From Catajapyx aquilonaris (lineage: Eukaryota): DNA of 64,000 nt. Of the stretch, positions 1-64,000 are shown piece after piece; position 1 is the first letter of the stretch; each line of letters opens with the position of its first letter. Both the position numbers and the translations under genes were made by a program. The stretch covers positions 62,001 through 126,000 of the forward strand of contig KZ538058.1 of assembly GCA_000934665.2 (NCBI GenBank), given 5' to 3'. The notes under the pieces were generated by a model. It had not been told where the DNA came from and searched no databases. It worked only from the letters and a program-made list of their open reading frames with translations.

Positions 1-64
1 ACATGGACACCTTTAATGCAGTAGTATTAGTACATATTAATACATCATCATCGTAGTGGTCCAT

Positions 65-66
<2 letters not shown>

Positions 67-102
<36 letters not shown>

Positions 103-115
103 ATTATTATTATTA
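67..115. repeat. (GTT)n/(ATT)n compound microsatellite
   Basis: Direct run of gtt triplets followed by att triplets. Confidence 0.9.
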
Positions 116-3100
116 CGTCCAACAGCATCTCTAGATTATATCTGATGTCACCTCAGCATCATCACTGCAAGCTATATGGACCAATTACTGAGAAAGTAGT
201 CTTGTCTAAGTAATGCTACCTTCGAGTTAGCAAAAACTATGGTCCACATGATAGAAGGAATTTTTATTCTGAACAGTCACAGCACGAATGAGACGTTGAA
301 AAAAATTTATTATAGAGATACTTCAATTCGCCCGAATGTTTGTGCCTGACAAACAAGCATACAGTACCTATATTTCCAGGTATAAGTGATTTCATTCTGT
401 TGCTCCCACTTGTTGAAAACTAATGCAATTGCGAAATATTCACAAGAACTAACCCCCTAATATTTGCTTAAATCCCAAAGTAGTTAGCGCAAAAAAAAAA
501 AGCACGCTTCCTGTAAGTCACATTGGAATCCACTCTGCCAGGAAACCCAAGTTGTTATAAAATGGCTTTTATGTGCACCGAGTGGTAAAAGTCTGAGAAA
601 CTCGTCCTGTTTCACGGAATACAGCCATGTCTTGGAGACGCCACCTCAACATTTGCCGTGGTTTTGCCTCCCCTTCCGTCAGAGGCTATATTCTCTCCGC
701 TCAATAAGCGAGCTTCAGCAGAAATTCTCACAAAGTGGTTTATAAACAGGCCCTAATTTCTTTTTAAATCCTCCGACTAATCGGCAACGACAGCTGAAAT
801 ATTCTCAGCATTATTCCGATGTCTTAAAACAGTAAGTATCAATTAATCGTACGAGCCCGTACTAACCATGCATAATACCAAGATAATACTCATGTGATAA
901 TCACAGGTGTAAATAAATGTATTCATCACTAAACGTTGCACAAAAAAAAACTCCGAATTTTAAAGACACAGAATCAATTTCGTATGAGAAGCAGTTAATG
1001 GAGGCGATTAAGAAAGTTTTTCCCATGTGTTTGGCTGGGAAACTCTTCCATATAAATGAGATCGAAATGTTATATGGTCTATATCCTTTAGGGAAAAAAT
1101 TTGTCTCGCAAGCAACATGATCAAGAACTAGGAAGCAACTGGTTGTTCGTGTCAAGAAAGAGACGGATTTCTTGTCACTTGGATTTCGTCGAATGCTTCC
1201 CTGGCCACATGGAGTTTTTTTTTTTTTTCGCAAACTATTTGACGAATAGCACAAGATATTGAACAGTTTTAAATCACTACCTATAGCTAGCAGGGCCATA
1301 AATCGTATTAGTAATCACTGCTTGTATGGTTATTATTGGCATAAACATGTGGATGAGGGGGGTTTCGAACCACCCTGTGTAATGTAAAATCCTTGTCATT
1401 AGCTATCAAGTCGGCTTAAAAGTAAAGCTTTTAATAACAATATAGTTAATGGCAATTTATCTTGCCCAATCTCTGTGACGTTAACTCATATTAATACGTC
1501 AAATCCTCCTTATAAGCTCAAAATATTTTGCTTCGAAATGAGCAAGAATATCAATTACGCCAATACCAGATGTTTTCCTATTTCTACCACCCTACACATA
1601 TCAATCTCTAGATTAAAAATTTTCTCTACAATTTCCCCGCATGATTTTATGGATTCCATTCACATACCTGAACCATGTCTAATAGGTGCTGAATAAACCT
1701 GTTCAGTGGGCAATGTAGAACAATGCACAACAAAGGCGACAAGGTCATTTCATCCAGCCAGCAGAGAGCACTTTTTCTGCAGTAGTAATCTCAACTAGGA
1801 ACAGATTTCCGCTTCATGCTACACTCACTGGACAACTACTGAACAACTGAGCAATAAAAGGTATGGCAGGGTATGAACCTGCTAAGAGGTGATCCACACA
1901 AACGGGACAGAAACTAAAACACTGGCTGAAGAAGTTCAATATTTTTGTGTACTGAGTCAACAAATAGTGGGTACTTTTTTCCCTCGAAAGTTTGTGCAGT
2001 TTAACATGTCAGCCGCTGGCGGCGGCAGCATTGACTTGCGCAAATATTTCCATTCCTGACGTATCGTTAGTGTCATCATTCAAATGGCGACCAATCTCTT
2101 CCTGCTCTTGCAAATCTGTGCCTATACGCCTTTACATCAAGCCTCGGAATATGAAGAGGTACTGCATGCGCACTAAGTAATACTTGGCAAATGTAAGACT
2201 AATTACGAGAAACTAATACCCCAACCTCCCTCACCACCCCACTCCACCTTCCCTAGTTGGGGGACGTCTCAAGGTGTTTTTCAAATATGCAGTATAGCAG
2301 CGCATGCAAGTCATGCAGAAACTTCTGGGTGACTCCAGTACTATACAGCTAACTCCCTCGAATTGCAGAATTTGCACCCCTTCTGGTCACATGAAATGAA
2401 TCAGACATTGAGAAACAGCAAGACAGTCACTGAATCACTAGTAGAGTAGTAGAGATATCAATGTTGCATTTCATTGCCTTCAATCACACAGAATTTCAGT
2501 AAAATGTAATTGCGCTAGCCACTACACGTAATTAGAGAGAAAAAAATATCCAGTTTTACACTAACGTACAAAAAATCTTAATAGTTTATTTTCCTTCGCT
2601 CTCTGATAAGGCAGTTTAATGGCCTGTAACATTTACTAGAAAATTCTTTGCATCCTCTGGGCAATATCATCGCACATTTTTTTAAATATCAGAGTAGCTT
2701 ATATCCGGTATCCTTCCGGATTTGCACCGAAAAAAAAATCAGACCATAAAAGAAGTCTCAAACCATCATATCTTCGAATTCTAAATGCCAGGTCACCATG
2801 TGGTGGTAACATATTCTGCACATTACTAGCAAAAATTAATACTAACAGGCTGTAGCAAGGCTTCCTTAAATTGGGCTGCATCAACATGGCCTATTATTCG
2901 AACTTCTCCGTGAAGCTAATATCACTTTTTGCTCGTTAGTGTGAGCACGACATATCATAATGGACAGATAAGGATGCAAAATCAGGCGACAAAGCCACCA
3001 TGAGAATGCCCTCTGCGTAACTGTATTACAAGCACAATTTATATGTATACTGTAGGGCTTTCAATCAATATCTGGTAGAAGTTATTACACATGACCATAA

Positions 3101-5912
3101 ATTATTTCGTCTGGTTATAAATATTTCTGGAGTCTTGTGAAGTACACTACACATGGTTTGTAATCAACAGCCTCCTGTATTTTCATATATCTAATTAATG
3201 AAACACAGAATCATGATGATGAAAAGTAATTTGAGACATGCGTTAGTGATATTGTTAGTGTGGTACTTATGAAGACAATCACGTCACTTACATTTACATA
3301 ATTTTTGCAGTACTCTACAGTCTACACTATGACAAATAATTTCATGAAAACCTGCCACATACCAAACATGGCAGAGTAACTCTATGACAGTACACACTAA
3401 TCTTGGATTGCTCGAACACTGCACACTAGTAATTGTAAATTCTATAAATTCGCGTATATTATGCATAAATATCATGATCTGGCTGTTTAACTCCTATTGC
3501 AAATTTGCATACATGAAACCTGAAGGATAAAAAATTGGCCATACCTAATGTACTGTATACCCAACTGAGATAATAAGTGTTGTACCTGAGCTTACTCAAT
3601 TATAACAATTTATTATTAGGTCTAATATTATCCACATACAATGGGATGCCATCATTAGGGCCACCCTAAGAAAATCAGTGGCTGTGCCATAGAGTAGAAA
3701 TGGGCTCAATGATGATCTGCTCAATGCAGTGAATTTGCTTAAATATGCACTGCTGTGCAGTAAGTTTCTATTCTCAATGTAATTTCTCTTTCCAAATATG
3801 GTGGGTTGAGGTTCTGCACAAGGTCATAACCCTGTACAAAACAGTGTTGCCTCCGGAAGGGGCCTTTTCTTTAATTTTTTCTGCATGTGACACTAATGAT
3901 GCTAAGATGATCTGGCAAAGCAGCAGGGTGTGACGTGGGTGTCTAAAGGCATCAATTATTGGTAATTTTATTTCCTTCCTTTATGTCTATCCTGCAATGT
4001 GTAATATTTACTTGCACCACATGTGCACCACTACCGTCACCATTTCCCAATAATATAAATTAAAGTTTTCAAATAATTTGCATGGTATACAGTTAATTAT
4101 TAGTACAGGTATGCAATTAAATAAAGCCATAACCTTGGCCATAACAGTACATGCATGAATTAATGTAATATTTCAAACTTGCAACAAATTCATACCAGCA
4201 ACAGAACTGTAGCAATATGAGAGGGCAGGTTATAATTAAAAGCACACAAAAAACTATATGAAAAAACGAATGCAGGGAAATAACAAGCATGTGGAAAGGA
4301 AGGAGGGTGCCCCGTGGTACTGAAGACCAAACTATAGTCTGGTTCCACAATGATCAAGATATGGCAATATGATATGACAATATACTGTACAGTTAATTAC
4401 ATACATATTGTGCTACCCTGTAGATAGTAGCAGGTTGTCCCATATGCTACACTACACCCTAAGCTCATCTCATATTTCATACATGATATTCACTATACTG
4501 TAGGTACTGTATGACTTAAAAAGATGGACGTGATTTTTGCATTTGGTTTCAAAGCAAAATCGGCTCCATCTTTTTGAGCAGTCCAGTACATCAGTTACAG
4601 TAAATACATTAGAGCAAGTACTTTATGGCATACCCCCCACTTCAATCCTTTCACGAGTCCTTTCACACTGCCTTTAGCAATGAGCCAATGACAAGTTCCT
4701 ATAAAAACAGGATGACACCCAGGTAGATCAAGAGCAATGCCAAAATCCCAATAGGTAAAATACCATGCTATTAAAATGAATCAGTAGTTTCCAATAATGT
4801 TAAGGTCATTGTTATTTCTCTGCAGCAGTCACAGCCTACAAAATGACTAACATCCTCAAGTAGCTACGGGTGACCCCTGATATAAGGCAGATGTTTATGG
4901 TGGATAAATAGTGGAATAAATTGCCCATCAGATTAATTTGCTCTTTTTATACTTCATCAAGTCCTACATAACCTGTCAGTCCAAAACAACATGGTATTGT
5001 TGTAATACCATGGTATGTCTCAACGAGTGCCCTTCAAAAGGGGGCAATAACATACCCCTGGCAAGTGAATAATCCAGTCTTAGCTCTCGCAGGACAAGAA
5101 ATAAGAATATGTATCCCCCCAGACACATATTTACATACCGGTAGACTTAAAATAATGCAGTTGCATTAAGCATTACCAAAACTGATGCAAGCAAACGGGC
5201 CAAGTGGCCTGGGGCAAGCTTAAACATGGTACAAGTTGGATTCGTCAGCCTCGATATGTCAGTACTAATAGCGTCCCTACCTTTTGCACTCAGCACAGCT
5301 ACGCCTTTGGTGACAAATGGGATTACAGTGGTCCAATGTACTTGCGCCTTGAAATAATGGATCCTCGTTACCAGTCTGATTGCATAAAGCTTACAGGGCA
5401 ACTGCTAGCAGTTAACCACTACGTGCTGCCCAATTTACAGCACAGCAATGGGAAAGTATCTTTAAAAGGCCACAATGCACGACTAAGAACATTTTGTCTT
5501 ATATGAGTCAACAATTATTAATCGCCACCATATTCATTCTGTGTTCACACCAACAGTTCCTGAATTCTCTACCTGGATTAGCATTAGGAACTGTAGGTAA
5601 GCCATCAGACATGTGTGCGACCAAGTCTAGGTCGGTTACCATACAATGATAAGACATCGAGTAGGGATTTAACCTCGTTATTAACAGCTCCGAGTCCTAG
5701 TCTGGGACTCGCTTACCATCGTAGTTAATCCACGGGTAAGTTACGCCTTCCGCCCCAACGAGGAGCCCAGTCGCCAACTATACGCAAGTCAATCCGCCAG
5801 TGGTGGTACAACCTGCGACTTAAATCACACACGTTATTATCTGAACATGACATACCAAATGGTCAGTGACCAGTCGGAACCAATCGTAGACTAGAACATT
5901 ATTCCTTCTTAC

Positions 5913-5941
5913 CTGCTCCTCTCCAGCATGTTGGTCTCCAT
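5913..5941 (-). CDS. Putative first coding exon (METNMLERS-) of an unidentified gene extending off the left edge
   Basis: Minus-strand ATG at 5941, then ATG GAG ACC AAC ATG CTG GAG AGG AGC AG and a consensus donor gtaag at 5912. It lies just downstream of a GC-rich, promoter-like island. No further exon was recognised in 1-5900. Confidence 0.3.
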
Positions 5942-6099
5942 TCGAGTCCGTGCTGGGGCCTTGTATAATTATAATCCAGGCCTAGTCCACCTTATTCTTT
6001 TTTGAACACCACAAAAAAAAAAAAAAACACAAAACCACCGGATCACACTAAAACTGATATCCCACTTTCTTCGTGGGGGGAAATGAAAGAAGCACCACG

Positions 6100-6560
6100 T
6101 TAGTCCGTAGGGGGTAGAGAAGGGAACCGGGCACCACCACCGGGCACTGCCTCCTTCCACCTGGCCCCGGGGCCGGGCTGGATCAGTCTGCTTCTGCAGG
6201 GCCTCCTCATCTGGACTGTGTTCGAGGCCGCCCAGTGCCGACGATGAGTACAACAGGAGGAGGAGGAGGCCACGAAAATGCCGCGCACAATAAAAAGTCA
6301 GTCACCTCCTCATTAGGCCTAGGAGCGCCAGTGCGCGACATTACAGGGAGGCTGGGGGAAGGCGGCGGGCAGGGCACAGGGAGAGGGAAGGGAACACAGA
6401 GGGAGAGACTGCTCAGCGGGGAGGGGGGAAACCTTTTTTTTTTTTTTTTGAAAGGTAAGTATAGTGGACCCTGTTTTGAGGGAAACGTGTGACGTCACAC
6501 GATCTAATTCGGGAATTGTCGGGTTCTTCCGGAACACGAGGGGGATTTCGAACATAAGCA
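6100..6560. promoter_or_regulatory. GC-rich promoter-like island with perfect CRE palindrome
   Basis: Abrupt GC/CpG enrichment against an AT-rich background; tgtgacgtcaca at 6488-6499; ttccggaa near 6527. Confidence 0.45.
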
Positions 6561-6904
6561 ACTGGACAATATTGTAATAAAAGAGACATATTCAGGGTGA
6601 AATTACATGCATTTTTTAATGTATCAAGTACATGACAGATACACACACACAAAAAAAAAATTGATTGAAGGCAGTGGTGATTGTTTCTCCATTTTTGAAC
6701 GTTTCCACTTTTTAAATGCGCAGCAACCTGTCTTTTCAAAATCTGTCAAGTTTATTGTCGAGTGAAAAAATTCATTTACAATACATTGATACATAAGCAT
6801 TGGTGATGGTAATACCTATGGCATGTGCAAACTTTTTTTTTTTGAAAGAACCCAAGTACAGCCTGGTACAACTTACCGTTGGTATAACATGCAACATGCT
6901 GTTA

Positions 6905-7663
6905 CAGGGGTTCGAAATCAAGGGGGTAATCACTTCGGTACTCCGGTGTACACCTGGGAGTGGTACTCCCAGGTACTCCTCAGGCACCTCACTCTTTATT
7001 ACTCTGTGGTACTCCTTGAATTTAGTACTCCAGTGTACACTTTTCAGTCGAGTGATTACCCCCTTGCCTTGGTCGAAATATTCGGATGCAAAGGTGCAAT
7101 TTGCACTCCAAACTAACACTTGGGAGTGCAACATGTCGACGCCTAAGGATTATATTGTCGTATCTCGTATGTTTTAACATACGACATACGACAATATAAT
7201 CCTAGACGTCGATGTGCACTCCACTCTCTAAATACTTTTTGAGTGAAATATTATTATTGGGTCTACAAGAGTCGAGGGGGAAGAGGATGAGGAGAGAAAG
7301 GATTTCACTCAAAAATTGAGCACTTTCGAAAAATGCTATTTTTGAGCGAATTTCCCTTGGCAAAGATTTACTTTAGCTCAATTCAAGTGGAATATTACTC
7401 AAAATAAGAGTGAAAATCAGTGAAAGACGAACTCTTTTAGTGATTGAAATGATTGCACATTCTGAGTGAAAATCACTCAATAGATAAAGTGATTTTCACT
7501 CTCAACGAGTGGAAAAATATAGAGTGCACAGTTAGTCCTGCTTTTAAACATTAATACACCCTGTAATTAAAAATTATGCACTCCAAGTAAGTAATGCACT
7601 CCATGTGAAAGTTTGGAGTGCAAACTTTGCATATGGACAAAAAAATTTAAGATTCGACCCCTG
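6905..7663. mobile_element. Nested cluster of non-autonomous DNA-transposon (MITE-like) remnants
   Basis: Outer inverted termini caggggttcgaaatc (6905) / gattcgacccctg (to 7663). Internal near-perfect hairpin at about 7135-7212. Internal element bounded by gtgcactc (7214) / gagtgcac (7529), rich in cactc/gagtg motifs. Confidence 0.55.
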
Positions 7664-8448
7664 CCGTTAGGTAGTAGCACCACATTTTTAATTACATTGT
7701 AATGACTACAGGTTCTTCGGTGACCAGTCCAGTTTCATAATTATCATTTCCTGCCATTTATAACTTCCTCTAAGTTGCGAACCGTATGTGCTTGTCACCT
7801 TCAGGACCAATTTGACAAGCATGCTATAAATTTAGGGAAAGCGCTTACAGGATATCTTTTATACATAGAAATGTGACAAGGAAAAGCAGATTGTAAAGCA
7901 CAGCATTCTGCTTGAATAATATGCCAGGACCTAATTTTTCAGAAGATAATTCGGTGACACATCAAAAAATTCACATACAATTTTATTGACATTAACATGT
8001 TCACTTTAAAAAAAAAAAAACTTGGACCTAATTCTCATGTAAATTAAGTGTAAAGCTTACAAATATTTCACACAATAAAAATTGTCTTCAAAATTTGCAA
8101 ACGCCTCATTCTTATACATTTCATAAAATACATTCTGTGTGCTCAAAGAAATACCTGAGTAAATATACACCAATCTATTGTATTTAAAAATTATTTCCAA
8201 CATTTACAAAACATTAAGTACAATATGCTGAATACTATACATATACCTCGGGTTATTATCCACATTATTTAACAAAAAAAGCGTTTAAAAAGTCTCACAT
8301 TTTGGTAGCATTCCTAACTACAACCCACAAAACATGACAATAATATTGAATTCCTGTGAAATTTAAATAAATAAATATTTCTGCCTCTGTATATTATATA
8401 AATAATATTAAAGTTAGCCTCACAATATCTTTGACCACTAGATGACTC

Positions 8449-11400
8449 CTATTCTTTAGGCTCTACGACCTCTATCGGAAAGTTAACAAGCTGCCAGGCC
8501 AGGATCCTGCAAACAAAACAAAATGCAAAAGAAAAAGAAAAATAACAATACCAAATTAAAGCCTCTGCCAAAATGATTCAAGAATCCCCAACAAATAGTA
8601 TCACAGCAAATAATTCCAAATAATACTTCAAAGTTAATACAACAAAAATCTGGGATGTATTCAACTTCAGGTCCTGCATAATATCATTATATTTTAAGCT
8701 TTTGCCTGTTTTTACCTATTACTGAACTCGCTGCCAGGTTGACCATCACCGTCTGTCCCACTTTCATCCGGTGGACTGACTTCAACCTCGACTCCTTCAT
8801 CTATCACATCTTCTTGTAGATTCTGATTGACTGCGGTAGTGTCACCCTCTTGGTTTTGTCCAGGAGGACTGAATGTGCTCCACCAGCTCGACAAAGCCCC
8901 TTTGGCCTGGGACAATGCACCACCTTTGTTTCGAAAAATATGCATGAAAATTGCCTTGAGTAACAAAGTACTCTAAATTGTTCCAATAGTCATTGACCAA
9001 TTTCTTACCAACTGCTTTGCTGGTTTGCGCCACAGCTCTACCTGTGGATGCAACTGCTTGGTTGATTTTCCGACCCCCTTCAGTTGTTTGCATTGCACTA
9101 AGGTGTAAGGATTTGATTAGCTTCAGCATCAGGTTATGCAATGAAAAGACTGAAATACTTATAAAATGGTGGCATGCAATAAATTTTGAAAGCAATACTT
9201 TACACTCCACATATGATTACTTTGCTGTGGAAGTACCTCTCACCAGAATAAAAATCATGTACAATTAAATACATAATTGGCTGGCAGGAGGAAATGGGTG
9301 GTACTTCCACTGCAAGGTAAGCTTAGACAAAGTTTTTCTATATAATGCAAAGCAAGTTATGAGCCACTCTTTCTGTATACTCACTGTGACAGTCTAAGTT
9401 TCATATCAGCCATAGACAGTTGCCCTGCGAAGGGATGACCTGGATTTACTTCCAAAATGCCCTTGTTGTCAGCAGCACTCCACATCTTGTAGTTGTGAGT
9501 ACCTTTCCAAGCAGTCACAAAACTGCTGTTGAAATGCTCCAGCTCACGACTTCCCTCTGTTTGATACAGGAATATTTTAAGAGCTGGAACTCACTCTGTG
9601 AGCAGGTTAAGACATACCTTGAAGCATGGATGTCCTGAGCAGGGAAAGCAAGTACAATTTGAACTGAATTCGAATCCATTCATCTCCTCCTTCCCAACCA
9701 ACGCCATCAAGAAATATGTCATGCTTTTCTTCAGCTACATGTTTGACTATGTAATCAGCAAAGCGAAGGTCTTCAGTTGATAGTTGCAGTTGCCGTTTTA
9801 GCTCAGCATTCAGGATCTCCACTCGGGCAAAGTCAATCTGGAAAAGAAGTAGAACATGAGAACAAAATAAGTATAAACTGCCTGGAATTTGCAATAAAAA
9901 TGACTTCTTCCTGACTGTGCAACCCATGGTGCAACCAGTAGGTGAAAAAATGTCACTGCATCTAATTCTGACCCAATCACACACAAGAGTTCCTGCACAA
10001 GTAGGTAAACACCAAATTAAATGTAAATTAGTCAGGTAATATTAATTTGAATTTTTAAAATTTACAGCTAGGTTAGTGACTCTGAAACATGAATCAAGCA
10101 AAGTCTGTTCTGCAAAAAAACAAAAAAACTCGAAATGTATGTTTCTGTTATATGCTAAAGATATAGATTGGAACTCTATGCTGCGACCAACAAAAAGTCA
10201 CGTAATGAGCAACTTGCCACTGCAGCCAGGGCAGGTTACTAACAGGTTTCAGGTAATCGAGTGGTTCAATCCCCATGTCAGACCGAGATCTTTCTCATAG
10301 GAAAGAGTTTCAACAAGTTCTCTTTGTGTTTGTATGGGTTTTCTTGGGGTTCTCCTATTTCCACTCACTATCAAAATCCATCAGCAGGTTGAAGATTTAA
10401 TGAAGTCAGGAATTGAATAGAGGGTCCCCTAAAACAGGCCACCAGGCCTGTCACAGGGTAGCCAATTATTATTATTATTATTTAAGTCATGTGAAAACTA
10501 AATCTCAGATATTTTGCTCTGCTTTCACCACCCATCACTTAATTTGCATCCAACCTAATTACACAAAATAACCCCAGAATAATGGATCTCAAGCAGGCAT
10601 TATGGGATCAATAGTGTTTGTTCTAACTGAATATATTGCTTGTAACAGTTATTTATTTTTTCCCATCAAAGTACAGTTAATTTTTAAGTAGCTACTTCAG
10701 AACAGCAACTTTTCAAAGTTATCAAAAGTATTGCCTGATAACAATAGGTCAAATGGGTGTATCCTTTTAAACTCACGCAGGAAGATATGTAAAAGGTCCA
10801 ACCAGATGCCAGTGGTTTAAAAAGTGCAACTCGCCATTAATAACCCCTCAAGGGCCTGAATGGACACTTCCATTCATAACACTAGCAGCTATTTGATAAC
10901 CACAATCAACTCCTTTATAACAAGCAGCTTAGGATTTTTAAAAATCACTAACCACTCAAGACATTACAACCAGCACACACTGTACATATTTCAAGTGGTG
11001 AGACAGACGATCAGAGAAGATAAAGGCCTAGTTGAATTGTCTCAGTCATGTTACCAGTAAAGTTTGTCATTGTTGACAGCATTGTTGACAACTATGAATT
11101 ACAAATGTTTCTGGTTATTTTCCAGCTGGAAATGATTTCTGGAGGCAGTGCAACCTACGTGAACATGCCAATAATAATCTGCAAATATCTTCCTTTGGGG
11201 AGGCGGAGTGGTGCTGCGGTAACGTATGCGCCCACGGATGTTAAGGTACCGGGTTCGATCCCAACCCGGGGACACCCCCTTCATCTCGTGCAGAGTTCAG
11301 GGTCACCTCTGGCTTCGTCTCGGGTGATATTTCCACAGACTAAACCACCCGGGGGAGATCACTAAAAATGGCCGCATTAAGACATTGCACTGCACCTTGC

Positions 11401-11521
11401 ACATCCCCTCCTGTCATCCTGCCCGTGGGCCCGGGCTTTACGTATAAGGGCTCCAATGTACTTAACATAATAAATAAAGGTCCGTGCTGCATACCTCAGA
11501 TGAGGTCAAGCGCTACCCCGG

Positions 11522-11592
<71 letters not shown>

Positions 11593-14500
11593 CTTCCTTT
11601 ATTATGACAGAAACATGGACTCTTATGAAACCATCCACCAGTGGAATACTTTGGTCATTCATAAATGTTCGCAGGACATTGTAATACTCATACAATGTAT
11701 TCCATAATGCATGCTATGTTATGTTCCCTGAAAATCCTGGTTTTCCTATCCTGATCCTCAGAGAACCCCAAAATTCAATGTACCAATGCTTGGATACAAT
11801 TGGGCCACAGAATTTTACAGCAGTTGACAAGATGCCACAGGTTTTTAGGAAGTTTCGTGGTTATCATGTACACATTTTCAGAAGGTGACAGAGAAAACAA
11901 CTGGTCAAATCATGCAGACTTACAAGTTATAGTGATGGTAAGAAGCTCTAAGAAACCATTCAAAATAATCTGATGGCAAACACTGAAAGGTGCCAAATGA
12001 GTCCCCAACAAGGCAATTTCAGGTTATTAACCCTCAGACGGTGACGTGCGAAATGTTCGCTCCCCGGTGACGTGGGCACTTTTTGTGACCAAGCCATATT
12101 TTTTGTTATATCTGGCGAAATATAGCACATTCGGGCTTCACCTTTGTGACAATCATAGTGTGATTCCTTCTACGACAAATAGCGTTTAGTTTACATTTTT
12201 TGAGAAAATAGTGCGATCAGAAAAAAATTCGGAAAGAAAATCAGTCGGGGCCAACTCCCGCGGGTAGGGGGATTCCACCCCTTGGCGGCCTGAGATGCCA
12301 CCGGGAGCCGCCAGACCGGACCTTGGTCAGTGCCCAACTACGCATTGCCGCCTAATTTATTTTTTCCTGGTCGCGCTCTTTGCTCAAAAAATTTAAACTA
12401 AACATCATTCATCACAGAAATAGCCAAACGAAAATGTTCTCAAAGATGAATCTCGAATGTCCTAAATTTGCCAAGTTATAGCAAAAAAAGGGTCGTTGGT
12501 CACAAAAAGTGCCCACGTCACCGTCCGAGGGTTAAAAGTTACTTTATAGTCCTCCGATGTTAGAAAGAGATAAATACCATACACATTATCATCCTAATTA
12601 AGCCAACCTCGACAGGTTCAAAATAATGGTTTGATAAAAATACAACTTCCACCACTAGCAAAATCATTTAAAACTTCACTTACTTCCACAACTACATCAG
12701 CGACATTCTTCTTCTGCTTGAATAGAACGTTGGTAGCACCAATGACGTATCCCCTGACTTCAACATCACTCAGTAGATCCAAGTAAGGTAGTGACAAGTA
12801 TGGGTGGCACAAGTAGCCCTGTTTAGCGAAAGATATTAACTTAAAATTTGTGCTAAAATTTTAGTCTGGTTGTATTTTAATATTATACTGTACATATTCC
12901 TTAAGTTGCATTCATGCAAGAGGGCCTAAGTCTAAGTGATATGTCAGTACCTTAGTAAAGATGGCCAACGGAAGCGAGCAGTCTTCTGGAGTGAGTTGCA
13001 TGACAGAGTTTATGTTTGGTAGCACTTCCCTCTCCATACCGTCCTCCATTTTGTCACTCTCAATGCTGCCCACCTGGGAAGCATTGCTGGGTGGTGGTGG
13101 TTCCTCGGGGCTCATTCCTTCCTTTCCAGACCAGTAGTTGAAAGCTCCTGACAGCCTGCCCTTGAATGCACTCACTTTAGAGGTCAAGTTGGACAAGCTT
13201 TCTGATGTAGTCATAGCTGCCTTGAGGGAACCATTAGAGGAGAGACTCGCATGACTCCCAAATCCATCTTCGGCCTCTTCAGGTTTGGCATCGTTTATTT
13301 CCGAAGATGTCTTTTCCTCAGGTACCTTTTCAATATTGGAATCTGCTTGTGGACTTTGAACCTCATTTGGCAACTGTTCTGAGCCTTCAGACTCAGAGCT
13401 GAACTGAGGAACTGGGGACATTGGTCGAGAAGGCCTGAAGAGAACAGGGATTTTTAGCATTGTGGTTTGCAGGGAACCTCATTACATTCTGACCCATTCA
13501 AAAAAGACCTACTTACTTGACACATGCAGACTCGGTGAGTCCAGATTCTATCAGCCCAGGAAAAGCAGACAGAAGTGACAAAACTGTGGCACACAGCTGC
13601 CAGACAGGTGACTTGAAAAAAAGGACTCGCTTCTCTAAGAGGATAAGCTTGAATAAAAGCAGTGCCTTGTGCCTAAATTGTAGAATCAGGTCCCTCAGAG
13701 ATAACCCTAGTTAAAAGACAGCATGGGTTGGTTAACACACAAATGTGTCACTTCAATGAGGAACAAAGCAAGCTTACCAACAAATATTTCTGGTGTGTTC
13801 ATCATAGTCTGACTAAGACAGTTGTTCAGGTTGTCAAAAGTTTCCTGAAGAAGGGAAACCTTGCTGAAGTCCCCTTCCTTGAAGTAGGCATGAGTTATGA
13901 GAGACATCTTCACTTGGATGTGACCATAGAGTGGCACACTGCTCAAGACACAAACTGACTTCTGAACAGTGCTCCTTGTTATATCAGCAGTTTTGTTGAC
14001 TAGTTTCTGAAAAAAAGATTGCACTATATTATATTTTATCGGCAAAAGCACAAAAATCTCCCCAAGTTACCATTTGAATGCTTTCATGAAGGGCAGTTGT
14101 CATTTTTAAGCTTCAATCTACTTCTCCAATCCATAAATATTAATGTAATAAACTTATTAATGTGTATCACTGGATTTCACCACTTTTATCATGTGTTAAA
14201 ATAATTTTCTTTGACACTTCATCTTCTTATCTTATACAAATTCTCACCTCAGCATCAATTTGTCTAAAGCAGGACACTCCAAAGATGGTTTGCTTAGGGT
14301 TTGTGAGACTTGGTAAGTGGAAATACACTGTGTCTTCTTCATAGTTGTGAGACCCGTCAGGCAGAGCAAGAGTCGGCAGGTATTTCCAAGCTGAGGGGCA
14401 CTCTGTGGAGTCACCAACAGAACCAGGAACTAGCGGTGGGTATGAATATTCCACCTGAAATGCAGCATATCATAATCATTAAATACAAGCCTTTACATGC

Positions 14501-17500
14501 TAATGAACTCAGCACTATTGTCACAAATTTAAGCTTATCTCTAGGTAAAAAGTATTTACAGTAACTTACTTATTACTGTCATGAACTATTTAAATTTGAC
14601 CAGTGTTGTTTGATGCATTGGGAAAGTTAGAACAAGATTACAATAACCTACCAAATAACATTTCAAAACATTTTCCATATAATTATGAGGCATTCTTTGT
14701 TACCTACATAAGAACTATTTGCACACTTCCGCGCTTGTGCACTTCTGCATTACTTTCTTATCAAGAGGACAAAAATGCTATTCAGTCTAATCATGCTGTT
14801 TATAGTGCGAATTTTTTTTGTCAAGGCAATGCAAGAATTACTCATACTGCACAATCACATGGCTGATCATAAATGAGCATAAAATCATATTGACACAATT
14901 TCTGAGATGCCAGCAGAGAACATGAAACTTACAACGCTTCCAACAATCTCCCAGGATTCAAACTCAAGTAATGGTGACATTTTCTCCCCAAAAGGGTAAT
15001 CATGAGCTAAATTTAAATGCAAAGTAGGTCACAAAATATCTGATTGTCACAAATAATGATAGCTGGAGATGATGACCCCAATGATAACACACTGTCATGG
15101 TGCAGTGTTATTTTACTAGCAGCAACCCCGTCCAAACTGGTCTTTAGGGCATTTAAACACCACATTTGAGGGGCGGTAGCCTCTAAGTAAGACTAGCATA
15201 GCATTTCAACAATGAATTTTTCCAACTTGTTGTTGTTCTAGTTCTTGATATTTCCAAATTGAACAGAGATCCCCACTGTCATGAAGTGATTTCCTACCAT
15301 TTACACTTTTACTAAATTCCCCTTCAGTACTCTGCAAAAAATTAAAAACCATTGAAAAATGCGATTCTATTTTTTTGCTCAATAATCATTGGTAATTCAG
15401 TTTCTTCGTCAAAGATCCGAATGTGCAATAGGGCGTTGCGGATCTATATTCAAAACCTCACAGTTCCACCTGCTATGGGATAGAAGTTAATATGATTTTT
15501 CCCATCATTTTTTCATTTGTTCATGATGTCACAACCTAGCAACGTCAGTTCTTGTTTACCGCCTCACCATCTATAATATTAAAATCCTTGCGTTGCTTGA
15601 CCGAGCCCTCTGATTGGTTCGCCTCCTTAAGTTGCCGCCACCTCTTCCTATTGGCCCCCGTCCATTGTTACTGCGACGTATTCAAGACGCCTCCGATTGG
15701 CCCCTGTTCCGAGCATGCGCATTGGGGGTGGGACCCGTTCAGTTGCATGTTGAACTTCGTGGGTGAAGGTCGCTTTTTTCCGTCTCTCCCTCCGTCATCG
15801 TCCCCTGCCGGACCTTTTCCCCTTCCCCACCCACCCTATACCTGTACCCCCCTGCGCCGCGGGTCTTCTGGTTATTGAAAAATGGCCGTATGCACTAGTA
15901 TTATTATTATATTGCTATGGGCCAAATGTTATTCGTCTATGCTGGGGCAAGACGTTCCAAGTGGACGTGTCAGAATCAGATCAGTGAATCTCTTTGCTGT
16001 TGTCTCGCACTGACCCTCACAGGGAGGAATTAGAGTTGACTGTTTCTGTCTCTAAGGTTGCTGTGGGAACTGAATAGTGTCGCAGTGTTTAGTTGACACT
16101 AAGTTCTTCCTGCGTTAATTTTTTCCTGGTTTGAGGGCTGCCTCTTCCCATACTTGGCTGTGGCAGGGTCATCACTTCCAGCAGGAGGGTTAGTATGGTC
16201 ACTGCACATCGGAGCTGCAGTCAAGTTCAGCCACCTCACCACACACTCATTATTTTGGGGAGGTAGCCCCTAAGTAAGACGACAGTGTACCTTTTCCACA
16301 ACGAATTTTTCATACATCCCTGTGACCCTGGTTTTTATAGCTGATATATTATTTGCCAGCACCTTAGCAATGCAGACGAGATGGGTGGGCTCTCAACATG
16401 CTGGAAACGCGTTGCAAACAACAACACTCTATGATTTCTATACTACACTATGTAGGCTATTGTTTTAGTATGACTATGAAGCATACAAGGTGTCTCTAAA
16501 GTCTGGATACACAAGTATTTGGATTGGAATGTTGGTTTCCAGTTGTGCCAACTAGCAGATTGTTGACAATCAGTAAAAGATGTGTTGACACAGTTGGCAC
16601 ATGGAGTTGACACAACATCCAGACTTTAGTCACCCTGTACCTAATTAACCCCTTCGCTACCAGCTATGTTGCCATCGCCTAGATTCTCGCTTACACCTAC
16701 TCTGAAGATAAAGAAAATATATTTTACAAATAATAACAGCTACATACGTACATGTTCATGCTTTACACATTTATGTGTTGGAAATAATTTTTCTCCATCT
16801 ACAAGTCCCTACATTAATTTCCAAAAACATCACCATAAAACTCAACATTCAAGTACTACTGACCAACTGTTAGGCTGATTTAATCATGAAATACGTTAAC
16901 ATACGGAACATCAACCTTGAAAACCATGCCACACGAATTTACTGAAATAGTAGTAGGCTACTTCAAGAAAATTAAAGAAGTTCAGGGGTTTTCAGATGTT
17001 GCAGGCAAGCCGCAGATAAGCACGACGATTTCAGCTAATAGAGACAAATTTTCCTGGAGCCGTTGCAACCTGGCCCTAGAGTGTGTTTCAAGATTTCTCG
17101 ATTGTCTCTGGATGTTTTACTATGGCAGAACAGAAATTAGCAATGATTTTTTTTTTTTTTTAAACTGCTTCCTCGCCTACTGCTCTCAAAACTTCTCTCG
17201 CTGGTTTCGCTTTCAGGATTTCACATTAATTAACACATTTCAGTTTTCCAAGTCAAGAAATAGTTCAAGTGTCACAAAAACACCAAATGCTATATAACCT
17301 AAGATTAAACTCTGCAAACAACTGCGGTTATGTACCTTTCCTTATCTGACTCATACCTGAAAAGTTCAACTTCATAAATACGGTTACCTTTCTTCCTGAC
17401 CACTACTACTCAGTATGAGTAACCAAATTTCGGCAGTTTGATTGTCCTAATTTATTTTTAACCGCAGAGTGGTGCAATGGAAAATAATTTGTATGGTAAG

Positions 17501-17649
17501 AGATTTTCCAGCAGTAGAAACATGCAGACCTGACAGCCTTTCTTGTGGTGAAACCCGACGACCAGCACGTGCAGGATGGGTCCAGCCACGGGCCCTTCCT
17601 TCTCCTTCCCCTGGTTGGCTTCCTCGGCCGGAGACATCCTTCCCTCCAT
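8449..17649 (-). CDS. AVL9: Late secretory pathway protein AVL9 homolog (DENN-related), 11 exons, ~703 aa
   Basis: Spliced exons, all GT-AG and frame-consistent (2112 nt): 17649-17530, 14454-14248, 14006-13778, 13706-13517, 13434-12951, 12818-12684, 9837-9618, 9556-9385, 9097-9009, 8923-8716, 8506-8449. AVL9 motifs: ILHVLVVGFHHKKGCQVEYSYPPL, WKYLPTLALPDGSHN, RSTVQKSVCVLS, GATNVLF, LQLSTEDLRFADY, WEGGDEWIR, GHPFAGQ. The last exon is less certain. Confidence 0.93.
10210..10482 (+). mobile_element. Degenerate tRNA-derived SINE
   Basis: B-box-like ggttcaatccc near 10263, internal gggttttcttggggttctcc motif typical of SINE central domains, and an (att)n tail near 10466-10482. No clear target-site duplication. 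Confidence 0.45.
11197..11589 (+). mobile_element. Full-length tRNA-derived SINE with (ATT)n tail and 11-bp TSD
   Basis: A-box-like tggtgctgcgg, B-box ggttcgatccc, (att)n tail of about 68 nt (11522-11589), flanked by direct repeat tatcttccttt at 11186-11196 and 11590-11600. Confidence 0.88.
12031..12531. mobile_element. piggyBac-like non-autonomous element (501 bp, TTAA TSD)
   Basis: TTAA at 12027-12030 and 12532-12535. TIR ccctc(a/g)gacggtgacgtg. Subterminal IR cggtgacgtgggcactttttgtgaccaa at both ends. Long degenerate internal inverted arms. Confidence 0.88.
16486..16637. mobile_element. Tc1/mariner-type MITE (TA TSD)
   Basis: ta-caaggtgtctctaaagtctggat ... atccagactttagtcaccctg-ta: imperfect TIRs with TA flanks. 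Confidence 0.65.
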
Positions 17650-19023
17650 CGCCTGTCGACCCCTTAACTCCCTCGCATCTTCATCATCATCTCTGTGATC
17701 ACTCGGACGCCATTTTCATTTTTTTTTTTTTTTTCAACTCTGCGACACTAATCGCATCGCATGAGTGAGAAAGCTGCTTATTACATACAGCGCTTATGGA
17801 CCTCCTGGATAATGTGTTGCCAACAGTTTTTAATGTTATTTAATTTAAATGTGATTTACAGTGGCATGCGTTTTTTTTGTGTGTGTATAAATTCGGGAAT
17901 TATGTGCAAGACTTTAAATGCGTATAGTCGTCTGATGGACACCTCCTCACCCCTTTTGGCTCTTTTGGGACCCGGGCATTCGGATCGGGACAAACCGGAC
18001 AAGTCCCTCAGAAAATCGGCGATAAAATATTGCGCGATTCTTCTCACTAAAATATATAGAACTGGAACGCTAAATTTGGCGAAAAGTAGAGGAAACGAAT
18101 CTTTACCATGGAACGTCATGAAGAAAATGGGAATGGAATAAATGAAGGCTGTAACTATAGTGTAACATTTGATTTTATTTCCCTGCAAATTGGCTTCCAT
18201 CAAAGGGTGTTGCGTACACACTCCAGTCATTAATACTGGTGGGTAATGACATAAACAGGTGCAAAAAGAGACCATGAATAGATAAGATGTTTAAATCAGC
18301 CTGCGCTATCAATAAATACACTTCAGTGTAGCAGATGATGTAATTTTAATCAACAAGGGTGCGACTCGGATTCATCAGAACAGTCTAGTGATGGTGAATG
18401 TGGACCAAAATAGGAAGGGATATTATTTTATTTTGAGATGTTTTTTTTCCCCTTTCTCATCACCAGAAACATGGTGTGTCCGAGTTAGTGTTAACATTTT
18501 GCCGGTCAATAAAGTCACTTTGTCAGAAAAGAAAAGCTACCTGCCTTGAACAGTGAGAAAATGTCACCTTTATAACAAGTGCACGATGTTAATCGAGAAC
18601 CATGTGGTACAGTACACCCTGTGATTCATGTAGTTGCCTTACACAAATTCAGCAACTCTGTATACGTACAGTATCTGTAATGATGCATTAGCACCATATA
18701 GTCACGTTTTGTCATTATGCCTGGCATAGCACTGCAGTGTTGAAATGCTGACAGTGACATCTTGAGAATAACAGACACATATTTGGGCAAAAGTTTAATA
18801 AAATTTGTGCTATTACTGGCTTGGAAAATATTTCTCTGGATGCTATATCCAGTCTTTGGTAAATAACGCAATCGAAATTTCTGTGGACAGCTCATAATTA
18901 ACAGTATTACCCACAATAACACCATTGCACCCATTTACTCTGCAGGAAGCAATGCAGTGAAGTGCATGTAGAGTTACACTGGCCTTGCACGTCATAAACA
19001 CATTATTTTAACAGTGAAACTTA

Positions 19024-19258
19024 AGGCCGCTTCACAAACTCGGCGTTGTAAAAGCGGGGCGTATGGGGCTTCCACTCATCGCACGCAGAAAGTCCACCCG
19101 GACGCCAGCGCAACGCCTGCGCTCGGTCATTGCACGCAGCATTTGTGAATAGCCCTTCGTAAATTTTCCGCGCTCCACATGCCCCGCTCCCGCAAATCTG
19201 AGTTTGTAAAACAGGCATTATACTCCGCTTTCGCAACGCTGAGTTTGTGAAGCGGCCT
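19024..19258. mobile_element. PIF/Harbinger (Tourist-like) MITE
   Basis: TIR aggccgcttcacaaactc / gagtttgtgaagcggcct with extended imperfect arms; TTA duplicated on both sides. Confidence 0.82.
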
Positions 19259-19723
19259 TTATATTACAATAATTTAAACACTCTTTCTCAAACTGAGATT
19301 CTCAGGTAGTTTTATGATATGAATAAAATGTGGCACAAAGTTGGTAGGCACAAAGTGCATTCCACAACACTCTCAAGACTTGCAAATATTTGCATTGCAG
19401 AATGTCTTTTGACTAGTGAATATCACATGTTTAATCACACAACAAACGTGAGATAAAATAATATGTACACTGCATGGTGTAATACACCTAACAGAAAGAA
19501 AGGACAGATGTGAATCAGTCTTTGTAAAAACATGCCGTATAAGTGTACTCTAATAAGAACGACCTTATGTGAATTTGATCATCGCTTGTCAACAATTTCG
19601 AACGAACTTAATTGCCATTTTAAAAAGATAAAGTGCAGTAATATTTTAACACATCCAATCACAATTTTATAAATACAGAACAGCAATAAAGTTCCAAGAG
19701 CAACAATTAAAGTGTATGTGGCT

Positions 19724-21269
<1,546 letters not shown>

Positions 21270-21867
21270 CAATGAATGCGTATCCTCCAGAGACGCATAT
21301 TTTTCTAAAAATATTTGTGATTGCAATTGAGGAAAAATTTGAAACGCATATTACCAGCATCAGTGGCTCTGTTTACAAAAGGAAACCCGGCAATACAATC
21401 CATTCACTTTCATAAGCGCAGGAGAAGGATGCATACATGTGCACCTGTTACAGTTCATTTATGATGTATTTATGCAATTTCATTGGCTCCAATAACAGAT
21501 AGTACGCATCAGGAAAATTTATAAAGGCGTTTGTAATACTGCAGATGCCATCAGGTTTGTGGAAATAAAAATTCAAAATGTGCCCTGTACATATCATGCA
21601 GGTGCAACACTTACGATTCTTATTATCCAACATTATTGATCGTTATCAGTTTTCCTTTTTTTAAATATAATGCTTTCTAAATTACTGTCAAATAAAGCAG
21701 ATGAGCACAATTTTTCAGCCACCGGCATAGGAGATAACCTTTCATCTTAACATAAATTTTTAAAAAAATCATCAGCCATCATTGCCAATATCTATTTATT
21801 TATTTTATTGCGAATCCTGTGATGAGACAAAGGTCTCTTTGGGAGACACATCACCAGACACATTTAA

Positions 21868-24040
21868 CCCTGGAACCGTGCCGTGCCTGAAAGTTACGGC
21901 AACCGTGCTGTGGGGTCTTTTCGGACCCCATCTATATTTTAACTTTTATAAATTTTTATATTATCACAAAAACCTTCCATTCTGTAAAAAAGGGGGTAGT
22001 AAGACCTCTATGGCGGAGAGAAATTAATTAAACAAGACAGGTATGCTAAGACCTAGCTTCACTAGAAAAGTCTTGCAGGTTTCTATATATTTTCTGAATC
22101 TACTCGATGAGCTGAGTCGAACGACATTATTCCTTGTGTGCGGAAATGCTTGGTGCAAGAGTAATTGAATTTTGAAATTGCAAGTAATAACAATGAATAA
22201 ATGAAAATAAACAAGTGTTCCTTTGTTGAAACAGTTTACTCCCATTGTTGAGTGAATGACTATCCATGATAATTTTAAACGTAATTAGGAGGTTGTGTGT
22301 TCGCAGCATTACTGTCCGCCTTGTGGCGGCGTAGATGTGGGTGTTGCGTGATGTGGGTGTGGCAGAGCCACAATAACGTTCGTTGGCCTGCAGCGCCACA
22401 AGACGGACAGTAAATGTTGCGGATACAAAACTCACAATAAGCGCCTAGCTCCGCTTACGCTCTGCATTAACTCAAATTATCAAACAAGGGCGACGTGCCT
22501 CGCAGGGCCACAACACGGACAGTACTGGTGCTATATAGTATATTTAGGCGTTCACCAAGCAGCGAAGTGGGATCGTCTCCGACGTGGCATGAGTCTCCAA
22601 CTACAAGCTCATGCTGAACAGTCGCCAAAGATTTCTTGCGGAGAGAGAAGAGCAGTCGCTTCTTATTTATCGCTTTCAAGACCAGGTGCTCAGCAGCCAT
22701 GTGGGAAGAATCATAGGTCTTTGCGATTCCTTTCTTGTGGCGCCATTTTAGCAGAGCCTTATGCAGACACACAATTGCCCCTTTCTTCTGGATTTCTGCC
22801 GCCAGCTTCTGCTGCCTGTTCTGGAGGGTTTTTTTTTGGCGATATCGGAGGGCTTTGGTGGGATCATCCTTCTGGCTTTCCCTGACATACCTCTCCCTAC
22901 GTGCCTTTCTAAGTTTCTGTTGTTTACTCGGCATGATTGTGACTTACTTGAGTTGAATAGTTGGATGCAACATTGATATTTTGGGACGAGATAACATGGT
23001 ATGATGATGAAGAGGGTGTGTTCACAGCGAAGAAGAGAAGTAGTCTATAGGGTCCAGTACGAGGGAGGGAAGGGGAAAAGAGAAGGTGAATGGAAGTGAT
23101 AAGAAATACTATACTAATTTTGAATATGAGACTGGCATTCCTGGCATGATGCACTTACCAAGTCCACAAGTAACAAGCTGAAAATCTCGGAACGGAAGTG
23201 GTGGTAGGTGAAGGAGTGGATAGGAATGGTTTGATAATGGAAGCAAAAATTTTAATGTCTGCCTCAATTAAAGCGGAACTCTCGTAGTTGCTTACATTAC
23301 ATCGTTGCTAAGAAATAGTGAAACTAATTAATAGAGAATGTTTGTATTTTTTATATAGAGTTACATCGTTGCTAAGAAATGAACTTTATTAATATAGACT
23401 TATAGAGAGAATACCGTTATAAGATTTTTTTCTGGCGTTGTACGAAGGAATTAGCTATAGCCTGACAGGAAAAGGATCGTCCGTCACGCCGAGCTGGTGT
23501 CGTGTTCAAACTGTGAAACCTTTATCTGTAAGGGTTTTTGAGTTATGCTTCGGCAAAAAAGTGGAAAAATTTCATTGTTGTTTTCGGGGACTACCGTCCC
23601 TACAATAATACTTTTCAATGTATTGACTATGTACAATCATTCATTGAACAATGCCTAAAATGATCGCTAATTCAAAATAAACATGCACTTCCTGTTATAT
23701 ACTTTATAATTGATATATTTAAGGAGGTTGGCCCAGCATTGCCTTTCAACCTCCAAGCGTAGGGAAGGAAGGAAGCGGCTGTGGCCTATTATACGGAAGC
23801 AACTCCGGAATTATCCTAGAAAGACTGTGGAAAACCACAGAAAACCACGGTCAAGGTTGCCGGCCCCGGGATTCGAACCCAGGACCTCCCAATTAGCAGG
23901 CGGACACCCTATCCACTATGCCAACCTGCTTCGGTCTTTGTTATATACTGTAAAAAATTGGCAAAAGTTCATTGTAATTATCATTTTAATGCATTTTAAT
24001 TCCTTGGGGTCCAAAAAGACTGCACGGCACAGTTCCAGGG
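21868..24040. mobile_element. piggyBac-like non-autonomous element (~2.17 kb, TTAA TSD)
   Basis: TTAA at 21864-21867 and 24041-24044. TIR ccctggaac(c/t)gtgccgtgc. Subterminal ggggtc...ggacccc motifs at both ends. Possible cysteine-rich transposase tail remnant (CSNCETFIC) at 23503-23529. Confidence 0.85.
23704..23938 (-). mobile_element. tRNA-derived SINE inserted inside the piggyBac-like element
   Basis: Minus strand reads A-box-like tggcatagtgg and B-box ggttcgaatccc. Flanked by direct repeat tgttatatact at 23693-23703 and 23939-23949. Confidence 0.75.
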
Positions 24041-25099
24041 TTAAAATTCATAAGTTCATTCTTTTGTAGACATTTTTTTAAAGGAGTAAAGTTGAAATAT
24101 AATTTATTATGTTTGAATGGATTGTCAAAAACATAGAGGGTCCTAACAAATCTACATTTAGGCCAATATGTAGTAAGATGTAATATTTTAAATTCATCCA
24201 TCGTAGGTCCTTACAGTTATAATTTACACTACTGTCAGCTGCTTGTGGCAGCGACAGTTTATTATTACAAAAATAAAATTTGCACTGTTATCAATGTTTA
24301 CATTATGCTAGTAATGCGGTCACTGCATAGCAATGATTCTGTCATATATAATCACCTTCTTCTGCCAGTGTGTGCTTCAGTGTGTCCCCCTCTACATCAC
24401 CAGTCCTCTTCTACGCTGAGCCCATCACGCAACGGCCTGAGTGCCATGCAGCAAGTGGGGCAGGCAACTCTAGCCATAATGCGCGTATATCGACAGGTGC
24501 TGGGCAAAACTACACGTACACAACTTGCACCCTGTTTCATTTATCTTTTTTTTTTTTTTTTTCCTTTTGCCCCCCCTTCTCCCCACCTGCCCCCTTCCAA
24601 GCCCTTTTCTCTTCTTTTTTAATATAGTCCCTTTGTATGTATGTATAGATTGAGCTCGATAGAAATATATCGAACTGCGTGTGGGTCTGGGGCTGTGGTG
24701 GGATTGGCCAACTATCAAACCCTCGTGGCCATTTGAGCCAATCGAGGGTCTCACACCAGGGGGTTGCCATTGGCGAAAGGGACACAACAAAAAGGTGGTT
24801 CAGAAGCGGATAGAGCATAAGTGGATGGAATTTTATAGGGAAAAGCAGGGTGTAACATAATGTCAAAATTATATGATTAAACTCAATGTGAAGATGGTTC
24901 GATTTTATGTTGACTGGAGGATCGGAAGTTGGAAAGGAGAATGGGGAACGGACGGTGAAGAGAAGCGTTGGCTATTGTGCAGTGTGGAATAATTTGTTTA
25001 GTTTACTACATGGTGCGTTGAAGTTTACAGTTTGTTCTGGACGTAATGTGTCACAAATTGCACGCTAATTGATGCATGTTGCAAGTACCGCGTACTGAA

Positions 25100-26098
25100 C
25101 CGGTTCAATCTAGAATTAGAAACAAAGCATGTGTTAGACCGAAAATGGCCGCCAGATTCGATTTGTTTTCAAATTCACGTTTCAGCTTCAGTAATGTCAA
25201 AAGCATGCGTTATTCAGAAAGAGCCGGAGGAATAATAATAATATATGCATGTAGACATCCTCACAATATTATATATTGTTTTTCATTTCTAACTGCACAT
25301 TATTTTGTCTACTCTGAAAATGTTCATTCCCAAAGTAAAGTATAATCCCTACGCATGCGCCTGTAATGACAAGCTGTATGTTCAAATTATGCGCGCCTAC
25401 TTCAACATTGGAAGACTGGAAGTGACAAGCAGCACTGTTCGTTGACAAAAACGCCCTGTATATATTTACTCCTGATATAATATACTCATTTTCACCTCAC
25501 CTCGGGTATAACAGACAATGTATTGGTCTCTTGGTGGAAAAATGTGCTGTTTGATTACTAATCAGCTTCCTTTCCCATGCGCAACAGGAAAGCACCTGCA
25601 TACCACCTGGAGCAGTGGTGATTTTCCCACCTGTCACTGATCTAACACTTGTCGGAAATGCCAAAATTGTCATTTTCTGTTATTTTTTTGGCAATAAGAA
25701 GGCAAGAGATTTCGAATGGTACTGTACAATGCTTGAATGCTGGTGCGTTGACTACAATGTCATATGGAAACAGGTCGTGCGAAGAACGAATTCCCCTATA
25801 CTACTGTACAATAAGCCAACAACGCAGTTTATAGAGAGCAACTTCGTCAGTTATCTGCTAACCTCCAGTTAATAAACGATTGGAACCGATTGTAACATTC
25901 AAATTCCCGCCTATTCATATCAAACAAAATGACATCATCCCACGCCAAAAGTTAGCGCATGCGCAGGACCTACAATCCGAGCCCCGCAATGGCGCCACCC
26001 AGTCGGACAAAAGAGGCCCCCGCCGAAATCCCGCCCAGAGTGTCAGGGTTGCCAATCTTGCCGGCATGGCAAGGAGGGGGAGAAGGGGGAAGGGGGGG
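25100..26098. promoter_or_regulatory. Candidate housekeeping/bidirectional promoter between FoxJ2/3 and SUMO1
   Basis: YY1-like aaaatggccgcc (25142), NRF1/ewg-like cgcatgcgc (25352) and gcgcatgcgc (25955-25964), GC-rich stretch running into the gap. Confidence 0.45.
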
Positions 26099-26424
26099 NN
26101 NNNNNNNNNNNNNNNNNNNNNNNNNNNNNNNNNNNNNNNNNNNNNNNNNNNNNNNNNNNNNNNNNNNNNNNNNNNNNNNNNNNNNNNNNNNNNNNNNNNN
26201 NNNNNNNNNNNNNNNNNNNNNNNNNNNNNNNNNNNNNNNNNNNNNNNNNNNNNNNNNNNNNNNNNNNNNNNNNNNNNNNNNNNNNNNNNNNNNNNNNNNN
26301 NNNNNNNNNNNNNNNNNNNNNNNNNNNNNNNNNNNNNNNNNNNNNNNNNNNNNNNNNNNNNNNNNNNNNNNNNNNNNNNNNNNNNNNNNNNNNNNNNNNN
26401 NNNNNNNNNNNNNNNNNNNNNNNN
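26099..26424. other. Assembly gap (326 N) flanked by poly-G
   Basis: Run of n characters, with G homopolymers on both sides. Confidence 0.99.
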
Positions 26425-26964
26425 GGGGGGGGGGGGGGAGGAGGAAAAGAAAAAAGCCGGTGTTGGTGTTCCATTCAAGTGCATGTTGTGGGAGTACAGT
26501 GTACAGAGCATGTTAGTAGTAGGCAGCTTACAAGCTGTGATCCGGATGCTGTATAACTTCACGAGCCATGATGAGACCGGAATGGAAGTGACCGCAATAT
26601 GGTGGGGGGTCTTCTACGCACCGCTGCCGGAACAGACTTATTAAAATGAACATTGCACAGAACGGCTGTACGCTCCGCAATTATTGCTGTAGACATACCG
26701 CGGTTGTCACTGCTTCGGAAGCAGGAAGTTGCTTTGGAACTGGGCTGCGTTCTTTGCCAGGTTTCCGTGGCGACCGCTGTCAACAAACTTCAGCTTGAGA
26801 GACTCAAACCTGTTCCGTCACTAATGACAATTGAGATTTCGATGCAAGTGGCAGGCTGCGTGGTGGGGCACGCTCGGTACAGTACACTAGCTGGAATTAC
26901 ACGCTTTTGTACTTGGTTGTGGATTATTTCGGCTCGAAGGCCTTCACGTGGCATGGTTGCATAA

Positions 26965-27108
26965 AGGCCCATTCACACAGGCCGTCGACAAACAGAGCGG
27001 GCCCTCACGGTAACCATGACGCGTTGTTTGCGTGAGGGCCCGTTCTGATTGGTCCGCGGGGTCGACGAGACCAAAAACCAAAACCGTCGACGGCCTGTGA
27101 ATGGGCCT
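26965..27108. mobile_element. PIF/Harbinger (Tourist-like) MITE
   Basis: TIR aggcccattcac(ac)aggccgtcgac / gtcgacggcctgtgaatgggcct, inner IR gggccctcacg / cgtgagggccc, TAA duplicated on both sides. Confidence 0.8.
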
Positions 27109-29545
27109 TAATGAGGGGCACCAGCATTGAGCGAGACCGTCGCAGGATCATGAAACCCACATGACATTAATGAATTAGCAGGTCATGTTGACTCGGCACT
27201 GTGCATTGTGTAACTGGGGGAACCCAGCAGCAATAAATATGGGTTCCTGCATTACAATTGCAGATTAGAATAGAGCTTTGCAATGAAAAGAACTATTTAA
27301 AAATTTGGCGGCCATTTTGGAGTGAGCTCATGGGGGATTCTAAAATGGCAGCCAAGTACTTGGGGAAGTAGCTGGATGCATCATGTTACAACTTGCATGA
27401 CATATTTACCTCTAGTGGGAATTATTATGATCATATTCTCCGCGAGGTTTTCCGTCTACGTGGTGACCAAAAAGTTTGGACACGTAATTGTATTGTTGGT
27501 TGCCAGTTGTCAACCAACAATGCAATTGTGTCCAGACTTTCGTGTCACCCTGTTTATCTATAAAAGGCAAAGTTCGTTCGTTTTGCCCCCTTTACACCCG
27601 TTATGGCAACAAGTTACTTGTATCAACAATGATTGATTTTTACTACATTGTCATCGAAACAGTGTTCCATTGTTGCCATAGTAACTTCAGCACAATCCCG
27701 TATTTCAACAATGTCAATTGTGCCATGGAAACGGACCGTGCAAGGAACAGGGTTGCCTACTAGTCCTGGTAATTACATAAGAGCAGCAATGCTTGATCGC
27801 ATGTTTCCAAAAATATTCAGCAATTTGTTCACTGGCTACTCCATTTTGGGTGTGGATAAGATATTGACCAAAACAGCTGACATGCTGATGTCAAGGGAAC
27901 TAGAGCCATCAGACACAGCCAGCAATGAGGCCATTGGGAGGGGGGAAAAAATCAATTGACTTCAAATAAACTCCAGTGTTCCAGGTTGGTGAAGGGTCAT
28001 TGACCTTCACACTTTGGAGTTCCATAGGAGACCTCCGCAACAGAGGTGTGCTCTCCCACTTATTGTTAATGATTTGCAAGCATGGGGTGGCAGTGGACAA
28101 GGATGTGTCATTCTTGTCGCGTTTCTGAGCTTGCCATTTGATCCACATTCCGTCTGGTATTATGAGATAGTGTTTCGCCATACTTGCAAAACCCACCAAA
28201 CTTGCTACGGCACATGCTGAAATCATTAGTCAATGACCTTCACTTCTCTTCCTGAGTCCATGAGTAGCAAGATGGAGAGCATGGTTCAATTCTCAGTCCA
28301 CTAGGAATGTTACTGTGCATGTTATTGTGGTGCACACTCAGGATTAAAATTAATAACAATTCAGTTGTGTGAGTCGGTTACTTTGTGACATTTGCAACAA
28401 TAGAACATGCCATCTAAGTACTAGCAAGGTTAAAGAGTACTCGAAGAGTGTGATTCAAAGATTGCCTGATTTACACTTCCATAAGAAAAGTTCTCTATAG
28501 TTTGAGTAAAATTATATCAATGGTTGGTGGAAATGTAAAGAAATTGGAAGTAAACAAGTTGAATGTCTGTATCCTGCAGGTCTTCATAACTTGACCTGCC
28601 GATACGAAGTCCCTGTGGGACCTGTGCTTTATTTCTCGGATGCGTGGGAAAAAGAGCATAAGTCACAAAAGTAGTTATTTTCAGGAGAACATTTTCTGAA
28701 ACACTGGACTTCGCACAATTTATGTAGGTCGGCATGCTGTCCAGAACTGGTGTTTCTGCTGTGCAAGTGTGGTCATGTATCATCACATAACAATTAACAA
28801 TACATGGAACAGTCTAATGCAGATAAGGATTGGAAAACATGACTCCATTTTGAAATTCGATAATATTATGACACATACCCTTTTGCATATAGGCAGTATC
28901 TGTAGAAAACATGCATGGCATTGGCACAAGTACATTTTGGTGCCAAAATGTTTACTTATGCTCTTTTTCCCGCACATCCAAGATTTGCTCTCCGTAAGTG
29001 TATACCAGATTGGGGTATGTAGGCTTTACCACTGCTCTGCTGAATTATTCAAGGCACATCAAAATTTGTGTATTGAATAATGTGTGGAAAATCCTAATTG
29101 TGTTTTGGCATCAACGATGACTATGAAATACTACTCTGATCGAAAACTGTGTCACTGGAGGTCAGTCATGGAGATCCTTTTTCCCAGAAATAAGTGATAT
29201 AGCAATCCTAACCCTGGCTTGGTTCTGTTATCATTAAACAGGGTTAAAAATATGCTAATGTCATTGAAAATGCATTACAATAGTGTACAAACTACTCTTA
29301 AGTTGGGGAGCACTGCACTCAGCAAACCATCTGGCCAGATTGCAGTTGTCGTTAATTATTGAGAAAATCTAACCACCAATTATTATTAATAATTAGCACA
29401 CAGCTTGCCCTAACGAGAATCTTCCGCCAGTCATTAATTTTTCCTGGTTCCTTGGCGATTCGAGTTGTGGATGTTTCAATGCAATGTGTGTCTCTTCAAG
29501 ATCTTTGTGAAATTCCATTGCTAACATATCCATTTGTCATTTTAG

Positions 29546-30121
29546 GAACAAAAGCCTGAGGGAGGAGATGCCGGATCCGAGTACATAAAGCTCAAGGTGG
29601 TCGGTCAGGTGAGCAATTATTCTTGCACAAAATTAATTGTAGTTTTTAGGCCACTGTACCAGTTGAATAATACGTTAAAATGATGCGTGCAGGATTCCAA
29701 CGAGATCCATTTCCGAGTGAAGATGACCACTCAGATGGGCAAACTCAAGAAGTCATACAGCGAGCGAGTGGTGAGGTTTCAAAAATTAATGTGCTTTGGT
29801 GTGTGCCCTAGTTGCAGTTGATGAAAGCCTGTCACTTTGTCTTTTAGGGTGTCCCAGTGTCGTCCCTCAGGTTCCTGTTTGATGGTAGGCGGATAAACGA
29901 TGATGAGACCCCAAAACAGGTGAGACAATCGCTTCATTAATAAGCATGTAAGGGGGGTAATTGGAACGGGGGTTCATATTGATAAGGCTTGACATTATTG
30001 TGGTGGCCTGTGAACCGTCTTTTAAGACCTAACCATTGCCGTTATATTTTTTTAGCTGGAGATGGAGAACGATGATGTCATCGAGGTTTATCAGGAGCAG
30101 ACTGGAGGAGCCTGTGTTTAA
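29546..30121 (+). CDS. SUMO1: Small ubiquitin-related modifier, SUMO1-type (5'-partial; short first exon not found)
   Basis: Exons 29546-29608, 29693-29770, 29848-29919, 30056-30121 translate to [111 protein letters not shown] and [10 protein letters not shown] are SUMO1-type signatures. AATAAA at 30637. Confidence 0.93.
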
Positions 30122-32128
30122 AATTGTGACATGTGATCCATCCCAACTTTGGACACTATGAAGAAGATACATCGCCATCTATACATCCCCCATACTCCTC
30201 CCCTGCTCCCCCCTTTTTTTTTTGTTCTTCGTGGTCCCCCACAGTTCATATTGTTTGCATTCCCTGCCTTATTTAAGTTCGTTGAGCAGTGTTGGATTTT
30301 TAAAATGTTCTCTACAGCTCTTTCGCTTTGCCTGTGGTCATGAAGTAAGGTTTCAATTCTCGAAGATACAGGCAAGTGGCAAGTGTAATTTTAATCCAGT
30401 CATGTAATTTTTTTTTTTGTTCTGGTGTCCCTCGCCCTCCCTCCCTCCCTACCACCACAAAGACAATGATCACGCCAATCCCACCAGACACAGTTGGATA
30501 AATAGGCACAGAATGAGCGTAAGCTCTTTCCCCAAGTGTTTTTTTTCTCGGCCTGGCAGGATATGTAACAAGCAAATATGAGTTAGTTCTTGTTCACAAT
30601 AATTACTTTCCATGTCTTTGCGTTTAATAGTTTAGTAATAAAGTCTTCAAAATTCAAAGGTTGGTATTCTGTGTTTGTGAGTGGAGACACATCTTGTAAG
30701 TTCTGCATTTTTATTTCCTTCCCATTCTAGGATTTACAGGCTTGACTACAATAATTATGTACAGCATAATAAAGACTCTACATATAACTTTTTTTTATTT
30801 TCTCATCCTTTTCATAAGGGTTAAAGAATACTGATTTTTTTTTTCTTTATTATTTTTACATGATGACAAGATGTGGTTAACAACCCAGTTTGTCCATTAT
30901 TTTTAACATTTAAAAAAGAAAAAGAAACCCAAGCATTTCTTCTTCAGTCAGAAACGCAGCAAGAACAAAACACGAAACAAACACCCTTAAATATTTCATT
31001 ATTTTCATGGCCCACGCGAAGTTTTAAGTCTACCAAGCCATTTTTGTTCGTTCAATAAGCAGTTCGCATAAAAACCAACAACATAGGTACAACTGAACCA
31101 TAAAATCTCTGGGGACTTCATATGACAACAATAAATATAACTATAATAAAAAATAACAGGGTGATGCATAGGAGCAGGGTGAAAACAACAAACAAACAAA
31201 AAAAAAACTGTCACAAGAAGGTACGACCTCGGTAAGACCTGTAAAGGGGGGGGGGGATTCTGTGAGACTCAAAATAGGCCTGTAGTTGATAATAAATGTG
31301 GCACTGACTTTGTTAAAAACAAAATAAAGTTAACTAACATGGTTAGCAAGGAACATTATTGGCTTATTATTTTTTTCCCCTTCTAAAGAAACGGATATAA
31401 TTGAGCAACAAGGGTAATGTAATAGTGCGTCCAGAAAAAGCAAGGCATCGCTTGACTTTTGCCTTATTGCTTTTTTGTCATTTTTTCTTATTTTTTGCTA
31501 TAAGTTAAATTTAGTTGCATCACGATTAGCGATGGACAGGCTTGGCAAGTCACCTTTGAGATTTTATTCACTGCATAGAACCAACAAGAGTCACACCCAA
31601 GAAGTAACATAAGGTTGCCAAGCCTGCGTTGCATGGGGAGGGGAGGGGGGGAACAAAACTCACTTCAAACAGTCACAAGCCTTTTTCCCAGTGTCATTAT
31701 TATTCTCGGAAGCTGCTCCAGCTCAAATCTAAACAGTCCATGATAAGAGTTGGAGGGTTGTGTAGTCGAAAAAAATAATCCCATTCCACATGAACGAAAA
31801 AAAATAACCTGAGAAATTTCAATCGAATATTTTGGGAGAGGATGAGGACGAAATGCGGGTTGGAGGGTAAAGGTTCGAAACAAATAATAACAGCTATACA
31901 ATAGTGAAAGGAAACCAAAAGGGGAAAGAGAAGATTATATTATTATTTACCACAATGATTTTACCATTTCACAATTAAATCAGCACAATAAAAGTAAATC
32001 CTTATAAAAAAATACCTCGCCTATCACAGTTAAGGGTGTCGTTTACGATTCTCTTCCCTCCCCTCCACCCGACCCCCAGACGAATTAAAAATATAAGAGA
32101 GAGAGACCTATTCTCCTTCCCCCAAGAG

Positions 32129-35100
32129 TCAGAGAGCGTCCCGATGCCAGATCCACTTCTTGTTGGTGTGGTCAAAACGGTGGCCTAACCACTGCTGCTC
32201 CAACAGGTGGTACCGTTCTCTGCTCAAATAGAGCGGTTTACCTCTCCTGCAAAGGGAAGAAACAATCAGCATACATTTAACCGTTCATCATTAATTCGCG
32301 AGAAATGCAGGTGGCTCGATTCCATTGTTTTCGTCCGATATCAACGGTTCTGACAAGTGCTATCAAGCACCTAGTGGCAAATTGAGGATGCCACGGAAGC
32401 ATGCAAAAATTGGGCAAAAAGGCTCACTTGAGTTCTCTATCTTCCTCTCCAAAGCTGTCTAGATATACGGAGCCCCACAGGCAAGCCCGTTTGCCACGGA
32501 TCACTATGATGGTGGACGAGTTCACCGCCAGAAACATGGCTGTTCCTGCCCCGCAGTCAATAGAGTGCTGAAAAAAATAGATAGCGATAAATCTCAGCTT
32601 GTGTGTGTGAATCTCTGTACATAATCAGATATTTTCCCTTAAGGCCACTTCACAAAAAAATGTCGCGCGGCAAACGGCGCGCGTTGCGGCAAATTTATTA
32701 TTTATATTTATTATTGCCAACAATTGGCAACAATAAATATAAATAAAAAATTTGCCGCGCGACATTTTTTTTGTGAAATGGCCTTTATGCTTTCATACAC
32801 CTCCTTGACATGTAATGGGATGGATTCCAAGCGAATCATGCATCTGAGAAGATCGGCTTTACCTGCACTGCCTCATAGACATTCTGCTGTTTGCAACAAT
32901 TGTCTCTTAAGCAGACCATAGTCCCACAGAGCAGGCAGACACTAGGCTCCTTTGGGACGGAGTTGCACTGCGGACACTGCTTCCGATGGTAGTACTGAAA
33001 GACGCGGTTGTACGACTCTGGCAGCTCCAGGAGACGGGGCTGCTGCCACTTGACATGCTGGTCTATCAGTTTTCGAGCTGCGATCTGGCTGCGATTCACA
33101 AACACTGCGTACTCCTCGCACCAGGTGTGCACAATGGTTGCAGCATCGTGGGGTTCAATCCAGTTCGCTGCAAGTGCTGCATTGAATTCGGTTGCTTCAC
33201 CTGTGGGAGCCACCAACCCTAACGAGTATATGAGCGCCACAAACTCGTTCTGGTCGGTGGTGTCCTCATCAGGGAGCGGATCTGAATAAAGGTGGTTCTG
33301 GAGAAGTGCTGCCATCCGCAAGAACGGAAGGCACAGCTGCTGGATCTCCGTTTCAAGCTCGTCCTGACTCCAGTCATGAACAGAGGCATAATCAGCATCG
33401 CCATAGTCACCATCCTCAAGGTACAGCTGGCAGCTCTCGAGTGATTCAATGACAATAGAGAGTGTCGCTGGGAGAGTCCGTAACGAATTCTCCCCACGTC
33501 CCTTCTTCTTCCAGCTAGTCCGACCCTCCTCGGTCATCTTGCAAGTGGTCTGTGCCACTGCTTGAAAGTAGACCACGTTGTAGAAGGCTTTTACCAAGCA
33601 GGCGAAATAGGCAGGGTCAATGTACAACGGGAGGATCAAGACCAACTGGATGAGCAGGGCATTCATGTCTCGCAGCAGCAAGGGAACCTCCTTCTCGTAT
33701 GTCATGATGATGGACGATGCCATTGGATCTTGCCCACATCCAACTATGTGCGACCACAGCTGGGCGTATGAACGAGCTGTCAGGATCTTGGAGTGTGTTG
33801 CCAGCACATGGATGAGGGGTACTGCAAAACAAAACAAATGTACAGTATTACGTATTGCAACATGCTACTGCAAAATAATACCTTACCTATGCATGACCTC
33901 TTCGAGGTTGATGAGGAAGATGATGATGAAGAGGCGGAGGATGCAGTGGCCTGTTGACTTCCCCTGTCGCAGCAGGACGCCAGTCCCCCTCCTCTTTGCA
34001 CCAGCTCCATCTCCAGGTTGGTCCTGGCTATAGAGCTGACAAACAGGAACAGGGACTCGGCACTCGGGGAGGTGATGATCTGCCTGTACTTGGGGTAAGT
34101 GATGCCCGTCATCTCCTCCATGGACCTGCCCATGGCTTCTAGCAGAGGGTTGTTCTTCTGAAAGGCATGGTGGGTCTGGCATTGACACACACAGCTTGTA
34201 ATCAGAATCATGAGAATACTCTCTCTTTTTAAAATCTCCATAAACTATTCATTTTGTACGTTACCAGTTATGTGTTACAATAAGGCAATGGAATCCTACA
34301 TATACACTGAAAGTTGAACAATTTGCATACCAGTGAGGGTGGCTCCCCTTTGAGCAGCTCGCCCAGCTCCTGGGCAATGGAAGCCATCCCTCCAGACCTC
34401 TCTCTGACAATGGCAGCAACGTGTCCCATGTCAGGTGAGACGGGAAGGACAGAGTTGGCCAGTTGACGACAGACTGGGCAGGAGTACTCCCCTCTGTCCA
34501 CAGCCAGATTCTGCTGTCTCTGCTGGGACTGCGGCCCCCGAAGAGATTGCAGATATGACTTGAGGCAGTCAAGGTGGAGGTGATGGCCACATGTCTGCAC
34601 ATGGACGCCGCCTTCCCAACCAATGTTAACTGACAGCAACCAAGAAAACTGTAAGAAACAAAAATGGCATTGGATTTATCCATAATTGCAAACACTCGTT
34701 ACAGACAAAAAAATTACACTCACATTGTCGAAGTGCTGCGTGAGTTCCTGAACTCTCCTGTCGAACTCAGATGCAAGGCTGTCTTGCGGCCGGAGTCTGT
34801 TCCTCTCCTCGTCGTTGGTAGGTAGGACTAGATGAGCAGTGGACTTATGCTTGTGACTAAGGACACTAGTGGCCTGCAGCAGCACTACGAGGCCCATGGG
34901 CTTCTCCTCTGTTGATGGGGTGGTCTGGTTGCATATTGCGCAAAAATACTCCTCCTTCTTCAGCAGGCAAGACTCAGCAGAAGGCAGCGGAGAAGAAACA
35001 GGCGACTTCTGACTCTCTTCTCCAACTCCCTCGCTTGCCTCTGCTTCCATGGCTTGCTCCATCCAGCGTTTTTGTCTGGCAGCAAACTCTGCCATGACCT

Positions 35101-38100
35101 TCTGCTGTCTTTCCTGAGCTTTTCTCCTCCTCTCCTCCCTCTCCTTCGCCTCTCTTGCTTTCTTCTCTTCCTCCCGCTCTTCTAGCCGTTTTGGCCACAG
35201 CCTCTCACGTGTCTCCAACACACACCTCTGGCAGCTTGAGTCCAGTCGAGATATGCGATCCAGTACCTGTCATGGGTTACACACATTTAGGATTTTCCCA
35301 TGGCACACTAGTATTCCATTCCAACAAGGGCAATTGCAGGTGCTGGTACTTACCCTGGCGATAAAGAAGGGGCCATCCCCAACTCGGCCAACATCCTCCT
35401 CATCCCTACTTGAAGCACCTTCTCTCTCAGTCACAGGGATGTAGCTGTCTTGCATTCCAGTAAGCTTGGAGTGAAGTTTCAGCAACAGGGATATGATACT
35501 CTCCTGCACTTCGACTTCAACCGGTGCCTTCGTTTGCCCACGAGATGTCTGCGAAAGACACAGGCCATGCTGTTAAAATAATTGGCATTGCATGTGCACA
35601 AAAAATGTTAGTACCTGGACACTCGCATCATGGTGCCTATCAAGTGGCATGTCTTGTTTCCTCTTCTTGAAGGTCCCTCTGGACCGTCTCCTCTGCACTG
35701 CCAGCTCGTTGCCAGCCGTCAGTGCGGGAGGAGATGCTGTAGCCGCCATGTCCCCACCCATTCCCCCCACTGCCACCCCATCGCTGCCACCCAGCGCTGC
35801 CACTGCCGCCACCTGCCCGTTGCTGCTCCCACCAGCGCCTAGTAGTAGGGGGGCAGTGATGGCAACTGGACCCATGTGATGTGGGACCAGTGCACCAGTG
35901 TTGTCCACAGGTGGGTGGTGGGGAGGAGGAGGAAGCGGAATAGCGTGTGGAGGTGAGGGAAGTGGGATAGCTGGAGGTGGGGGTGGCAGCGGGAGGAGGG
36001 GCAGCGGTGCAGCCAGTATAGGAAGCATGCCATTCATGTTGTTCCCTGCTAGGATGGCCAGGTTTGGGTTGTGGTCGGGGGGAAATTGTGGTGGTGAAGG
36101 TTGAGGGTCGACCAACGACAATGTCTGAGCTGGAAGAGAACTTGGGGGGAATCTTCTGCCCTTCCACCGAACACCACCCTTTCATAGGATCTTCTAAAGA
36201 GAATCGCTACCAATGCAACTCGCCTCTCTTACTGGATGTCTTTTTCAATATTTAACACACTGTGACACTACAATGTTTGGTGCCACACAAAATTTGAAAC
36301 TTAAAAATCACTCAAGTAGAAAAAGAAAAGATAGAAACAAAAGTCCGCTGTTGATAACCCAATCGCAAAAATATATAAAGAAAAAAAAGACAATGAGGTT
36401 TTGCTGATATAACCTTTTCATAAGACCACTTAATTTCGTCTGTGTTTTATCTACTTACGGAAACATGAATTGATTATGAAAAGGGCAAACTGGCTATCTT
36501 ATTGTGGCATCAGAGCTGACTCACGTCAGGAGGAAGCGTTTTATTATGCCACTTGCATAACTTGAATTTCCAATCATCCAGTATGAGATCATGAAATTTG
36601 TCCTGTGGATTTCACTGAGGCGGAATTTACTGTCTGTTAATTGTGTAAGCCAATAAGTGACAGTAAAAGTCAAAAGCACTGAAAGAACTAATTTTTTTTC
36701 TTCAAATAAAGCTGAATGTTCTTTCAATGTGAAAAAGATATAATAATTTTATCAATTACACATACATCTAAATTTCATGAAACCCATGTCACACACTTTT
36801 CAGCAACAAGACCTGTACACTGACCTGTTGGATTTGGTGACACAGGCACAAGCATCCCACCCTGGTGACTCCCAGCAGGAGGCAACGCCAGAGGCTGCGG
36901 ATACCCCGTAAGGGCCGGATGCTGCAGCCCTCCTTCCAGCATCATCCCAGAGCCACCGTCAGCTCCACTTGACTCCGACACTTCCGCTACCTCTCCCTCT
37001 GCAGTTTCCACATCCATCTCTTCTGCAAGATTGTGAAGTGTAACTAGTTATTACCATGTAACTGCAAATATCACTGTTTATAAGGACCATGGTTGTAACT
37101 TGTCTAGCTTAAGAAAATTTAGAGATGACAGCAATGACCACAGGATTTCATATTTTGTCCAATTCAGTATGTAGATTTCTCTGTGGTAAGTTTTTCTGTG
37201 CTGGTGATAATGCAACATAACCTTGAGTAGTTAGGGAAAAAACTTTTTCTAAAAAAGAAGAGGAGAGATTAGTCATACCATCCGAGGTCTCAGGAGTGAG
37301 CAAAGGCCTGACCCTGATCTTGTCAATGGTGGTTCTAAGGTTTGCCGAGAGCCAGTCGTTCTCAAACCAGTCGTTAAACTGCAGGTCATGCCTCTCTGTG
37401 GACGCAGCTGCGCCTGAGGCCTCGCACACCTTCTCCATGGCTCCCCCTCGCTCCCTTGCATGTGTGTGTGCAATGCACATGTCCAACAGGTAGATGGCCA
37501 AGGACATGACATGCTCTGATACACACATGGTGTGTACTGCTTTGTACAGGATGACCAGCGTAACTGCATGGAAGAACCGGGAGCACAGCAGCTTCTGTGG
37601 ATCTTCATAGGCTGGATTGCAGGGGGACGGAGGGCAGAATGGGGGCCAGGGTGCATCCGTGCCTTTAAAACTGTTATTCTGCCTCATGCTGAAAGGGTGA
37701 GAAGGAAAGAAAATGGTTAGAGCCTCCTCAAAAATAAATTTTCTTTACCAAAAACCAAAATGATCAGCATTATTTTTTTGAAATTACAGTGAAAAAAAAA
37801 CAAAACAGCACAGCTGCAAGACTTGCGCAGATCGAGTTCATAGGAAAAGTTGCAACAACGTTCTTCTCAAATTCTAGTATTTCCCACTACATCCCAACAC
37901 TCAACATTAACTACTGTGTACCCAGTACGAGTAAATTTTCCTTCCAATTTTTTAAAAAATTGACCACTTACTACTGGGTGTATCTGTCCATGGAGGTCTG
38001 GAAGTCCCTTCTGTGCACAGCCCTCAGCAACACGTATATGGGATCGTACAGCTTCTCCCACACTTGCGGCTTGGGCACATACATTCCCTGCAGCATATTT

Positions 38101-41100
38101 CCACCAGCCTCGAAGTTGGGTGCCCTGTAGTCCGCCACCTCTGCCAAAACTGCCTCAAAGTCCCTCCCTTGTGAGCTGGTGCCGCACTTCTCTGGCATAA
38201 GTTCCATCAGCTGACTGTGGGTCTTGTCTCCCATGCACAGAAGTGTCACCATCTCCAATCTTGCTAAGTCAGATTCAGAAAGCCCTGGAAGAAAATGTAG
38301 TTTTTTTTTAAATTTAGGAAAACAACTGATTGCATTTAACATCCAGTCTTTACACTCCAATTCATTTGGAAGAAAACAAGTGCACATTCCTCGTGTCACA
38401 CTGTATATAAAAAAATTAGTCATACCAATATTGGTTCGGATACTGATGAGTGTAGCTAGGAATGTCAGGCAGCTCTCCAGCATGGGCATCTCATGCTCAG
38501 CATCCAGGAAGGTGTTGGTGGCATAAGGGGCCAGACTCATCCATTCCATCACATGAAACCTGTCACAATTTGCATTATTAATGGACTCAGCTTATTCTGA
38601 CTTGAGGTAGCGCGTGAGACGTACCTGTCTAATACCGATGTTAAAAACACCTTTGAAGGCAGCTGGGTGGCACACACTTGCAATAAGTAGATGTCAGCAT
38701 CCACCATGGAATTGCAAAAGTGGCACTGGATATACGTCATAGCCTGTCCCTTTATTTGGAGTCCGTTGCGCACCCACATGCCACACAAGATCTCATAAAA
38801 TGCCGCCTGGAATGAAATGTAACAATAAATTACCACTAGTCAATAGCTATACTATACTATACTAGAAAACTGTCAAAGTTCAAGGGCAGTTCTTTTACTT
38901 AAAACATTAAATATTCCAGACATGCCATACTTCTTACAAAGAATGAACTTCACATAACTTGGATAAAACTGCGCAATACGAAGTGATAATGCATTAACTG
39001 ATTGGCAAACCACAGTACGAATATAGCTCTCGTTACAATAGTTACAATAAGGACGTTAGTAATTTGCATTCCCAAGCTCCTATCACATGATAAGGTTATC
39101 TCAAGTGACACATGGCTTATTTTATTCTGACTAGAGAATAACTTGCCTCCAGATCCCTTGGAAATATCATTTAAATTCAGTTGAATTGTAACAATTTAGA
39201 CTTCCAAGTCTGTCCGATTTCTCTTTGAGACACATTTCTACTTCAAATATTCATGTAAAAATTGCCAATAAGGCTGTAACAGCCAAAAAAGTCTATTTTG
39301 CTGGGAAAAGGTGTAGCTCAAAAGTTCTGATAAACTCTAAAAGCCCTAAAGATTTTTTGTTTTTTGTTTTAAATTCTTCCTTTAATGCCAAGAAGCACAG
39401 TAGGGTAAATTCTGCACTTAAACAGGCTCTGATTAATTTTCAGGGGTGCACGCTTAATGTTTCGCAGGGTTTGAGTACATCTTGCACTTGGAATCGAACA
39501 GCCACAATAAATACTGCGTGTGAAAAAGATTGCGTGGTGTGATATTGATTTGTGAATGACAAGAGTTCAGGGTCACATGCAAGAAAAATATTATATTCCA
39601 TCGATCTGCAGTTCCCATTCAACCCAGCTCTATAAATCGACTCATCATCTGAACACCAAAACGTCTGACACAAGTGTCGATTTTTGACTCGCACCATAAT
39701 TATCATCATAGCAATAGGCTATCAAAATAGGAAAGATTGCGGAGAAATAAACATATGTCAAATTATAAGCTAAGCTTTCAGATGGCGAAAAAATTGTACC
39801 CTGAATTTTCTTGGCATGTAAGCTGCATGACTCCTGCTAGACAGATATCCATCAAGTTGAAAGGAGACTCAATCAAATAATATTACATGATGGGAGTTTG
39901 GACACTTGCCACAGTGTCAAGCAACATGAACCTGATGGCCTCACTTCCCAGTCAGTAGTCACAGGGTGCTACTGCACTGAACAATGAAAAAATGTGTTTG
40001 GCGTTTTTTCTTGCAGGATGCCTCTGGTACCCAGAATATTACCATGTTTATTTGTTTCGACCACAATGACTGGTATTTATATGGGCAGCTGCCTGGCCAT
40101 CAACAAAACCGCATTCAAAAATGCACGCTTCAGACTTGCTAATGCAATGACATCATAGCTGCCTCTGAGATAAGGGAAGAGTGTCTCATGACCCCAACCT
40201 CTCCTATACATAGGTCATGAACAGCGGAAATGTATAAATATCAACTGAATAAGCATTACTAGCGGTGAATCATCCCAATATTGAAAAATAGAGCATAACT
40301 CATTCACATGCAGCACTAGTAAGGCTGATGTGACAAGGTTGTCTTGCGTGTCATTCCATTGAGAAGGACATGCTGTATCACCATGTTTTGTGCACTTTGG
40401 TGTCCAGCCTTCATAAAAAACGCGCATTAAACATGAACCCATTGTGACAACTCCCGGAGAAACAGACGCCCAGGTGGTCTTAAAATAATATCACAATGTT
40501 GGCGCAAAAAGGTCCTTCAAAACCATGGCCATCTGAAGACTTGGACTTGGAGGCCTTCGCACCACAGCTTCCTCATTATGCTCCCTGCTTCCAAATCCTC
40601 ATTTTGGCCATTTTAAGCTGCCAGCTAGGTACAAGGTCACCTACATCTTGCATAATTACCGGGCCATCGACGGCTAAAAGAACAGCCACAGATCGCATGA
40701 CAGCCATTGCATGAACCTTTAAAAAAATACATATATGCGATCGCGTTACGTGCTTTTTATACAATTTTTTTTCCCACTGCGAATACCTCCGGATATCCCG
40801 CCAACATTCCACCAAGGGAGTTGAATAGCACATGCAAATAATGGCTGAATTCATGACGAAGACAGGAGATGTTTTTCCACCCCTCCATCAACCTCCGCGC
40901 CATGGACAAGTAGCACATGCGCACACCCAATCTCTACAGGCCAGCAAACCGCTCAAGAAAAAGGCAGGGGGCCCTCCTTGAGCTTTTCAGTCTGCCTTGC
41001 GGAACCCCCCTAGGTTCACAGGAGAAACTAGGCCAGTACTTCCCTATACAAAAGGTGCCTATCCCAACCAACCCCCCATCATTTTTGGTCAGCGTCACAG

Positions 41101-44100
41101 CAATTGGCAGTTTCCTCTCTAGTGTCCATCGGGGGCTGTACAGAGTGAGCAACATGAACCTGAGGCTCCCCAGCCTGCTTCTGCTGGTGGGTTGCTGGGT
41201 GCCAACAACCACCAACGGACAGCTGGAGGCTGCTGGCGACATAGCCCACTACATTCCGTTAGGTCTGGGCCTGGTTGAGCACCTGTACCAGCTTGGACAG
41301 AAGCTATTCAAGGACTCCAACTTCAACTTGGACATCGATTTGGGACGGGGATTCGAAAGGGAGATACTGCGAGAGATCAAGCTGGTCTATGAAGTACTGG
41401 ACAAACACTCATCGAAGGTACGTTTGGGGTCGGAGCCACGCGGCGCATTCCATTACATTACACGATCTCATCCCGTATATATAAAACAACAATGCTGAGT
41501 TACGATAATGGTGGATATCACGCTCAAATGCCCCGCGGCCACTTTCGCTTGCACCAGGAGAAATCTTCCGGCCTTGCGAACCTATACTAGGCTTGAGATC
41601 AAGGCTGTACGAATCAAATCCATACAAACTATTACATCTCGTCAAAGTCATGAATGGTTGGGGACAACACAATGCGTCATGCGCAGGGTTCCTTCTCAAG
41701 TTGCGAGCTAACTTCATCTGGCGGTGTAATTTGATCGGTAACCTATACGTGTGATTCATCATAAAAGACCTTGACAGGTTTTTGTTGTCTGAGTAGCTTC
41801 TTTTGCCAACCGGACCGGATCTGGCAATCTTACAACGTTCGCAAGAAATCGGAAGCATTTATTATGGAGTGCTCTCAGTGCACCTGTATTTTCTGTATAG
41901 ACTTTCGAAAGCGGATTGCGCATCATAAGTTTTACAGCTGCACATGTTGCGTCACTATGTACAGTCACATATTACGATGTACGCTGAATCAATATCGACC
42001 AGTACTTGCCATCGACGGGCTCGGGTCTGACTTGAAGGCATGTGGAATATTTTGCTTCATTATCGTCTCAACATCCGTATTCACCCGCTCGTCTCTCGCA
42101 ATAAAGAATTGCATCTCATACTCAGGAATGTGTCACCCGTTGCATTTAGTACACGTTTTTCTTGTCACATTATCACCTTTTTGTGAGATATAGCACGCAA
42201 TTTATCCTACTGAACCACTTCCGACAATGGCTTTTTTTTTTCCTTTCTCATATGTGCCTGCTTTCACTTTATATTCATAATCTGCATTTATCTTCAGCTG
42301 GAAGCAGCCCAGGAATCCCTCCGAGAGCTGACCCAACTTCCTCGCGTGGTACGATGGCAGCAGCGGATGGACAGACTGGCCGAATACATGCGTGTCCTCC
42401 TGTCACTGGACCGTACCTTCCACACCTACCAGACCTTCAGGGATCAACTCAACCCAACCACCCTCCAGAACTTCGCCCAGCAAGTGGTAGGACACGACTC
42501 CTCATCAGTTGGAAGTGTCCTGGACTACATACACGACATGGTGGTGCCCTACGATGCAATCACAGGTCAAGGCATGTTCACTATGCAGCTCGACGTATTC
42601 AAAGTAAGTCCAGTAGAATTCGCCCAATTCATTCCCAATAAAAAAGTAAAGATCAACGATTGCTAAATCGCATGGTGCATTTAGCAAAACAGCTAATTGC
42701 TCTGATGACACGAAAAACGGTAGGTTAGAAGTCACGCGTGAGAAATACCATGCACTGTTAATCATGCGGACCCCCGTCATTACCAGGTAGCTCCTCCGAT
42801 CGTAGGATTGAAAAAAAAAAAAAATCTATTGAAAACATCCTGCATGCGGTCACACCCATCCGCAAAACAAGATTAAAATCGGACATGAATTTCGCTTACG
42901 TAAGTGTTTTGCATACACATTTTCGACAATCCCGAGTTATCCGATAATTCCAAGAGAAAGGCATGCGCAAACACAATTCCTCAACATGTTTTTCGACACA
43001 AAATATGGACCATAAAACTATATATCACAGGCCCTCAAATTTCTGAGGAATTAGGGCGGACCTTCGGAGACTGGACCGGAGAATAAAAAAATAAAGGTCA
43101 TTCACCGTTACAATGGCGTAGGTTGTACAAAGACCCAAGAAAATATCTGCCCTGCAGCCACGACCTTTTCAAGCCTTGGAAAGATTGCCCTTCACTGGAT
43201 GCATTGCATTGGGAGGAAGTGATAAGTGAAACTGAAGACTTTTGACGCACAGTATGCACCGATTACGTTGCCCAACATCGATTATACGAGCAGCATTTCG
43301 TGATCCATTTAATGCTCACTTCAGAACAATGGATGGACAGCCCTTTTTATTACTTATTCACGAACCATTTCCAGGTAGCGTGACTCATGCGTGTCTGTAC
43401 CGAACGTCCTTGCCAAAAATAACGCGTCATTGGTCACACTGTTTCCAGAAAAAAGAGCACGTGTCAATGCATCTGAAAAAATGCTCCCCTATTGTATTTC
43501 CCAGCAACATTCCATCTCAGCCCAACCAGTAGATAGGAAGGGGGGGCCAAAAAAAATGGGGGGTGGGGACGTGTTGTTGATTCCAGAGGGCAGATTCTTA
43601 ATGGCCTGTAACAGACCGAGGACGTGGTAGATAAGTCCAGACCGCACTTGTTTGTGCGTTGCCGTCACTCAGCCAACTCCACTTATCTCAGAACCTCAGT
43701 AGTGGTCAGACCTCTAGATTGGCAGTGCGCAGTTGGAAGCAGAACCAAGAAGATGAAGGCTGTGGTGCTGCTGATGCTGCTAGGTGCAGTATGTGCAGCC
43801 AACAAGGGGACACCGGTTATGTCGGTGTCGCAACAGAGAGAGCGCACCATGGGATTCTTTGACCTGCTGTGGGCCTTCATGGAGGATGAGGATCCTACGC
43901 CGAGGAGCAATGAGATACTGGGGAGCATGCAGAGAAACCTGTTACCACGGATTAAGGAGTTTGATGACATGCTGGCACACACAAATGCAGAGTCCAGTTT
44001 GTATATGATTCAGGTGGGCATGTCGCTGTATCCAAGTGGTAACGGATGGACCGAGGCTTGGGGGCTGCTGGAGATGCAGATGGCACCCATGCGGGGTCTC

Positions 44101-47100
44101 TTCGACTGGATCGGAAGACACCAGGAGAGGCTGGATTCAAGAACGCTGCTGGATTATGCAGAGACAGTGCTCACGTCTGGACCTGGGTCTGTGCCCGAGG
44201 CAATGATGCAGCTTGGAATGTCACCACTGTCAGACAGGGGTGTATTTTGGCAGTTGCTAAATACCATAAAGGTGAAAAATGACCGGTTCAGAAGGTGGTA
44301 AGCATGGTTATTGGAATGTGGTATTAACTTGTGGATTGGTGTCTTTACAGAACAATCCGCAGATGATGTGCAGCACCAAGCAGTCTCCAGCGCAGTTGCT
44401 GTACAGCTTGTACAACCTGATTGCCATCACAGAGATCAAAGGCTACACCATGATGCACTTCTCCTGGCTTGTACTCCAATTGCACAACAAAGGTAAGCAC
44501 ACTTCAACAAGACTTCTTGAGATCAGCTGAATTATGCAATGCCATGAATTCACTTGAAGTGATGGTAATGAGTTTTCTAAACATGCCACATCTTGCAACC
44601 AAGCTTTCTGACCTACAGTCACTCGACCCTCCCGACCTTTTGGTATAGCCATAATATCAAGCATTCAACTGTCACTGTAGGTGAATGTGACATATCTGAC
44701 GTGCATATGGAAAGTAGAGCAATGAAAAATTAGACTTGGGCCTATTGCCAATAGTGACATGTGCAACATCATGCTGTCCTGTACCGATTTCTCTTAATTT
44801 TAATTTGAACTGATGCTGCAAAAAAAATTACATTTGAGCAATAATTAGCCTGTATTCAGATTGTTGTTTTACCTGAGAGAACCTACATTCTAACAGATAA
44901 TATACTTAATTTCAGGTAACTTCTCCGAGGAAGCTAAGATTGCCCGAGACGATCTAATGCGTCGATCCCGAGAGAAGGCTGCTGTTGCACAAGAAGTTAT
45001 GTCCAAGATGACTGCAGAGTATTGGCGTTGCGACCCAGACCGCTATGAGGAAGGTACCAACTATCTGCAGATGACACGCCTACTGCAGGGCTACATCGAG
45101 AATGAGCTTGACCTCAACACGCACGAGACCTGCAAGCAGACGTGTGGGTACTACACCTACGCCAGGTCAGAGACCTGCTACAAGAACCTGTTCTGCGCGC
45201 AACAGAAGCGGTGCAAGGGACGTGTTGTAGACTGCCAATTCATCGACTCTGATTCCACCGTGTGCCTCTCAGACTCACCAAATCGTCGTTATGACTGGGT
45301 TGAGTATGAAAATGGACGGGTACTTGGAAATAAGGGCTCCTGCTCCCGATCCAAGAAGGTGGACAGCTGGTGGCGATGGATATTCTGGCATTGCTCATAC
45401 TGTTTCTGCTTCTGTGATGAGGCTGGCGCTGATTCTGACCGCTACTTCAGCATGAAGGAGAGCCTTGCTGACATGACAAAGAACAAGGTTGTAACTGGAG
45501 TGCGCTGGGTGAAAGTCAACCGCATCTTTCACATACAAGTACAGCAGGGTGTTGCCTTGACATCTGGGGGTGTCAATGAATCAACAGTTGCATGGGTGAA
45601 CGTGCCAGCAGTGTCCATTGACAGTGGCCGTGATGGTACTGACTATCATATGATGTCTGGTGACCGTCGTGGCTTGGATCTTGATGACCTGCATGTACCA
45701 GAAAGCCACGTCGTGACTGGAGTCCGCATGCGTCGCCTTGGCACTAACCTCAACCTGGAGATCCGGGCAACTGCTATGGACTTTGTAACTGGAAAACTGA
45801 AGCCAGCTGTGTCACTCTGGATTAGCAACGACAACACCCCAGCTGCCCTTAAGAATCCACGCCAGAAGTTGACACTGCGGGAGCCGGATGTGCCAACGAA
45901 GGCTAGGGCAGCAAACATGCCAGACAGTCGCTCAGGGCAGTACTTGGAATTCACTCACACCTCACTTGGAAAGGATGTGGCGCAAACAACAGTTCCTTTC
46001 ATCGATGCCCAGCCTGTCGCAGTTCAGCCTCCATCATGGTTGGATGGTATTGGAATAATGCACCGGGGCACATCTGGATATGGTGGGTTTGTCTCTCTGA
46101 AGGTGTTCACAACAAACTACACCAATTACTTGGAGGAGCCTATAGTGGACATGTCTGAGTTTCAACGGTTGGTGAAGGAGGAAGATCACGAACCCATGAA
46201 GATGGCACCTACGACAACCCTGCCACCAGTTACAACTACCAGTACCCTGCAACCATCAGTTACAAACACTAAGTCAAGCGAGGATGACCGAAATAATGAG
46301 GTGTGAACAACTGATTGCAAAAAATTGCTGACTTTTCTGCCATGAACTGGCTCTTAATTTTAATGTGTACAGATGGGGGGGTTTGAATCATTTGCAGTGT
46401 TTACCTGACTCTCGCTGCACTGCATCTCATTGTATCTTACTGAATAAAAAGGCGTTTAAAAAGCTAATCGTAGAGTGAATTCAGTGTCGCACGGACTACG
46501 TCATTGGTGTTCTAACCTACACATGGGCTTAGTTGTACCAATTCAATTAAGAGATCGCAACTGATGACGAATAGGTATTCACAGTGTGTAATAGGATATT
46601 TTCTCTTAAACACGTCAATTACGATGATTGCTTTATGCATGCAAATGGAAGCAGTAATTCTTACAATGCGGAGGCAGGCCCTGGTGGACAATTCAGCATT
46701 GACAAGTGCGCATAAAATGATATCTGATGACCACGATATCCTTGTTTTGAGCTATTTCCGCATAGCCTTGCCCTATCTCTCCCCACCCCAAAAGCCTTGA
46801 ACCTCTCCGAAGTGATTGGGATCACCAAACCATGCTTGACATCCACAATAAGAATTTTTTAAAGTAAAGAAAAGAGCCACTTTACCTGAACCTGCAGGGG
46901 ATGCATGACCATCAGGTGCAATATGTTGGGTGGAGGAAGGACATCCGCACAACTCAACTGCTGCTTCTTCACTGCCTGGCTCATGAATACAGCAAAGTAA
47001 CGATGTAGCGGGAGGTGAAAAGACACTTGGAAGGAGTCCGCCTGAAACAAAATTACAAACACCCAATCAATAACATATCCTTAGGTATTTTAACAGAGTT

Positions 47101-50100
47101 CTGCCTTCACTAGTTATCACAATCGAGGCACAGGAAATACAAAAAAAGAGCGCATAATTTCTGCTTAATTTAAGTTTAAGAATAAATATATTGAATCTTA
47201 TCCATAAACCAATTATTGGGCCTGCAGTAGTCCCAGGATTAGGGTGGATAAGTTCCTTCAATTTTTCATGGCCACATTCAGTCATATGCATTTCAAATAA
47301 TAAGCCAATCTCCTGGTTTGCACCCAAGATTTCCATTTTGCTTTTTTGTGGTTGAAATCTTAATCACATATTATATAATTTTGACACTAGAAAAAGTAGC
47401 TGCCCAAAAGTAACTGCGTAAAATATGAGCTCAACAACTGAAATGGAAATTCTAATTCTAAGGTCATCCAGGATGGCCTGCTCTCCCTGTTATCACAAAC
47501 CAGCATCCTGGCATGAGAGGAAGTAACAAAAATAGCTGCATTGAGCGGGGAATCCCTCACTCTTACGTAGTAGTAACAGTAGTAATGGGCACCCCCAGTA
47601 CGCCTTCCGAGATGAAAATATTTGCATTAAAAGACTGCACACAAAAAGATGGAAACTTTAGTTTTTGCTTTCATAATGACTTCCCTTTGTTTTAATGATA
47701 TTGATAAATGTTACGCATAAGGTACTGGCCAGGATTAAGACAAGGATGAGTTTGCATGCTCCACATCCTAAAGACAGAAAATCTCACCATCTCTGGATCG
47801 CTGAAATTGATGGCTTCAAACCACTCAAGGAGGGAGTTGAGGCAGTTCTTCAGCACCTGCTTGGTGAGTTTCACAGTTGTACTGTCCTTCAGGTGGGATA
47901 CCAGGGCCCACATGGGAGAGGAGCTAGCTTCCAATTCCGCTGAGAAGGCTGCATAGTATGTGTTTGGCTCAAATTCCACATGCTGTGCCAACTCCCTCTG
48001 GTTCACATTCATACCTGTGAATTGGCAGAAGAAGGAAAATAGTGTGAATGAGTGAAACAAATTCTATCAAACACGAACCTTCTGGGTACACGCAGTGGTA
48101 TACCACATTAATAAACTCCACATTCACACAGTAATACAGTGCAAAATTCAAATACATATGGTGGGACTCCGTATGTCACTAAAAATCCTCTGTAGGACAA
48201 CGAATATTACAAAAATGGTTGGTCACAATGTAATGAGAATTAACTCAAGAAGTTCTACATCAATGTTCTCCATAAATCAGACTGCACTTTAAGTTTCATC
48301 AATATTTCCTGGACTTGGCCATAAAATAATTTCAAAGAAATCATTCCCAAAATCAACTTGGTCAAAATAATTTTCCCACCAATGTTTATCTCTTCCTGAA
48401 CACACAGTCCCATGTTAACTGAGGCATTTTCCAAACCATGGTACCAGATCTACGTTGAGCACTCTTGCCACCATGTCTATTCAGGTAGGATGATACAATT
48501 TCATGATCTTTCTGAGAGCCTGTATGTTAACTAACCAATTCAAATCCCCGCAGAAACATTGAACTGACAAATGAACAATAATTTCAGCAAACTGCATTTG
48601 GTCACAGTGCTTTGAGCCTCTTCTGCAATTCGAAGAGCTTCAGCAATCTTCCTTACAGTATAAGTTACATCGTATATGCCATATGTACAAATCATAAAGT
48701 AAACTTGGAAAGCTCAACAGAGTCGGAGACTACATCATGTTTCCAAACATTGGAATCTGCAAAACTTGGAACCATGGACTCATACAGCTTCTAACCGCGA
48801 TGCTCATAATGAGCAATGATGCTTCATGATTTTCAAACTTCATAGATGGTCCAGATATTTGGACAGTTTATATGGCAAAATACAGTGGGCATGGCATTGA
48901 GTTGCAATGTGTGGCAAAAATAAAGGATTCTCTTATTAGATTACTTATGTCAGAAAGCATGTTTCACTTGCTTCAAGTCACAACACAGCATGGTCCGAAC
49001 TGCATTAGCTTGCTGGCTTTACTCCACAAGTGTTACAAACTGCATGAAAATAGTGGAAATAAGTTGTAAACACTGCAACCTAAACAGTTTGCCGTAGAAA
49101 ATTCAAAATAAAATTGCACCATGTGAAGTACCTCTTCTCCGAGAAGTTAACCTACAGCATTACAACTTGTCATTGACATGCCCCAGAAAGTGTTCTAGGA
49201 TCGCCATCATCATCTTAGACAAGAATTAGTTAAATAATTCACCTTGAAACATGGAGAGAAAGGCGAACCACATTTCAAGTAGGCTGTCATCAGAGAGAAA
49301 CTTCATTGCAACAGGCCGATGAGACAGCACGTTGTTGAGATCGGACACAAGGGGCCAGTAACAGTGGTCCTTCATGACGTGTCTCCCACAGTCCACCACG
49401 TAATGGTAATTCTTGTCTTGGTCATGTAGTGTGTTCTGGATGATGATCTTGCTCATCATGTACTTAAGGCTGATGACCATGACATGGAGGAGGTAGAGGT
49501 GCTCTGTCATGCGGAGAGCCAGTTCCTCATTGGAGAAGAGCTGTACGCTCACATGCACCACCCTGTTGGACAGGGTGTCTGGATCTGAAGAGCGCACTAG
49601 CATCATGGAAATGCGGCTATAGTGAAGCACAAATGCCTTCGTAAAAGCCTCCTTGTAGTCTGGATCTGGAAGCATGTTCAGCAGGAGGCACACTAGCTTC
49701 TGTGGAAACTCAAACTTGGCTGTCCAGAACACTAGCTCCTCAAGAAAGGTGCGATGGACAAGATGCTCCTGAAGTGCTGGGCAATCTGGAGCGAGAAGAT
49801 TAATAAAAATAAGACTGCAAACAAAATCCTACTGAAGTATTTTTTTCACGCCTAAGGACTAATACAAAAGACAACTAAACATGAAATGCTTAAAATCAAG
49901 TAGTCGTAGAGAGGAACATAGTTCACACATTTTGTGCACTATGTAACTTCAAAAAGTAATTATAGTCACATACCTCTATAATCATCTGGAGGCTCTGGAT
50001 TGGGAAGTGATTTCACAGCTTGTTCATACGTGTTCTTGCTCTCCCTCATATACGCTGAAAACTCTGAGTCTTCGTTGTTCCATTCCATCAAGTTTTTGTA

Positions 50101-53100
50101 CACCTAGCAAGAATGCATCATTAGTTACAAGGTACAAAACACTCCTGTTAGTCATTCAGGTGACGCAAATGTTTTTCTCTGCCAATGAAATTATTGCAAA
50201 AATATCTTTCAAAATATGTCATGTTCCTTATGAAATTTTGCATATTCTTGTTACTGAAAACACTTGGATGACACTTCTATTCATGCCCTCACTTTCTCTT
50301 ATTTGCAATCAGCCTTCTCTTGAATTTTCATTCATTAAATTATTTATCATTGATATATTTACCTGTGGGTTTATAAGCACATTGGTCATGACTTTCCTCA
50401 TGGCAGCACCCATGGTGCTGAACTCATGCAGCATGGTGAGAAATGGATCTGAGTCTTGGATGGCTTTAAGATGTGCATCCAGAGATTCACTTTTGCTGAA
50501 AACAATATTTGCATGTTAATTCCCGTGACTATTTAAAAAAACTGGGGACACAAACCTAGGATAATTTGGAATTAGCATACCTGTTGTCCCGCAAATGCTG
50601 CATAAGACGGAGAATAATGCGAGGCATCATAGCATTGGCCACACACAACAGGTCAGATGGTATTGATGGCTTATTAACCTGTGCCTGTGGGCCATGCCGA
50701 TGGCAAAACCTTTAATGAAAGGCAAATTGTAATTCCACTTTTATTGATTAATCATGCTAATGATCAAAGCTTGACTCACCCTGATTCCTTCATTACCGAG
50801 GTGTCACCACAGTCACAAGCTCCACCAGCCTGGCTCCTAAACATGTTGAAGTCGTGCCCTTCATGATTCCCCTTTTGGAAGCACTCTGCGCAGAGTGACA
50901 TGCATGGAGAAATACCACAAGTGCGACAACGATAGGCCACAAAGTTGGCTGTCCACACCAGGCCACAGGTAGTCGCATTGTCGTAACGATGCACTGAAAA
51001 TAAACGTCATATCGTCAGATCTGGTAGTTATGCAAATAATGTTATAACTTTTATGAAATCTCAACAACCAATGTAAATGCATGTAGGCCTGCTATCACCA
51101 AAATATTATCATGGGACACTTTCTCATAAGAAATGCACGTATGAAAATGTCTGCAATGATACTCTGCCCTGTACTGTTCAAATATTACATACTACTCCTA
51201 TTAATATTATCCCTCATTAGTGCCATCCGCTGTAAACTAGTGACATTTAAGATATCATTAAAATGAATCTCTGTCTGTTTGGCCAATCAGTCCAATCAAT
51301 TATAATCCACATTACTACCTGTTCCAGAGAGGGAGTTACTCAGAAGTCATTTACCTTCACACATGCCATTCAAGGTCTGTAAAAGCAACTGATAGGTTCA
51401 CTGACACCAAAACACCTGAACACATGCACAATTTCTAAAGACAGCTTACTGATTATAACTTATTTTTTATAAAAACTTATACTAAAATTAAGTAGGCTAG
51501 CAAAATAAGAATAAAATGATGAAATCCTATACAATTTCAGTACTTCTTGCTGTCTTTCTATCAAGGTCCCTTTCTTGTCGTAATTCAAAAAAGGATGTGA
51601 CCCAGTGCCAATTAGGGGGATGAAAAAGGAACCCATGTGTGAAGGTAAGCCTGAAGATTTCTCTGATACAGTGAACATGCGACAAAGTGGCTCCTGGCCT
51701 TCTCAAAAAATCTCCCCAATTTCATGGTGCAATAGGGACAAAAACAGATCAAAAAAGGATTCAAGCAAGATGAGGTACCATGGTTGCAAAATAACACATC
51801 TGTCCATCCTTGGGACCTTGGTTTATTTATTTTTTTGCCACACATTAATAACTATTAGCATCACTCTGATGAGATGATAATATAATCCAGGGTAAGCAGG
51901 TAGAATGAGCACACTCATCTAGCAATAAAGCTTCAGCATAATTATTTTCAACATAATGGATAGGGGGAGGGGGGAGAAGGTGTGCTCCACTCCTCATAAT
52001 AAGCCCCTCAAGTTTATTTGGACGTAATTGTCTTAATTTGCAGGTTTTAATTCCTTCAGATGCTAGCACCACACACCACTGATTTACGAACTGCTGCAAT
52101 GTTTCTTAGTGGGCAACTCTCCAAAAAATGACAAACATGTCGAAAATTTACCTCAAACTAATTTGCAGCTTACATAATTGCAATTGGGTGCCTGTCAAAA
52201 ATTTCAAAGTAACCTGTAACTGTTGATATAGCGCATGAGATCCTATCAAATTAATTTGGTCCACTGTGCGGTTTTTGAATTTTTTTTAAACCACCTATTA
52301 TAGTTATGTTTCTAGAAAATCAAGGACAAGAGTCAGTTGAGACTGCTTGCACGAACAATTGTGACCTTCTAAAATCTTATAAGCTGAACATATTTCATGT
52401 AAGATTACTTTTATTCAAATACGAAATCAACTATGTCAGAGAGATTGATGAAGCTGGCATGGGGAATCCCAGTTACAATATGGAAGACTTCTGAGTACCA
52501 CTATGGTATTGATCGCTGTGATTCACATGCCTCGGATGATTCTACAGTTTAATAAATGATGACGATGCTGCAGTCATATTGCAGTCCTGGATTTAGAGTT
52601 CATCTGTACCGAAAGTGTCGTTACACAGAGTCACAAGAGAAGAACATTGGGAGACTCAGTTTTCATTAAATTAAACTTTAACAAGTCCAATGATTTTTAC
52701 ATGAAGGTTACAGACTGTATGAGAAAGATATTATTAAGTCTACTATGCCTAGGCACAGAGTCATAATAATGCTTAAGTATTTTCAAGTGTACAAAACATG
52801 TTGTATTCCTGATGGACAGACAATTTTGTGAAAATGTCAATTTCTTTTTACAGTATAGGGCCTACATTATTTTAATGAATCCTATTATTGTAGGTAACTT
52901 AGCCTTTTACATAAAAGGTAATGCTTCCAAGCAGGAGGGGGAATATCACATTGATATTAGAATTGTTGCCAGAATTGACATTGAAAAAACACACAAGAAA
53001 TATTACTATCAACAACTGCTACTAAAAGTGATAGTGTAGCACAGCGAACGCAACTGTTCAACTATTTCTGCCGATTACACACTTCTAAATATATTCCTCT

Positions 53101-53341
53101 CTAAGACAACACAATGGATATATCCCTTACCTGTGGCAGAGAACTCGTCCGGTGTGCGACCTCCAGCCATGAGCCACTTGCACCAGTCTATGGTTTCCCA
53201 TTCCCCAATCGCTTTAAATGGGTTTAGAAGGAGATTCAGCAGGTCCGTCAGGTGCTGGTGGTTGGAGGAGCTGGCACATTCAGCCTGCACATATGCAGCT
53301 GCACCACGCTTCCCCTTCTTCATTAAAACCTGGGCTGCCAT
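32129..53341 (-). CDS. UBR3: E3 ubiquitin-protein ligase UBR3, 21 coding exons
   Basis: Exons: 53341-53131, 50993-50780, 50709-50581, 50495-50363, 50103-49974, 49785-49243, 48014-47788, 47041-46886, 38806-38625, 38559-38426, 38284-37972, 37688-37279, 37022-36825, 36129-35615, 35548-35354, 35266-34724, 34648-34331, 34157 (or 34175)-33887, 33821-32863, 32567-32428, 32246-32129. UBR box [30 protein letters not shown]...GGACDCGD; split RING-H2 CAIC...CGHHLHLDC...CPVC; C-terminal CLLCG/WGSVYLD region. Confidence 0.96.
32642..32784. mobile_element. PIF/Harbinger (Tourist-like) MITE in a UBR3 intron
   Basis: Near-perfect hairpin aggccacttcacaaaaaaatgtcgcgcggcaaa / tttgccgcgcgacattttttttgtgaaatggcct with TTA flanks. 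Confidence 0.82.
41154..46306 (+). CDS. orion: Orion/DUF4803-type secreted chemokine-like protein, distal-promoter isoform (~700 aa), nested in UBR3 intron
   Basis: Exons 41154-41417 (signal peptide [22 protein letters not shown]) and 42298-42603 (ends in phase 0, donor gtaagt). Inferred to splice to shared exons 44351-44492 and 44916-46306; no alternative 3' exons are visible for this module. Confidence 0.68.
43753..46306 (+). CDS. orion: Orion/DUF4803-type secreted chemokine-like protein, proximal-promoter isoform (~683 aa), nested in UBR3 intron
   Basis: Exons 43753-44271 (signal peptide [15 protein letters not shown]), 44351-44492, 44916-46306. Motifs: [51 protein letters not shown]3C motif CKQTC (45131-45145), RRY (45284-45292), [24 protein letters not shown] twice, [25 protein letters not shown] at 46443. 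Confidence 0.85.
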
Positions 53342-56300
53342 TATATGGCAGGCTGTGGGGAGCGAGAGAGAAAATAAATCAAGTCAGCCTCAGACAGATC
53401 ACATGTATACAATGCAGTTTTTTCCAGCTTCATTGTCCATTCAGTTGTGCAAGCTTAAGGCTCAGATCTACGTCAAGGGCTTGTGACGACATCAGCACAA
53501 CTACAGGCGTGTGAGTAACCATTTTTGTGTGTGTCGAGTCCTTCTAGCCTTCCCTACACTCACCATCCTTAATCCAATTGCAGCTGCACTGCCTTTACCA
53601 ATTACATGCTCTTGCATAAACATGATTACAGTTGACACCTTTCTAATTACAATCAATCTCTGCAGAAAATATGTGTCAGTCCAAATTACAAATAATCTCA
53701 GATTATGCTTGAGAAATATTAAGCATGATTGGAGATGATCTTGTGCTGATGTAACTGTCCCTAAGGGCCTGTTGTACTAATGGAAAATAATAAAATATTT
53801 GATTACGTCAGATTGTGAGTAACTATACATAATATTGTAGATTTTCTTCAATTAGCTTTCATGCAGCCTGTCCTAATAGTTTACAAATTTATAATCTGTC
53901 ACATTTCTAGGAATTGGGTTGAGTAATATTCATTTGCTTATATGCACATAATTCCAAGTTGAAACTATTAATAGCCCAATTAAAAATTATTGCCAAATCA
54001 ATCCATATGTGCTAGTCTATTATAAGCAATAAGTTTGGGGGCCTACATTGAGCATGTGCCACGTTATTATATTTTTTCTTTCACAATTTAGCAAATGAAA
54101 TTCTCCTGGAGGTACATAGCATGTTTCTGTGGATTAGTATTCAACTGGCATACAACAATTTGCATCCAAAGTGGCTTATATCCTAAATTCAGGTTGTGAC
54201 CTGTAGGCAAGGTTTGTTTCATACACGTCACTGGTCATTCTTAGATTAACACGGCAAGTTCTGGCAGTTATAAACCACAAATTACTGAGCATCATAAGAC
54301 TAAAGGACGACAAAAGGATTCACCTCAAATGTTGCATAAACAAAACATGCAAATTATGAGAAAATCACTGCTACTATACAGTCACAATAATCAGAGATTT
54401 TCACTTAATTTCATTTGACACAACCAGGTCTGAATTAAATTTAGTCTTAATTAGTACTACAGCCGTTGACTACAGGTACAGCCATTGTAGTACTAAGGCA
54501 AAAACATTTTTTTTTTTTACAGCTAACTTCATATCATATAGCTTGCTTCCAAAACAGTCATGTTGACAAATCACCAATACTTTCATACATTCTTAATTAA
54601 TTTCATTTAAAGTGCTGCCTCAGATATCTTCACATCAGGAAATATGTGCAGGCCAAAAAAGGCTTAGGAGGAAAAAGACACAACATTTAATTGATATTGT
54701 AAAAATAATTTACATGGCACTGATCCAATAGTGATATGAAAATGAAAGTGCAGATTTCACTATTTTTCAATAAGATACCAGACACATTACTCATTAATGC
54801 ATTAGTCATGAATGATCTGAATGGCCGGACTCATCATTTCTTGCTCTCTGACGTTTGCTACTCTTAATCAAACATGTACGGTGTACACAAAAGCTAGGGT
54901 AGTACATGTAATGACATCATTTGTAAAGTGCAGCTGACTTGCAAAATAAAGACCACACATTTTGAGCATATAGTTGTAAAAGTTTCATTTTGATTTCAAC
55001 CAATGAACAAGGGAATATAAATCCTAAAGCAACAGGGCAATAAAAATGTTACACATAATTGGAATAGGAATGAAGGGCTTTGGATCCATAAAGGAATCTT
55101 GCAGAAAGATGACTCAGCTGACCTTCACCTATTGTCTCACATTTCCTTACTCCCATTAACTATGCAATCTTCTGGAAGCTTCCAAAATTTCTGGAGCCTC
55201 TAATCAGCCCATATCTCTTAAAGGAATGACACAACATTCCTATTACATCAGCATAATCAAATGACATGATGTAACATTTAATGAACTTTGCATTTGTAAT
55301 TGTTCTTTATTTCTCAAATGACATTGACCATACTGATTAGAAATTTAGTCAGCGATTTGCACATCACATCCTTTTTCATCTGGAACGGAAAAATAATTCT
55401 GCGTTGCATAATGCTTAATACCATTTTTAACCTTTCTCAAACACTAAAATGTTGCGAATGTGCCGTAAAAGAAATCCCCTTGCTGCTCGGCATGCCATTT
55501 AAATTATGAAATTCCACTAAATGATATATGATAAATGCTGTAGCTCTATGAAATTTTTTGAAAATGAACAGGATATCTCTGGCATGGTGTCTGGTAGTGT
55601 ATTGTAAGGTGTCCATGCGGAAGAGCACATAGAAGAAAAACTGCACAACCATAACACCTACACTTCCTGCTTCCACATGGCCCCTCTTTTGCTTGTGGTT
55701 CCTGGAAGCAACTCACACGACCAGGTTTTTACCCTCCAGGCAAAGTTCTCTTCCAGGAGCTCCACAATGGCAATGCACTACCCACTAGCATCATCATTAA
55801 TTTTATTTCAAATTACATGCCACTAAAATGTACAGTATTGGTAGGCCTGAATTTCATTAACTTCCCCATCATTTGCTGTGAAAATATCAACACTACTTCT
55901 GGTGACAGCACTAACACTTGTTGGCCTAGCAAATAAGCACTTATCTCTCACTGCTACTCACAAGAACTTTATCTCCCACACATCAAAAACTTGGAAATAT
56001 AGTGCACACTATATCAGCCCATGATTTCATTACTCACTGGAATAGGCTATTGATAAAACTAAACACTTCTCCAACAATTATACCCCATGGTGTATGAAGC
56101 ATCAACAGTTAAGTAAACAAGGTAAACATATCTGCCGATTTAAAATATTTTGAAATAATTCTTATATCTTATTATACCAAAACCCGGATTATCCTAGCTC
56201 AGATTATTCGACTCCTCAGCTTGTCCTACCATCCTGCTTCAGCAATAAATGGTTTTCTCATCAAATAATGTTTTGTATTTCCTTAGTTAATTTGACTGCA

Positions 56301-56526
56301 TTTATAAATACAGCAGAGTATCATGTAAAAGATAAATACTTCACTATTTCTTAAAACACCATAATATTGCACATTATGTTTTTTGTTGTGTGTTTCTTTA
56401 ATGGTTTCTTTTCTCCTCAGATCATCCGACATTTTGTGTTCCGATAATCCCCTGGTCCCGTGGGTGACGGATGATAATCAGGATTCTACTGTATTAAATA
56501 GCTCCAAGTTTTATTACAGGGCATTA

Positions 56527-56688
56527 AGGTGCATTTACATGCGAGCGATTTGACGAGTGAAATCTCCGCCGAGGCTACGTAACCCAAGTAACCAATATCG
56601 TTCGAGGCGAAAACCGATTGTTAATTTCAGCATCGGTGAAGATTTCGCTCCGCTTCACTCGTCAAATCGCTCACACGTAAACGCACCT
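56527..56688. mobile_element. PIF/Harbinger (Tourist-like) MITE
   Basis: TIR aggtgcatttacatgcgagcgatttgacgagtgaa / ttcactcgtcaaatcgctcacacgtaaacgcacct with TTA flanks. Confidence 0.8.
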
Positions 56689-56840
56689 TTATTTATTTTA
56701 ATTATATTTTTTATAACGCATTTTTCGACCTTGGGTCGTTTTTGGCAGGGCACGTGGCCATGATTGACAAGTTATAAACATAAATGGACTCTCTTACAAA
56801 TGTTTAGAAAGAATGCAAAATAATACAGTGCAGTACTATT

Positions 56841-56951
56841 CAAGTTAAAGATCCCCAGAGTGGCCAAATTTCCAGGAGGAGGACCACCCCCTGGCGTCGG
56901 TGTTGAGCCTTAGAGGCAGAAATAGGCCGACGTTAAGCCCCACTGAACCAC
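56841..56951 (+). mobile_element. 5'-truncated SINE copy with 13-bp TSD
   Basis: Nearly identical to 58385-58493; flanked by gtgcagtactatt at 56828-56840 and 56952-56964. Confidence 0.85.
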
Positions 56952-58110
56952 GTGCAGTACTATTGTAATGTTAATTGTTCCTGTTCATGTAATTAATTAA
57001 CTTTGACTAAATATGTGCACCAGAAGCAGCCATTTCAATATCAGCTTACATTACTGCCGTTATTAGTAGAGTACGAACCTATATATCATCTGCAATGGAC
57101 CGGCTCTGCTCCAATATAATTTTGTAAGTACAACGCATGCAAACAAATTCCACACCATGAACATTTACTCTGATGCATCACAAACAGGTTTTAGGGCACG
57201 AGATATCCTTGGCAACATTTTTAGAGTGTGTAGTTCTAGTTGAAGGCTACGTGACAACCCCAAAAAGTGGCTGCATCATCCAAATCAGCATACTCTATGG
57301 CCACCACATGGTGAGACCCCAAGTACTGGTGCACCTGATTCCTTTTTGCATCTCCCCCCCACATCATATTGTGAGGAGGTGAAAGTGTCTCCCCCATCAT
57401 CCCCCTCTTGGCCCCCATGCATGACTCAACCTTGCAGCCTAAAATGTGATGAGGTGGGAGGCAATACCTGGGGTTCGACGGAAGACTCCCCCTTCCCCCT
57501 ACTACACAAGACGACAATAATACTTCCGCATTGTTACCTTCCAATCTGGGGAGGGGGGTGTTGTTGTTGTTGGTTGAGGAGAGGGGGTCAGTCCGGGGTC
57601 ATCCTGGGCTCTCCTCTGTCTTTCAATCCTCCTTCTTTTTTCTTTCCTTTTCCTTTCCCTTGCCCTTTCCCTCCCCTATCCTCTCGTAATCACCCGAGCA
57701 CACAGCACAGTCACTCACTCCTGGATTTTGGGGGAGGGAATGAGGAATTGCAAGAACTGTGTTGGAGGAGGGGGGAGGAGGGGTGGGGGGGCATTGGAGG
57801 GGGGGGTGTTGTTGTGGTCCAGGGGATGGTCGCCAGATGGTGCTGAAGACGGACAGGTTCGGAGGATTTACACGGAGACGGCACTGCACAGGTGTGCTGC
57901 GCTCCTACTGGACGAAATGCGAATGGCCAATGGGCGAAAAAGGGACATTGAACACTTTCAGTAGAGCTTATTGTAGCTAACAGTCACTGCTACTGTTAGC
58001 TGCTATTAGCAGTCAGTGTTTATATCCCTTTTCGTCCATTCTTCCGTCCCAAGGAGAAACACCCTAACTTCAAAGCAAGCAACATGGGTGAAAGTCGCAC
58101 TAATCCTCCC

Positions 58111-58493
58111 CTGACTCAGAGAGGCAGTACGAAACACCCTGCGACATCTTATATGGATATCTATACATATCCAGCGAATATCTGCAATTGATATTTCCAT
58201 GATATCAGATAATATCAATATCCATAGGATGTCACTGTGCTCCTTGGACCCAAGGCTGTGGGTTCGAACCCGGCCAAGGTCGGTGACTTTTCTCCGGGTG
58301 GTAGAAAAGTGCGAGAGTGCGCCTTTCTTCGGAGGGGAAGTAAAGCCGTCGGTCCCGTGTGCTTGTGACATTGCGGGAGTGCACGTTAAAGATCCCCAGA
58401 GTGGCCAAATTTTTAGGAGGTGGACCACCCCCTGGCGTCGGTGTTGACGAGCCTTAGAGGCAGAAATAGGCCGACCGACGTTAAGCCCCACTG
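58111..58493 (+). mobile_element. tRNA-derived SINE, head apparently interrupted by a small hairpin insertion
   Basis: A-box-like tgactcagagagg (about 58112), B-box ggttcgaaccc (58261), central motif cggaggggaagtaaagccgtcggtccc typical of arthropod SINEs. Imperfect inverted repeat insertion at about 58135-58241. Confidence 0.75.
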
Positions 58494-58560
58494 GAAAAGT
58501 GTGCTCCTTGGAATATAGCCATATGGGGAAAGCCGTGCGCCCCGTGAGATTAGCGACTCT

Positions 58561-58736
58561 CCTATCCCCGGATGTCCCCTGTACCAAATCGCATTCGGGT
58601 GGCTGGGGCTGTGGATCTGCAAAATAGATGGTTGAATGGGAATTCACAATATATATATAGGTAGGTTATTAAGAACGGTTCAGAAATCGTTCGCCCGAAT
58701 GCGATTTGGTACAGGGCTCCACATCCGGGGATAGGG
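58561..58736. mobile_element. Hairpin MITE-like element
   Basis: cctatccccggatgt...ccctgtaccaaatcgcattcggg paired with cccgaatgcgatttggtacaggg...acatccggggatagg. Confidence 0.7.
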
Positions 58737-59995
58737 TACATGGTTAGCGCACGGGAAAAGAGAAGGAGTTGCGGGGGGGCTGCCCTTACTAGTTTAAGAT
58801 AGGGTGTTTCTCTTTGGTATGGCAGCTTTGGCCAGTACTGCTACTTGCTCTCGAAAGTAGCAGTGATTGGCTCAAAAATAGCAGTGACTGGGGAAATGTC
58901 GCAGTGACTGACCGAGCCCAATCATAACGGTGATTTTAAAACTGCGGATTAAAATTTAATCGTAATTATGGGTTAGTAATTAAGTGTGTGGGTTTTAGAA
59001 AAATTCTAATTTGAGACCAGCGGAGGTGAGAGTGCGGGGGGGCGCCTTTTATTGTTGTTGTTGTTTTTTTTTCGAACGTTCGGTCGGTGCAAGATGGCGT
59101 CCTGATTTCGGCTGGATGGCGGATTCCAACGGGAGGAAAACAATGGTTTGAGGGTCCTTCCCCGGATCCAGGGCGCCTCAGGATCAATTGTTCGCCTGCA
59201 GGTTGGTCGATGCCGGCTTCATCGTTTAGGTGTACACGTGGTTACGTGGCCACATTGTTTGGCAGAAAACACAACAATATAAAATGTTGTCGAGGTTCAC
59301 TTCTTTCCATGGAAACCGTTGTGATGTTGTCTAGCAACGGGGGACTCGCGACAATAAAGTTTGTTCTGGGCTGCTGGCTAGGTGAACACTTTTCCTGAGT
59401 CGACTGAACAGGTTGGTGATACTCTTGAGGTGGTGATGCGTTTATGAGTTTTATGCCGTAAACGTTCAGGGTGCAAGCCGCTTGAGGAAGGAGCGCAGCA
59501 GGGCTGTCGATATACCTGTGTAAGAGTGGACAACAACTTTCCTGGGAGCTGTTCAATACTGGAAGCGCAACTGTACGAGGGACGATGGTGCAGCAGGAGA
59601 ATCTCAGTGGTTCTTAATCCGTGACAGATAATGACCAGCTTTCAAATAATTGTCCAGGAGACTGTTTGGGCCTGCCTATGCTGTCGTGAAGATGGAACGA
59701 TGATTTCAGGAAGATTTAAGTACACATAAGAAAAACTTGCACTTAGCCAGCAGCAAAAAACAAACTAATTTTATTCCAAATTGCCTGTACTTTGACAACC
59801 TCACAATTGTTGTCATTTCAAATTTAAACTCAATGCCAATAGCGTCTGGTCTCGGCTGACAATTTCTGCAACTGCCTCACAAAAGGAGACACCACAACGA
59901 CAACTTCTGGTTAATGGTAATCTTCTGCTGAGGCAATGTCCGTGCCTTTTGTCATTAGGCCCATCCATGACCGCCAATTATTGTCACCTGCCACC

Positions 59996-62900
59996 ATGGA
60001 GTATGCAGGCCTTACCCACTATGAGACATCTCTAGCAGGGGGACCAGAAGAATTGTTATGTAAGTATTGTTTCCTTCCCTGGCTCATCGGATTGGCCGTC
60101 ACATACAGGATAAACGTGTTCTTCTCGTTTGATCAGTGTATGGAGGAGAGAATGGGCACTATCAGGAGGAAGGTTACGTGACTGATGCTGACCAGTTCAC
60201 ATCCGACTATGGAGATGCTGAATACAGAGAGAGCCAGACCATCATGGCTGATGGGGCGGACAGGTTCGGAGTGTCTGCAGTCACCTTTGATCTGCAGGAG
60301 GAGCTTCTTTGGATGGGGAACCAAGGAGTGAGTGTGTTTAGCATCGTACTTAAGTGCTCCCCTTGAAATTACTGTAATACCTTTATGTAAAGGAGGATTT
60401 TTTTGTATGTGACTAAATTTGGGAATGGGAGAAATCATTTGGTGAGAGATTCATTAGTAAATACTAATGGTATTGACACCTATGCATCTTGAGTAATTTT
60501 AAATATCAATCTTGAAGATTTTAAAATAATGTTTTTTGCTGAGAACGTGGCTTTTTCAAGGGGCATGTCACATCATACTACGGGCCCAATATGGAGAAGT
60601 ACACATCATTCCAAGTCCACGCGGACCAAGACATACGGCACATACACCCCATGGATGACAGCATCCTGGTGCTTACCCAAAGTACCTTGAGGTGTCAACT
60701 CAGGCGAGGAATTCCCATCTTCACTCACAGGTGTGACATCAAATGACCAGAATTGAATTTATGCATTGTTGAAGAGTGAACCAATTAAAAGTACAATAAG
60801 ATTACAAAAGCAGTGAAGAGACGAAGTTACAAATTGTTCACTCCAGTGCTCACTTTAAAATTGTTGCCTCTTTAAAATTGTTACTGGAGTAGACGATGCT
60901 TACTTGTTCATCAACCCTGCTCTTGAACTGGCGGCTCGTACAGTGCACTAGTGGATGTTGTGATGGGAATGTGTTTGTTTTACAGCTCTCCCGACATGGT
61001 TGAAATGCAGTGTTTACTTCAAACGTCACCTACAACCATACTGATGGGTGGCCACCAGGACAAAGTAATTGAATTCGATTTTTCAAGAGGCACTGAAACA
61101 AATCACGTGAGTTTTTGGATCCCTGCAGTTCTGCAAATAAACTTCCTGTTGGCTTTTTAATAAATGCAGGTGTCAGTCGGGGAGAGTGGGTGTGCTATCC
61201 TTCGCCAGCATCCACGCTTTATCTGCTGCGGCGAGCCCTCAGGACAGATATCCTTGCGTGACCCAAACACCTTGAAAGTTGAACACTACCTGGACAGTCA
61301 CACAGGAAGCTTATCTGACTTTGACATCCATGGGAACCTCATGGTCACGTGTGGATTTTCAAACAGGTTTGTTGTACTGTACAAGGTCATCTGCTGGCCA
61401 AGTTGACGATCCAATATGGCGGAGAATGGCTGGGATTATAGAAAGGTCATCCATTGAGGTCATCCGCCAAGTTTGATTACCTTTCCATGGGGTCAATAAT
61501 AATAGTCCATGAACTTGCCAGCACTGCCACTCTTTGGATCTTTAACCTGCATTTGAGTTCTGGGAAGCATGTTTTTAATGTTTATATTTTGTTAAGGCAT
61601 GGCAACCTGGCAGTGGACCATTATCTGATGGTGTTTGACATTCGCATCCTCAAGTCTGTGAGCCCAATACCAATGATGATCGAGCCTCTGCTTCTGCGCT
61701 TCATGCCATCATTCTCATCCCGACTGGCTGCTGTCTCAACAATGGGGCAGATGCAACTAATAGACACTGTTGCCCTCTCAGATCCTAGCCTCTCCTTATA
61801 TCAGGTAAGAAGATTGCTAAATTAGATGCTGGCATTGAGATGGCACATCAGATTGTCTAGCTCGGAAAATTTTATCATGCCCCATCTGGACCATTACAGG
61901 TGAATACAGCTGGATCTGTGTGCCTGGCTCTAGATGTATCTTCATCGTGCCAGAGCATGGCTGTTGGAGATGCAGGAGGAACCATCCACTTACTTACCTC
62001 AAACCCCACGGCCCTTTTCAACTCGTATTCCCGCCCAACTGAGTTTGCTGATCCTGTGGAACCCCTGGAACCCATCAGCTTCGACGATTTCCTCGCACCA
62101 CTCTCTGCCATCCCACTTCCAATCACTGACAGTCCACTCCTGTCAGACTGGCCCGAGGCCTTCTGCCAGAAGACGTATAGGTAAGCAGATTTAATTCAAT
62201 AGCAAGATGCTAATTGAAGGCTCTGGTAAATGCTGTCCATTGGTGATGCTGTTCTAAAAATTGACGTGTGGGCTACGTTTTCTGCAACGTGATCACGAAT
62301 TTATTGGTGTCATTTGGTACTTCTCACTAGGCGGCTGCCTCCAATAGATCCAGAGATACTAAATTCAATGAAGATCGTGACCACCATAGGGTATGCTCCA
62401 AATCCAGCAAACCGTAGAAGAAACCAAGTAAGATAAGCTGACTCGCTGTTCAAGTCAGGAGGCAATACATAAATTGATTTCTTCGTCACAGGTACCTTAC
62501 AAACTGGAGTGCAAGAGCTCGACCTCTTCATCTATGCAGGAACAAAGTGCAGTTGAGAAAAGGGATGAACCTCAGTTCATACCAGTGCCTCGAGAGTACA
62601 GGAAGTTGGAGGTCAAGTACAGCAAGATGGGGATGGAGGAGTTTGATTTCAATCGCTACAACAAGACAGGCTTCTCTGGGCTGGAGTCGACTCTGCCGAA
62701 CTCGTACTGTAACCCCATGCTGCAGGTAAAGTTACCTTGCTGTCGTGTAAGGCATGGGAGGGGTAAATTAAGAATTTCTTAATCGAAGCATGAAATGGGA
62801 GGCTTTGCCATCTAAGGGCCGGCGCAAACGGGGCAATTTGGAGGCAACTTGGGAGCAACCCACCCACCCAGGACGGCACAGCACATGCTCCTCTGGCAAT

Positions 62901-64000
62901 GACCGCGTGCAGATTTCCTGCAGCCAAGAAATTTGGGGCCGATCTGGGTGTGCTGGCGTAGTCTGGGTTGGGCCGCAACACTTGTACCCTCTAGATGGCG
63001 ACATGAGTACTTGGATATGTGCGTGCAAGTTGCCTCCCTCCCACATTTCCCCGTTTGCGCCGGCCCTAAGATTGTGACATATGACCAACATGAATTTGCA
63101 ACAGCATAAGTATCCTGAGCAGGGAGGATAGGAAAATGCTTGAGATGAATTGAGGTCAAACACCAGAGTATATGCAATATGTGCTATTTGGTGTTTCTTC
63201 CCTCGTTTTAAAGGTCCTATTCTACATGGAGCCGGTTCGGGCAATCCTTCTGAGCCATGCCTGCCGCAAGGAGTTCTGCCTGGCATGTGAGCTGGGATTT
63301 CTGTTTCACATGCTGGACACCTCCCAGGGCTTTCCCTGCCAAGCCAATAACTTCCTACGCGCCTTTAGGACTATCCCGGAGGCATCTGCGCTTGGTCTTA
63401 TCCTTCAGGACCATGAAGATGTCATGAAAAAGGCAAATCTACCTAGACTGATCCAGGTAAGACCTGCTGGGGCCACTAGTGAGTTTCAGTAGCATTGCGT
63501 AAATTTGGAAGGGAGAGCTGGCAATCATCATGTTACATATGCGTGATGAGCCGCTCAACTGTTAGTCTTGAAAAGGACAGACGGTTATCATGTAATATAA
63601 CTCTTCCTATATTAAATTTAATCAGCGAGGGGTTCTCTGGGATCATGGCTGCTTTCTTTCGTCGCACTTGGTCCTCGTTCCCTAGTCGTACAAATTATCC
63701 ATACTTGTGATATCCTCTAACAGCTTGTAAGTGAGAGAACGATGTTCATGTTATAGGCAGTATCTGCTGCAGTGTGCTAATATTATTTGACTAAACTGGT
63801 GGGCATTTTTTTTGCAGAGCTGGAACCGTTTTATACTGCAGCAGATACATACAGAGACCCAATCTGGAAAAGAGAGGGACTCAGGGAAGCAGCAGAGGGC
63901 TGGAAATGGTGGAATAGAGGTTGATACATCTGCTGCTGCCGCCTCGGCGGCTGTGACAGCGGGCACAGAAGCAGGGGTCCTGGCCCTGGGCCCATCGCAG
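59996..64000 (+). CDS. PAN2: PAN2 poly(A) deadenylase catalytic subunit (3'-partial)
   Basis: Kozak gccaccATGG at 59996. Exons 59996-60059, 60137-60327, 60561-60730, 60986-61106, 61170-61366, 61597-61804, 61900-62180, 62331-62427, 62492-62725, 63214-63456, 63818-end. WD40 region ([42 protein letters not shown]), linker (LLSDWP, IGYAPNP..RRNQVPY), pseudo-UCH domain ([59 protein letters not shown]). Confidence 0.95.
62816..63066. mobile_element. PIF/Harbinger (Tourist-like) MITE in a PAN2 intron
   Basis: Perfect 18-bp TIR gggccggcgcaaacgggg / ccccgtttgcgccggccc, inner ggaggcaactt / aagttgcctcc, TAA flanks. Confidence 0.85.

Follow-up and report, generated by a model that had tools for sequence, protein, structure and literature searches.

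The locus described here, in which two N-terminal modules stand upstream of a single protein body in the genome of Catajapyx aquilonaris, raises two questions: whether both modules are put to use, and how old such an arrangement may be. Fly Orion is a secreted signal that enables glia and epidermal cells to locate neurites that degenerate and to engulf them. In the available text of PMC7988174, Drosophila orion (CG2206) is described as producing Orion-A (664 aa) and Orion-B (646 aa) from two promoters, with the difference confined to the N-terminal domain, as the initial annotation of the Catajapyx locus had stated, and with a signal peptide on both; the same text assigns fly Orion a CX3C motif and three basic glycosaminoglycan (GAG) sites. 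The accessible part of PMC10268242 describes Orion as a bridge between phosphatidylserine and Draper, and names an RRY motif. In each of the two assays published, as far as these texts go, one isoform can stand in for the other, and deletion of a single form gives no phenotype there (PMC7988174, PMC10268242), which leaves the existence of two Orion forms without an explanation.

We analysed a window of 64,000 nt (assembly GCA_000934665.2, contig KZ538058.1, positions 62,001 to 126,000), and all coordinates below are those of the window. The locus is very probably a single orion orthologue in which two alternative first coding units are joined to one body, giving secreted proteins of 700 and 683 aa.

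Gene layout

The orion locus spans 41.07-46.45 kb of the window on the + strand, and its exon borders are drawn from the reading frames together with intron-less, RNA-derived contigs from one public run of unrecorded kind, belonging to one study, which may derive from the same organism sample as the assembly. A possible core promoter of the class-A transcript lies at 41045..41084, where a regular-expression scan matched a TATA-like TATACA (41045) and an Inr-like TCATTT (41079); both are weak consensus matches, the only kind that the scan found upstream of module 1. The class-A 5' UTR, taken to the contig limit rather than to a mapped start, covers 41075..41153 and leads to the first ATG at 41154. 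Module 1, of class A, consists of exon 1 (41154..41417; 88 codons with a phase 0 end, encoding a predicted signal peptide and 66 further aa), an internal intron of 880 nt (41418..42297, acceptor AG at 42296-97), and exon 2 (42298..42603; 102 codons, phase 0, donor GTAAGT). The class-A transcript intron that follows (42604..44350, 1747 nt) encloses the entire class-B first exon. The class-B 5' UTR, again to the contig limit, covers 43688..43752, and module 2 is a single exon of 173 codons (43753..44271; first ATG at 43753) with a predicted signal peptide of its own and a phase 0 end at a GT donor, separated from the shared exons by an intron of 79 nt (44272..44350). Common exon 1 (44351..44492, 142 nt, phase 1 end) follows an AG and begins the DUF4803 domain; after an intron of 423 nt (44493..44915), common exon 2 (44916..46306, TGA at 46304-46306) holds the remaining DUF4803 together with a C-terminal part rich in beta structure and a tail of disordered sequence. 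The 3' UTR reaches to 46453 in the contigs (46307..46453), with AATAAA at 46443-46448. Each of these four introns is bounded by GT..AG and crossed by a contig joint.

When the exons are joined in silico, each form reads as an open frame with a single terminal stop, module 1 (190 aa) and module 2 (173 aa) each preceding the same 510 C-terminal residues, and the isoform lengths of about 700 and 683 aa proposed in the initial annotation come out as 700 and 683. Its coordinates for both modules, each with its own ATG, hydrophobic leader and phase 0 GT donor, are exact to the base, and its single set of downstream exons agrees with the one copy of the common region that tblastn finds in the window. 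Module HMMs run against the 1659 six-frame ORFs of the window detected no further N-terminal module. Each N-terminus resembles a signal peptide: it is basic at its start, has small residues at -3/-1, and contains a hydrophobic core whose best 10-residue Kyte-Doolittle mean is 2.4 in module 1 and 3.11 in module 2. The locus is best annotated as one gene with two first-exon isoforms.

Orthology of the shared body

Both common exons match PF16061 (DUF4803) above its gathering score of 27 bits: 44351-44491 with 50.7 bits (E 2.1e-13, profile positions 2-43) and 44918-46303 with 288.9 bits (E 4.3e-86), the two exons together covering profile positions 2-255 of 255. A search returned 645 homologues at E<=0.001, several of them named orion by NCBI. 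The best are 45-53% identical over 85-92% of the query, with insect, Daphnia and barnacle proteins at about 50%; the best named matches, across all insect orders, are orion or single-copy LOC proteins, and the gene tree roughly follows taxonomy. By sequence, the locus is assigned as the orion orthologue rather than an expanded paralogue, present as a single copy within the window. In a quick tree of the common region the Catajapyx gene falls outside the 29-row pterygote set (SH-aLRT 99). A UBR3 exon next to the gene shares 50% identity with cockroach, against 36-38% with decapods.

Fourteen cysteines of common exon 2, whose predicted model has a pLDDT of 87.6, are conserved in 107-109 of 109 rows. 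At common residues 120-124 stands CKQTC, which fits the CX3C pattern and is aligned to CRETC of Drosophila relatives; each of its two cysteines is found in 109 of 109 rows. A second C...C, CFCFC (210-214), is also conserved, and the CX3C named in the fly paper may be either. RRY stands at common residues 171-173, its residues conserved in 106, 104 and 109 of the 109 rows, respectively. The sites aligned to the three fly GAG sites, [15 protein letters not shown] and PRQKLT, are partly basic; the patterns were derived from the codons printed in the available text of PMC7988174.

Transcript starts

The 5' ends of the class-A and class-B contigs are separate (41075 vs 43688), and no joint connects them, although contigs of this kind cannot reveal transcript starts. 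Each module probably has its own promoter, as in Drosophila. The same contigs could be read in another way, in which a single promoter, placed ahead of module 1, serves both modules through mutually exclusive splicing, such that module 2 transcripts also start at 41.07 kb and enter through an acceptor upstream of 43753. Starts are invisible in contigs, and the sequence has room for this arrangement: ahead of the module 2 ATG the frame stays open over 47 codons, and 17 AG dinucleotides lie in 43612-43752. We nevertheless regard it as very unlikely, given that no joint enters the module 2 exon, that the contig of this exon starts at 43688 with no AG immediately upstream, that the second signal peptide would end up inside the protein if module 1 were fused to module 2, and that the two Drosophila mRNAs come from two promoters in the account of PMC7988174 available.

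Two module classes and their age

Profile HMMs were built for the insect 'long' modules (class A) and the insect 'short' modules (class B); the long class probably corresponds to Orion-A, a match judged from lengths alone. Module 1 scores 73.7 bits against class A vs 13.6 against class B, and its exon 2 ORF by itself scores 66.0 bits with the class-A HMM, whereas module 2 scores 41.1 bits against class B vs 16.0 against class A, the gaps being 60 and 25 bits. In a tree computed with care from 51 modules, the class-A set has 21 rows (100/97); module 1 belongs to it, together with the barnacle and every one of the 14 long modules, and is sister to those of the pterygotes (94/84). Module 2 and the 19 insect short modules lie on one side of a weakly supported branch (82/62). 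At this sequence level module 1 can be placed securely in class A; module 2 scores as class B, and its assignment follows the HMM score. The module phylogeny that the initial annotation had proposed as a check is thereby clear for module 1 and weak for module 2 as sister of class B.

The two modules were also said to be recognisably paralogous at their ends, which holds at the level of profiles and is weak in direct pairwise comparison. The insect class A and class B profiles align by hhalign over 150 columns with a probability of 95.2% (E 2.7e-8), and the best-conserved stretch of that alignment is the motif that the initial annotation had singled out. Between the Catajapyx modules themselves, BLASTP gives no alignment; the Smith-Waterman score is 40 vs 29.0 +/- 4.5 for shuffled sequences, of which 29 in 1000 reach it (1 in 1000 when the comparison is restricted to the last 75 residues). 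Any relative is at most 26-27% identical to the modules. The predicted model of module 2 is all-helical (pLDDT 73.4).

A very unlikely account, with some points in its favour, is that the two modules are a recent, lineage-specific duplicate and that the likeness to the fly design arose by convergence. Both modules carry a motif block TL..(F/Y)A..V......SV and a G(M/V)F tail, and no search turned up a close relative of module 2, which, used alone, matched nothing in a word search or in a phmmer search over 1.84 billion proteins. Against this, grouping module 1 with module 2 costs 16.4 lnL and is rejected (p-AU 0.029), the modules belong by score to different insect classes, they are not alignable by BLASTP, and no DNA-level repeat was found between them. 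A species-specific pair, the outcome that the initial annotation itself had named as fatal to its claim of an ancient, conserved design, is therefore not what the tree shows, and that claim stands. The assignment of the modules to different insect classes, together with the rejection of their joint clade, argues that the duplication would be old, preceding the split from winged insects, and that it probably did not arise in the Catajapyx lineage.

Splicing of both modules to one body

Both modules are spliced to the common acceptor at 44351. One contig joins 41075-41417, 42298-42603 and 44351-44380 (depth 14.3), another joins 43980-44271 to 44351-44380, and a third joins 44351-44492 to 44916-46453 (depth 70.4), so that 44351-44380 is common to all three; the junctions 42603 to 44351 and 44271 to 44351, which the initial annotation had proposed to look for in RNA, are both present, in contigs of one run. 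The class-A junction contig has 30 letters on the side of the common exon, one below the 31 taken as the threshold for a bridging contig, and the class-B contig has 30-32; such short overhangs would be explained if the contigs were de Bruijn unitigs ending at a branch point.

It is highly improbable that module 1 is no more than a defunct 5' relic, or a truncated gene in its own right, whose transcript would read through to a stop at 42664-42666, with only module 2 leading to a full protein. No separate set of common exons accompanies module 1, and the module 1 frame does stay open for 20 codons beyond the 42603 donor before that stop, but the contig joining 42603 directly to 44351, with GT..AG borders and the frame kept, already contradicts a read-through; module 1 is moreover intact by its score against the class-A profile, and its position within class A is the one that the species tree predicts. 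That the junction contigs arose through misassembly, or belong to a paralogue or to some other organism, is scarcely credible, for despite their short reach past each junction and their origin in a single run of unrecorded kind, four of the five aligned contigs are at least 99% alike with zero differing letters, every joint is GT..AG and falls exactly on the predicted border, 30 exact letters at the predicted acceptor are unexpected by chance in 5.7 kb, and a second copy of the exon is absent from the window.

The two-form design in insects

We compared 16 isoform pairs from NCBI and UniProt, mostly pipeline predictions, in Odonata, Hemiptera, Coleoptera, Diptera and Lepidoptera. The isoforms diverge at the Catajapyx-type boundary in 15 of the 16 pairs, with a shared C-terminal part of 464-491 residues that starts 6-8 residues before an invariant Cys, as in Catajapyx, and 14 of these 15 pairs have one long and one short module. 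Ischnura orion has two long modules and one short, and the sixteenth pair, from Periplaneta, represents two separate genes, both of class A. In relation to the pterygote pairs the Catajapyx modules are sister to the pterygote clades and not nested within them. The initial annotation expected automated annotation to split such a locus, an expectation not borne out elsewhere, as the NCBI pipeline lists X1/X2 isoforms with this boundary in 15 of the 16 pairs. The two-isoform design has precedents in flies and in the annotations of many insects; it is real and not of a new kind. Our literature search found no paper on the conservation of both modules across arthropods, which is visible in public isoform annotations.

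Implications and comparison with known systems

Taken together, the upstream unit is a class-A module of two exons and the downstream unit a probable class-B module of one exon inside the class-A intron, each supplying a start codon, a predicted signal peptide and a putative all-helical domain of about 150-170 residues; each ends in phase 0 and is joined to the acceptor at 44351, yielding two predicted secreted proteins with 510 C-terminal residues in common. By orthology, these proteins may be secreted links that connect the engulfment receptor Draper to phosphatidylserine exposed by neurites that are dying or being pruned, and the choice of module probably adjusts the place, time or target of the shared body's action. 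To call the Catajapyx isoforms a 'two-ligand system' would be speculation.

A broader account, which we consider about evenly balanced, is that the A and B modules are distant helical relatives, duplicated before the pterygote split, with class A at least as old as the ancestor shared with the barnacle; that the boundary has been kept since; that the isoforms are not truly redundant; and that the body may share a beta fold with Vip3. Such long retention of both modules would argue against true redundancy, even though one isoform can replace the other in two fly assays; the difference between them could lie in partner, tissue or timing. A non-pterygote lineage with what is probably one module per class and the same boundary makes the two-isoform design an old conserved feature rather than a detail of Drosophila, and the class-specific conserved residues offer a handle for probing each module's role.

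The predicted model of the common exon resembles Vip3 of Bacillus thuringiensis over residues about 290-540, which we take to be domain III (Z 14.7-15.2, with 189-224 residues aligned at rmsd 4.0-7.0 A and the next unrelated match at Z 2.5). Foldseek returned 16 matches at E<=0.001, with E 4.3e-9 to 2.0e-6 among the Vip3 matches listed. Identity to Vip3 is 10-12%, with no detectable sequence relation, and the likeness is a fold resemblance of a predicted model, implying neither family membership nor shared function.

Alternative first coding exons, each presumably with its own promoter and spliced to common exons, are also found in the clustered protocadherins and UGT1A, loci that differ in having many variable exons and encoding unrelated proteins. 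The braconid DUF4803 venom proteins (such as VID-1 to VID-5 of Asobara japonica) share the Pfam domain and are secreted (PMC12822402); they have undergone massive gene duplication, with 91 copies in A. japonica, and recruitment to venom, in contrast to the one housekeeping-type orthologue of the Catajapyx window, and the available text of PMC12822402 does not mention orion. The closest likeness is to Drosophila orion itself, which, in the published descriptions available, shares the DUF4803 domain, the two N-terminal forms and a body with CX3C and RRY, and to its relatives among Drosophila, which share the isoform boundary and the pairing of one long-class with one short-class module. The Catajapyx gene differs from Drosophila orion in a common region that is only about 50% identical, in GAG sites that are only partly basic, and in belonging to a lineage outside the winged insects.

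Gene organization and family identity

The orion locus occupies 41.07-46.45 kb of the window on the forward strand, and consists of two alternative N-terminal coding units, or modules, and one set of common exons. Module 1 comprises the exons 41154-41417 (+; ATG at 41154, GT after 41417) and 42298-42603 (+; AG before 42298, GTAAGT after 42603), which together make 190 codons and end in phase 0; module 2 is a single exon, 43753-44271 (+; ATG at 43753, GT after 44271), of 173 codons, also ending in phase 0. The common exons, 44351-44492 and 44916-46306 (+), add 510 codons plus a TGA, and scripted joining of either module to them produced an open frame, of 700 and 683 aa respectively. All module and common-exon coordinates claimed in the initial annotation were correct, as was its claim of a single set of downstream exons: tblastn found no second common region in the window. 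No further module was found there either by tblastn or by searching 1659 six-frame open reading frames with the class HMMs described below, and Rfam gave no match over 38-48 kb. The sole run of N in the window is an assembly gap of 326 bases at 26099-26424.

Both N-termini begin with putative signal peptides: the start is basic in each, the core is hydrophobic (Kyte-Doolittle values over 10 residues of 2.4 for module 1 and 3.11 for module 2), and small residues precede the likely cleavage site. Between them the common exons span profile positions 2-255 of the 255 in Pfam DUF4803 (PF16061), at 50.7 and 288.9 bits (cut-off 27), and neither module matches any Pfam family at E<=1. With the large common exon as query, 645 of 8000 scored candidates matched at E<=0.001; the top 120 of the 645 are 42-53% identical to it, span all major insect orders and extend to Daphnia and a barnacle, and several carry the name "orion" or "chemokine-like protein orion". 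The 14 cysteines of the common region are all conserved, each in 107-109 of 109 aligned rows, as are the CX3C cysteines (CKQTC, in 109 of 109 rows) and the three RRY residues (in 104-109 of 109); the counterparts of the fly protein's three basic GAG sites are only partly basic.

Transcripts joining each module to the common exons

Evidence of the RNA type comes from one public sequencing run (X1) of unrecorded kind, from one study and possibly from the material used for the assembly. The run contains half of the locus's sampled words, approximately the exon share of the stretch, and its contigs placed on 40900-46600 lack the introns; contig-free parts of the locus (the introns and 42619-42809) are excluded from the evidence. 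Record 1, of 679 nt, spans 41075-41417, 42298-42603 and 44351-44380; record 2 spans 43688-43997; record 3 spans 43980-44271 and 44351-44380; and record 4, of 1680 nt, spans 44351-44492 and 44916-46453. All four joints within the contigs are GT..AG and lie on predicted borders, and four of the five placed contigs are 99% or more alike and differ in no letter. The initial annotation had named two junctions to look for, and both are present: 42603 to 44351, whose absence was to count against its reading, in record 1, and 44271 to 44351 in record 3.

The module contigs reach just 30-32 letters into the common exon, where the bridging threshold is 31 per side; because record 4 begins exactly at 44351, we read them as unitigs ending where two paths merge. 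A match of thirty exact letters at the predicted acceptor cannot be due to chance. The locus is one gene: two first coding units share a single acceptor, and two secreted-type proteins with a common DUF4803 body result. Word depth, a poor measure of abundance when taken from contigs, is 70.4 for the common-exon contig versus 14.3 for module 1 (class A, the insect "long" type) and 13.4 and 6.3 for module 2 (probably class B, the "short" type); the gap could come from 3' bias or from a further first exon beyond the stretch covered. Two low-depth contigs of the same run lie partly on the locus and run into unrelated letters at 42834 and 46063, neither of which is a GT donor; a repeat, an allele or a chimera is a possible origin.

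The 5' contigs of the two modules are separate, neither starts directly after an AG, and the first ATG of each is the start codon of its module. Consensus matches upstream of module 1 include a TATA-like element at 41045 and an Inr-like element at 41079; no comparable core-promoter match was found upstream of module 2. Because contigs are unable to show transcript starts, we infer a separate promoter for each module by analogy with the fly: according to PMC7988174, two promoters drive the Orion-A and Orion-B mRNAs, whose sole difference lies in the N-terminal domain, in agreement with the Drosophila design described in the initial annotation.

Module classes and the age of the duplication

The isoform boundary of the window recurs in insects. 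Sixteen isoform pairs taken from the hit list were examined, and 15 of them, found in 14 species across Odonata, Hemiptera, Coleoptera, Diptera and Lepidoptera, have the last 464-491 residues in common; as with the window's own isoforms, this common part starts 6-8 residues before an invariant Cys. Fourteen of these 15 pairs combine a long N-terminus (183-219 aa) with a short one (154-208 aa); one Ischnura pair has two long ones. Ischnura elegans has three orion isoforms (homologues P0015-P0017), with two long-class modules and one short-class module on one common body. The sixteenth pair, from Periplaneta americana (P0006/P0078), represents two separate orion genes, both long-class in the sequences seen. 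Automated annotation had been expected to split such a gene, an expectation not borne out by public pipelines, which give isoforms labelled X1 and X2 in many insects.

Class HMMs were trained on 15 long modules (A) and 14 short ones (B). Module 1 scores 73.7 bits with class A versus 13.6 with class B, and module 2 scores 16.0 and 41.1 bits respectively. Among 79 modules outside the training sets, 20 fall in A, 46 in B, and 13 (11 crustacean-like sequences and two mayflies) within 20 bits. The Daphnia-type and crustacean-like modules of the proteins P0026, P0092, P0102 and the P0052-P0120 group score much alike with either class, at 17-45 bits with A and 14-30 bits with B.

The initial annotation had called the module ends paralogous. 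This holds at the level of profiles, where classes A and B align with an hhalign probability of 95.2% (E 2.7e-8 over 150 columns), most strongly in the very block that had been spotted (TL.DFA...VS....SV...L..IH); it is weak pairwise: the window modules are scarcely similar, and BLASTP of the module 1 exons against module 2 gave no alignment or E 22. Searches with module 2 found no match at E<=10 among 176 word-index candidates from longer proteins, none at E<=0.001 by phmmer against 1.84 billion representatives, and a top score of 0.76, under any useful level, in the ESM Atlas. Within 40.5-46.5 kb no DNA repeat links the modules, the only two-copy match (25 nt) being unrelated to them.

A careful tree of 51 modules over 207 columns (support given as UFBoot/SH-aLRT) places module 1 inside a 21-row class-A set (100/97) that includes all 14 long modules, Periplaneta, Chrysoperla, the protein P0019 and two barnacle-type sequences; within this set, module 1 has the pterygote A clade as its sister (94/84). 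A branch at 98/94 separates the 19 insect short modules from the rest, and module 2 falls on their side of another branch, which has support of just 82/62. A species-specific duplication, in which the two window modules would cluster together, is rejected: constraining them so costs 16.4 log-likelihood units (p-AU 0.029). The tree, this test and the lack of a DNA repeat argue that the A/B duplication is older than the split of the window lineage from winged insects, and hence not lineage-specific. A Daphnia-type group and another crustacean-like group are placed between the classes; these modules form their own group there (94/83) and may be a third or ancestral type. Depending on the root, the age of the duplication may reach back to that of the crustacean groups.

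Lineage and neighbouring genes

A common-region tree built by a quick method places the window outside a 29-row pterygote set (SH-aLRT 99), grouped with barnacle, Daphnia and other sequences. Upstream, at about 32839-38591 (-), lie exons of a UBR3-type E3 ubiquitin ligase (PRT6_C, E 7.5e-45; UBR1-like winged helix, 1.1e-15; a weak RING match). Its exon at 32839-33864 (-) best matches Periplaneta Ubr3 (50% identity), with identity at 43-46% for other insects and further matches, and at 36-38% for decapods and for a sea spider. Tree and identities fit an arthropod that is close to the winged insects without belonging to them, and less distant from insects than decapods are. With its 5' end facing the class-A start of orion, the UBR3-type gene may stand head to head with orion. 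Exons of PAN2 type are found at about 61861-63489 (+; UCH_1, E 2.7e-27; PAN2 N-terminal match 6.2e-4, under the gathering score).

Predicted structures

Single exons were folded. The model of module 2, made with 36 relatives of class B, is all-helical (seven helices) and of moderate confidence (pLDDT 73.4, pTM 0.43), and that of the large common exon (from 50 relatives) is confident (pLDDT 87.6, pTM 0.82), with a long helix, then mainly beta structure, then a disordered tail. The only clear PDB matches of the common-exon model (44918-46303) are the Vip3 insecticidal proteins of Bacillus thuringiensis: Foldseek gave 16 matches at E<=0.001 (top E 4.3e-9), and VIA-align to Vip3 residues about 290-540 gave Z 14.7-15.2 over 189-224 residues, the next match having Z 2.5. 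The common body may thus have a Vip3-like fold; this is a resemblance of a predicted model at 10-12% sequence identity, and is uninformative on function. The literature search found no paper connecting orion or DUF4803 with Vip3, and the available text of a paper on venom DUF4803 proteins (PMC12822402) mentions neither Vip3 nor orion.

Comparison with Drosophila Orion

According to PMC7988174, fly Orion-A (664 aa) and Orion-B (646 aa) both have signal peptides, and Orion function requires the CX3C motif, the signal peptide and the GAG sites; PMC10268242 describes Orion as a bridge between exposed phosphatidylserine and Draper. By orthology, the window's protein would be secreted, bind phosphatidylserine-exposing membranes and recruit Draper-type receptors. 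The helical A and B modules would do different jobs, because a very long time has passed without either being lost from this boundary. This is at odds with the redundancy of A and B in fly assays: deleting Orion-A alone or Orion-B alone gives no pruning phenotype (PMC7988174), and the isoforms are redundant after dendrite injury (PMC10268242). Two ligands are one possibility, and differing expression, matrix retention or potency are equally possible; a difference in potency is hinted at because fat-body over-expression is lethal for Orion-A and not for Orion-B (PMC10268242).

The overall interpretation of the initial annotation, variable N-terminal modules on one orion/DUF4803 body, was essentially right. 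What is new is modest: the probable presence of both module classes outside winged insects, and the possible Vip3-like fold of the predicted common body. The locus is the known orion design, already annotated as paired isoforms in many insects, in a further lineage.
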